Notes: a model not told the origin generated them from the letters alone. Positions 1-62,950 are shown, counted from the first letter of the whole stretch. The stretch: 62,950 bases of DNA, filler included, from Sphacelaria rigidula (GCA_964200075.2; 8 parts of 8 records of this genome joined end to end with filler, not necessarily neighbours in it); one strand, 5' to 3'. Numbers and translations are program-made.

Positions 1-46
<46 letters not shown>

Positions 47-2168
47 CGGGGGGGGCTATCATAGCATCAACTGTAAATAGAAACGTATCATGAACATGCA
101 TAATATGGCACACTGAACTGTTATACATAACAATAGATATACCTCCGACATTTCCCGATAGAGTTTCAAGTACTTTTCGCGCGTTCAGTCAATTTGCCGC
201 TGCCGTTATAACATGGCGTTCTCGTACGCGATGCAAACAAACGTTCACGAAGACGGTGGATTACCACCTCCAGCATTGAACGCTCTTTGTTTACCGTTCC
301 TAATCCCACAAAAGGTGGTGATACGCGTGTCGTTCTCGCATGGATTTGATGCTCCAGCTCTCACTCACACCATCTTATCACGATTTGGTCCAATATACAT
401 AACCAACACAGAGCAGCGCAATTTTACACCCCAAAGGGTTCAGCATGCCACAGAAGACGACTCTCACTTTTACCAAACTACTGCGTGATTGACCAAGAGA
501 CAGCAAACATATCACACATTCAGACCAAAAACAGCCTGGAATACACGTGCCACAAAACCAACCAGACCTGGACAGACATGTCGCAAGGTCGAAACAAAAC
601 CGGCCTGAGCGAAATATCGTCACGATCTAGGCGTCGGCGTACTTCAAAATTGTGTTGTTGATCACAGGCAGTTGCACACACACTATTTACACGTAGTCAG
701 AGCCCAAAACCACTCAGACGCTCACATGACCACCCCACCGCATCGACGTGCTGCCGGATTCGCATGCAATATCTCGTCTGCGAAACTCGCGTGAATCCAC
801 TCCGTTCACGTGACCACAGCTGGATCTGTGGGGGGTCAGCTAACGTTCGACAATCAATCAAACCAATCAACCCACTCATACCCAGACACCGAGACAAATA
901 AACACCCTACTAGCAAAGACAACGCAAATATACATTTCACAGAATATACATTATTTTGATACATGTGCATCCTGCTAACACAGATGGTCTAAATATTCCC
1001 TGCACGAACCACCAAGATGTTCCGAAATGTGGCTTCAGCGCAAGGGGTTGCTTAGGTGTTTTGATTTTTTCCCGGGTTTAGGGTGAAACTTGGGCGGCTA
1101 CGTGTTGTGTACAACACCAGCACATGAACACAACGGTCATTACCGTCTTTTACTCTCACATCTGGTCAAGTTGGAGTGATGTTGAACAAAGTGTGAACAA
1201 ATACAGATTTCAACTCTTTTGAAAAAAAATGATCTACATGAAGGCACGTCATGGGATCGACCCCGGTACCGGTCGGCAGATACAAACATGATTTTATATC
1301 GGAATCTTGAACGACTGAAGCGGAACAGACTGACAAGGAACGAAAAAGACATGAACCGAGCAGAGAAGAACGAACTCCTAACGTGGCCAATGCGCGAACC
1401 CGCGGGGAGCATGTTCATCTGAAGTGAGAGCTACGAAGTCTGTCAGTCAAAACGTCTCCGGACGAGAGGCTCGCGAAATAGAAGAGCACAAGAAGTACAT
1501 TGCACCACCACGCAGCTAAATACATCAGCGTTTGCTTGTGTTTCAACATATGCGTACCCTACGCGTTTTACTCTCAACGTTCCATCATTCCTCGAGCTCT
1601 GCACATATGCGTGAGGTGCTCACATGTAAGGATTCGATACTGTGTACGATCTACCGGCCCTTTAAACCCGACACCATTGTCAGTCGACAACTACCGTTCA
1701 AACATTTCCGATTCCAATATGACTCTACAATGGTGCCTGCAGCACAATATCAAGACCTCCACCTTGAAGAAGCGAACATTTGACATTGAAAGAAGTGAGC
1801 CAAACGCGAACAGAGTAAAAAATCCTCTCCTTGAGCAAAATGCATGGTGTGTGATCCATCCCCACATGGCGCGTCAGTCCATTCTCCGGAACCCATAGCC
1901 TCTCGCAAGCCGACCCATTCAAGGTTCATATTCCGCTTCCAATCGATCGTGCCGGAAATCGAACCTCCTCCAAGTCGTTCAGGATACGGGCATCCGGCCT
2001 TTAAACAAGTGATCATGCCGCCCTTACTGCTTAAAAGCCCTAATATTCGCTCCTTGAACATGCCATGGCAGAAGATAACGTGGAGCAGTCATGGTCTGAC
2101 GGGATGGGCTAGGGTTGGCGCTTTTGTGAAGTGTACCCGTGGAAATGCGAAACTTGTGCTGTGGTAGT

Positions 2169-2297
2169 TTAAAACTCGAAGACGCTCGCCGCCCAGCGTC
2201 CTCCGCAGATATCCGTAGAATCACCGGGACACTCAAAGGTGCAGCCTTCGGAGAGGCCATTCTTATCGTATTCCGTAGAAGCATCACCGCACCAGCA
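2169..2297 (-). CDS. WSC gene terminal exon (CWCGDASTEYDKNG...CGGRWAASVFEF*)
   Basis: CAG acceptor, 129 nt, ends in TAA. Confidence 0.9.
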   Translation of the reverse strand, partial: CWCGDASTEYDKNGLSEGCTFECPGDSTDICGGRWAASVFEF

Positions 2298-5200
2298 CTG
2301 CGAGGTAAGAACGGACAGGGCCAAAACGTGCACAGTAATCCAGATGTGACTTGTTGCATGATACTGACGAGTGAAAGGAGGGACAATAACATCAAAGAAC
2401 GCGGGCACGTCGCCAACTCCTCGACTCCCCTACTTTCGCGATAGTGATGTGTTTGAGTGGGCTGCACAGTTGGACGACAGCCAACGTATCACATATGCAC
2501 TCACCTCTGTACCATACTGCGTTCCAAAGAAGGCGTAGCCACTGCATGCCTCCTCGCATAGCTGAAATGTTGGCGGCAATATAATGCGGCAATCGATGGG
2601 CACGGCGTAAATTAGTGGATGACATCAGAAATGGGGGCACGGTACTGCTTTTTTTGGCAAAAATGTATAGATGCAATCACAGGTATCGCGGCGATCACGC
2701 AAATGTGATTTTATTGACCGCAAGCCGGTATCACGAAAAAACAGTCACCGCGCTCTGTGACGTTAGCAAGATGCGAAGGTGACATTGATGCGAACCGAGG
2801 CAGGGACGGACACGAAACACCCGGCATTTGTGTTTTAGTCTTTAGTTACAGTGTACACATTGATTAGAGTGAGGAGCTGCATGGGCCTCCCCCTGCCCGC
2901 TGCAGCCCTCAACGTCATTGGCAATAATAGGTTTACGCTTTGCACCATGCTAGACTTCGGACTGCTAGTACGCTTGTCATTCTGCGCCCTCGCGGACATG
3001 CAGAGACTCTCCGCATTGTATCCGCAGGATGTTTGTATTCACCTCGGTAGTCATGGCCGCGGATTCCACGGCGACCCTTTCAGTGAAAATGCGGTCGTTG
3101 CTCTCGTCCTTGTAGCATCCGAGGTAGGTCGGTCTGATGGGCATCGAGTCGCCGTAGTATACACTAATGGCGTTGCGCCCACCGCAGATATCGCTGTCTT
3201 CGCCGGCACACTTCATTGTGCATGCGCTGGATTCACCGAGACGGTCAAAGTCATCTCCATGGACGCCGCAGAAGCACTGCAAGTCACGCGTTATTAAAGG
3301 ATCGGGACACATGGACAGGGTGTGTTCTATAATACGGTGTCGAGCCCGCATGCAGGAGAACAAGCGGTGGCTGTTGGTGCGGTCAAGCCAAGCTCAGAGA
3401 GGGTGTACACGGTTCTTAACGGAATTCGCTGCTCAATGGACGGGAAAGAGAAAAGGTCGTCATATGCGACACCAGCGCATCCGAGGCCACTGACTCACCG
3501 ACTCGGTTCAGCCTACGATAGGCCGTCTTGAAACGCAACGTGCGAGGACAGTAGGCGCATAGATACATGATGCACTCTAGACTTATTCGCTTGTTATTTA
3601 CCCTCGAAGGAAGAGCAACCTGATCCACCAGTTTTTCCGCAAGCAGGTTCGTGTGCCATTCATCCCAAGGCTCGGCGAGACTGCCGCGTGGCCATGTGAC
3701 GTAGGCGGGTCGAGCCTTCGCAAGCTTTGCTCAAGGCAGTGTGGGTGTCCGACCTCCCAAACCCCCCTGTCAATTTGGCGCAGTGTACGCGTCGCCCTAC
3801 TTATGATCTTTGGGCCTAGGAGAATAACTTGCTTCCCTCCATCTTGCAGCCAGATTCGTTCAAGGTGTAGGGCTGGATGGCAATGTACCAGGTAGTATTT
3901 GTCAATCGAATATATCTACCGCTTATTTTGTGGAGGATGCCTGATGTTTGGTATTTACTATAGACAACAACACTCATGCACCTCCTGTTTATCGAGAACA
4001 AGACGAGTTAGCCCAACTGCGTGCGCTGTCGTTGTCCGTCTTGGAAACAAACTGAAATGGGAAGACGGAACAACTAATCATCAGATGGGTAATACGAGAA
4101 ACACCAGCGAGGTTGCTCACCTCCTTTCCGAATTCTGTTCCGTAGAAGGGAGCACCGCTACAGAATGTCGCGCAGACCTGTATTCGGCGATCACACATAA
4201 ATGGAGAATACATCAACTGATGGAGTGCATGGCTTCGCGGAGGTAATGTGTTAACGAGGATGTTGTAGCAAGCAACTACGAGGCCCGGAGCTGTGTTTTT
4301 CTTACCAGTGGTAATATACGTGGTTGGAGTACGTCGTGCTCTGTACTTGATGACGAACGCCGGTCAGCTGGATTCATAGGCCTGATGTGAGAAGGCTGAA
4401 TGGATATCTTTGGTCATTACAGCTGCTGTCAAACGGACAAAACGTGGGCAGAGGTTGCCTGTGGAATCCCGCGTCACTTCTATTGACCATCGACTTACCA
4501 CCAAGCTCATGGTAGGCTCATTCTTGAGGGATTGCCCGGTGAGCACGCGATCGCTACCGCTATCTACGAAGCACCCTGCGTACCCCGACGGGGGATTGGT
4601 AAACTCGTACACGCTGATAGCGTTTCGTCCGCCACACGTCTCGCTGGCGTCGCCTGAGCAGTCCATGTTGCACGTGGCGTCACCGAGGCGATCGGGGTCG
4701 TCCGATGTCACTCCGCAGAAGCACTGTAGGGTAAAGGCAGGCAAGACAGGAGTTGAACCTGTTGAGAGAGGTGCTACACTAGCGTCCGGAGCATGGAACC
4801 TGGACCATCGGCACCAGATGCATGAGTGGAAAACGAGCATCTCGACTATTCTTGTCGGTTCGAGCCGTGACGATGCCCAAGTACGACAGCATGGGAGAAC
4901 CGAGAACTGGGTGCGTTACATTTTGGGGCTACCGGCGAATCAGCTGAACACCGCTGTACGTGTTACACGCATGTCCGATTCACCGATCGTAATACCTGGA
5001 TCTCGGAATCTTCGCGACGGGTTACGTCACACCATGACACCCAGATTCTGCACGACAAATGATACCTCAGCAGTGCTTACCTCGGTGCCGAACTCCGTCC
5101 CAAAGAACGCATATCCGTCGCAAGCCTCGGCACACGCCTATAGTGATAGTCGCGAGGGGTACCAAGCGCGTCGTGTGAGTGATGGGCGAACGTGAGTGTC

Positions 5201-7360
5201 AGCAAGACGTCTCAACTGGAGTGCCGAGAGTACCAACTCTCGTCCCTAGTTTCCCCTCCCATTGATGACGAGTATGAGGGATTATTCCCGACGACACAAG
5301 GCGGTTAAAGGACAGTATCTCATGGTGAAGAAGCCCGGATTGGTGTGCAGCAATGGTTTTCAAAGTGAGTGCGGCGACACCTATTTCTGAAGGTTTGATA
5401 TTCATAGATCAAACCGCATGCGTTTCCTCACATCTATGGTCAGTTCAGCATCGTTCCCCGATGCTGCTATGGAGAGCACACGGTCAACGACCGAGTCCGC
5501 GAAGCACCCCAGGTAGGTATATTCTTCCTCCTCCGGATCCGAGGCTGGCGCGGGGGTGGGTACGGGCGTGGGCTCAGGGGTTGAATCACCGAAGTACACG
5601 CTGATAGCGCTACGACCACCGCACGTCGTGCTGTCGTCACCGGAGCACGCCATTGTGCAGGCTGTAGATTCGCCGAGACGGTCGAAATCATCACCACTTG
5701 CACCGCAGAAGCACTGTTGAAGCGATTGGTGGCAACCGGGAGGGGAGGAAACATGGGTTGAGTTAGTGCGATCGAGGACATTGAAAGACACAGTATGAAG
5801 CAGCGAACCACACGTTCTCAACCTGAGAGTCCCGGGGTATGTCACTGGGTGTTGCCACGCGAAGCAATCCGTGGATGTGGATGTACGTTTCGCGTCAGGA
5901 TAACATTTTCGAGAGCGCCATTGTGGTCGCCGGGCGCTTCTCGGCGTATTCCATTATGCACACCACATCAAGTGGTTCACCACCTTGCCTTTAGCGATGC
6001 ACGTCGACGCTCAGCACCAGGTTTGTCAGTCTGGTTCTTGAACAGCTATGATGACATAAGCTGCCGTTTTTGGCTATGGTTGCTGTATACGGACATTCAC
6101 ATGTCTGGAGATGGCCATGCTACCGTACGGCTTGCACGTCTGGGCCGAAATCTTCCTCATTCAGGACTTCCAATAGTTAGGAGTCACAAATGATTGTGGG
6201 GTAGGGCATGCCCGTTCTCAATTTCACTCGAGATTTCCCTAGTCTGTTGAAATGCCAACCGTGGCGTGCTCCAACATATGCCATAAGTGTATTTTCAAAT
6301 GGGGTAGAGGTATCCTAAGAAATCAAAGGTCGGAAAATATATCTGTGAACCCCTACCGAAGCACCACTCGAGCCAAAAGCTCTTGGCATCAGCAGGTAGT
6401 TGGCGTGTGAGTAGCCGTGGCTGACAGCAGGCAGGGAAGGGCGCTTGTCACCTATCGTCTCTCACCTCTTTTCCAAACTGGGTTCCGTAGAAGGGAGCAT
6501 TTTTGCACAATTCCGCGCACACCTGTGTGTCCACAGCGAGACAAGCAAGTGTATGAGACGGTGTAGGTCTACATCGGAAGAGAGCGGCCAGCTATATGTG
6601 AGCCCGAGATCAGGACGAGTATTGTCATTATTATTACATAACTTTTGCGCATGGTTTGAGCCAAGGTTGCTATACTCAGTGCCAGACAGTGGGTATCTGC
6701 CTACGTGTACGTTTGTATGCAGCTGCACGCCGTAAGTGCACGGTCTGTGGCACAGTCTTGTGTTGCTATGCAACCTTCTCCTGGGATATGAACCTCAATC
6801 TAGAATATCCATTTGCGATATGACATCAATCTGGGGCATCCACTTCGTATGTGAACCCACGAGATGGACGTCCCAGAGTACCCCCATGTTCCACATAGAC
6901 AGTGATATTCGAGGCAGACGTTTTATGATATCCCACAAAAGGTTGCGTGATATTGAAACGCTCCCCAGCGCCGATGTTTTGGCTGAACGTTTCCATCAAT
7001 GAGTGCACAGTAGAAGGTACACACCGCTGGAGCATTCTTGTGCAGCATGTTTATCTCTCTCGCTTTATACATACGGGTACTGATTTCCCTCACCTCCGCG
7101 GTCATATCGTTGTCCACGAAGGAGCTACCGGTGAGCACACGGTCCGTTACATTGTCCATGAAGCACCCTGCATATCCCGTGTACTCGTACACGCTAATTG
7201 CTAGGCGACCGCCGCAAGTTTCATTTGCATCACCAGAGCAGCTCATGGTGCATGTGGCTTCCCCGAGGCTGTCGAAATCGTCAGACGCTGGCCCGCAGTA
7301 GCACTCTTTGCCAAACTGGGTGCCGAAGTACGCAGATCCCTCACACAGAGTGGCACAGGA
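2169..7360 (-). CDS. Multi-WSC-domain protein gene, 5'-truncated; 9 exons, 454 aa visible, 4 complete plus 1 partial WSC domain
   Basis: Exons 7094-7360, 6466-6522, 5432-5713, 5081-5137, 4499-4723, 4121-4177, 3043-3276, 2505-2561 and 2169-2297 join through GT..AG phase-0 introns into one stop-free frame ending in TAA. The WSC pattern Y-x-GC[FY]-x-D..R / C-x3-C..[FY]GT[QE][FY]G-x-EC[FWY]CG / C-x3-C-x-G..CGG..SV[YF] repeats through it. Confidence 0.93.
2505..2561 (-). CDS. WSC gene 57-nt exon (LCEEACSGYAFFGTQYGTE)
   Basis: CAG acceptor, GTGAG donor. Confidence 0.9.
3043..3276 (-). CDS. WSC gene exon (78 codons, CFCGVHGDDFDRLG...AMTTE)
   Basis: CAG acceptor, GTGAA donor, 234 nt. Confidence 0.92.
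4121..4177 (-). CDS. WSC gene 57-nt exon (VCATFCSGAPFYGTEFGKE)
   Basis: CAG acceptor, GTGAG donor. Confidence 0.9.
4499..4723 (-). CDS. WSC gene exon (75 codons, CFCGVTSDDPDRLG...TMSLV)
   Basis: CAG acceptor, GTAAG donor, 225 nt. Confidence 0.92.
5081..5137 (-). CDS. WSC gene 57-nt exon (ACAEACDGYAFFGTEFGTE)
   Basis: TAG acceptor, GTAAG donor. Confidence 0.9.
5432..5713 (-). CDS. WSC gene exon (94 codons, CFCGASGDDFDRLG...ELTID) with Pro/Thr linker
   Basis: CAG acceptor, GTGAG donor, 282 nt; linker TPEPTPVPTPAPASDPEEEE lies between the two half-domains. Confidence 0.92.
6466..6522 (-). CDS. WSC gene 57-nt exon (VCAELCKNAPFYGTQFGKE)
   Basis: CAG acceptor, GTGAG donor; central WSC motif. 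Confidence 0.9.
7094..7360 (-). CDS. WSC gene exon (89 codons, SCATLCEGSAYFGTQFGKECYCG...DMTAE)
   Basis: AAG acceptor, GTGAG donor, 267 nt; C-terminal part of one WSC domain plus the start of the next. Confidence 0.88.
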
Positions 7361-7680
7361 CTTTGCAGCGTAACAGTACCAGCGGGACGCGCGAGCAACG
7401 CGGACACGCGGCAAATGAGGCGATCAGGAGTATTATGGCCATCGAAAGTGCGTTCTTGGTGACCGAGCAAGGGCACGACGTGGATGTTGTTCCCCAAGAG
7501 TCGTGCAATGGGGGATTGTTCCTCATCATTTCACGTAACTTAATGTTCTCAGCCCCGCATACTTACCCGAGACACCAAGGTTTAGCCCGTTTCAATCCAC
7601 GAGACCAGCGCCTACATCATATTTCAACAAAGACTTTCCACCTCGCGAGCAGACACTCTCTGATTCCTTCAACCTGTGGC

Positions 7681-7782
7681 CGGCACTTTCTACGATAGCC
7701 CCCCCCCCAAAAAAAAGTGCATGAGTTTGGGGGGCAAAATCTTCACGTTAAAAGAAATGGGAAAAGCCGAGCACAACGAGAA
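7681..7782 (-). mobile_element. End of a MITE-A family copy, truncated by the contig end
   Basis: CGGCACTTTCTACGATAGCCCCCC...GGCAAAATCTTCACG is the reverse complement of the right end of the MITE at 13283-13579. Confidence 0.7.
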
Positions 7783-7882
7783 NNNNNNNNNNNNNNNNNN
7801 NNNNNNNNNNNNNNNNNNNNNNNNNNTTAATTAATTAANNNNNNNNNNNNNNNNNNNNNNNNNNNNNNNNNNNNNNNNNNNN
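7783..7882. other. Artificial contig linker
   Basis: N44-TTAATTAATTAA-N44, stops in all six frames. Confidence 0.98.
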
Positions 7883-8649
7883 ATGAGCCTCTTTTTTCGT
7901 GCAACCAAATACCCCCCCCCTATCGTAGGATGACTCATTCGGTGATTCGACAGGTGGCCCGCGATGTAATTTCGTTCGCGCAAAGTTCAGTACAAGCCTG
8001 GGCTCCTCCAAAACGTGTTGGAACTCAACGGGCAACGGATCAAACGTTCAGACCCATTTTACAAAATCCAACGGGCGCTTCGGATAACGGATCATAATGA
8101 AGGGGTGTAAATGACCCGATCGCGGGTACTATTCCAACTGACGAGGAGAAAAATACCGTGAAAAAGTTACAGACACAATCGATTTTCTCACATGCCCTGT
8201 GACCTCCAGCCCCCCGCCCCTCCTCGCTTCCCTTATATCCAAGCTCTTCCCATGATCATGCGATGAAGGTATGGGCACATGAGGGTTGATTTTGAGGATG
8301 CGCAGGTATTATTGGTACACTGTGTAGCTGCAGCTGCTCCTTTGTGTTTCGCCGAGTGTGCTTTTTTCAGATCGATTCCTGCTCGGTGTTTTCGCATCGG
8401 CCACAAGCTCATGTGATGTTGAGTCCTTCGCCGCTCAGGGTAGATTTCGCAGGTCCTTTTCTCAGCTCTTTGTCGACTCTTACCATGTACATTTCGCTTT
8501 TTATTGCCTGGCATGTCATGAACAGATGAGCTGCAGTTAATTCCCACGGCTTGCTGTAGTCGCTTGAGTGCGTGTGGTCTCGCGCGGGATCTGTTTAGCC
8601 TGCAGCCAGGCTGCACGGGGTCTCCGAATCGGTTGTGTAATAGTGTTCT

Positions 8650-9030
8650 GGACATAATTTGTATGCGAGAAGGCATCAGTCCACCACCAACCGACGGCTG
8701 TGTTGGTCCTTGGCACAGTCACCGTGCGTTCGTCCATTGCAGCGCTTTTTTTAATAACGTCAATGTCCCATCGCTCGTTTCCGTCCGTTGCCAATACTTC
8801 TGTGCTGCGCAGGTACAACAGACAAACGAGGGGACGTCGCCGATCACGGAGCATGTTCTCGTCGACTAGCGCGGTACATACCGCTGGTGCAGGGCGAACA
8901 TGAAGACAACGCTGGGACATCATTTGACAAGCTGACGAAGGCGTTTCACGCGGTAAGAGATCCTTCATGGTCCAAATAAGCTTGTAGGAGAGAATTTCGT
9001 GTGGCCCGTATCTGAGCCATACCTTTGTAT
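8650..9030 (-). pseudogene. Degraded RTE-type LINE ORF2 fragment
   Basis: Frame-switching peptides WTMKD.., EVLATDGNE, KKALQW and GGGLMPSRI..MSRTL resemble the RTE C-terminal region seen more clearly at 38270-38911. Boundaries approximate. Confidence 0.4.
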
Positions 9031-9032
9031 CG

Positions 9033-9250
9033 ATGCGTGTGTTGTCGTCCCATCTATTCTGCACGCCAGTCTACACCTTTCGTTATATGTGTGCGCATCA
9101 GCCGGGGTCACACAGGAGGAGGGTCAACACAGGAGCTTTTTCTTTCTTAGTTGTTATTAGTTCCCCACCTTCCTTCTGCGGGGCTTGCGTTTATTTTTTA
9201 TTGCGAAAGGGGTTCAGCAGCGCCTTTCTGTCATGAAGACTCATTTTATC
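9033..9250. repeat. Dispersed retroposon-like repeat (repeat R)
   Basis: Homologous over about 210 nt to 25192-25412 (CCCATCTATTCTG..CAGCCGGGGTCACACAGGAGGA.GGTCAACACAGGAG..CCACCTTCCTTCTGCGG). Confidence 0.8.
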
Positions 9251-9276
9251 CTGTTGCCATGCCGCTTCAGACCCGT

Positions 9277-9791
9277 TGTCGAGTCTGGCTATCTGTATTC
9301 GTGGCTATTCGTATTTAGAGTATTCTAAGACCCAAGACTGCAGGTCTGTTCAGAGTCGGTCAGGTACGAGTGTGAATCTGCACATGGCAGAGACGAGGAT
9401 GGCTCGAGTGTGCCCTTGTGCGAGCGAGACCCACCCTCTCTCACTACCATCTTCTACCCTCTTCTAGCAAAGAAGTCTAACATCGGTAAGACTGATTGAC
9501 TGAGCGTGAGATTGGATTGATTGATTGAATACTGGAAGGCAGAGGCCAGATAATGAAGAAGAAGACAATACTGCGCGTGAGACCTTACCCCGGCACACTG
9601 TGTGAGGAGCTGGTGCTGAACAGTACGATCTGTCGATTGTCCACTTTGCCTGTAAGCCTGTGCTTGCTATAACAGCGCCGCAACTCCATTGCATTTGGCG
9701 TCGACGGTAGGACGCAAGTGCAAAAAGAAAAAGCTCCTTAGCCAAACGTAAAAGTCTTGCTTGCGCTTCTGACCGGCGCCGCACATCGACA
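9277..9791 (+). mobile_element. 5' LTR (515 bp) of LTR element 1
   Basis: Inverted termini TGTCGA (9277) ... TCGACA (9791), followed 2 nt later by a TGG-initiated PBS-like sequence and then gag. Confidence 0.75.
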
Positions 9792-9793
9792 AT

Positions 9794-9807
9794 TGGTCAC
9801 GACCGCG
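9794..9807 (+). promoter_or_regulatory. Putative primer-binding site TGGTCACGACCGCG
   Basis: TGG (complement of tRNA CCA) lies 2 nt after the LTR-terminal CA. Confidence 0.6.
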
Positions 9808-12800
9808 TCACCCGTGCTGGCAGTTCCAACGACAACTCCCAGCGAACCTTGAATTCATCGCGCATTTTCACACGCCCGAAAAATGTCGCTCATGGTCGCA
9901 CATATGACGGTAGTTCATGACATAGTTCCAATTCATCGCGCGGCCCGAAGCACGCGATGAATGCCAACCGTGACCGTACTCACGAGGATGATTCGCGGCA
10001 CAGATCAAGTTCATCGCGCTTTCACTTGCGCTCGAAGAACACCGATCATGCAACCGCGCGCACCCCTCCTGCTCCGCATCTGTCACGTCGCCGTCATTTA
10101 CGCAATGATAACACTGTACATGCTGACGATATCCAAAATATATTTTCGGACATGCCACCGGCTCTGGAATCCTCGATTGAGAGATCCGGCCGTCCTTCAT
10201 CGCAAAACCGACGACCCCGCAATGACCGCGACCCACCGTCCCGCTCTGATGCTGCGATTATTCGTTCTCTTCAACAACGGTTGACAGACCTCGCGCGACA
10301 ATTATCAACAATGGAGTATTCAAGAACCACCGCCGCTGCCGCCAAGACCACGGTGGAGACAACAGACGTTACTGTAGCTCCTGCTGCCGCCACAACTGCC
10401 GCTGCTGCCGCTGCTACCTTGGCCGCTGCGCCTTCTGCCACGCCAACTACAATCACGGCCCCAACACTCGTTGCCGCCCCGTCTGCAGTCTACACCGACG
10501 CAGATAGTGGTCCGACCACTGGCCCGGTCGCGGATGCCCCTGTGCGCTCACCCCCGTCTGTGGAGGATCTCCCTCCGCTCGACGGCGAGCGTTGCCCTAC
10601 CGGCCTTCTGTGGAGGCTGTTCAGAAACCGCCCCCGTGCGGAACATCTGGAACTCATCGACGATTACGCCTCGCAAGCGCCAGCGCTTGCCAAAAAACGT
10701 ACTGGAGCAACAACGCGCTGCCGACGCCGCTGCGGCACGCGTCCTCGCCGAATCACACGCAGCCAAGCATCAAGATCTTCAGCGTCAGACTGTACGTGCC
10801 CAAACAACAAACTCGGCGGCTCAACGCGCTCTACAGGAAGGTCGCACTGCTGCGTTGGCGGCTCAGAAGCGCGTCAAGAACCTCGAGGACCATGTACGCA
10901 GGACTGCCCACGACGCGGCCACGTCGGTGGCTCGCCTCACAAACCATCCGGCCTCTCCGCCGTCCATCGGCAACACGCCCGGTAGTCGCTCTCCCCGTCA
11001 GCCAACGACTGACAAGTCTACTTGAATCATCCCACATGAGTCCGATAATACGTCGTATGCTGCGGCCGCTGCCGCCCCAACGACGGCCCCAACACGTCCG
11101 CCTCGTGCACCTAGCTCGGCGGCCGATACCCGCCTGACGCTGGGCCTGCAACTGGCGCCTCACAAACGAGTGTGGCTTTCTCGTTCCACAGCCGATTGTA
11201 CCGGCCCGTTCCACAGAACCAACCACTTTCACTGCTCCCGCCAGGCCTGAAACGAAATTTCGCAATGCTTGCTCCACGTTATTGGTGTTTACGTGGAGCA
11301 GGGCTGCTTCTTCCCCGATGAAGGCGTACCGGCTCTCCCTTTGGGCCAACTGGTCCTCCAGATGACTATCGCCGATTGCCCGGATCACCAGCGTTACGTG
11401 CGCGCTGTCACTGATCTTTTTGCGGCGTCACGTGCCGCTCACAACTCGGATCCCGGCGCCACCATCGCCGACGATGACAAAGATCAAGATGGGTGGACTC
11501 CCACAAGTACCAACTGCAGGGGACAAAAGAAGAACCACCGACGGGATGACGACGACAACGATGGAGGAGGCTCACGCCGCCGCCGTGGTGGTGGAGGATC
11601 CTCTTCGGGCGGCTCAGGACAGAACCGCCCGGCTCGCAATACCCGCGGCCTGCCTCGCAAGAAAACCGGAGGTAATTCTTCCGGATGTTTCGCGACAGGT
11701 TGGAACCGGTCTGATACAGACCTGCCCCCCTTGGGTCCGGCGATACCAAGGCAATTGATCCCTAAATTGGCTGATGTTTCGGCCCGCATTTTAGTTTTAT
11801 CTGATACGGACACGCCCGGCCGTCCATTGTCTTCTACTGCAGCCCGCACTTTAGCAACCGCTGCGGCTGACAACGAACGTTCCAGAGCTAGTAAAAAAGC
11901 AGCTTCCGATAGAGCCGAGTCTGCCCGAGTAGCTGCAATACAGAGACAGTATAATATTCAGATGGATGTCAAAAAAGCTTTGGCACATCAAAAACATACC
12001 TGCTGTGGACAGCGAAGATTCAGGACAGTTGACTTCTGCCCTCATCACGTCCATTCGTCGCACTGTTTGTAACATCCCTCACTTGGCGGATGCAACTGGC
12101 ACCCAACGTTTCGAAGATTCCGGTTGGGTCGAGGGCTGGCGGACTCCCTTGCATAAAGCATTGTATCGATCCGTCAGCCGCCGCTCTCCCGACATCGCTG
12201 CTTCCTTAACACAGATCCTCGACGGCTTCCTCGCCGAAATGGATCCGGATCGTGCCAAGGGGAAGACAGGCCCAGTATTGCTCTCTGATTTGGAGAGGCG
12301 TTTGATAGATTATTTTGACAAAAGTGACCAAGCCAGCGCCATCCAGAAGCCGTGTTCTTTTGCTTTCGCATCGGATGTCCCCTTCGCGGACTATATCTGC
12401 GAATTTAAGCTTTTGGTTTCTGGTACTACGGGTGTCGGACGCCAAAACGGACCGAGCGATGCAATGTGTCAGACTTACGTTCGCAATAGCGTTGCTCAAC
12501 AGTATCGGCTGCGATGCCGTCGTTGTTCCCGGATGTCTGAGCGCATCGCGAGGTGCCTCACGCCTCTGTTGATACTATGTGGTCTGCTCTTGTACACCAA
12601 GAGGGTAATCTAACGCCCACCATACGTGGCGAACCTTATACGTCTGTGCGTTCACAACCTACGGTTGTGTCCTCCGCTCATGCCCAAGGGTCTTGCGGCA
12701 GGAATTCGAGCTCATCTCGCGCTTCATGGACCCCCGACTCGGTCACCGGTCTAGTTTTGCATGTTCAGAGTACCAGAAATGCATTCAGCGCGAGTTTTGA

Positions 12801-13282
12801 TGGTTGGCCGTTTTCCGAGGAAACGGGGGGTGATGTTTATTTGACTTCAACAACGGCATTCATTACAGACGATCCCCATTATTTGTGGAAGCCACTTCTT
12901 TCGTTTCCTGCTAGACGCAATGCCTTCAGCAGTCATGCCAACAGTTGCATCAACTGTAGTGTTTAAGGCCACAGTATGTGCGACTGCGACAGTCCATGCA
13001 TCAATGCCTTTGATCTCATGAACCCTGAAGTGCAGGACAATGAATTCGCGTGGCGCCGATGGCAAAAGCATATGCGCGACTATCGCCCACCTAATCGAAA
13101 TTACCGTAACAATTCGAACCAACGTGGCAACAAAGGCTCTAGTCGCGGTCGCCGACAAAACAACAATCACGGAAGCCCCCGCCAGAACGATCAAAATTCT
13201 CGCAACAACAAATGTTCCGCGGATAGACACCAGCGGGATGGACCGACACAAAGGACAAATGCCAACACTAGAAACCCTGGTA

Positions 13283-13579
13283 CGACACTTTCCTACGAAA
13301 GTCCTCCCCCCCAAACCAGCCCAAACGTGCCACGAAAAAAATAGTCATACAGCGTCTGATGTTTGGTTTCAGACTGCATGATGCGCCTCATATCGGCGAC
13401 ATCGGCGAGAACGAACCCAAGTGTGGGGCTTCCCAGCTGCTCATTGTGCTTGGCTTTGTTAATTTCGATTCACTTCCCAGCTGCTCATTGTGCTTGGCTT
13501 TGTTAATTTCGATTCACGTGAAGATTTTGCCTCCCCAAACCAGGCACTTTAATTGGGGGGGCTATCGTAGAAAGTGTCG
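13283..13579 (+). mobile_element. MITE-A, TA-targeting (Tc1/mariner-type non-autonomous), inserted in LTR element 1
   Basis: TIRs CGACACTTTC(C)TACGA.AG.. and ..GGGGGCTATCGTAGAAAGTGTCG; TA at 13281-82 and 13580-81; internal perfect 44-bp duplication 13430-13473/13474-13517. Confidence 0.88.
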
Positions 13580-13670
13580 TACCTTTACTACTGATCGCAC
13601 AGATCCATGACGTGCCGACGCCGGCGTTCTTCGGTCTTCCGCGCCGACGACAGCATGAGCGAAGATATTC

Positions 13671-14004
13671 TCAACACAGCCCGCAGAACCCGCGACTAAG
13701 GTTCTTCGCCCGGCTCCCCGGCATTATCCAGGAGCGTAACTGACGGCCGTTCAAATCGACCCCCGTCTATAACAACCTCTACACACTTTTCAACACAGCC
13801 CGCAGAGCCCGCGACTGAGATTGTTCGCCCAGCTCCCCCGGCATTATCCAGGAGCGCAACTGACGGCCGTTCAAATCGACCCCCGTCTCCAACCTCTAAA
13901 CACTTTTCAACACAGCCCGCAGAGCCCGCGAATAAGATTGTTCGCCCGGATCCCCCGGCACTATGCAGGAGCGCAACTGACGGCCGTTCATATCGACCCC
14001 CGTC
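13671..14004 (+). repeat. Tandem repeat, about 118-bp unit x about 3, inside LTR element 1
   Basis: Units start at 13671, 13790 and 13907 (TCAACACAGCCCGCAGA.CCCGCGA...AACTGACGGCCGTTCA.ATCGACCCCCGTC). Confidence 0.92.
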
Positions 14005-14959
14005 CACACCCCTCCTCACACCGCGTAACAATTGTGTCACCCCGCGACCCAGATCTACACCCGGCTTTGAACTTGGTCCTTCAGTGCCGAGTATAAGTCT
14101 GAGGTATGGGAGGACCAACCGCCAGTCCCTGAGGCAAAGGCTTCCCCCAGCGACCGCACGCACAGGTAGTAGCAAGCCTTCTTCAGCTGACCCAAGTGTT
14201 GCTGATTCGAACTTGATCACATCGGATCATGTAATTCCCAATCAGTTGGATCGAGCTCCTTCCCCGCGATTTTCAACACGCACGGACCTACCTTCGGCTG
14301 GTTCTAAAACAACTGCCCCAACATATCTTCGGCTATGATCCACCAGCCAAGCTTGCCTACGGAAAGCAGCCCACAAGTTTCGCTCCGTCATGCCCCGATG
14401 CTGATCCCATCCACTCAACTGGACGCAGTTGTGGTTTCATCCAAAAATGTTTTGGGAGTTCCCCGATCTTTGTCACGGCGAAGAAGAAAGCCTCGTAAGC
14501 ATGCCCCCAAGGACGCGCGCGCATCATCACGTACACCTCTTTCGAGTGGAAATCCTCGACCTCAACCTCTCCAAAATGCGACGACTTTGAGTTCGACGGC
14601 TCTATCAAGTATTCCGGAAGAAACAAAATCGAATAACTCTGACGGCACTACTTCCTCAATCGACGACTCCAGCCCCGCATAATCTGGATCCCCCTTGGAC
14701 GGTGATCCCTGTCAACCAAAGACGATCATTTACGAAATCACCAATGGTCACTCTAACCGTTCCACACCTGGAAATAATATACCGTCCACCCCCTTCTCTG
14801 GTGAGAAACCTGACCCACCGGCGGATCACCCGCCGTGCGTTTCTGCTGTCAGCCCCGCTGATCCTGACCAATTCACCTTGACGGAACACGGTCCGGATTT
14901 TGTCGGTGGTGAAGTGTCAGTAGATCCGGCCACTTTCACTACACGTGTTGCGATCCATT

Positions 14960-15300
14960 CTGGTCCAAACGCTACCACGCCTACAAAATGCGTATCCTTG
15001 TTGGACAGCGGCAGCCCGTAAACATTAATTCGAGAACGAACATGGAAACACATGAAACAGACTAGCGCTGCTGCTGAAGCTTGCGAAACCACCACCAAAC
15101 CTCGAGGATGGTGCGGTTTCGGTGATTCTGCCACACCGCTGACGACACGTAAATCCGCACGTCTTAGTGTTCAGTTCTTTCACAACACCACTCGATCTGC
15201 CAGCCTGGCAGTCTGGGCATACATTGTCCCCAACAGCACAATGCACCACGCCATATTATTGGGCAGAGATAGCTTTATGCGGTTTAATAAACGCACCTAC
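14960..15300 (+). pseudogene. Retroviral-type aspartic protease remnant
   Basis: CVSLLDSGSP*TLIRERTW...VWAYIVP...HAILLGRDSFMRF, with an in-frame stop at 15019-15021. Confidence 0.8.
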
Positions 15301-15664
15301 CGCACACTTCCACCACTAGCGCCACATTCCACGCCTCGTAGAGAATTCAACCTCGAGCACCTTGGTACTCTCCACGGCGCCGTGGCCTGCCAGAATAATA
15401 CTCAAGCAACCGGAGCTGCTTACCACCTACGATACAACGGTAGCACACCCCGGACAATGGACACAATAATATTTCATTGCTTCAGCAATAGACACGGGGA
15501 AAAATCTATCGATACATTTTATCGAACACGATAGATGGTGAAATACATCTATTGATATATATTATCGAACACGATAGATGTTGCAATAGTCGATCGATAG
15601 TCTATGGCAATTACAATAGATGAAGATCACTGGCCATCGATGGAAATGGTGTACCGCAATAGAT

Positions 15665-15764
15665 NNNNNNNNNNNNNNNNNNNNNNNNNNNNNNNNNNNN
15701 NNNNNNNNTTAATTAATTAANNNNNNNNNNNNNNNNNNNNNNNNNNNNNNNNNNNNNNNNNNNN
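15665..15764. other. Artificial contig linker
   Basis: N44-TTAATTAATTAA-N44. Confidence 0.98.
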
Positions 15765-15861
15765 GTCAACAAAATTTTCGGGACCGAGAGAGGGAAGGGG
15801 GGGGGGTGGCCCAGCACGGGGGTTAATATGACCCCCCCCGGGGGGGGGGGGGGGGGGGGGG

Positions 15862-16075
15862 TGTACTCATTTATCGCTCGCCTTGGTCGTTTGACCGTTG
15901 ACCTCGCATCCCCTTTCGAGACGGAGTGCCGTTCCTACTCCTAATAGAGACAGCTCCAACATTCCGGCGCTTATTACGTTTCTTCCATACATTACACAAA
16001 AACCTTGTACATATCTCTTCCCCGTCCTCTTTCGCTGTCTCTGGCCACCATTTACTTCCTAGTATAGCCATCGGG
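15862..16075 (-). mobile_element. 3' fragment of a LINE-like element
   Basis: Peptide AILGSKWWPETAKEDGEEICTRFLCNVWKKRN.., followed by GAGTAC and a poly-C tract; a second copy of the 3' end lies at 18324-18392. LINE assignment is from recognition of the W-x-x-RN C-terminal pattern. Confidence 0.6.
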
Positions 16076-16565
16076 GAGGGGATGGGGGGGGGGGGGAGGA
16101 TGGGTCGGTTGGATTGTTTGCCGAAAACAGCCGATTTGATAGGCCTTCTTGGCACATATGAAAGGACCTGGATTGTCTCCATGTCGATAGCTATTCTAGC
16201 GATATGCCGATACGAAAGGAGAACTGCGTCTTCGACGCTCATGTGTGTGTGCATGCGTGCGTGCTTGATGTCCGTCATCGAAGTCCATGGGCTGAGGGGA
16301 TCCATCTATGTTTCCCCCGATACAGCACAGGTATTGGAAGATAGATAGCACAGTATCGCCGACTAGACAGAACTGAATATTTTCACTCGAAAATTTGGTC
16401 CAGAGTTTGAACTACTTACATCTGGCGTAGTATCATGTTGTGTTCTGCCAGTCAAGTAATCTCAAACGATATCTCCTTTTGTGTTGACAGCCCCCCTTCC
16501 GTAACCCGGCGCTGCGATATGTAATATGCTATGTATGCCTTGTATTTTGGTTATGTTTTTCGCAG

Positions 16566-16691
16566 TGCTGGTGCGGAGACGACCCCGACTACGATAGACA
16601 CGGCAGCTCCACCGACTGCGACATGCCATGCGCTGGCGACGCCGAGGACATTTGCGGCGGCTACGACGCCATGAGCGTCTGGGAGTACTAA
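16566..16691 (+). CDS. Terminal exon of a second WSC-domain gene (CWCGDDPDYDRHGSSTDCDMPCAGDAEDICGGYDAMSVWEY*)
   Basis: T-rich tract plus CGCAG acceptor at 16561-16565, 126 nt ending in TAA; same intron position and pattern as exon 2169-2297. Not in the ORF track. Confidence 0.9.
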   Translation, partial: CWCGDDPDYDRHGSSTDCDMPCAGDAEDICGGYDAMSVWEY

Positions 16692-18323
16692 TCATAAACT
16701 CCCCCCCCCCTCCCGCCATACTTCCATTCTCTGCCCTTCGTTGGGACAATTTTGTACTCTTCTCAAAAGGTGAATCCACATGTGTAAATAAACCCAAATT
16801 CCCCAAGGTAAACGACGGTGTACTGACTTGTCATCCGTGGTTCGGTACAGAGGAAAATCCGGATTCAGATTCAGATTCGGAGACGGCAGGTGCATGGGTG
16901 ACGATGCTCTTGGTGAAAGGGTGTGGTACCGTGGTTAGACGCGATTCTAACCTCGTTTTTCATCTGCTATACCGAATGTCATACCAAGTTGGAGAGGCGT
17001 GGTTTTCGTGCACTTCATTAAAGGAGTGTGCCAGTAATGATCCGTCCGTCTTGAATGACGCAGTCCAAGAGGGCCCAAATATTGTTCAGATGAGAGACGG
17101 ACGCGGGTACGGGTAAATGTGTTCGGGGGAAGTACATGTAATACTACGGGAGTGAGCATGTAATTTTCTTACTCGATACCTTGGGCACCCGCGCATACTG
17201 AGGGTACCTTCGGGTACGATACTTTACCTCGACCGTCTTCGCAAGAGAAAGCGTCACTGGCGGCACCCAGGCACTCCACAGGCAGGAATGATGCTAGATG
17301 TGCGGGGCCAGGCTAGCCGGCCTTCTCACCTTGTCCCTGCTGAGGTCTCCCATTCTCTTCTTTGGGACAAGGTCGTATCATGTATCGGGAGACGCAGTCC
17401 ACTGTACGTGTTGTAGAGTATCGATGACACTGTGTACGTGCTAGTACTTGAGGCCATGTATATACATGTGGTACGTGTGTTGGCGGTGTCACTTTACCGC
17501 TATTCAACTCTTATGCAAGCTTCTCTTGAGAAGTTGGTGCCGCAGGGGACGAGATGCTTCACCTCAGATTCTCTATCCCTTTATATGACTCGCATGTGCG
17601 CGAGGGAATGCCCATGTTTCGTTACGATGCACACCCTGGACAAACAAGCAGTTCTACAGGGGAGAAGGGGGGCATGAACTGGCCGTGTTTGGATCTTTTC
17701 AAGGGTGAAGCCCCTCGACGACGTAACCCTATTGTTGTGATGGATATCCGCTGTGTTGACGTGAGTCATGAACGCGACCTGGCGCCTGGGTTGCAAAGCT
17801 GAGAGCAACACTTGTAGTATATCTCTACTGGAATTAAACTCTCTCGGCCGAATTATGCTTCAACGCAACGGCTGCTCGATATTCAGGGTTGATAGCATTC
17901 CGTGTTTTTTTCGCCTCTCAGAAGACGACGTCGTCAAGTCTACATGCAGATGGTTTGGTTTGTGTCGACTGCTTTTGCGGTCAATTACTACTAATTGTTG
18001 TTTTTAAGTTCCCCCCACCACAGGAGTTCCTCACCTGGTGGGGCTGGAAGCCTGTAGTCGTAGGTTTGATTGTTGACATAAACCTCTATTCGGGAGGACG
18101 ACAGGAAAAGAGTATTAGAAAAAACATTTTGCGCGGAAATGGATACCTAACAGCAAAGGGTTTCGTGTTCCGGTCTCATCTTGATTGAGTGTCGCTCGCA
18201 AAACTGTGTGGTAAACAGGTATTTTACGTTTTTGTTTTTGTAGATTTAATGTGCTTCTGTCGTTGGTTATGAAAGGTGTCGGTTCGCTCGGCTGGCCAGG
18301 GGGAGGGGGTGGGGGAGGCGTAC

Positions 18324-18392
18324 TACTCATTTGTGGCTTGCCTTAGTCGTTAGGCCATTGACCCCGCATTCCTTTCAAGGCGGGAGTACCGT
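18324..18392 (-). repeat. Second copy of the LINE-like 3' end
   Basis: Aligns with 15864-15932 (TACTCATTT..GCT.GCCTT.GTCGTT..CC.TTGACC.CGCAT.CC.TT..A..CGG.GT.CCGT); also flanked by a G-rich tract. Confidence 0.7.
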
Positions 18393-19797
18393 AGGGGCGG
18401 GGGATGAAGGGGTAGTAGGTAGGGGGCTAGACCGTGTCTTTTATTTTTTCATTCCGTCTGCTTTGTCTTGAATCCTCACAGCTCCTGAGAAGGGAAACGA
18501 GAGGACTTGGTTGGCTTCGAATGCCGCCCGGTCCCGTGTAGCGCGCGGGGGAGACGTTTGGCGACGGTCTTTTGGGGAAACCTGTAGTGTTGTCGCGGTC
18601 ACGCAGTACAGTAAGTTCAGTTTACCATGCATATTCTTGAGTACCGAACAACACTAGTTTTTGCGGTTCCGCCATTGCTATTTGAGCGCGGTATTGTTGT
18701 CTATTTCGGGTAGCTCGGGTCATCCCACCCTCAAGAAGAGGCTGAGGAAATCTATCGTGGGGCACTCATATTGTTGCTCTACCCCTGCACGAGCACCGCG
18801 AGAACTGGGCGGGCCAAATTTGTTCTAGTAGACGACCAACTATTTCTCTACCGCGATGTACTGTCCCTTAAATGTAGACTCGAGCGATTGAAGTCTTTTC
18901 GATCAAGGCGGCGTACGGGTCGTGACTGCGTAGAGTACCCCATGGTGGTGGCCCGAGTATTGACCGTGGTACTGTTGTTTACCGTGATTCGGCATCGGTG
19001 AGTTTATCGGGATACAGCGCCCTCCCTGTTTATTTTTGTGCGTATTGGTTCTATTTTTGGCCGTTCGTAAGGACTGAAGTTTCGTGAACCGTGGCCCCGC
19101 GGGAGAACATACAGCAGTCATTTGTCCGATATTTATCAGTAATTAGACTTGGATATTATGTACTATATAGGCTCTGCCCGACGATCTGGACAACAGCTTG
19201 CAACGAAACCGCAATTGCTCGTCGACCATGCCTCGAACCTTGTCACGCAATGAATGAGCATCCATGACATCGAGTTTCACTCGCCGCCAGTGACAAAACC
19301 CAGCGCGGTGAACGCTGTACGCGGCGCACGCCCAAACATCACACAATACGGAGTGTTGCGGTACGGTTCACGAAAAGAAGTGTTCAACGCCCACTGAGCG
19401 GCTGGCAAAACACCAACCGTTCAGACACCGGCCGTCTCTGTTCCGACAGAATAGACCGCAACGCACGAATAAACTTTCACCGTGCGTTCACAAGCACCAT
19501 TAGATCGCAAGAACAAAATGGTGTTGCACCTTAAGCGCATCCCTTAGCTGCGCGATCACTCGATTCCTGAAGAGCGTGGCGGTATCACTAGCCCAAACAC
19601 GCGGCACCCCCAGAGTCTTGCACCAATGGAGCAAGTGCTTAGTCGTAACCCCTGCGGTGCAAGCCTCGATCGGCTTCAAGCAAACGAAACTGAACTAATC
19701 ATACATAGTACCCAAAACGTACCGAAAATCATCCGCCCCAGGCTAACCATTAATACCTTCAGGTCCGCTACTTCCGACGTACAGAAGAGTGATGATA

Positions 19798-20029
19798 CGG
19801 TAGGGTTGCACTTTGTGAGCGAAAATGTTTCTCGGGGTGTGGCACGGATCATTTTGAGAATCGGCATCATTTTCACTTGAAGAAAGACTGAAAATGCTGC
19901 CGATTCATGAAAAGGCCCCTGTGTGCATCTCCTTGTCCTGTCCCCGGAGATTTGGGTTGCACAGTAAGCCCCATATATTTGGGCTCCTACAAAAACGAGA
20001 CCCAAAAACAAAAAGTGCAACCCCTACCG
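19798..20029. mobile_element. 232-bp TA-targeting MITE inserted in the integrase of element 2
   Basis: TIRs CGGTAGGGTTGCACTTT and AAAGTGCAACCCCTACCG; TA at 19796-97 and 20030-31; lies between VVHFDF and LYVGSSGP. Confidence 0.85.
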
Positions 20030-20194
20030 TAGCACTGCTAAAAAAATCAAAGTGAACAACCTCACCTGGCGCAGTACCATGCACAGTATCGTCATAGGGA
20101 CGAGTTACAATCCCATCAGCACGAGTGTCTACAAAACGCAAACACCGGCAAACGCACTCGCGAACGTGGGAATCCATGTGAGGCCACACACAGA

Positions 20195-21349
20195 TTATTT
20201 CGAACGAAACCGAGTCGGCGCCACACCACGATGACCAGCCTGATAGTCGCTGACCAAACGGAATGTGTCCCTCTTCGACACCGCCATCGCCAGACTCGCC
20301 CACACAGCCTCGATTTTCCTCACCACTAAACCAAACGCCACCAAAGCTGCGATGCATAGAGCAAGCCACACGGTCTTCACTGGATCGCACCGTCTGGGCT
20401 TAGCCTTCATTGACTTTGCCTGGGGCATAAGCTGCACCCTCATGGGCTCAACGCGCGCTGGCGGATCACCACGTAGCGCACGACGAAATGTATCCATGCG
20501 ACGAGCCAAAATATCACGCAGACACCGTGCGCCATCGGCGCTCAGGCCCTTCTGCTCGGCCTGCTGCACGCTATCCTCAAGCGTACGTTCTCTTTCACCT
20601 CTCTCCTCCGCTGGGTCCATTAACATATCGGGCCCCCGATCGACCAAGCACTCCACCGCTTCATCTGCAGGAGCCTCCTCCTCATTGACGCTCTGGAATG
20701 ACCGTATGGATACGATCACACGCCTTGCAGCAAGATAGCTGGGAGTTTCCACGCCGGTTTGGACCGGCACAGCACGCGGACGTAACTTCTCCAACGCCAG
20801 CGGGTACATATCAATCCCGATCTCCTTCATCGTTGCCATCCCAAATAGAACCAGGTTATCCCTACCAAGCATGACAGCGAAAGTAATGGGCTGCAACTCC
20901 ACAGTCCCCCACGGCGTACGCACACCAACGATGATCGGCACCGTTTTATGTGTAACCGTCACGAGAGCACCCGTGGTGGTCGGTGCTGTTTGCGGTCCGT
21001 TTTCGAACGGACTCTGAAGCTGAGCGCCGCCAAACTGCCAAGACATTTGCTCAAGCAACCCCACACTGATCGACGTGATCGCGGACCCAGAATCCGGAAT
21101 AACGCGGGCCATGAACGAATCTACAGAACCAGGCAAGGATGAACCTGCGCGTAAGCATTCAGCCTTGCGATCGACAGGTACCACGCTTGTCGAAGAACCC
21201 TGTTCGGTAGCAAGAGTCATCTGACGCCCGGGCTGCCCTCCAGCGCTTGACATCGATAGCTGCGAATCGTCGGTCCAACCAGACGAAGTCGCCGAATATG
21301 CAGACGGCGCTGTTACAGCAGTCGCAGCCGTAGGAGATGCGCCAGACAC
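20195..21349 (-). pseudogene. Gypsy pol remnant: protease plus RT N-terminus fused to the integrase zinc-binding region
   Basis: 384-aa ORF with a DSG protease motif, ending RLVSDYQ|AGHRGVAPT. Confidence 0.85.
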
Positions 21350-23015
21350 GGATCCTGCCTGGCCGAGGGGTTACGAACTATTCGCTCCAGCACTCCCCAC
21401 CGAAGTATTTGCATTTCCCACGTGCAATGCCCGCCCCGGCACGGACGAATCATAAGAATCCAGAGTCCCCCCACCTGATGACGTAGTGGTAGAAACAGTA
21501 GCGGAGGAATCACCATCCGCCGCCGATTGTTTGCTACCGCGGCCGCCGCGCCCGCGTCCCTGGTTGGCACAGCCCCGTCCACCGTGACGACCGCCCCGAG
21601 ATCCTGACGAATCTCGCGCATTGCCCTGTGCAGCGCCTTGAGCGCGAGGCCTGGGCAGTCCTTGATCATATGTCCGGTGTCGCCGCAGTTGTAACATGCG
21701 CGAGTGGACGACGCTCGCGAAGACGGCTGCTGTTTCTGTTGCTGTTGCTGTTTGCCGCGAGCATTACCTGTACTTGTTGCAGAATCGCGTCGGCTATGTC
21801 CCTCAATGAATTCCCACTGTTCGTCGGCATCAAATACGTATTTTGAACACCACCGTCGGGTTCTTTTTCCAGCCGCCAACATACGTTAGTACACTTCTAA
21901 CATACGCCTTGTATTACGGAGGCGGAATCCCGCCCACCAAAGCTGTGGAAACCGACTCGGCCGGGCCTGGCAACCAACTCCTGTCCTCCGCACGGTACAT
22001 GGCTTGCACCGTCAGGGTTTCTGCGAAAAACGTTTCCATCGATAAGCTGACTATCATCGCACGATCCTTGACAGATTTTCCACCGCTTTCTGGCATAGTA
22101 AGAACTTTGCGTAGATCTGCTGCAGCCTGGGCAGCGTCATGTTTTCCGCTGGTTGTGGTGTACCCGGCATGCTGCTTTACAGCATCTAACAATTCGTCGG
22201 GGGTCACAGCCCGACGGTCCTTGTACATATCTTCGGAGCACCGATGAATGTATGTGGGGATGAGTTATTTTATGCTTACTCTCTCATGCCGCATGAATCC
22301 TGTACTATTGGCTAAAATAGACCTCTCTAGGTAGTCGAGATATGCGGCATGAAACCTTTTTGACGTCTCTTCAGTCCACACTTCGTCATACTTCGGCGTC
22401 TCTAGTGGCTTACCTAACACCAACGGCGCTGCCGCCGCTCGAGCCATATCGACCAGAATTCAACACTTCACTGAGTGACTCTTGCCTGACTTGTGCGTTC
22501 TCCAGCCCACGGAGCGTCCCCCACTGCTGTGCGCTTCAAGTTTGTCTCCTCCTGTCTGCGGACTAAACTAACTCCCAGCTGCAGCCCACTTTCTCCTCAG
22601 CCAAACTCCTCTAACAGAGTGCCGGAAGAATAATATCTAGATATTGTAGACTCTGCCAGACGATCTAGACAAGAGGATTATCAACGAGAGATTCCTCCAG
22701 TCTCACTGGCCTCGTGCTCGACAAGTCTTTTCTTCTCACTTGTCATTATTGCGGAGTGATCCAGAAACAGACCACACCATGGGCCAGACAGCATAGGGCT
22801 ACACAGATAAGGTCCATCAATCCAGGATCTCCTGTCTCCTGCCACTGGTACAATCATGCATGCGATTATACTGACACCTACGGCTTGGTATCATTTGCCT
22901 TCGGTACGTGTGTACACGTGTGTTGTGCGTGACAAGAAAGGAGGGCAGGCGGAGAAAGAGGTGAAGGACACTGTACGACTGATACCTTCACTACCCACTT
23001 GACTGGGTATAACTT

Positions 23016-23185
23016 GCCGCACCCCGGTGGTCTAATGGTACAACTCATACCGTCAGGTTGGTCGGAAAGAGTGCGGGTTTCATTCCCACCGGATTAGTCT
23101 ACTTCGGGGCACATCCACGATTGCCAAGGCTGCGTTGTTGACATTTCCAAGTTCAAAACGCCGGAAAATTCATCCACTCAACATT
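23016..23185 (+). mobile_element. tRNA-derived SINE
   Basis: A-box TGGTCTAATGG at 23028-38, degenerate B-box GGTTTCATTCC at 23076-86; no cloverleaf. 3' end approximate. Confidence 0.6.
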
Positions 23186-23546
23186 TGGTAGACGACGCAT
23201 AATATGATATGAACAACGGTCAACTTGGATCGGGCGGGGGGTGCATGGTGGCGCAGGGGATAAAGAAGCAGCCGCCCGCCGGGGTGGTTACTGCCGTGAT
23301 TTTGAGAGTGATTTCCACCGTTTTGACCTAAAGCGTGAAAATGGCAGTACATGTGGATTATGTGGAGGTTTGTTTTAGATTTTTGAGATTCGGAATAAAA
23401 AACTAGAGGAAAAACATGGTTCATTTCGTGGGGATGTAATGGACATACTCCCCCCCCAAACATGACCACACAGAACAGTGTTTTCCGTGAGATTGAGAGT
23501 AGATGATACGATTGAGAGTGAAGAGCGGTCAATCAGTGAATGAATC

Positions 23547-23646
23547 NNNNNNNNNNNNNNNNNNNNNNNNNNNNNNNNNNNNNNNNNNNNTTAATTAATT
23601 AANNNNNNNNNNNNNNNNNNNNNNNNNNNNNNNNNNNNNNNNNNNN
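23547..23646. other. Artificial contig linker
   Basis: N44-TTAATTAATTAA-N44. Confidence 0.98.
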
Positions 23647-23746
23647 CCCATGCATTATCCATACCAAATTTCAGGATGTAACTCCAAATATTGACCGGCG
23701 CATCCGCCTGCAAATGTCCATACAGCCTCTAGGCTGAACCAGCTCG
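23647..23746 (-). mobile_element. Terminus of a second copy of the CGAGCTG-TIR element, truncated by the contig start
   Basis: Reverse complement of about 29418-29515; ends GGCTGAACCAGCTCG|TA. Confidence 0.8.
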
Positions 23747-23749
23747 TAG

Positions 23750-26700
23750 CATCATGGCACTCTTGGCACATTTTGTCATCTTCTTCACCATTCTCCACAT
23801 CTTCCCTCTGATCCCAGCTTCCCACAACTTTTTCCACAACCCATTTCTCCATACTGTGTCCTAAGCCTTTTGCACGTCGGGAAAAAAACAGTACATTGTC
23901 CGCCCGGTGTCTTTCCTACCCTGAATAATCGGGACGGGGGAGGGGGGGCTCCGTCTCGGAAAATCTTCTCCCGACAGGACCTTGGTAGGATCCCGAAATT
24001 TCTGTTCTCGGACTCCAAAGTTGTATGGCGTGCAGCAGATGTCACCAGCGTGAAGGAATGCAGCCATATTTCGAGAAATTGGTGTAGGTATGAATATTTT
24101 GATTAACCGACTCATCATCCTCAATGAAAAACTTAATCCTCAAGTTTCATGATCGGTTCTTATCGGTCATGCCAAAGATTCGTCGTGATTTGCCAGCTGT
24201 GCAGAACGCTATAGACGCCGCCTCACAACTGGAATCGATGCGCGTGCGGTGGTCGTGTTGCACAGTATTTCAAAAGGCTCGCTGCAAGACCATGGTTTTC
24301 TCCTGACTCGTGTATTATTATTCGTTCTATGAGCACTAGTATTTACAGATACAACCCGCGATTCGAGCGACGGCGTCGGCGGACTACTCGCCGTAGACGT
24401 CTGCACCCAAGGGCGCACCGCACCAAGCGCTGCACAACGTGTCCATCAGCCTGACGCACGGGTTATAACTTCCTTCTGCGAAAGACAATTGCCAGGGTTA
24501 CATATATGCCTCTGCAACTCATCTGCATGATACATGTCTCCAGCTTTCTCTACAGGTTCAATCAAAACGCGAAGTCATCGCCGTGATCTTTGCCAGCTTC
24601 CGATGCCGAATTTTCTCTCTCCGAGTCGCTGCACTCGGAATCTGAATTTTCCGATCCAGATCCCGGCTGACTACTTTGACCCGCCCTCTGGCAACCATGC
24701 ATGCCGCCGCTGCGCCCCTCTCATCCACGCGGCGTATATCAGCAAGACGGTCGACGGCGGCCTTCGAGCCGGACCAACTCTTCGTGGTGCCCAGTTGCAT
24801 GAACATGTACTTGAGCATCTGCGGCTCCGCCTGCACCACCGGTATCGCCTAGTGGGTGGAATTCGAGTATGAGACCACACGAGGGCAGATGATGCGGAAT
24901 ATACACTCCGTCAGGCAGTTGTTTGCCCTCACACCTTCAATCCATGCCCTTTTGCGAAATGGGCACGTCGTCTCGTGGGACCACCGAATATCTCCCGCTG
25001 CGCGCGATCATAAATCTTGTATCTTAAATGAGAGAAACACTCCTGCATCCTCTGAAATGTTTCCACAGACGATTCTTCTCCTACTCGCTTACCCGTGCTT
25101 TTTTCACGATGGGGACTCAGTACCGGATAGGAAAGACACAAACGGCGTCTCTAGGAAATTCGAACCAGCAGCTTTCCAAACTACTTGGCACATGTGTGTT
25201 GTCATCCCATCTATTCTGGACGCCGGTCTACACCTTTCGGTATACATGGGCGAACCAGCCGGGGTCACACAGGAGGAAGGTCAACACAGGAGTTTTTTTT
25301 GTTTCTTTTGTTCTAGTACCCCACCTTCCTTCTGCGGTGCTTGCCTTTATTTTTGTTTATCGTGAGAGAGGTTTAGCAATCCCTTTCTCTCGTCAACCGT
25401 GAAGTCGAATTTTACTTGGCACGAGTAGATTCATTTGGATTACCCCGGCGCGGCGCTCAAGTGCAAAATACCTCGAGTTCATGCGAGGTCAGCTCCAATG
25501 TCAAAATATTCTGGTGCCAGACGCAACGCTGCACCGCATGCACAGGCACGTCATCTTGCCATGTTTCGACGCTAATATTCCGACCAAAGTTTGAAAGAGA
25601 AGCTTCGCAAAGTTCGCGTCTACGTTTAGACAAAGAGTACCCAAAGATTGACAACCCTGTTCACCTGTCTGAGCGCGATCTCCAAGCACGTGTCGATGTG
25701 GCCACCTTCACCTACGACCCTTGGCACCGCGCAACGGAATGCTGCATCGTCGAAGACGGAGCGGTAACGCTCCCATAGCTCGCCGTCCCTCTGCCAGAGG
25801 GGTCCCGTTGTGATATCCACGGCCACCAGCTCACCCTGTAGGTGGTGCACGTGCATGAGCTACAGATGCCCGGGCAGATTTTCAACGGCCACGCAGGTGG
25901 CCGCTATAGTACCCACATGTGCGCCGGCCTCCGGAACACTCGTCGTCGGCCGAAAATCGCAGTTGTCCCAAGGAATTGCAGCAGCCCTCAACACAAAGGC
26001 GATGAGATGTTTGTCCAACCTCTACTTTACGTAGAACTGCTCCGGCTTGTACCGCATCAACTCTGTCTTGCAGAATCCGTGGGCGGCAATGTAGTCGATG
26101 ACAGCCATGGGTGTGCCGTTCATTTTCAACACCTGCGCTTGATCGAAGTCGTGCATTGCTCTAAATCCTCGGTCTGAAATAGTCTTGACGAGGTTTTGCG
26201 CGATAGTGTACAGCCTCCCAGTCTGCCTCTTCCTGTTCCTCATCTTCTTGCGCAGTGCCTTTTCTCGCGGCGTCGATCCATGTGTACTTGCACCGGCGCG
26301 GGACATCGCCGATCCCCGTTGAACTGCGTCTCCGTGCTGCCGTTGTGGCCTACGACCACCAGACCCGTTCGCGGTGCCCACCAAACCCGCCCCGCCATCC
26401 CACGCCACCGACACGGCGACATCATCCGCTGCGGCGGTGCGAGGGGCATGAACAAAATCCCCTCGCCTACCACTCCCTGCGTTCTCTACGACCGGAAAAA
26501 GCACGCCCGGACCATCACTCGACACTTTCAAACGGCACAGACTGCTCAACGATGCCAACAGTGCCGGCGGCGTAGCATCCGTTAGAAATTGATTCATGGG
26601 TTGAATATTCCTCGATATGTCGGCGGCGTATTTCTGGTCCCTATCCCACGATACGTTCCTCACTTCTTGTGCCCTTTCAATGTCCATCCTGACGATAGAC

Positions 26701-27250
26701 CCAACCGCTATGATCACGACCCGTTTCCCCTCCGCCGAACCTGCAGCTGTCAACCGTTGGAGTGCGGGTTCAACAGGCTGACCACTCTCGATCCGGGCGG
26801 TGAGGCGGGAGACAGAACGCTCTAGCTCTCCTACCCTGACACGCATGTTGTGAAGTTCAATGTAGGCCAGCATGCCTACCTTGGACGCCACCACGGAAGG
26901 AACAAGATAGGTGGACTTGCGCCGCCCATCGCATGCAGCCCCCTCGACCCCGCTTATCTTCTCAAGCTTGGCGCCGACTACGCCGTCCGCCGCCACCGCA
27001 TCGAAAATTGCCAGCGCTTGCTCCCTGGTGCGCTGTCTAGAACAGTCCGGGCGTTTGCTGCGGTTCTGGCTTCGGTCAGCCAGGATCGAACATCCTCCAG
27101 CCTCACTACGCGCCCCGCCTCAGCGGCCGCAACTACTTTATGGTGTGCTTCTGCAATCAAGTCCGGCTCGGCAGGGATAGGGAGGGGGAACTTAAACCAA
27201 CAGTCGCGGATGTGCAGCAAACCGAAGGGGGGGACTTCGTCTTCCGTCTA
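23750..27250 (-). pseudogene. Large decayed transposase-like reading frame (possibly Academ/DUF6589-like)
   Basis: One frame runs 26996 to 25626 with two internal stops and carries LKMNGTPMAVIDYIAAHGFC, WDNCDF (25953-25970) and HVGT. Downstream frameshifted IVCG..TFQRM and a terminal CQECH are cut by a MITE. Family assignment is from motif memory only. Confidence 0.4.
25192..25412. mobile_element. Repeat R retroposon insertion with 10-bp TSD
   Basis: Flanked by direct TACTTGGCAC at 25182-25191 and 25413-25422; homologous to 9033-9250. Confidence 0.88.
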
Positions 27251-28000
27251 TCACTCCCAATCCTGTGTCGCTCGAGTAAGCGCAACAAACAATCATTCCG
27301 GTTACATAAGCAATCTGAACTCTGTTGATAGCTTAAAAAGGAAGACTAGTGTTTCAATTTGGAATCAACATCCCTTGCTTATAACATTGTTGTTTATTCT
27401 GGCCGCCGGTTGAACATGTGTTCACGCGGAATGCAACGTCACCGATTCATTGAGGTACGGCGCAGAATATAGCATGATGAGAGCCTCGACAAGTTGAGCT
27501 TCATTTCGATGATGACGAACTTTTGTCCGGTGTATTGCTTTCTTCACGGCTGCTCTGAAAGCTGCTTAGGAACCAACACTCATCGCGCTTTTTCTCACCT
27601 TCTGCTCCTGGTATGTACTTTCATAACACCACTGAAGGCCGTTTTAGTCCTCCACCGCAGGAGTTACTTTATACTAACTAGGAAACCCGCTTCTCTCCGA
27701 TATTTTTCACCAGATGGTTGGCCCTTTTTCTCCTACGCACGCGTACTCAGGGGTGAAATATTGACCTGTCTGTAGTTTTCAACTCCTCCTAACTTGTGGG
27801 CTGGGGTGCGGTAAGACTATCCAATACACCTCCTTCTTTCGCTTGCTGAATGGTAGGGAATAACAAGGTCGTGCATTCGTAGAATGTGTAATTTTTTTTG
27901 TCAGTGCTATTCCGAGTCACGGCGTTTCCAGAGGTCGGCTTGCTTGGTTAATTGCCGTGCCCTTCGCACTATGGTGATGAAAGGTTAGTTGATAAGTGTG

Positions 28001-28190
28001 GTTTCGCTGTCTAATTAGCCATTCTGGTGACATATAATGCACGCTGATGGGACTAATTTCATGTTTCGCTGTTTGACTAGCCATACAGGTGACGTTTAAT
28101 GCACACTGAGGAGTCAAATTTCGCGTTTCGTTGTTTGATCAGCCATGCAGATGACATATAATGCACACTGAGAGGGCTTATTTCACGTTG
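28001..28190. repeat. Degenerate 62-bp tandem repeat x about 3
   Basis: G(G/A)TGAC..(A/T)TAATGCAC.CTGA recurs at 28026, 28088 and 28150. Confidence 0.8.
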
Positions 28191-29355
28191 ACCCGAATAC
28201 ATACCTCTCAACTGGAACAGCTATGCGCATGGCCCATACGTTTCGCCTGGAGTAGCGTTCCTTGGAGGACACTAGTGTTTCCGGTGTCGGGGAGCAGTCG
28301 GTTCTTAATCTAGTTTTTTACTTCTACGGCCTATCTTGCCTGAGTTCTTTTTCTGGTGTCGCCAATGTGAGGATAGCGTATCGCTAGGGTAGACAGACTA
28401 AGGAGGAGGCTGTGTTGGGAGATGTCATCCTGATGCCAAAGGCACTCCAAGGCCGGCGATTGTTTTCTCTTGTATATGTAGGCAAGAAGTTGGGTCAGAC
28501 GAAAACTGGTCGCCAGGGGGCGACCAGCTCCTCGGGGAATGTTGGTCCGTCCAAATGTCAGGCTCTTCCTGCATCACCCCTGTTTAGTATCGTTGGCATA
28601 ACAGGGTCTTCGGTAATCTGGTCCTTTCGGACCGCTGCTACCATATACCTGCTTGCTCTGGTTCTTCATACATGTGTGGCATCAGTCTCTGATATGTCAC
28701 TGCAAAGATGTGTCTTCCACACAGGGGAAGTATTCATCTTGTAGACAGAGTAACCTTTCTGTTGCGAAAGGGTTCATCGAAACCCATCGGTGTCGCAAAA
28801 TTAACGACGTGACTGGAGTTTGAGAAAGTTTAAATTTTACTCCGCACCAGCACATGGGTGCAGAAGGGAGCCCCCTCCCTGCTCCTACAAGCACCCCAGT
28901 ACACTACAAGTCCGTGCAGCACAATACCGTGCATCCTAGTGTAGCACGGAGCTGCACAGCACTAACGGGCACAGCTAATTGTTGCATGTATGGGTGCGGG
29001 AGAAGGCATCCCTCACGCCACAAACACACGGCGCAATTCGTATGACCCGATGGGTTTCACGCCGCACCTCGTATGTTGTAACACTCCTCACCGAGATGGC
29101 AACACGTCGACGCACATGGCAGCTATCGACACAAGTCAAGTGGCTTTGAATAGAATAAACGTGTACCTACCAATCCTCCACTTCCTGGCGGCCAACACTT
29201 TTTTGGTAAAATTAGAAGTAGGGGTGAAGTGAATATCATCTACTGCAGATATTGCCCTGTTTCGACACTCAATTGGAGCCCGCTAGGGCTTGAACGACGG
29301 CTAGTATCTAGTTATACCTGCCTGTAAAGTTTCAGCTTGATGGCGTTCGTCAGTA

Positions 29356-30838
29356 GGACACTTTCTACGATACCCCCCCCAAACCACCCCAAACGTTTCA
29401 CGAAAAAAATGCTTATACGAGCTGGGCCAGCCTAGAGGCTGCATGAAATTTTGCAGGCGGATGCGCCGGGCAATACTTGGAGTTAGACCCTGAAATTTGG
29501 TATGGATAATACGTAGGGCATGAACATAATAAAAAATCAGGAATAAGCACCAGAAGTTTTTTTTCGTGAGTTAAGGGCGTTTTGCTGAAACCTGAAAACT
29601 GATTATTGCCCTTGACTCACGAAAAAAAAAAACTTCTGGTGCTTCTTCCCGATTTTTTATTATGCTCTATGCATTGTCCATACCAAATTTCAGGGTCCAA
29701 CTCTAAATATTGCCCGGCGCATTCGCCTTTCAAGAATCGTATCGGTAGAAATTCGGAACAGTATTTCGCAGGCCACTTACCGGCCCACGTTCGGTTGTTG
29801 TGTATTGAAATTTTGTGTGGGCCCTCGTCAGCGCATAATTAACAAAATTCAGTGGTCCAGATTTTTTTTATTGATTTTTTTTACTGGTTGAGGGCGCTTT
29901 AGTATGATAAAGACTATTTCTTCACGAGAACGCCCTAACCTCTATGAAAAAAAAAAACGAAGGCCCATTTTTTTTATTCATCCGGCACCCTTTTGTGGTC
30001 CTCCATGCTAACTTTTAAATCAAAAGTCTAAAATTTGAGCCAGAACATTGAGATAAGGCCTAACAGCGATGTACATTTCTCCTCAAAACTCCACTAAAAA
30101 CACTAAAAAAACGATAAAAACGAAAAAATGAAAATAGTGAAAAAAAATTAAAAAGGTAACAAGTTGTTTTTATTTTTTTCTATTATGCACTAGCGGTTCA
30201 CCACACGAAATTTTATGGAACAACTCTCAAAAACTGAGACGCGATATCCAGATTTAGGTCATCTAGTGCCTCTGCTAGTAATATACTGATTTTATTATAG
30301 CTTATGTGCGCTATATATCGGGGTAGATAACGAATTAGGTGAAGGTAAGGGTATCTGTCGTCTCCCCTTGCTCCAGAGAATGTCCACACCAAAATTCGTC
30401 GCCATCCGCTGAGTGCATCGATCGGGGATTTCATAGAGATTTTAGTATTGTCGCTATCTCCCTCAGGTATAGGAATGACTAGACATGGAGTTTAATCAAC
30501 GAGACAATATGGACCCAACCTTTTGAGCAAATGGGCACCTTCCCCTTGATTAGACGATTAACACAATATGCCGATCACGGCCCAACTTGTCTGTGTCGAT
30601 GAGATATTGCTTTTTGAGCTTTAATCCGTTTTTCGGCTGGCCCAGCTCGTACAGCGCCTGATGTTTGGGTTCAGACTGCATGACGCGCCTCATATGAGCG
30701 ATATTGACGAGAACAAACCCAAGCGTCGGGATTCCCAGCTGCTCGTTGTGCTTAGTATTTTCCATTTCAAATTACATGAAGATTTTGCCTCCCCAGACCA
30801 GGCACTTTTGGGGGTGGGGGCTATCGGAGAAAGTGTCG
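29356..30838 (+). mobile_element. MITE-A copy split by a nested insertion
   Basis: TA|GGACACTTTCTACGATA ... CTATCGGAGAAAGTGTCG|TA; halves 29356-29417 and 30652-30838 align with 13283-13579. Confidence 0.88.
29418..30649. mobile_element. 1232-bp non-autonomous TA-targeting DNA transposon nested in MITE-A
   Basis: Perfect 15-bp TIRs CGAGCTGGGCCAGCC (29418-32) and GGCTGGCCCAGCTCG (30635-49); TA on both sides; no transposase ORF. Confidence 0.92.
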
Positions 30839-31341
30839 TAGTGGGTAATCTTCTGTCTAAGTTCTGTCGCGTGGAGGACGGGGATGTTGGAAAATAAGGT
30901 TTTTGCTTGTACATACAGTTACACCTTTTTCGAGGGGTATCCATCGCTGGTTTGTGAGCTGTACTGGGTGAGATTGAGCCAGACTGCGATTAGAAGGTAG
31001 ATTCAGGTACGTACTACAGCTGTGTATCGCTTTCGCTGCGGTTTCACCCTCTGTACACTTCTTTGTGGTGAGAAACGTGACACTAACCCCCGGCGTAACA
31101 CTGTACTCGTAAACTACTGTTGGGTGCTAGATGATGGCAAGTATTCCGATTTCGTGTGGAGGGTCCGCGCCTGCTGTACATACAGTAAGGGGCCAAACAG
31201 CATCGCTCTGGCGGAAGGTGGGGACGCGAGGACGATCGAGGTGTGATGATGTATGGACAGGCAGTCCCTCTCGCAAGTTGCAACGGTAACAGTAACGGAA
31301 GCAACGAGTAATTGCAGAATCTGCACGACCGAGGGTAACCG

Positions 31342-31372
<31 letters not shown>

Positions 31373-31427
31373 CCCCCCCCCCTCCCCACGGCGCCCCAGC
31401 CCGGTCGGCCCCGCCCCCCCGCCGCCG

Positions 31428-31527
31428 NNNNNNNNNNNNNNNNNNNNNNNNNNNNNNNNNNNNNNNNNNNNTTAATTAATTAANNNNNNNNNNNNNNNNN
31501 NNNNNNNNNNNNNNNNNNNNNNNNNNN
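31428..31527. other. Artificial contig linker
   Basis: N44-TTAATTAATTAA-N44. Confidence 0.98.
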
Positions 31528-31844
31528 ACGGACGACAGTATTGGCATCTACTGTAGCAGATTCTCTTGCTATCGCAATAGATGCCGTCTTTTGTCCAGGG
31601 TGTGGAATAATTTGACAAAATGTAGGTGCATACAACCCTTTCCCCCCCGTAAGATGGATCCACGGGTGACTGCTGGTACATATGTAGAGGTTATCCGTAT
31701 TTTGGAGTGTCCCTAGGTCATCGGCATATCGAACAGCATACGTTCGGCTTGAACTGGACTGCAGAACGGAGGTCCCAGAATCTTAGGGACTTTATTTGAT
31801 ATATGATGTGGTACGGAGCACGTACGGCGCGTGAAAACACCTGT

Positions 31845-32900
31845 GTCGGGCGTACACGTCGCGACCGCCCATAACAATTGCGTTGCTGATTATCCTCGGC
31901 GCTAACGGCGACGCGTCCTTTCGGTGAAGAGGTATCGCAGTCAGTGCTTTGAGCGAGCGTACCCAACGTTGACGCCGAGATGTCGTGCCGACAACTGATC
32001 AACATCCACCGCGCCAGTACCCTCAACACTGTAGCTGTCACAAGGGTGTGTGGGTTCGCTTCTCACTGAAAAATCCGCCTGAGGAATAGTCGTGAAAATT
32101 ATGATAACATGGTAATGTGAAACACGGCTATTGCTAGCGTGTATGGGCTCTGCAAAAAACGAGTATCCGTGATATGCTCAAGGTAAACCATGGGGGGAAA
32201 CGAGAGTGCATGGGAGGGTTTCCCTCGGTGTCGACTTAAGGACAAGGGGGGAACTTCGCCCAACCCTAGAGGATACCCCGGGCGGAAATACCCCCGCGAG
32301 AAGTACGAAAGTGCTTGATTCAGTTCGACTGCGTTATTTGAGTACATGGGGTAGGCGGATGGGAGACCACTGCAATACTTGCACGAGTATGAACAACAAC
32401 GAACGACAACAGCGGCCGTGTATATATCTCCTCTCGCAAATAATTATCACCAGCTGCACGCTGGTGTCGAGCAGAAGTTCCTTTAGAGCTGTTGGCATGA
32501 TCCCCGGCTTGCACTCCTGAGGCTTCAAGTGGAAGAGAACCATGTAGCCGTCCAATGCCGACAGTTGTAGGGTTGCTACTTGGCGACGAGGACCGGACGG
32601 ATGCAAACTCCACTCAATGCCGAAGCCGAGCACGGCTGGTGTAGATTCATGCGCAAGCGCCAACAACTGAATGCAAGTTCTGGCAGAGTGCTCGCATTTC
32701 TTGCTGGTCACTGTGATGTGAACGACCGGTGGTGAATGCCCGGCGAGGAACTCGAGGATCGGTACGGCGGCCCGGGTTCTTCGTCAAAGCACGTCGACGA
32801 GGCAGCATCTTTGACAGCCACAGAAGCAGGCCCAAGCATTTTTTGGATGGTGCTCCTGTCACCGCAGCATATGTGTCCGAATACCACACCTGCGGAACGC
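31845..32900 (-). pseudogene. WRN/EXD2-type 3'-5' exonuclease remnant (two exons), preceded by transposase-like sequence
   Basis: VLGFGIEW...RQVATLQLSALDGYMVLFHL...PTALKELLLDTSVQL with a GT donor at 32450; acceptor before 32078; frameshifted GAVDVDQLSARHLG..RSLKAL..GGRDVYA (ExoIII-like). The ExoI Asp codon reads GGC. Confidence 0.75.
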
Positions 32901-33399
32901 GGATGCTGATATAATCACATCATGCGTTCATGGCGGTTGAAGGTACATTTCTCCTTCGCGCGGGGGTGCTGGAAGCAACGTAGAAACATAATTGAGAAGG
33001 GTACTGCAAGAGCTGACAACTCATGCCGTCGATCCCTACACGATCACCACACAAAAGGAACAAACCTGGATAGGGAGAAATCCTTGATTGAGTCGGAAAC
33101 CGGTTGGCCAGCGCCTTCAAGTCGGCCCTTGTCTCACCGAGACATGCCACACCGATTTGCCGTTTGGGGCGCTAGGGACAAAAGAAAAAGCAGATACGTC
33201 GCGGCGGGAGGCAGATGCAGGCAGGAGGGCTGGTCAGGGTACGCACATCGTGCGAAAAAGCTCGCGCGTTGTCCAGGATCTAGCAAACTGCTGAAAACAT
33301 CACACTATGTTCATTTATTAATATTGTCGCACATCAAGTGATCCTTGAGGGATCCGGCAGTAGTCACGCGATGAACGTACCCAAATCGCTCGTTGAGGA

Positions 33400-33630
33400 A
33401 AAGAAAAAGGAGAGAACAAGAGGATGGGAAATAAAAACGGAGTGTAGCGGAAATGCAACAAAACAAAATGAAACAAAACAGAAAAAAACAAAAAGTACAT
33501 ATACAAAAACAGAACGAAAACGCCGTGAAGCAAGAACAAAAAACTTGAAGAAAAAAATACGAAAAAAACGAAAACGCAGGAAAAAAACAAGAAGACAAAA
33601 ATAACGGACAAGACCACGAAAAACAAACAT
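33400..33630. repeat. A-rich low-complexity tract
   Basis: Runs of AAAAC/AAAAG; produces spurious K/R-rich and F-rich ORFs. Confidence 0.8.
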
Positions 33631-33999
33631 ACACAATATATAGTACCCCTCACCTCCAGCATAACTTGGCCTTGTGACGTTTTCCGAGAACGGAGGGCTA
33701 CATTCGCACTGTATGTTAAATCAACGCGATATCTACATACCTATGGGATTAACCCTTTTGGAACTCGCAACAAATAGTACAAACTCCCATATGCGAGATT
33801 TCGTCGCCGGAAAAGCGTCACTTCGAGAGCGGTGCACGAATCTGCCACATTAGTAAACTTGAACTTAGAGTGTGGAACCGTTTTGGTGGACTGTATCATC
33901 AATAGGTGCAAAAAAACAGCTTTAATATCTTGCGAAGGAAAACGTGAATTGTAATCCGTTATTTATCAATAAACGGTTCCACAGGGGTCAGTAAATATA

Positions 34000-34278
34000 C
34001 GCGCCCAGTTGGTCTAACGGTCCGACTGTCGGCATCATAAGAGTGGAGAGAACGTGGGTTCGATTCTCAATGGGTTTTATCTGATTCCCACTCTCGAAAG
34101 CCTGAGTACATGAGTAAGCCAAGAGTAGTTGACTGGGTTTGTTTGGCGAGGATTGGCGCGGTGCGGGTGTGCTGACCCGCGAGGCCAAAGTGGAAAAACG
34201 TGTACCGGGCAGAAATTGATCTCTTAAGACCATGGACTCGTCCCGAGGAAGGCGAGGGGTACAACGTGCAAAAAAAAA
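34000..34278 (+). mobile_element. tRNA-derived SINE with A-tail
   Basis: A-box TGGTCTAACGG at 34010-20, B-box GGTTCGATTCT at 34057-67, 3' motif GGACTCGTCCCGAGGAAGG, A-run ending at 34278. Confidence 0.75.
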
Positions 34279-35984
34279 GTCTTAGTCGTGTAACAATGTA
34301 GAAGGGAGAGGGGACGTCACGGCATTATCCCAGCTCTTGTACACCTCCACACACACAAGTAGTTGCAAACGGCGCCCGACTTATCGTAGATACTTGAGGC
34401 TTCATTGGCAAGAACGTTGGACATTGCTTTCTCGCAACGACCACGCAGTCAGGAACGGCATTTCATGCTTCAAGCGCATGGTGTGCCTCCCCGCTGTTTC
34501 TCCGCCCGAACAGCGACGATGCCACAAACGTGACAAACGTTACGGCAACATTTCCACTCAAGCAGGAGTTTCTCAGTATTCGCCTGAATAAAGCATAATT
34601 GCAAGAGTTCCCGCAATGGAAATGGCCTATTGACCCTGTTGGGACCGGGCCTCCAGAACGGCCAATGAGGCTGGTTAGGAATGACGTGTCTGGCGTCTGC
34701 ATGTAACAGTGGCGTGTTGCTGAAAATCCGCGTATGTAACCGCATGGTTACGACGAAGAAAATTTCATCCAATCTATTTTAAGGTGCAGGGTGCACACTA
34801 GGTGGTGTACATCTGATGTAGCAAGCAGTATGGGTCGTGGTAAAGAGCTTCCAACAGGATGCGGGGACCGGCGGGCCGCCCGCAACTTGTGGCTGTGGAT
34901 GATACTTTTGTCCCCATTCACTTGTCACATAGTGTTACAAACAGAATAGTATCGGCCATAGTTGTTGTTGTCCACATGCGTATCTCTCACCCTGCAACCC
35001 GATGTACCAAAGCGAACAAGCATCTAGTTAAGTCAAATCATGCGCAGACAAATGCGTGATGATTTGATATATACCATGTTGAATACGCAGGAATACGTTG
35101 CAGATACACCATCCTGATTGTGTACTAGTTCGATTCTAACTACTATGTCGATTTCCTTACATCTACTCACTGCCTGAATCAAACATCTTACAGTCTCACC
35201 GCTATTCCTTGAAACAATCGTAAGCTCAGCACGTGGGAAAGTCCAACGCAGACGATGCACGATGAACGTCACGATATCACGATCACAGTTTCAGGCCGAT
35301 TCAATTTCTCTTTCTTCTTGGTGGTGTTTAACTTGGCACTTCAGAGAAGAAGTAAAACACCAGGGTGCTGGTTGAATCGATCCTTGGAAAGAACCGAATC
35401 CAACCAGATGTAAAGAGGCATGTTCATGTAATTCGTCTCTTGACGGATTACAAACGCCTTCACCCCTGATTGCGGTACTAGCCAGTTCCCGCAATCAGCC
35501 CTTCGGGCGTAGTCTCGTTTTGAAACCGACGGCCCATCATCGTATTACCCTATATCCACCACGCCATGCTGCGATCCGTAACAACAGCCCGTTGTGGTCG
35601 GGGTGGGCCGCTATTTACCCCCTTCTTGCATGCGGCAATTTCTCTCCGAAGGGTATCAGCGTTGCCGCGTGCATGCATACAATGGTATAGTACAGTACAG
35701 TGTAGTGCGCGTCTCCGACTGAAGCAGCAGCTGCCGCTGCATACTCCCTTGCACGTTCTGAGCAATTCTCAGCTATAGAAATCAGCTACCTTTATACAGC
35801 TTTGTCATCCCCGTCCACTACACACATGTGGACTGCACACTGCAAGTCATCGACAGAGGGATACCCAGAATTCATCACGGTAGCTCCTTGTATCTTTCCA
35901 CAGCCCACCTGGATTTTGTGCCTCGTGAGAATGACCACATTATGGCATGTACAATCCCTCCCGATTTTTCGTTTTTTGCTGTCC

Positions 35985-36292
35985 ACCCTGTGTTGGTGTA
36001 AATTACTACGTTTCAATGTAGAATTGGGACCCCAAAACACCCCGGACAAACTCGGGAACGGTATACTTGGTGCAATTAATACCATAAAACCAAGCTGGGA
36101 CCATCCTCCACTTGGAAACCTGGGGAGGCTTACCTGGGCCAGGGACAGGGCCCCCACACGATGTTTGCAGTGGCATCACACCCGACAACAATCCCCACGC
36201 TGGTCGTGCGGGTCTAGTCGATAAATTTCGCCTCGCCGTAATTGGGCAGGTCGCTCGAAGATTTATTTCTTATTATTCCACTAACACAGGGT
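35985..36292. mobile_element. Putative MITE
   Basis: Inverted ends ACCCTGTGTTGGTG and CACTAACACAGGGT (13/14 match); no clear TSD. Confidence 0.5.
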
Positions 36293-36738
36293 CAACCCTG
36301 TGTTAGTGGGGGTCCGGTGCCAAAAGGGTTTAAGGCATAGAGTCTTTACGCCGGTACCACTAGGTATCTCAAACGAACACCTACGTCTGAGGTAAGTGGT
36401 TCACCATTTTCTGCAAGATTGATTGATTGATGGATTGATTGTTGCACTTTAACTGACCCCCCAGGTGTCCAGCCGTGGTCTCATGACAGACATACTAAAA
36501 AAAAAAAATGAAACACTTGCTGAAGAAAAAAAGGAACAGAAGAAAAAAGTCGAATAGAACGACATAGTAGACTACGTCGTAAAAAACAATAAGAATAAGC
36601 CAACAAAAGCAAAGCACAGAAAAAAATGGCGGACCTAAAGCAAGACGGGGATGAAATCGTATTGGCAAGCCGGCATCTATTTTCCGAGAGCATCCCGAGC
36701 TCCGGCGTGAAAAACATGCGCACAGCGTCATCAGTTCA

Positions 36739-37823
36739 TCACGCCCGGCCACGAGCCGCCTCGGCAATTTCGATCATCCGCTCGCAGGCCGTCCAAAGTT
36801 CTGCAGATGCAGCCGGCTCGTCCTTCGGCACAGTGGGCTTAGCCGGTGCGCAGCCAATATACACTCCAAGGATCTCAAAGGGTTTGCTCAGATTGAACGG
36901 GAGCCAATACGGTTGGTGATAGTCGCTTCCTGAAGCAGACGGCAACACGGCGGAAAATTGGCGGGAAGAATACGGGCGAGGATTGCGGAAACTCATTTTA
37001 GTAACACCTGCCATATAGTAGAACCGGAGGGAGGATGCCCAACACAAAACACCAGCTGCTCAATGAAACAGGTTTCGACGCCCTAGCGAGGCAGGGGGAT
37101 CGCCGGTCAAAATAGGCCAGCCATTTGCGACGGTATATTGCGTTTGTTGGGTCCAATTCACGGGAATGATCTCATTGCTCTGGTCGAACCCGTTGGCGTT
37201 ATGGAAGCTCACCTGTCCCCCCCTAATACTCGTTACAGCAGCATGGCGTACGTACCGACGGCAGCCCCTCTCATCACTGAGCTACACCAGAGGGTACAAG
37301 CAAGGATATACGCACAGCGAGACTAACCAGAGAGGCTGTGAAGTGGCATAGTGGAAACGCAGACAGAAGGACGGCAACCTTCATCCGTGGTCAAAAATAG
37401 CAGCCTCGCCAGTAAGCGCAAGACAGGCTGAAACCACGAAGGAACAGTCCGCCATATGTCACTCCTTACACCGCCAGGGTTCACCGCGAAAGCAGTGGCG
37501 CTTGACCCCCCCGTTGCAAATCGTCTGCGCAACTCCTGCGGGTATGATCAAGGAGGGCGGGTCGGAAAGAAGAATGAGTTTCAAGCAGCTATCCCCTTAC
37601 AGTGTTGGGTGATCTTCTGTATGATGTCGGCCCTTCTACGATGGTCGCTCCAGCTCAGGGAGGTTCGAGACGCGAGGAAGCAATACTCACCTTTGCGAAA
37701 AGAACCATGGCCAACTTGCTGTCGGCGTAGGAGCTATACATGGGATACCCTCGATGTCCCCCAGCTGCACTTTCCCAGTTTGTACCGCCTGCATGGTGAG
37801 CCATCGATGAGAGACACACGACT
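36739..37823 (-). CDS. Short-chain dehydrogenase/reductase (retinol dehydrogenase/WWOX-like), last three exons
   Basis: Exons ~37823-37691 (VVCLSSMAH..YADSKLAMVLFAK, catalytic YxxxK), 37535-37328 (ELRRR..AVNPGGVRSDIWR..EGCRPSV) and 36929-36739 (..AAS.ELW..CER..*). Phases 0 and 1 match across the GT-AG introns. The acceptor of the first exon is uncertain. Confidence 0.88.
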
Positions 37824-38269
37824 CTACCCCGTTTCGTTTCATGAAACATTTAGTGGAACGTGGGCAGGGATAAGGGCAGGGGGCAACAGCGCAACAAGAG
37901 AGGGTCCAAAGGAGAACTGAGAGATGCACAGCGATAGTCACCCTGCAGGGAGAAATATAGGTACAGGTGTTGCAGCGAATACCTCCACGGTACATAACAC
38001 TCGCAGAAAGAAGTATCGCGCGGTGGTGGAGAGAGAAACATATTTTCAGGTGTACTGTGTGGAGAATAGTATATCTTCCCTCACACTCGCCATGCCGTGG
38101 AAAATAAACACGTGGACGTCGTCTGCTACTATTGTGGAAGGAAACGCTCGAGACACACGAAGATATTATAGGCGAATCCCCACACCCACATGGGAATGAC
38201 AATAAATACGGGCAGGTGATCCTCCGTTTAGTACCTCCACACCTGCCCTTGCAAATTCAGGTCGGGCCA

Positions 38270-38965
38270 TCCTTGAAAGTCCGGCTGTTTGAAGCCGGGG
38301 CGGTAAAAGCTCTGTTGTATGAGCGTGCCACATGGATGTCACGTTATGAGGACTTCGACAGTCTGCGGGCTGCCCATCACAAGCTCTTCTTGCGAGTGGT
38401 TGGATTCCGCGGGGAATACCGAAATGACTCCGAGACTCTTTCGTACAGAGCGGTGCTCGAGATGACCAACTTCGAACGCATCGAGAAGACAATCCCCCAA
38501 CGTCAACTCTGGTTCGCGGGAGCCCTTGTCCGGCAGGAGGAAACACGCCTTCCTAACCGCGTCATGAACGGTGGGTTAACCACACAAAGGCCCAAGGAAG
38601 CCGGCCGCCCCCCCAAGCAATGAGAGCAAAAGCTCCAGGAAACCCTACGTGGATGCACTATGGGGCTGTTCCGCACAAAGGAGCACGACGGAAATTGTTC
38701 GTCTGCGAAGTTGAGGTTAACGATGCATGTTCGGATCACTGCGGCGAAGAACATAGGCAAATGGCATATTGGAGTCGAAAAAGAAGCGGAAGAGTTTGAG
38801 GACGCGTGGCGACGCGCGGACAGACGAGAATCAGACCGCCGTCACAAACGAGAGGCTGCTGCGTCGAGGGCCGCCAATCGAAGAATCCTGTCTGCTCGTA
38901 CGGGTTGTTGATTGTGTCCTCAGTCGGTGGCTCTGCGGTGCCCCCTGGTGTGTGTGTGTGTGTGT
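38270..38965 (+). mobile_element. 5'-truncated RTE-clade LINE, upstream of the visible SDR exons (probably intronic)
   Basis: LKVRLF..ALLY..TW..LRAAHHKL..LSY..RQLWFAGALVRQEETRLPNRVMNGGL..GRPPKQ*, followed by a (TG)n tail at about 38948-38965. Confidence 0.85.
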
Positions 38966-39308
38966 ATCTACTCTGCTGCCCTGAATTCTTTGGGCTTAAC
39001 CGCTTCTGTAGTCTCTTTCCTTGTTTTCCCTTTCCCCATCTTTCTCTCAATATAGTATGTGTGTGTTGTTTCCTGCCTGTGTATGCCAGAGCAGTGTGGT
39101 ACCTCGCTTCAATGTGTTTCTTTGTGGATGCGAGGGTCCATACCCTAAATAAAGCGTTTGCCGTGGATGAGCTACAACATTTTCCTTACCACGGCCTTTT
39201 CCTTCGTTACGACTGGATATGAGTGTGGTTCTGCACACAACAACAAACTGTGCGAATTGAGGTTTAACTCCGAGATGAGGTTCAAGCCTAAAACAGTGCT
39301 TTCCCCAC

Positions 39309-39408
39309 NNNNNNNNNNNNNNNNNNNNNNNNNNNNNNNNNNNNNNNNNNNNTTAATTAATTAANNNNNNNNNNNNNNNNNNNNNNNNNNNNNNNNNNNN
39401 NNNNNNNN
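39309..39408. other. Artificial contig linker
   Basis: N44-TTAATTAATTAA-N44. Confidence 0.98.
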
Positions 39409-39941
39409 CCAAACCTCCTACAATGTCCCCTAGCTCGACGCTGTACACGAGTCACCCTACCCATCCGGGCGTCGGTCCTCATTTTCATTGCATTGTCAGG
39501 TTTATAGATATCCTGCATGCAGAGCTACACCTTTTGTACATGGACAGTAATACGAGTGCACTCTCCTGTATTAGGGACAGACTATTAACAGGTGAGGTAG
39601 AAATAGTCCTGTATACAAGGCTACACCTACCGTGCTATTAATATACAGGCCAACTCATCATTTCTACAACAGACGTTTATCCGGGTGTTCATCTCGTGTT
39701 CAACGCATCACAATAGTTGGAGAAGAAACGTCTACTACTGTCATATTTACTCAACAGTCCACGAAAGCATGTTTGAATCATCAATATAAGTATCTCAAAC
39801 TCGGGTCAGGTCCTCTAGTGTGATTTTCTTTGCAATGTCATCGATTTGGGAGTAGTCTACAATGACAGCGGTGTTGCAGCGAATGTGACGAGCACATGAG
39901 AGCAAAGCAGTCAAAAGCAATGTATCATTGCCCTGGCCTTA

Positions 39942-40131
39942 GGGCCTGTCTTAGCACATGAGTTTTCGATCGAAAAAAGTGCGGTGGAAAACAAAAATCC
40001 TGATATGATGGGTCATGATTTCAAATATCTTCAAAATTAACGACGATGGTTGAAATTACGACCTATCAGATCAGGATTTTTGTTTCCCACCGCACTTTTT
40101 CGATCGAAAACCCATGTGCTAAGACAGGCCC
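39942..40131. mobile_element. Tourist-like (PIF/Harbinger) MITE, 190 bp
   Basis: About 83-bp near-perfect TIRs starting GGGCCTGTCTTAGCACATG; TTA TSD at 39939-41 and 40132-34. Confidence 0.92.
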
Positions 40132-40321
40132 TTAGTCAGCAACAAACATATTCGAATGATTTGGGATCCATTACTGTTTCGTACCTGAAACGTTTGACAC
40201 AGTCATAACTACGTCGTGCCTTTGAATCGCGATCACTTTCACTTTAAAAAACAGTACACAGAGCCAGCGAATCAGTCAGGAAACCGGGAGCAAATTTGGA
40301 TATACCACTGTTGATAATAAG

Positions 40322-40549
40322 ATGAAAAGAGTAGATATACATATCATTCAGCATTACCTTCTGCTCATGTCGCGTTCATACGCACATGCCACTCACGTCG
40401 AAATTTTCGCTGCCCAACAATTGTACAACATTAACATCCGTGTTACTCAAGCTGGTGATCCTTATTCAGGACCACCATCCAATAACACGTGCGACGTCTT
40501 GTACGGCGACGATCACGATGATACATCGAAATACAACAGCCTCTCTTGA
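40322..40549 (+). pseudogene. OTU-like cysteine protease domain fragment
   Basis: YLLLMSRSYAHATHVEIFAAQQLYNINIRV...VLY...YNSL fits the OTU C-terminal half; no catalytic His, and no Cys-box seen. Confidence 0.5.
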
Positions 40550-41699
40550 CCAATTTTTTGCGACTTGCGTCACCCCCGGGGTGCCCGTACCAACCTCCCG
40601 AAGGGGAACCTTGTATATGTATATGATCTACCGTAGAGCGAATCGAATCCCTGTGAAACCGGGTACTGTACGAGTAGATAAATTCTAGCAAGTTGACGAG
40701 CAACCCTGATTCTTGGATCACGTGCTCACTGGCCGTTCTTGGCTTTTCTTTTCCACGCCAGGAAATAAATACACTTTCGGGGCAACCGTGCCCACAGTGA
40801 ATGAAACGTGAGGAGCGACGTAGCGCAATGATACAGCAGGACGTTCTACGGAGATTTCACGACAGCAGCGCCCTCAAGACCCAGGGGTTCTGCTGAGATG
40901 GCCCCATGGCAATACGAAGGGAAACCAGCCACTCTAGCGACAATACGCCGTCACAACCACAAAGTAGCATGATATGGATATGGCGCCAAACTTGGCACCC
41001 TGCACCTGGGAAATACGAACATCATAATTATTCTTACTACCGCCACGAAACTGCTGCCTGATACATTTTCACTGACATGTAGGTGGAGGGCCTAAACGCT
41101 GATGCTCAAAGGTTGCATCCGAATCGTTCTCGCCACGCACCAGCCTTTCAACACCGTTGTTCTTCTTCTTGTCTTCTCGCACCGCTTCGGATCGCGATAT
41201 ACTTTCGTGCCGCCATTTCGATGATTTCGGAAGGCAGGCCATGCTCGGTGGTGGGGGGTGCGAAACGAAACGTCACATTACAGTAGTTTACAGCTAGCGT
41301 TAAAAACTGCCGTGCCTGGAAACCATGACAACCCGCTTACTGCCCAAAAATACCGCAACAATCACAATCTTTGCGGAAACTAACTAAAAGTGTGCATGTA
41401 TTGGAACAACCGCAGGTCTACATGTCGTATCGATCAGCCTTGGGTACACACATGGGGGAAAAAAAAACTCACCGAAACTAAAATTTGAACATAATTCGCC
41501 GAAGAATGCATGCCTCGCCACGAAAAACGGAAGAATACCGCCATTTCGTGACTGCTAGAGAACGCGAAACACTGGGCATCCTTGGAGAGGACTAAAAACG
41601 AACGTTTTTCGCCTCAAACACATGACCCTCATTGGAGAAATAAAATCTCACACTTTTCTGTTTGGAATCATCTGTCCGAATCCCGTCCACATTTTTTCG

Positions 41700-44600
41700 T
41701 CACGCGGACGTCTCCGGCTCCTGACTCTCTTCCTGTCCCAACCCCGCTCGGGGGTGCGCCACGAGGCAATGCTCGATTTCGCCGAAGCGGCCGGAGTTAG
41801 TCCGGTACCACTCCACTGTCTCCGCCAATCCGTCTGCCCAGGTTTTCTCCTGCAAGTAAGAGTATACACAAACACACAAATCGTTGTGGAACAGAGGCAG
41901 ATTCGCAAAATGACACTCGACCGCGCACAGATACAACGAGAACAACGCAACGGGAACTCATTGTCCTAACTGCCGTTCCGAACCAATCTTGAGCCCCCTT
42001 TCCTACCCGACACATTTTCGCTTACAAGATAGAACGAGCAACTACAATCCTGGAAAGTTGGACACTCACTTGTTTTTCATACAAAGATGAAAAAAAATAC
42101 TACACTTTCCAGAGTTGGCTCTTTCAGCGCCCAAGTCGTCAAATAGCTGCTTCTTTTTCATCATTATTTTACTTTATTTGGGGAGCGGGGTGCATGTTCG
42201 GGGTAGTTGTTGCGGAAGAAGGCAACGCTCACTTGTACATGAAAACGGTTGGCCTAGGGTCCGCTAGGTCGTTTATTTTGCGTTGCGACGCACAAGGCGT
42301 GTCCTAATTCTTCACACGAAACCACCAGCAGCAGCAGCACACGACAACGCTTGGAATCCATCATGACCGGTGATCGTGCCACCAGTATATGGAGTATGAC
42401 AAGTATGGCAAACACGGAGCTGCAGCTGCCTGCCACTGATGCATGACAAACAGGGCAGGAAGAGCAACTACAACTCTCCTGCCCAACAAAACACCTGCAG
42501 AGGTTGCTGCAATCCTGTTGGCCAGAATCTTGAACCCGCGAGAAATTCTATTCATCACCCACCCCGCCAACTAGCGCCGATCTCTGCCTACGGTAGTCAT
42601 CCTCCAAAACCTCGCGGGACTCGTCGAGCGCTCATCTGGCGACCGCACACCCACAGGGTAAAAGCTGGTCTCAGAACAACCCAATGATGATATGTCTTTC
42701 CTTCACCCTTCGAAAAATATAACTCGAGAAACGCTCAACATACATTCACTCGACGATTTTCGATGGTTTTCGCCAGACTGAACGTCTAGCGTTGATTGAG
42801 TGGAACTTTCATTATTTGCTCTAACGTGACCAATTTGTAACCTTGTGTGCGTGTTTCCTGTAACAAATGTCATGTGCTTACGGCTACAGGGCGAGATCCT
42901 ACTTGGGGATATCAGAGGCTTCAGTGGCAAGCTACTTACAGCAAGCGTACAAGACCTCGGATAAGGCGTGGAGGGGTATTTCGTAAGTGAAGTGATGTTA
43001 CAGGCAACGGACCGGTTATTTCTGGATATCTAGAGTTCTAGGTTCCTGCTGATCGACGAGGCTAATACAAAAAAAATATGCATTGAATCCATCCCATGGC
43101 TGGGAGTTGTCATTCGAGCCGCTTCTCGCCTGGCTGGCTCGTCGAAGCGCTCCCCACGAAACATCATTTCATGAATCGATCAGCCCTCCCTCTTCTCCGG
43201 GTTCCCACTCTCAAACGCTAGGGTCTCAATGTGGCGAAAATCTTGTTATAGCTCCACATGTAGGGGCCTCGCCAGATTCGAGTGACCGGAGTGCTCTATA
43301 CTAGAGGGCTATTCTTCTCTTTTGCAAATCGTACTCTTCATTTTTTCCATGATACTTTTACGCCATCGAAAACTAACAGCGAACATCCAAACAGACTCAA
43401 TTTCCGCGAGGAATGCGCACGCCTCAGGGGGTTCAGGTGGTTAAGTCGTGAAACACACACACACTCACACAAAAACACACAAAATTACGTTGTGAACCAA
43501 GGTGAGCGAGTATTCCGTTCATATTTCGGAAAACACGACGAAGGAACCATTGTCTTGTCTTTATCTTATCGAAAAATATTTGTCGCAGGTATTTACAGCT
43601 AGTATACTACTTCGTATATATGTAGCAAGATTCATTTTGCTTCGGTTTTCGCCGTACCTCCTTCCAGCCCAGCTCCTGGAGCTTGTCGTTGTTGATGGTG
43701 TACCGTAGATCATTGAACACTCTATCTTCACCGAACTCTGTGAGCAGGCCCTTCTCGGCTTCATCCTCCTTGCCAAAGATCCTGAACGTTTTGAAGGCAT
43801 TAGAACAGGGATATTTTTCGTCAGGAATTTTTTTTATCCCTTCGAGCGACCCATGTTGCAGTCATCGCTCCGAGTGGATCGTGTATTGGAAGTCTCACGA
43901 GTTTCGGAACATTGCAGTATTATTCTTTTGTGAGCGTAGATGGACGCTAGTTGAGCATGCGCGGCTAGCAAGAGAGTCTATGAAAAAATAAAAAAATAAA
44001 GACTCCAAGTCAAAGAGGCGTGTGCAGTAGTCCGGTGCCGTGGCGGAGGCAACAGGTCCACGTCTTTTTTTTTTTTTCTGTCGTTCATGCATCGTTTTAT
44101 CGCGTGTGCTCATCAAATACTTCTTGTCGCCATGACTACACTTACTGCTAGCCACACCACAGCTAATATCCTACTTGTAAGGGCATGTCTCAGCAAGTAA
44201 GTTTTCGATCGAAAAAGTGCGGCCGAAGAGAAAATTCCGATCTGATGGGTCAGGATGAGCCGTCACTCATGTTCACGACATTCACATTGAAATGACGAAC
44301 CACCAAATCGGAATTTTCATTCTTCCACCGCACTTTATCCATAGTTTTTCTTGTTTTTTTTGCCAGGACACGGCCCAAGTTCCTTTCTGAAAAACGGCCA
44401 ATGTGCTGCTGCTCGTGGCTTCTGCATCAAGGACTATGACACGAAGTGTATGCATGGCGACGTTTTTTTTTTCTCAATACAGACCTTGTCTGTTCAACCA
44501 CAAACAGGCGCTCGTACATGTTACTATTGTATGATAGGAGCCATCGATTTTGGCGACAAAAAGCAACACAAGAGTCAGGACAGCAGTTGTCAGTGAATCG

Positions 44601-44838
44601 ATCGCATCAAGTCCCTGCCGAGACAAATTTCGATCCGTTAAGTCTTTCCATGAAGATTACAACGATCACTCAAGAGCAGACGACACCGCTCACCGGGTGA
44701 GATCCCTGGCCACCTGCAGCACGGAGTACTCGTTAGTACCTCCGATGTTGTAGATGTGTCCCACTTCGCCCTGGTGCATAATCTTTTCGAACGCCGTCGC
44801 AACGTCCTTCACGTACAGAAAGTTCCTCGTATTTTCTC
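41700..44838 (-). CDS. dTDP/UDP-glucose 4,6-dehydratase (TGDS/RHM N-domain-like extended SDR), last three exons
   Basis: Exons 44838-44694 (GENTRNFLYVKDVATAF..IYNIGG..), 43781-43658 (..EDRVFNDLRYTINNDKLQELGWKE) and 41849-41700 (EKTWADGLAETVEWY..VAHPR..*). CAG/GT sites with matching phases 2 and 0. Exon 2 is absent from the ORF track in this frame. Confidence 0.92.
44181..44376. mobile_element. Diverged intronic copy of the Tourist-like MITE
   Basis: TAA|GGGCATGTCTCAGCA..GTTTTCGATCGAAAAAGTGCGG ... CCACCGCACTTT..GACACGGCCC; homologous to 39942-40131. Confidence 0.75.
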
Positions 44839-44934
44839 CTGAAATCCAATGACCGATCAAAACATCAGCAAACCAAGACAGGGTGTGCAAAAAAATCGAG
44901 TAAATAGGTTTTACCTCAGAGAAGGGGAAAATTC

Positions 44935-45192
44935 CACGGGTCGGACGAATTAATGATTCGTCCGGAAACTACTTGATTTTAGTGTGATTGATTCATCCCG
45001 TACGAGTCAATCCTTCGGCTTTGTTTTCAGCGTTGCGACCCAGGTACGCGCAGCCCAGGCACGTGAAATGGCGCAAAAGTTGCGTGGAGGCCTGCTTGAC
45101 CAGCGGTCGACTTTTTCCTCTCTTTTGAGCAATCAAGCCTAAGAAATCGTGGATTTGGTGATTCGAACCGGCGATGATTCGTCCGACCCGTC
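44935..45192. mobile_element. MITE with 15-bp TIR
   Basis: ACGGGTCGGACGAAT (44936-50) and ATTCGTCCGACCCGT (45177-91); imperfect 8-bp flanks GAAAATTC/ACAAATTC. Confidence 0.7.
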
Positions 45193-45229
45193 ACAAATTC
45201 GCACAATTATCAATTGCGGAAAATGACAG

Positions 45230-45370
45230 CATCACAATGGCGACAATGGTAACATAACTAGTACGCTTCATCAAGAAAAGATCCCGGGTTCGAATCTCGG
45301 TTCCCACCAGCGCAACGAATAAGTTAAGCGGGCACGAAAGAGTCGTAAAAATGAAGGGGAACCAGGCATC
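45230..45370 (+). mobile_element. tRNA-derived SINE head
   Basis: A-box-like TGGCGACAATGG at 45238; T-arm CCGGG-TTCGAAT-CTCGG followed by TTCCCACCA; no anticodon arm. Confidence 0.55.
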
Positions 45371-46382
45371 TGGTGGGTGTCTTAGAATCAGAATTCACAG
45401 TCTCCCGGGTAAGTTGTTCTGCGGGGATGGTTGTTGGCTTGGGAACACAACACACGTGGAGGATGTGTGAAGAAGGTGTACATCCTCATCGCCAGCCGGC
45501 GAAAAAGGCTACCCCTGCAAACCTCTTCTCGTCAAAAGGACGTACGAAGAGGCTCATGAAAGGGAGGGGGGTAATGTGGGAACCCCTACAATGAAGGGGG
45601 AAATTCACACAAGTGTCCGTCGAGTAACCACCTCTTCACATTGACTACACAAGTTAGATGGGTGTGGGTTGTAGGTCCAAGCACATGGAAGGGGAAAATG
45701 CCTACAAGTGCCTGTTGAGGATTCACCGCTTCAAAAAGATATACATGTACCCAAGTCCAATCCATCGTGATTTCACGCGCGCAGGTTCGGGTCCTGCCGT
45801 CGACGCCAATATAAGACACAGTCGGGCAGTGGGTGTGACTTATCCTACCCGGACGGTATGTGTGTGTAGGTTGTAGCTTCTCATTCAGTGAAAGGGTACG
45901 GAGTGTGCGGAGCCGCGACGTGGACTTGAACAGGACGGACTTTGCAAGTCATGGTTTGGGTTGAAAGACAGAGAGTGGGCCGGTAGGGGGGGCTCCGGAC
46001 AGGGAGCCTCCCAGACGGGAATATGACGAGCCCGGACTGGGGATTGGAGGATGACAGTCCCAGGGTGACAGGCCCGGGTTGACTAGCCCGGGGTTATTAG
46101 TAAGCGGGTCGGGTCATACAGAGGTCATGATAACATCCATGTAAGTACTACTTCGCTGAGGAGGTATTCCTCATGCACATGCAAATAGCGTGACTTTCAT
46201 GTTAACAACGACAATAACGATTGCGCCATTAATAGTAAACGGCAAATACTAGAAATGATCAGGAGGACTTTGGTACATGTGCAACAAAAAGAGTGTCGCC
46301 TACAAGGGAACAAAGAGGCACTCAGAAACGAACTCTACAACGGTAAGCGGAGGGTCTCAAAAACAATTTCGAGCATACTTCC

Positions 46383-46703
46383 TTTTTTTCCCCACTTCTC
46401 ATTCATCCCCTTCCTCGGACGAGTCCGTCTGTCTCAAGGAATCAACCCGTCTCCCCCTCGGTACACGCCTCAGCTTTCGGCATCGTGGATTGGATCATGA
46501 CCAACACTCTCGTACCACGTCGACTGCCGTCTAACAAACTCAGCCAAGCAGATCCTTTTTGCTTCTCATATCCTGGCGCTTCCATTGACATATATCAGAT
46601 GCTTGTGAGCACTAAAGGGTAACCGGACGTATCTCGCGAGAATCAAACCCGGGTTTTCCCCGCCCCTAATGGTGTTAGTTATACCTTTAGGGCAAGCAGC
46701 GAG
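46383..46703 (-). mobile_element. tRNA-derived SINE related to 34000-34278
   Basis: A-box-like TGCCCTAAAGG (46694-84), B-box GGTTTGATTCT (46649-39), shared 3' motif GGACTCGTCCGAGGAAGG, A-tail. Confidence 0.65.
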
Positions 46704-46847
46704 TACACACGAAAATGCAACACAGACTGCGTAACCAGAGAGAAAGTAGCTGCAGTGGAGAACCGAGCTAAAAACAAAATAAAACAAGAATATACGGTGC
46801 TAGTGAACACATGTAGGTCGAAACAAAGCGGTGCGTCGTGCACCACG

Positions 46848-46891
46848 AGAGGGAGAGGGGGAGAGAGAGAGGGGGAGAGAGAGAGAGAGAG
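46848..46891. repeat. Imperfect (GA)n microsatellite
   Basis: Seen directly. Confidence 0.85.
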
Positions 46892-47189
46892 ACCTAAAAA
46901 AAACAAGTCTTCAATCGTGGACATCGACCTCCTGAAGTGATGAATCTTATCCATGGCACAAGAATGTTTCATCTACAGGGATCTCGCACTACTGCCTATC
47001 CGATCGATCGGCATCTGTAACTTGCACCTCGACATTCCTGTACTGCCGCATCTATGAAGATGCCACATATCGTTTCACTGATGAGTGGGGGGGGGGGGGG
47101 GGGGGGGGGGCCTCTGGTTTTTGCTGCCATAGGTATAAAACCCTTGGACCCGCAACCCCTCCAAACCGGGGGGGGGCCCCCCGGGGTTT

Positions 47190-47289
47190 NNNNNNNNNNN
47201 NNNNNNNNNNNNNNNNNNNNNNNNNNNNNNNNNTTAATTAATTAANNNNNNNNNNNNNNNNNNNNNNNNNNNNNNNNNNNNNNNNNNNN
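47190..47289. other. Artificial contig linker
   Basis: N44-TTAATTAATTAA-N44. Confidence 0.98.
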
Positions 47290-49899
47290 TTCGGCGAGTC
47301 GCATAAAGGGTGAGCTGCATCCTGCTGAGATTGTTTGGCCCGAGGCCTGCTGAATATCTTGCATTCGGATGACAGCCAACAATGAGTTGCTTTATTGTAT
47401 GGTACGGCCACTTCCAGAGAGAGCCACGGCTTACACACTGCCTCATGGGTGTCTCACCGGCGGGGAGGGGGGGGCAGGGGGGCGAGTAAAGATATGTTCA
47501 AATTGGAGATTTCAAAACGGCCGAGGAGAGCGGCACAGAGATGTAACAATGTGTAGCCAGATATGTACAGGACTGAACATGGCAGAGGTGGCAGAAATCC
47601 CCCCATGTCTTTCTTTCTCTTGCTAGTTCCGTCGTTCCATTGTACTCCTCTCCCGATGCGGTGTGTTGCCATGTGGTGCTATTCTTGTTATACCTACAAA
47701 GTTCGTATATTTCGCTATTCCTCTAGAGGTACCAGGATAGAACCATGCGATTCCTATTGCTATGGTTGATCATCAGTCCCTGAGTTCTGACTACATCCCT
47801 GTTTGCCTTTGCGTGTCGAGTGAGAACGTTGGACTGCCTCCAGTAGTCCGAATGGTCGCCTGTGGCACCAGAACTCATGAGATTAGCGCAGTATTCCTTT
47901 TTTTTGTATCGCGTCTGTGCAAATTGTTCTGGCTCCTGTCCCATTTTCTTCGTTTACCTACACCTCAGTTTGGGTAGTTAACCTGTGACCACGGAAGGCG
48001 TCCGCATCAGATGTCCAGTGCGGGTATAGAAGACTGCGCAGATGGTGGAGCGATTTTTTATGTTAAGACAACAACAATAACAGAAACAACGACAAAAAAT
48101 ACAGTTCCCATATTACACGCAACACGCCTGCGCTCTCCACTCTAGACGTGACTTTTCTATCCTTGCAGGTGATCGGGGGATATTGGGTGATTGCCTGCTG
48201 TGATGACACCGTGAGATGGAATGAGGAATTCACCACGTGAACCACAACCGTGGATCGTTTAACCATCCCTCTCAGGCGAAATGAAGATCTCTGGGAACTT
48301 TTTCCACAATCATCTTCACCGCTCATATGCCATGGGCCCGCATGTCTGAAAAAGGCCCTTCGGTGAAACTTTTGATGAAATCATCGATGCCAGATTACCC
48401 GAGGTGAATGTGATTCGGGGGTCGCGCTGTCTAATGTCATCATAGTTGAGACGCCAATACATGATGTTGGAGTTAAAGAGGCAGAACAGAGTAAACTAAC
48501 AAACGAGAAACAGGGAAATAATGAAACAAAAAACAGGAAACAAAGGGAAGATAAGCATGAGGAAAGAAGAAACGATAACATTAACCTAATGCCGGTAGTG
48601 CAGGAAAATGCTCGCACACACATGGCGAATGTTCGGTTCCTGCCACATGGCAGGCCAAAGGATGTTCAAGATCAATCGAAACACGATGGGAAGAGAGAAG
48701 GAGGCGGTGGACGTAAGCTGCGACCCACGTATTTGGGAACCACACTATTTGGACGTGGTCTCTCATCCGCGGGCTCTGTGGGCGCGAGAGAAACACGCTA
48801 GTTTAGCACCAAGGACAAGACGGGACAAAACATAACATGCCATAATGATGAGGAGGAGGGGGGGACAGAGAAGGAAAAAGAGGGGGGAAGTATACTAATA
48901 TTAGGATATGAAGAAGAGACAGAAGGCCACCAGCGGAGTCGAAACCTCATTCAAATGCCGCTAGTCAACATCGCTATATTTTCAGATCCAAAGAAAACGT
49001 CAACAACAGCTGAGGGTCAAGAATTTAACAGCCGGAAGGCAAAAAGCTAACAGCCGTGAACTTAATAAAATGGTATATCGGTTTCGTAGTATTTCCGCCT
49101 CTACCACTCACCCCTTGTCACGTCCACAGCGGGCCAATCACTCGACAATCTTCTTGTTGGATTCCTCGCGCGCTGTTGCTGCCGTTGTTGTTGTATCAGG
49201 GGCGGTGACACGCGACTGGCGCTTCTCAGCGCAACAGCCCCTTCCTCGCGACGTACGTCAGATTGGTGGATGTTACCGCGTCACAACGCGTCCTCGAACT
49301 CCTCTGTCCCTCACTCGCCCCCAAAATACCATTTACCCACATTCTCCGCGGACGTGATCCAATGCTTTGATCGGATCATACTTATAGGCGTCCTGGAAGA
49401 TCGCCCGAAATTAGCGATCAGGTGACAGCTGTAACCCGCCCCCGTGTTCTACTGTGGATCGGTATAGACTGAAGAAATCTACAACGTGTAGAACGTGGGC
49501 GTCCACGTTTGGATCATCGACAGGTCCCTGCAGGTTCTGTTATTTTCTTATTGGGCGACCAGGTTTGTTCTGCTTCGCTTCGTTTGATTCTGATCTCAAC
49601 TTCCGGGCTTCGACTGAGCGGTAACAGCGGGAGTGCCGCCGGTAGGCGCCGCGGATTCGGCGGCGATCAGAGGTTCGACGAGGCAGTAGCAATTGAAGCG
49701 TCGGGCATGGCTCGTTCGGTCACGGCCCCGTGTGGTGGCGGCGGCGGCGGGGGGGGGTTACGCTGGTCGGCAGGGTCAACTCCGGGCACCGTGCCGACGT
49801 TTTTGAAAGGACGAGGGGGTGCGGGTTTTCCGGTCTGCGGTATACAGTTCTGTGGAGACAGCGTAATCATCCCGGGGGGAAAAGTGGATAAGGGGGATT

Positions 49900-50790
49900 T
49901 AGTAAGTGCCCAATTCGTTGTAGGCTCCTGATTGCACTGCACAGAGGCACCCGCGAAGTGGCTTGTTACATATCTATCGATCAGTAGGTGATAACCCTGC
50001 TGGTACCAGCAGGTCGAAACAAGCCCTTTACTGGAGACGGCAAAATTGAGGTGACAGTCAAGCGTGTTTTCAGCGGCGGCACGGACGAAATATGGATCTA
50101 CAGCGTGTACGGTGCAGTCACGGCCTCGAGAAATGGGAACGACAGCGCATGGCTCACGTACTAAGAATGTGGTCCCTGGTTTCGACGACGTCCTAGAGGC
50201 TGCATTGTTTGTCCTCGCATATTCAATCAGCGCATGTGAGGTTTTCCCGGTCGTCACGGGGTTCACGCTGAAAATGTGTGTAGATTCTTCTTGGGCCCAT
50301 TACTCGACATTGCCTTTTGGGTGATTTCAGAAACTTGCGGTCTTTTCGGACTCTGCGTTCAAACTTCTCCGCAAACGAAGCAGCTTGATTTTTCTTTCGA
50401 AGCTCCATTTATTTCGGGATATATATGTCCGAGAAATTCGGACTGCAAAGCAGCATTTTGGAGAGTTGTCCGTGGGTACGCCGTGGCGCTTGCAAGCGGT
50501 CGAGATCCAGCTGGCACTCTGTCCCGAAAACGTCGGACATCTCAGAAAAATTACCGTCGATAGTGGTGGGTCTTACAGCAAGTCCTTTAACAGGGCCTCT
50601 TTCCCGAAACCGGTGCCGTTCAAGAAGGACACGAGACAGTTGATGGTAGACGTGGTACAGTGCACCAGGCTGAGGGCGACAGCGTTTAGTATCACGTGAG
50701 AGAGCGCCTTACTGGCAGCCAACCACTGTCTGGCAACACTGCAGGATACAACAGAGGGGAACGTCTCCGTCTACACCTAGTTTGATCCGG
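49900..50790 (-). pseudogene. Possible Mutator/MULE transposase remnant
   Basis: FPSVV..ALSHVILNAV, then WC/LYHVY (CxxH after a 1-nt shift), HF..VTTG, and a decayed SWIM-like STCWYQQGYHLL. Heavily degraded. Confidence 0.35.
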
Positions 50791-51285
50791 AAGAGCATCT
50801 AAAACGTGAACGTGGTAAATTAGAGAGGCGATTATCCTTCGGAGATGTCATGCTGGCGGCAGGGGTCGTGGGCTGATGCTGTGGTGGGATGTTTGCAAGG
50901 GGTGTTCGAGCTGCAAATACAAGAGGTACACTCGAAGGGCAGGGGTGGGCGGGCCACTACGGATTGGGACGAGAATGAAGAGCTGACCAAGATCAAATAT
51001 ATAATGCCGCTGTCGGAATACGGCTTTATTGACGACCTGTGTTCATCATAACCAATAAAGTGCGGATGTGAGGCCGCTCTCACTGCTAATAAACACGATT
51101 GCAAGACGCGTACATGCTGGAAAAGTAAAAGATTGAGTGCTACATCAACTGCAATTGCGGGCACGTTTGTTTGACTTTCGGCGAGGCCACAGAACCAGTC
51201 GTGGTACAGGTACATCCCGCTGTCGGCGCCGGTGGGAAGAAAGGACTCACTGTCGTCGCCGAGGGAGGCGAAGAACCGAGGCTGA

Positions 51286-53103
51286 GGTTAGGGTTAGTGT
51301 TGGGGTTAGAGTCAGGGGCGTGGTCTCTGTAGGGAATGGCCCGATTGGTTTTGAAAAACGTTGCTCCTGGGGTGTTTCAACCTGCAATGCAATCCTCTAA
51401 GCACGCGGTCCTCCCACGCATTACACCCATCTATCTTTTTTTTTGTACGTTGGAGGCTCCATCGTCCAAGCGAACGCATAAGGTTTTTTGTGGCAGGGAT
51501 CTCCCCGCTCGGCGGATCCCATTGGTCGAGAAATCCCTGTTTTTCTTGTATCAAACCAGCTCCATCTCCACCGCACGCCACACTTGGTCAACACTTTCCG
51601 GAGTAAGCCACAACCTCAGCAAAAACGGCACAACCAAAGGTATAGGCAAAGGATACTGAAGGTGATCTCCTTCTACGAAGATCTCCGAAGGATCGTTCCC
51701 CATCGCCTCGACTAAGCGTTCCCTGTTTTCGTGCGCCGTGCACCCTTTTTTGCAGAAACTGGTGAACCATACAAAGAGCATCCCTCTGCACTTGCGCTTT
51801 TCCCACATTTTTGGGGGGAAAGAAGTAGCCAAGCCCCCGAGACTACTTTGCTGAAGAGATACATTTGCGTGCCTCATCTATGGACTTGGGGGGCCCACGT
51901 ATTTTTCCTACGGAGCATGGCACAGCGATTTCACTGGTCCCCGAGCAATGCGTGCCGCTTTACGAAAGTTGTGCCCCTCAAGTATCGACGATAAACACGG
52001 AAATGAAACACCTGAACAAACACGAAAAATATGCCACGTGCCTGTGCCTGAATTTTCCATTTGTCTTCGCTGGTAATTTGTGATTTCGATTTATTTTATT
52101 GTGCCGCGTTTCCCTGCCTCAACAGGTGCCATCGGCCACTCGCAAGCCCAGCAGTTGATCGTCAAGCCCAGCCCGTACATCGCCCAGAGTCTCTCGAGCC
52201 TTCTCGGGTTGGCTCTGTCGGGCTGTCCAGTTTGATTCGTGTTCAGGTACCTAACTCATTAGCTCATCACGTGGGGTCTGGGGTCAGCTCAACTCAATCA
52301 GTCCTCTGTCTGTACCGTGGTCTGTAGCATAACATCGGATGGGACCCTGAGGCACTGCTGTCGAGGTATCGCCGTTTGCCGAGATCGATCTCATACTTGC
52401 GTTCAGGCCACGTTCTCTTGTTGCTGTACCCGTGGACTCGCACTCGTTGGAGTGTTTAGTCGTCTGAGAATGATCATGATTGTAGGGGTTGTGCTCCACC
52501 TATCGATGTACGAAAATATATGTAAGCCACAACAGTCCCGTGGGTATACCGATCCGCATCTGTGGTATACTTATTATAGCACATACGGCACCAAGCGTGC
52601 TGTGGGCTGCGACTTTCCACATGGTGAGCTACACTGTGGCTCCACGTTCAGACAGGTGAAGGAGATCCCGCGCGATCCTTGAGGGAGTTCCGCTCACCTG
52701 CTTTCCCCCTCCCAAATCGAGTCGAACGTGTGCGTAATGCGTGGGAGAACCGCGTGCTTCTTGTACCGTATCGGAATTTTAACCCCCCAGGATCGACGTT
52801 GTGATGCGTGAGAGGACCGCGTGCTTAGAGGACCGCGTCGGAATGTGAACATTCCCATGGTTAGGGTTAGGGTTAGGGTTAGTGTTGGTGTTATGATCAG
52901 GGACGTGGTATCCGCAGGGACTGGCCCGATTGGTTTTGAAAAACATCGATCCTGGGTGTTGTGTTTTGAACTACGGCGCGGTCCTCTCACGCATTACAGA
53001 TGTACTGAAAGAACTTTTAACCCCCTAGGATCGATGTATTGTAAGACCGCTCGGGCCAGTCCCTGCTGAGACCGCGCCCCTGACCCCAACCCTAACACTA
53101 ACC
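51286..53103. repeat. Cluster of a repeat family capped by telomere-like TTAGGG units
   Basis: Direct copies at 51286-51370 and 52859-52957 ((TTAGGG)3 at 52861-78), inverted copy at about 53053-53103. Companion motif GCGGTCCTC(C/T)CACGCATTACA at about 51404 and 52978, inverted at about 52734 and 52803. Confidence 0.75.
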
Positions 53104-54391
53104 GTAGGGGTGTTTTCATAGGGGTGTTGATGGACCGCACGCAGTACCTGTATCACAGTGTGCACCAGCTACTGTGTTGTCATGGGGGATGATGGACCGC
53201 ACGCAGTACCTGTTGCTATATCTGCATTTCCTCATTACTGGACCGGTTCCCTCTCTGCGCGGCGATAGTGGTGTTTTTAGTAGATCCGGCGAGACAACAT
53301 GCAGGCACCAACGAACCCTACAGTGTCACGGCAGCGTGCTGTTGGTGCTGCGGCGTGATTCCTGCTTTCTACCAGGCGAATCGCCGCCCTTCACTGTTTT
53401 CGACTGGCCACAGGCAGTGCTTTTACAGTTGGGCAGGCCCTTCCTGCCGTGATTTTTTTATATTTCTGTATGATGGTGCTACAACAGTAGTACAGTAGCG
53501 TCCAGTATATGTGTCAAGGGGCGAACCTGAGTCGTCATGCGTTGCGTCCATCGTAGTGCCGTCGAAAGACCAACCGATTGCAGGCGATGCACCGGTAAGG
53601 TTGGAGGTGGCTTGCGGCTCCACATCTATTGTCTCTCTTGCATCCAACGTGCTCACAGCCCGGTTTTTCCGTACACCCCACAGGAGGCGTACAGATTGAG
53701 CTTCGAAAACAAATCCTACAGTACAGTCAAGGTTGAACATTTTTCTGGACAACCATGTCATCTGAAGAAGTCACCGCGCGCACGTTGTGGGCATCACCTC
53801 CGCACGTGGGAGTAGACCGTCTATCTGAACAACGCATCGTACGTCCTTCGAACAGAAGTCCAGCGGCTACATCTTCAGCCTCACAAGGTGCGACTCCTAC
53901 AGTGTACTGTGATTGAATGCGCAGGCACTTCGTACGGCATTAATTTTGAGCTAGGACAGAAGCAGCCCGCCAGGGAAAGCGCTGCTTCAAGGTTAGGTAC
54001 AAGCCTTTATTTTGTGCTCTCACCCAACTATGAATGTCATCGCCGTACAAGCTGGTACGGCTGAGAGGTTGAGGGTTGTAGCCAAAATGGCAAATCGCAG
54101 CAAAATGAACTTTTGGGACGTGATTTGCAAGGTACCCACCGACGCATTCCCCTCCTCCCTCATTTTCGTCTTTTCGCCGGTGTACGACCGACTTGAACGA
54201 GCCGAGGTATCGCGGCGAAAAACGCAACACCATGAGGAGGGGCAAGGAGGGAATGCGGATTGTGTCAGCGAGTATCTTGCATATCACGTGTAAGAATTAA
54301 GAATTTCAGATTCCGACAAGGGTGTCCATGAAGTTGATGAAGGGGGTCATAGCCAAGGGCTGCGTGCACTGGAGTTAAGTATACCCACATG

Positions 54392-54443
54392 ACAACTACA
54401 GCAATAGTAACAACAGCAACAACAACAACAACAGCAACAACAG
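54392..54443. repeat. (CAA/CAG)n microsatellite
   Basis: Seen directly. Confidence 0.85.
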
Positions 54444-55070
54444 ACACCCCCGTCCCCCCCCCCTTCACTCACGGAGGGAGAACTTTCTACTTTGTGAAAC
54501 TGAAATAAATAGTTGAAAGTACCAAGAACCACACCAGTCGATATCATAATGATGCACGTCCTTCTTGCGAATTTTCGTATGTTACCGTCTCCCTTCTGCT
54601 TCTCTTGCGTGACATGAACTAACCAACTCGAGCCGATTGTGCCCGCCGATTGAAACTTTCAATACCACCCCCGAGTGGTGATGAACATGTGGTCCAACAG
54701 AATCAAGTTGGGCTCCGCGCCCATAGGGTAACTTGTGCATTGATGTGCGCAACTTGATTCAAGTATAGGACCCATCTTTTTTCTCAAGTCATGACCTGAA
54801 TAACGCCTGCCAATTCAAAAAATCATTGATGTGCATTGATGTGCACAGCCACTCAGAGCCCACAGAATAGAGAAGTATGGCACGAAGGTGGCGCGGCGCT
54901 GTTGAATTGACGGCGCAGCCGTGTGAGCGGCAGGGCGTTTTGGATAGCGATTTCGTTGTCTGTTTGGTGAGATACATCACTAGCGCATCCACTGCACGCA
55001 ACACATCGATTCCGCACCGAATGATTAAGTAAGGTACTGTATTCACAATGCCCGAATAAGCTTTGTGCAG

Positions 55071-55170
55071 NNNNNNNNNNNNNNNNNNNNNNNNNNNNNN
55101 NNNNNNNNNNNNNNTTAATTAATTAANNNNNNNNNNNNNNNNNNNNNNNNNNNNNNNNNNNNNNNNNNNN
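55071..55170. other. Artificial contig linker
   Basis: N44-TTAATTAATTAA-N44. Confidence 0.98.
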
Positions 55171-57169
55171 GTAGACAAAAATCCATCGAACAACTCGATT
55201 TGGGTTGTGAGATACCCTTCGTGTATAACCCTAACCCTAAGAATGATGAAAGACAAGCATCATTCTTTTCGCCAGAGGGAAGGGTTCAAAGGGGAGTATC
55301 CGAATCGTTTCCGTGACGGAATCTTGTGGGCAATGGGCTATGGGCTATCCATGTTGCGTTGAAACCGACTTTTTGATTGAGGGGGGAAACACAACCCCGC
55401 AGCTGATCGATACCATGACACGAACGGTGCCCGTCTTAGTCGTGCCTGACGAGCACCCCCCCCCCCTCAACCCTTTCGGGCATGATCGAGGTGTTGTTCC
55501 TCGCGCTGGCGCAGCCCGAGGGGGGTGGTGGCTTAGCGCAAGACATGGGATCCGTGCGCTGCCACCTTTTTCCCTGTGGTGTAGAGTAACAAGAGTGCTC
55601 ACCCGAGTTACTTCTCCCTATTCTTCGACGTACTGAATATGACGCGTTACGGGTTCACCTCTACAGGTTACTTCTTCCGAATAAGAGCTTGTCCCCGATA
55701 CTTCTACTACAAATAGTTCGCAAGTCGGGTTGCCCACTCGAACCTCATCTCGAAGTTCAACCTCAATTCGCATAATTTGCTGTTAGATGAACTTTCTTTT
55801 CTTCTGTCAGTAGCTGTGAGACGAACTGCTGAACTACGGAATGTCAACGTTTCTGCACCCTAATCGAGTTGAGGCAGGTAGATCACTCGGGAAAGCTTGA
55901 CGAGTGTGAGCGAGTTAGCTCGAAGAAGAAGTAATCCCCAGGGATAGCCAGCAGTTCGCTGGAAAGATCCCTGTTACCTTGGGGTCCCAGATCCGCCTAT
56001 ATAGAAGGTACGCTTAAGGCACCTGACGGGGAAAACTTTGGTTCGTGGGAACCACGACTCATAGAACAATACCCAGAGTATTTGGAGAGAGACAATTTAA
56101 TCCTCCATCATCCAAGCTTTTGAAAATTGAACAATAATCAGTCCGAGTTGCCGGAGTAGATGTGGAGTATGGCTTTATTGACATAAAAAATGCGGCCGAA
56201 ACACCCCCTGTTTCAAATACGGTACACTTTACGCAGCAGTTGATTTCTCGCGACCTTAGACGCCTCAGACCTTCACCTTTGGTATAAATGTATACGGGAT
56301 TGGTGCGGTCCGTTTTGGAAAATAGAAACGGAATACAAAATTAATACAGGATGGTTCACGGTGATCACCCAAAATTGTGTCATCAGCGAATGTCTCCCGC
56401 AATACGCACTTAATAGTCGCATATATGGTATCATACTGACCGCAATAAAGAGACGAAGAGGGTGACATAGCCGGATTTTTGTTAAAGGCCGTAGCGGTGG
56501 CGCTATGGATGAAAATGTGTCTAAGCCAATCAGCGCCCTTGAAACTGTTCCGAGGTCTAAATAACGAGTACCAAGCCCAATTTTCACCCAATCTGTACAT
56601 GCTTCAAATCGTAGTAACCGTCATCGATACGTGAATACGAGAAAATCGTATTTTGAAAGCGGTTACTACGGGGGTCGAAATTTACCCAAAATCATGATGT
56701 TTCGGTGATGTCGGGTGTTGGCGTTGTTTAATTTCCACTAATAATACGCACGAAAGACCCAGGGAGCCTCGTGACGGTGTCCCCTATATGTGTTGTAGCA
56801 AAGCTCAGATCGCCCTCAAACTCGGCAGTTCCATAGGTATTGATGCTCAAAATGGAAAAATTGTATTCTCAACCATATGTCATGGTTTCTCCGTTCTTTA
56901 CCGACTTCCGGGGGTCCCAGCATGAAGCCCCCGGAAGGCCGTACAGAATGCCCTAAAAAACAATTATGAAATGATATGTCCCGGAAGAGTTCAAGGAACA
57001 CATGAACAAAGTGTGGTGGAGAAAGTCGAAAACCTCATACAGTTTTTCTTGCGTTGACGTCAAATTCACCCCAAAAGACGTTTTCATACTGAAATCAAGT
57101 AGTGAGGAGTTGCACGTTTCAAACCCACGTCCCCCACAAACGCGCAGACGTTCACGCTGTCACTAGGAG

Positions 57170-57860
57170 TTAGATCCTGAAACTTTGCATAAATATGCTA
57201 TGTATCGTTATGCAACTTTCTACGGACGATGTTGTTGTACTTCTGGAGGTTTTCGCCGTTTTTCGGGGATCCGACGGGATCGAAGTCGTTTTCGAAGTAA
57301 TGTCCACTCTGGGACCCCAAAAAAACGGCACTACATCTTTTTTTTTTTTCCGCAAACTATCTGCCTCCGTATAACCCAAGGATGGGCTCCACAAACTTTC
57401 GTCGCAAATCTTGATCAACTGATGCTTGAATTTCCATGTTCACGTCAAGTAAGGCCCAAAACCGCCGTTTTGGTACTAAAATCAAGTAGTTTGCGGTTAA
57501 ACCGCGGTACGGCAAACTTCATCGCACAAAGTCGAAAACCCTCACGCCGTTCTAAGGAGCTAGACCCTGAAATTTTGCACAACTGTGGTTTGGGACAGTA
57601 CGCAACTTTGGATAGACGAGGTTTCATCAATTTGTTTTTTGTTGCCATTTTACGGCGTCCGATTGGGTCGAGGTTTTCCCAAAAAACTGGGACCCCCAAA
57701 AAACGGTGCAAAAAGTAAAAAAATAAAAAATAAACTCGGGCTTCGAAAGCTGCGTAATGACCCATAGAACAGTCGTGCAAAATTTCAGGGTCTAACTCCT
57801 TCAAACGGCGTGAGGTTTTACAGATGAGTGTTTTTTGGGTGATAAACGTGAACCAGCCTG
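57170..57860. repeat. About 700-bp dispersed repeat, copy 1, with internal inverted repeat
   Basis: Collinear with 61251-61940; inverted arms at about 57556-57608 and 57745-57800 containing GACCCTGAAATTT. Confidence 0.75.
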
Positions 57861-58497
57861 TACGGCGATGAAAATTGCCTATCCTCTGTTTTTCGGAACA
57901 AATTTCGCCATTAAGTTGGTGTTTGGCAACGCCGTACTCAACGAAAACTCTTTTTTTCCTATATATATTTTTTCCAACCCATTGAAATACGTTTTGATAG
58001 TAATAATCCAAAGCTTGGTGTTGATCGGTTTTGATGAAGGTACTCTATCACGCACGTTGAGTGGTGCCCCCTTATCACTCACGTTTCACCAGAAATTGAT
58101 GGTGACTACGAAAATGAAACACCTGGGACTTTTCATACCTTCTCCTTTGGTACAAATGTGTATGAGACTAGTGCAGTCCGTTTCGCAAAAACAAAATGCG
58201 GGGATGAGAATGGCCTATTACCTCGTTTTTGGAACAAATTTGACCATGAAGTCTGTGTTTGGCAACGCCGTACTCCACGCAAACGTTTTATTTTCGTTTC
58301 CTCCTTTTATTAACTCATAAAAATACGTGTTGACAGTAATCTTCCAAAAATTGGTATTCATGGGTTACGATCAATGTACTATGACGCACGTTGAGTGATG
58401 CCCACCAATCACAATAAATCGACGATGACTACGAAAATGGAACGCCTCGAGCTAGGACGTTCCAGATATTTCCTCTAGGACAAACCTTTTCGCATCG

Positions 58498-58528
58498 CAG
58501 TGCATCACAGTGCATCACAGTGCATCAC
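58498..58528. repeat. 10-bp tandem repeat (CAGTGCATCA) x3
   Basis: Seen directly. Confidence 0.9.
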
Positions 58529-59318
58529 TTTCCGGCACCAAAGAGGGGAAATAATTGATCTGTCCCCGGACGTTGGGAACAATTTTGAGTTTTCTTCTCC
58601 GTGTTTGGCAACGCCGAACTCGACGAACACGTTCGTAGAGCTCTATGATTTCTGTTTATTTAGAGCTACCCAACCAAGTGGAATTGGTTTCGACATCATT
58701 CGCGCAAAATTCGGTGTTCGATGGATGTGACCGAGTTACAATGAAACACGTTTGCTGCCTCCCGCCCCCCTCCTACCCCCACACACGTAAAACTCGCCAA
58801 AATCGACAATGAATACGAGAACGGCAGACGCAGCTCGCAGGCAGCAGCGAGCACGAAACAGAGCAAGCTAAGCAGCAAAAAAATCGCCGAATCTTTCTCG
58901 GCGATGACCTTCCACGACCTGGCCCCTTGCGGAGTAACGCCTACGACGAAGGTATCCACAAGTGGCGGGTGTAGGGGAGGGGGGGGTCGGGGCACGGTAC
59001 AGGGTAGTACGTCGCGTACCGGTTGGTACGCACAGTACTGGCATCACCTCTAACCGCGGCACTTGCAAACACTCTACAGACTGGATAGGCAGTACGTCAA
59101 TACAGAATAAGTGCAATCAACAGAACACGCCGAGACAGCAATGAGTAGGCGAACGCCAAGTGCTTTGTTGGCGAAGAATGCGGCAAAAATAATACCGTTT
59201 CAGACGCAGCATAATTGAGAGCAGACAAACACCACTCCACAGCAACAGCCTCTGACTCTAGCTCTAGACACATGCGTTGTATCACATAAACAGAACGGCT
59301 CTTGACAGACTGTAAAGC

Positions 59319-59834
59319 ACCTGTCCCGTCAGTGTTCCATCTGTGGTCGGTTGCTGGCTTCTGCTTGTCTACGTCGTCCTCACAGGCCGCAGAAACCTCC
59401 AGGGTACGATCTTCTTCGTCGACCACACCACCCTGTCGGCCTTGTAGATGCGGTTGCTGCGCTCACCTAGCCGGGAGTGCCTCCGAAGGAACAAGTCGAG
59501 CCATTTTCGACCTGAACCTACTGTTGGGCCCTATGGCACCGGTCGGCTGTCGCTCCAGAGTGCCATAACCTCCTATTTCAGGCCATATCTATTCAGGCCC
59601 GTTGACGTGCTGCGGGGAATTTCGACATATCTTCGATGGAATTTCTGCCTACCTCGACAGTACAGTACCCGGACCAACCCTGCCAGCTATGCCCACGCTA
59701 CCTCTCAAACGCTTCTGCAGCAAACCAACGAATATGCCAAAGGTTTTTACAGCAGCATGGAAGGTCATGCGACCCCTGCGTACCGCTTCTACGCCCCCTG
59801 ATGCACGTTCTAGGTCCACCCTTGTTCTCTGCAT
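59319..59834 (-). pseudogene. pogo/Fot1-like (Tc1/mariner superfamily) transposase remnant
   Basis: Pipsqueak-type HTH (VEAVRRGRMTFHAAVKTFGI..LQKRLRG..VGPGTVLS), CENP-B-type HTH (GRKWLDLFLRRHSRLGER, frameshifted) and first-Asp motif WNTDGTG (cf. WNxDETG), in the expected order. Confidence 0.75.
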
Positions 59835-61250
59835 GCTCAGCAGCCGATCGACCAAAAGCGTATGTTGAAAAAAGACACACACGCCGTTATTCGCAATGCT
59901 GTGGGATGGTGTTTTCTGATGCAAAAAGCACGTGCAGTAGCTCAAAAGAAGCGTCGTGATCTTGTGCACACGCAGGAAAATCAGAATGGGAAACGATCGA
60001 AAGTTCGCGAAGTTACAGACGATCAAATACAAATGTTCCTCATTTGGTACTGCTCCGTAAAAGGGATGTTTACTCTATGGGAGTTAATCCTAAGTAAGGG
60101 CACGAACACGGCACAGTCCACACCGTTGGGCACACAGACAGTGCACCTCGGAGCCCGCTAGTCATTCATAAGTCCTGCACATGTGTCGGTGTGTGGTACA
60201 GGACTTGTTCAAGTTGTGACAGTTAAGAGTTGCACTGTTGCACTGTCTGTATACAGTTCTGTTTACCGTGTCTCTAGTAAGTGCTCTGTTCTGTACTGTG
60301 GTACAAGTATGTACATACCTGTGTGTGTGTGTGCATATTTTGAGGAAGTACAGTATTTCTCGATGAGATTCACTGTGCAGTAATCCTAGCTGCGTGGAGG
60401 CAAACGGGAGAAGAGAGACAGCTGTCGACCTGGCTAGAGATGACGCGGAAGGGCGGAAGTGGGCCACTCATGCAGCCGTTACGAGGACTCTAACAAAACG
60501 GCCATCCAACGATGGTGTACCTGCGCGAGCTAACGCAAGCTTCATGTAGGGCAGTCATTTTGTCCAGTCCTCGTAGCGGCTGCTCGAGCAGCCGACTCCC
60601 GCCCTTTCGCGTCATCATAAGCCAGTCGACTAATGTCTCCGCTCCCCCGTCGCCTCCAAGTCTTCCTCTTAGTATTGGGTCACCCTCGTTCAGCTGCTAT
60701 CACCAGCGCTGTCACGGGCGTTCACGGCATCCGCCATCGCCCCGCTTACTATATTTGCCCTACGGTTGTGCTCTGTAACCTTGGTCGTTATGGGGTAGGG
60801 TGTCTTGCTCCGTTTCGTAACCCTGAGTTGGGCATCAACGCTTTGGGGTGTTTAGCAACCCAGGGTATACTTGAAAAATTTCACTTGATCCTGAGTTTCT
60901 GCGCACGTCTCTTCTCCGAGTTCAGTTTTCGGGGTTTAACTAGGGGAATTCGTCATATCCTGACCTTAAATCCCACCTTCTAAACCCTAACCCTCGTGTT
61001 TTCCAGACGGTTTTTTCTTCCCGAAACTCTCTAATGAAACGTTGCACTCGAACGTCACACGCGTCAACGTAACGTAATAACGGACGTTACGCGTTACATT
61101 AAATATTTCATATCACGTTATATGTAACAGAACGAAACATTTGTTTTTTCACGTGACAAAGGTGAGGTGAACGCAACGTTAAGCTGTCTTCACGTGATGA
61201 ACGTAATGTGAACGTTAACATATAACTTGTATATCCCTGGTTATTGGGCG

Positions 61251-61940
61251 TGAGATCGTGAAACTTTGCACAAATGTGCTATGGATCATCACGCAAGTTT
61301 ACATGCGCGAGGTTTCCTTACTCTTCGACTTTTTTACCGTCTTTTGGGGGTCCGACGGGATCCAACTCGGTTTTACGAAGTAGTATTCATTCTTGGAGCC
61401 CAGAAAACCGGCACTACATATTTTTTTTTTCACTTTTTCGCAAACGAGCTGTCGCCGCATAACACAAGGAAGGACCCCACAAAATTCCACGGAAAAAATC
61501 GATCAACAAATGCTTGGATGTTCATGTTCACGTCAAAGAAGGCCCGAACCGTAATTTTCGAACCGAAATCAAATAGTTTGCGGTCACACCGTGGCACGGC
61601 AATGTTCACCGCACAAACGCCAAACCTTCACGCCGTTTAAAGAATCCCGACCCTGAAATTTAACAGAAGTGTGCTATGGGTCATTACGCAACTTCGGATA
61701 AACTACTTTTTTTTTCGTTTTCCCGTTTTACGGGGTCCGACTATATCGAATTTTCCCAGAAAAAACTGGAACCTCACAAAGCGGTGAATAAGGTGAAGAA
61801 ATACACAAAAATCTCGATATTCGAAAGTTGCGTGATGACCTATAGAACATGTGTGTGTGCAAGCTATCAGGGTCGAAATCCCTAGAACGGCGTGAAGTTC
61901 TGTCAATAAGCGGTTTTGGGGTGGTAAGCATGAACCAGCT
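61251..61940. repeat. About 700-bp dispersed repeat, copy 2
   Basis: Collinear with 57170-57860 (TGAAACTTTGCA.AAAT.TGCTATG, TCCGACGGGATC, ATGTTCACGTCAA, TGAACCAGC). Confidence 0.75.
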
Positions 61941-62950
61941 CGAATAGATAACCTCGTAACCTCTTCGAGACTCGTAACCTCATGCTTTTCACGGGTGCTC
62001 AATTGACCTACGCAGAATGAAACGCTCCTTCTCTTTTTCAAACAGAGAGCTGAAATGGGAGGGCGAGTCACAGCCGTGGGGGTGACCCCTGGCTGTGAAT
62101 CTATCTGAATTAAACGATTTCTTGGTCACTATAAACTTTCACCTTTAACCTCTCGCGACTGAAGACCTTTCTGTCCAGTCCTTCGTGACTTGAGACCGTG
62201 CTGCCCGACCCTTCGTGACTTGAGACCTACACGTCCAATCAAAATGTACCATAACCTACTGTGTTGACCCACACGCTTGCTTTGCCTCAAACTAAATAGT
62301 AGATTGAAACGATTACATCAAAATCTCACAAGGTGTACCGGCATTTGCTATTTTCAACTCACAAACATTGCAACAGGGTTTAGGGTACCTCTGTACAACC
62401 TATCCGGGAGCGGAATCCCAACTTGTGCACGCCCGCAATGAGAAGAGTTGCCCACGAACGTGAAATACTACTTGACTTAACGTTGACAACAACCAGATGA
62501 GGTACGATGTCAATTATTCTGATTTCCAGTACATCTCAACCCCCCCCCCCCTCCCCGGGGAATAAAAGCAAGCAGTCCACGGTGTCAATACGCAGAGATG
62601 CAGTATTCTTATTACCAAGACCACGATAAGAGGCACCAGGATGTACGTTTGTGCTGGCCATAGAAAATAGATACTGTTACCATACCATAACTATGTGCTC
62701 CAAAGTTCACTGTCAAATGCCGGAGAATAGCTCTAAAATACGCACTTACTTCAATGATCCGCCTTTTTGACCGTGCAAACACGCCTCACCCAAGTAATTT
62801 CACACCCATGGGGCAGTGTGTAAAAGCTGTGGTTGTCTCTGGAACTGGCGATACCAGAAAATAAAGCAACTCATTGTTGGCTGTCATCCAAATGCAAGAT
62901 AATCAGTTGGCTTCGGGTCAAACAATCTTAGCAGGATGCAGCTCACCATT

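Follow-up and report, generated by a model that had tools for sequence, protein, structure and literature searches.

Old internal duplications as the probable source of a uniform exon pattern in a multi-WSC gene of the brown alga Sphacelaria rigidula

The first contig of the analysed Sphacelaria rigidula sequence (GCA_964200075.2) carries the 3' portion of a Sphacelaria-like brown-algal gene that encodes a multi-WSC protein, presumably secreted into the extracellular matrix. Its regular exon pattern is quite probably the inherited footprint of old internal duplications, which would have produced a C-terminal series of five or more carbohydrate-binding WSC domains in tandem, free of any membrane anchor. 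The gene is an ordinary additional member of the WSC family. That this family is expanded in brown algae, as the earlier note on this DNA stated, agrees with the available text of two preprints, which put the WSC proteins of two Ectocarpus genomes at 320-444 (bioRxiv 10.1101/307165) and describe five expanded WSC orthogroups in brown algae (bioRxiv 10.1101/2024.02.19.579948).

The window, meaning the whole analysed stretch of 62,950 nucleotides, joins eight unrelated contigs of 7780-7782 nt each through linkers of the form N44-TTAATTAATTAA-N44. The first of these (window 1-7782) carries the gene on its minus strand, at 2169-7360. Nine exons of 267, 57, 282, 57, 225, 57, 234, 57, and 129 nt, every one divisible by three (9/9), encode four complete WSC domains and one that is truncated at its 5' end. 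The earlier note had described eight phase-0 introns and four complete domains split alike around an invariant 57-nt exon, and both descriptions proved accurate: the introns (207-844 nt) have GT..AG ends and fall between codons in 8/8 cases, and the small exons measure exactly 57 nt in 4/4. Contigs from three DNA runs match the exons and introns with 0 differences. Logan unitigs are interrupted inside exon 6 (4155-4175), inside exon 2 (6463-6489), and in a repeat within intron 6; no one independent contig bears out the exon order in full, and its 3' half is backed by the collinearity of the paralog P0008 with exons 5-9.

Each complete domain consists of an N-part, a 57-nt module, and a C-part, with the N- and C-parts occurring as types A and B and the modules as types a and b. 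Exon 1 as visible (E1, 7360-7094, 267 nt) fuses a b-type 57-nt module directly to an A-type C-part, intron position b being absent, and continues through a short linker into the A-type N-part of the next domain; the N-part of this first visible domain is not on the contig. Intron 1 (6523-7093, 571 nt, position a) is followed by exon 2 (E2, 6522-6466), an a-type module that supplies the helix and central strand of domain 2 according to structural mapping via a paralog model. Beyond intron 2 (5714-6465, 752 nt, position b), exon 3 (E3, 5713-5432, 282 nt) joins a B-type C-part to a B-type N-part through a Pro/Thr/Glu-rich linker. Intron 3 (5138-5431, 294 nt, position a) precedes exon 4 (E4, 5137-5081), a b-type module with 88% identity to a partial module of P0006, and intron 4 (4724-5080, 357 nt, position b) precedes exon 5 (E5, 4723-4499, 225 nt), in which an A-type C-part, a short linker, and an A-type N-part show 90% identity to P0008. 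Intron 5 (4178-4498, 321 nt, position a) leads to exon 6 (E6, 4177-4121), an a-type module from which a paralog contig in runs X3 and X4 differs by 3 changes, all synonymous. A high-copy dispersed repeat occupies ~3544-3929 of intron 6 (3277-4120, 844 nt, position b), with a summed depth of 10,525 vs. ~70 alongside (run X1) and many loose ends at 3710-3754. Exon 7 (E7, 3276-3043, 234 nt) again holds a B-type C-part, a linker, and a B-type N-part, with 74% identity to P0008. The gene closes with intron 7 (2562-3042, 481 nt, position a), exon 8 (E8, 2561-2505), a b-type module 84% identical to that of P0008, intron 8 (2298-2504, 207 nt, position b), and exon 9 (E9, 2297-2169, 129 nt), a terminal CWCG-type C-part that is 84% identical to the P0008 C-terminus and ends in a TAA stop at 2171-2169.

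Four of the five large-exon translations score above the Pfam WSC gathering score (PF01822, 27.8 bits), at 47.7 (E1), 29.7 (E3), 28.7 (E5), and 31.4 bits (E7), each with only part of a domain, and the 42-aa last exon reaches 25.1 bits. The spliced product contains 39 cysteines in 454 aa, which equals five times eight minus the one cysteine of the missing N-part, and both this count and the alignment of the domains give eight cysteines per domain. The protein stops nine residues past its last CGG motif, the same place at which P0008 terminates, and no membrane segment or stalk follows the last WSC domain in the spliced product, in line with the earlier statement that the C-terminus has no transmembrane segment. 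An AlphaFold model of the paralog P0002, rather than of the window protein itself, has a PAN/apple-like fold (pLDDT 86.9), and Foldseek matches it to the Kremen WSC domain (5fws, E = 1.4e-7) and to yeast Wsc1 (7pz2, TM 0.72). Mapped on this model, the 57-nt exon corresponds to the single helix and central strand, and both intron positions cut the core of the fold, at the helix start and in the central hairpin, with none at a domain border.

The eight introns occupy only two homologous positions within the WSC domain: position a lies before the helix, and position b between the '...G.E' strand and 'C[FWY]CG'. The true repeat is a two-domain, four-exon A/B super-unit. Among the 57-nt modules E2 pairs with E6 (75% nt identity) and E4 with E8 (67% nt, 74% aa), cross-type pairs reaching 54-61%, and the C-parts and N-parts show the same period-2 pairing. 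Nei-Gojobori estimates for same-type modules give pS of 0.51-0.95 vs. pN of 0.14-0.18, and comparison of 28 intron pairs yielded a single 16-nt blastn match (E = 0.9). With synonymous sites saturated and introns lacking similarity, the duplications are judged to be old, and on these figures the repeats appear to be under purifying selection and not rapidly reshuffled.

Further genes share these positions. In P0006 and in P0010, a stop-to-stop ORF, translated intron sequence reaches as far as the identical a and b boundaries; run X3 contains a contig of the P0008 gene with the 57-nt exon and intron b; and a different contig bears a WSC gene of 52% identity whose last exon begins at CWCG after cag. 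As two homologous positions copied by duplication amount to about two independent events rather than eight, the value of 0.46^8 = 0.002 for a phase-0 coincidence, which holds only if the introns are independent, is corrected to ~0.46^2 = 0.2, the 46% in both being a human figure from the accessible part of PMC3632108 and not a brown-algal background. Uniform phase 0 as a designed property of eight introns was accordingly rejected in favour of inheritance from two ancestral intron positions.

The S. rigidula paralogs P0008, P0006, and P0002 share the A/B alternation and, where visible, the intron positions, but are distinct genes that differ from the window gene by whole four-exon super-units, with alternation kept. 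P0006 has the order C3N3-M4-C2N2-M3 (C, N, and M denoting C-part, N-part, and 57-nt module), and in P0013 M1 is joined directly to C3N3-like modules. Judged from their sequences, these paralog differences are evolutionary exon-unit duplications at the DNA level. The idea of exon-unit diversity in the earlier note thus stands in so far as repeat units vary in number and order among paralogs, but the units are not classical shuffling modules, as their introns fall within the fold core and none at domain borders. Across five genes the types are matched in all 11 complete domains, as N:A-M:a-C:B or N:B-M:b-C:A/terminal, in classes defined on the same five sequences that were counted.

The favoured explanation is a series of internal tandem duplications. 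Two phase-0 introns would already have lain inside the domain of an ancestral WSC unit, at positions a and b, and the two-domain, four-exon A/B super-unit would then have been duplicated along with both introns. The uniform phase and invariant 57-nt exon would be present because of this common descent, and recombination between homologous repeats in register keeps the frame whatever the intron phase. The process resembles symmetric-exon module evolution, in which neighbouring homologous exons belong to one symmetric phase class, a pattern reported for genes with internal duplications in the available portion of PMC3632108. It differs in that the introns lie inside the domain and one exon never equals one domain, making the movable unit a circularly permuted exon pair.

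The 5' end of the gene is missing. Only 422 nt separate exon 1 from the contig end at 7782, where the sequence is of very high copy number and low complexity (summed depth ~400,000 in run X1 for the bin 7597-7782). There is no in-frame start codon upstream of exon 1, a WSC N-part is absent from every frame of 7361-7782, and a tblastn search with P0013 gave no match to its N-terminal part anywhere in the window. The acceptor before exon 1 is AAG, whereas the other eight are CAG or TAG. As introns of this gene reach 844 nt and only 422 nt are available upstream, a missing exon is the simpler reading. Exon 1 shows 69% identity to P0002, 68% to P0013 of S. rigidula, and 58% to P0107 of Undaria pinnatifida (781 aa), and its matches among longer proteins are brown-algal in 3/3 cases. 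P0002, the best match, is partial and uninformative about an upstream domain. In the other two the WSC array is preceded by both a Pro/Thr linker and a reprolysin-like region that is homologous between them; they are mutually collinear (45% identity) and resemble the window gene in module types and order, the terminal CWCG-type WSC, and the lack of a membrane segment, P0013 being itself partial. M1 of the window gene is 84% identical to M1 of P0013, the first module after the reprolysin-like domain, and the gene resembles P0107 and P0008 in its anchorless C-terminus. Since the closest exon 1 relatives have an upstream reprolysin-like domain, the missing 5' end may encode a catalytic domain, a candidate M12B-like (reprolysin-like) metallopeptidase for which these two homologs are the basis; P0013 alone scores above threshold for reprolysin Pfam families. 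P0107 has three WSC domains against five or more in the window gene, and with no catalytic region on its contig the membership of the window gene in this group is putative.

Given the missing in-frame ATG, the AAG acceptor, and a signal-like peptide 80 nt upstream, the gene could instead be a stand-alone lectin or a truncated copy. The former, possible but doubtful, would be a secreted lectin of several WSC domains, comparable to fungal WSC3 and lacking a catalytic domain, in which the upstream sequence provides only a signal-peptide exon and the first N-part. A hydrophobic signal-like peptide does begin at an ATG (7440-7438) in the 5' region (7361-7782), but this ATG is in another frame, and by our own reading no intron other than one of 17-19 nt is possible. 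Many matches are WSC-only proteins with 3-5 domains (97 proteins at E <= 1e-10 of 1029 candidates, most with PF01822 only), and the 318 visible residues of P0002 show no further domain; however, the module closest to M1 is the one that follows the reprolysin-like domain of P0013, and the Undaria protein has the same architecture. The precedent is Serendipita indica WSC3, which the accessible text of a review presents as a three-WSC lectin binding long beta-1,3-glucan (PMC7816849). It too is an array of WSC domains without an anchor, but it is fungal, and an additional N-terminal part is probable in the window gene; fungal multi-WSC proteins show only ~30-37% identity to P0002. The truncated copy, an unlikely reading, would be a non-functional 5'-truncated fragment (pseudogene) left behind by a rearrangement, or by insertion of a repeat, ahead of exon 1. 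It would fit the absent start codon, the atypical acceptor, the high-copy low-complexity sequence at 7597-7782, and the occurrence of the exon-3 sequence in no protein of at least 166 aa in a 5.8-billion protein set, yet 454 codons are open across nine exons, none of the 39 expected cysteines is missing, and each of the 16 splice dinucleotides is preserved.

The earlier note had proposed that the phase-0 modules are used combinatorially, with regulated skipping or frequent allelic gain and loss of exon pairs creating isoforms with differing WSC numbers, hybrid domains, and diversified glycan binding, which is very unlikely. The layout does preserve the frame and cysteine register on loss or gain of any exon pair, as claimed, all exons being multiples of three; the frame survives in every subset of exons, N-M-C order is by our own count retained in 12 contiguous even-length internal deletions, and the proposed skipping junctions (7094->5137, 5432->4177, 7094->4177) have correct donor and acceptor bases and are all in frame. 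The supposed freedom to exchange any pair does not survive the strict A/B alternation and type matching: mismatched hybrid domains, as expected from a single-pair skip, make up 0/11 complete native domains in the five genes. Paralogs do differ by repeat units, but the repeats are ancient and conserved. The public P0008 model also skips the 57-nt exon and has 23 residues of read-through intron instead, which would break the domain; as this exon is present and conserved in the DNA (3/3 changes synonymous), the skip seems to be a fault of the annotation. Strong splice sites occur throughout, and constitutive splicing of the exons is most likely, judging by consensus-like donors, CAG or TAG acceptors in 8/8 verified cases, and short introns. 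Three DNA samples, possibly of one strain, have the same structure, and the window gene contig is absent from the one run guessed to be RNA, with no run listed as RNA holding the gene. Frame-preserving exon skipping is not enriched outside animals in the available text of PMC6142364. That four-exon super-units or exon pairs serve as in-frame cassettes, with regulated skipping tuning the valency and domain composition of wall-binding proteins, is exceedingly doubtful; regulated skipping of this exon pattern would, if true, be notable, and the cassettes would represent frame-preserving, proteome-diversifying splicing outside animals on introns inside a disulfide-rich fold.

In an array grown by duplication, the tandem domains probably provide multivalent, avidity-based binding to long cell-wall polysaccharides, by analogy with WSC3. 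The array would tether an N-terminal module to the wall, likely a reprolysin-like metallopeptidase as in P0013 and P0107. Yeast Wsc1, a cell-wall integrity sensor, and the Kremen WSC domain are alike in fold and cysteine pattern, but the window protein lacks the Ser/Thr stalk, transmembrane helix, and cytoplasmic tail of a yeast-type Wsc sensor.

WSC proteins are among the largest extracellular families in brown algae, and this locus is a clean, well-resolved example of array growth by duplication of a two-domain, four-exon super-unit with introns within the fold. It offers a testable rule, namely that only matched N/57-nt/C module triads are tolerated. As the 57-nt exon is easily overlooked by automatic annotation, as in the public P0008 model, WSC domain counts in brown-algal proteomes may be distorted.

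The WSC-repeat gene lies on the minus strand at 2169–7360 and comprises nine visible exons, with each boundary read on that strand and checked by script. Five large exons, E1 (7360–7094, 267 nt), E3 (5713–5432, 282 nt), E5 (4723–4499, 225 nt), E7 (3276–3043, 234 nt), and E9 (2297–2169, 129 nt including the TAA stop codon), alternate with four 57-nt exons, E2 (6522–6466), E4 (5137–5081), E6 (4177–4121), and E8 (2561–2505). All nine exon lengths are divisible by three. The eight introns measure 571, 752, 294, 357, 321, 844, 481, and 207 nt from first to last, and every one starts with GT, ends in CAG or TAG, and is phase 0, falling between codons. Large exons encode the C-terminal third of a WSC domain and, past a linker, the N-terminal third of the one that follows, with the middle third supplied by a 57-nt exon. 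Translations of the five large exons score 47.7, 29.7, 28.7, 31.4, and 25.1 bits against Pfam WSC (cut-off 27.8), and the spliced product contains 39 cysteines (5 × 8 − 1). These data confirm the phase-0 WSC exon array with invariant 57-nt exons described in the earlier note, and the coordinates of the skipping junctions it named are correct. It had also reported no transmembrane segment at the C-terminus, which is borne out by a stop codon nine residues past the last CGG motif. On the plus strand, a stop-free frame of 269 codons (4386–5195) runs antisense to exons 4 and 5 and intron 4 and is probably a by-product of the GC-rich coding sequence opposite.

The eight introns fall at just two homologous positions within the WSC domain: position a, ahead of the '.C..{2}C' helix, and position b, between '...G.E' and 'C[FWY]CG'. 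The first visible domain lacks its N-part and intron b, its 57-nt module being fused with the C-part. Taking a phase-0 frequency of ~46% (PMC3632108), a human value that may not be that of a brown alga, the chance of eight phase-0 introns is 0.002 if they are independent. On the same human frequency the effective coincidence is only ~0.2, because all eight introns are copies that go back to two ancestral ones. When homologous repeats recombine unequally they do so in register, and the frame is kept at any phase. Similarity between introns, which would point to recent duplication or introner-like elements, was not found, the single blastn match among 28 intron pairs being 16 nt long (E = 0.9).

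The repeat period is two domains rather than one. Among the 57-nt modules, E2 pairs with E6 (75% nt identity) and E4 with E8 (67% nt, 74% aa), and cross pairs reach 54–61%. The large exons E1 and E5 share a short linker and a 'YAGC' N-part, and E3 and E7 share a C-part one residue longer and a 'YLGC' N-part. There are therefore two kinds of native domain, N:A-M:a-C:B and N:B-M:b-C:A, where A and B denote the types of N- and C-part in the large exons and a and b the types of 57-nt module, separate from the intron positions. Synonymous differences between modules of the same type are saturated (pS 0.51–0.95) with pN at 0.14–0.18, which means long-standing purifying selection on the repeats, and nothing points to recent homogenisation or turnover. 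The duplications themselves are old.

The closest named proteins to this gene are from S. rigidula. Across the gene and four paralogs, module types are matched in 11 of 11 complete domains, with the classes defined on these same sequences. The earlier note proposed that skipping or duplicating any pair of a 57-nt and a large exon would create a hybrid domain, and such free mixing is contradicted by the strict A/B alternation and the matched domains. A single exon-pair skip, e.g. 7094->5137, would yield N:A-M:b-C:A, which is absent among the 11 complete domains. Skipping four exons, e.g. 7094->4177, would restore a native module combination. In the paralog P0006 the modules run C3N3-M4-C2N2-M3, a permutation of the window gene's order that implies an extra super-unit of two domains and four exons. 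In P0013 an M1-type module is joined straight to C3N3-like modules, implying one super-unit fewer. The diversity that the earlier note proposed from this layout is partly supported, in that paralogs do differ in repeat units, with combinatorial splicing an unlikely addition.

Intron positions a and b can also be recognised in P0006 and P0010, whose translations read into introns at these boundaries. P0008 is collinear with E5–E9, with module identities of 82–94% (tblastn 90%, 74%, and 84%), and its public model carries 23 residues of read-through intron in place of the 57-nt module at 4121–4177. A 575-nt contig from the DNA runs X3 and X4 contains this exon. At all 10 amino-acid differences listed between this contig and the window in E7 the contig agrees with P0008, as compared by eye, and each of its three changes in the 57-nt exon is synonymous. 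Annotation therefore seems to have overlooked the microexon in P0008, and it may do so systematically in WSC genes. In X3 and X4, the P0008-like paralog contig shows ~89% nt identity (3072–3284 and 4109–4175) and a much shorter intron 6, at the same depth as the window version. It was not reported in X1, where contigs cannot show absence.

A second, divergent WSC gene (52% identical) is represented on contig 3 by a terminal exon at 16566–16691 on the plus strand, encoding CWCG...SVWEY followed by a stop. This last exon begins at 16566 behind a 'cag', which again is intron position b, and searching the 800 nt that reach back to the contig start gave no 57-nt exon. A metagenome scan for related loci returned one locus, the fungal-type gene L001, and no brown-algal loci. 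L001 (4110–4260 and 4570–4640) has a phase-0 intron exactly at position b of one domain ('...GEE'/'CFCG'). A phase-1 intron also interrupts its helix region, and one of phase 2 interrupts the CYCG motif of the domain that follows.

The placement of the introns in the fold was taken from an AlphaFold model of the paralog P0002, not the window protein, built from a 44-sequence alignment (pLDDT 86.9). The model matches the Kremen WSC domain (5fws, E = 1.4e-7), yeast Wsc1 (7pz2, TM 0.72), and PAN/apple domains, with 7pz2 also matched at the sequence level. In this model the single helix begins at intron a, and intron b falls in the turn preceding the 'CFCG' strand, thus the 57-nt exon is predicted to encode the helix and central strand. 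Domain borders carry no intron, so the array is not a one-exon-one-domain shuffling module.

Runs X1–X4, from one study, contain the stretch of the gene with even intron coverage and behave as DNA, and a search for RNA runs returned none with the gene. X5–X7, guessed to be RNA, contain next to none of the gene's words. In X5, depth occurs in 6 of 30 bins, all of them repeats or a conserved 33-nt motif embedded in different sequence, and there is no contig of the gene. No joint in X1, X3, X4, or X5 fits an exon-pair deletion, a result from samples possibly of one strain that speaks neither for nor against expression, isoforms, or repeat-number variation. The prior for alternative splicing of this gene is low, because a 65-species survey with Ectocarpus among the non-animals reports enrichment of frame-preserving exon skipping in animals only (PMC6142364), splice sites are uniformly consensus-like, and introns are short. 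Logan unitigs from the DNA runs break in E6 (4155–4175), in E2 (6463–6489), and in the intron-6 repeat, so the full exon order rests on the original assembly, with the 3' half independently supported by P0008 collinearity. Summed depth is very high in each of the DNA runs at 3544–3929 in intron 6 and at 7597–7782, with ~10,500 and ~400,000 respectively against ~65–70 in neighbouring sequence in X1, and many loose ends lie at 3710–3754 in intron 6. This points to a dispersed repeat in intron 6 and a low-complexity contig end. No direct or inverted repeats were found within intron 6.

The window itself consists of eight pieces of 7780–7782 nt that share no meaningful 21-mers and are joined by N44-TTAATTAATTAA-N44 linkers, the first at 7783–7882 and then every 7881–7882 nt. 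It is therefore a concatenation of short unrelated contigs in length order, not a single locus, and features across the joints must not be read as continuous. The WSC array gene is on the first contig (1–7782), which opens with a poly-G run and gave no matches in an Rfam scan. Among 33 long ORFs on the other contigs, a Pfam scan gave a single match, zf-CCHC, and no multi-exon genes were found that could serve to estimate an intron-phase background. This zinc knuckle (E = 3.4e-7) lies in a minus-strand ORF at 21316–21885, adjoined by a 391-aa ORF (20198–21370, minus strand) with no Pfam match, and the two may be a retroelement gag-like remnant.

The 5' end of the gene is incomplete. The reading frame of E1 continues for 21 codons beyond 7360 before it closes, none of them an ATG, and the acceptor ahead of E1 is AAG, in contrast to the CAG or TAG of the eight others. 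The contig stops 422 nt beyond E1 in very high-copy low-complexity sequence. A hydrophobic signal-like peptide of 33 codons (7341–7440, minus strand) begins at an ATG at 7440, which was rejected as the start since its frame differs from that of exon 1 and the sole phase-compatible donor leaves a 17-nt intron. This peptide may have arisen by chance, be left over from an earlier sequence, or reflect a frameshift or rearrangement at the 5' end. Exon 1 matches three longer proteins, P0002 (69%, partial), P0013 (68%), and P0107 of Undaria pinnatifida (58%). In P0013 a reprolysin-like M12B region (Pfam 38.8–42.4 bits, above cut-offs) is followed by a Pro/Thr linker that leads into the WSC array. The full-length P0107 (781 aa) has a signal-like N-terminus, a region collinear with P0013 (45% identical), three WSC domains, and no anchor. 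As two homologs show such an architecture, the missing 5' part most likely encodes a reprolysin-like module of this type. The zinc motif is HEFGH (HExxH-type) in P0013 versus HWYGH in P0107, which also lacks the downstream His and may be a catalytically dead protease homolog. Literature searches on brown-algal WSC proteins turned up neither an account of WSC exon structure nor a protease-WSC family.

WSC-domain proteins are listed among the cell-wall proteins of brown algae (review PMC8307928). The family expansion cited in the earlier note holds, with 320 and 444 WSC proteins reported in two Ectocarpus genomes, many of the Ectocarpus proteins being down-regulated under low salinity (bioRxiv 10.1101/307165), and five expanded WSC orthogroups (bioRxiv 10.1101/2024.02.19.579948). 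The fungal lectin WSC3, with three WSC domains, binds beta-1,3-glucan, long chains but not short ones (review PMC7816849). By analogy, the array of the window gene may bind long wall polysaccharides through avidity and would tether the N-terminal module of the gene to the wall. The gene's exon structure is duplication-derived, instructive yet ordinary, and the gene adds one more member to a family already known to be expanded.
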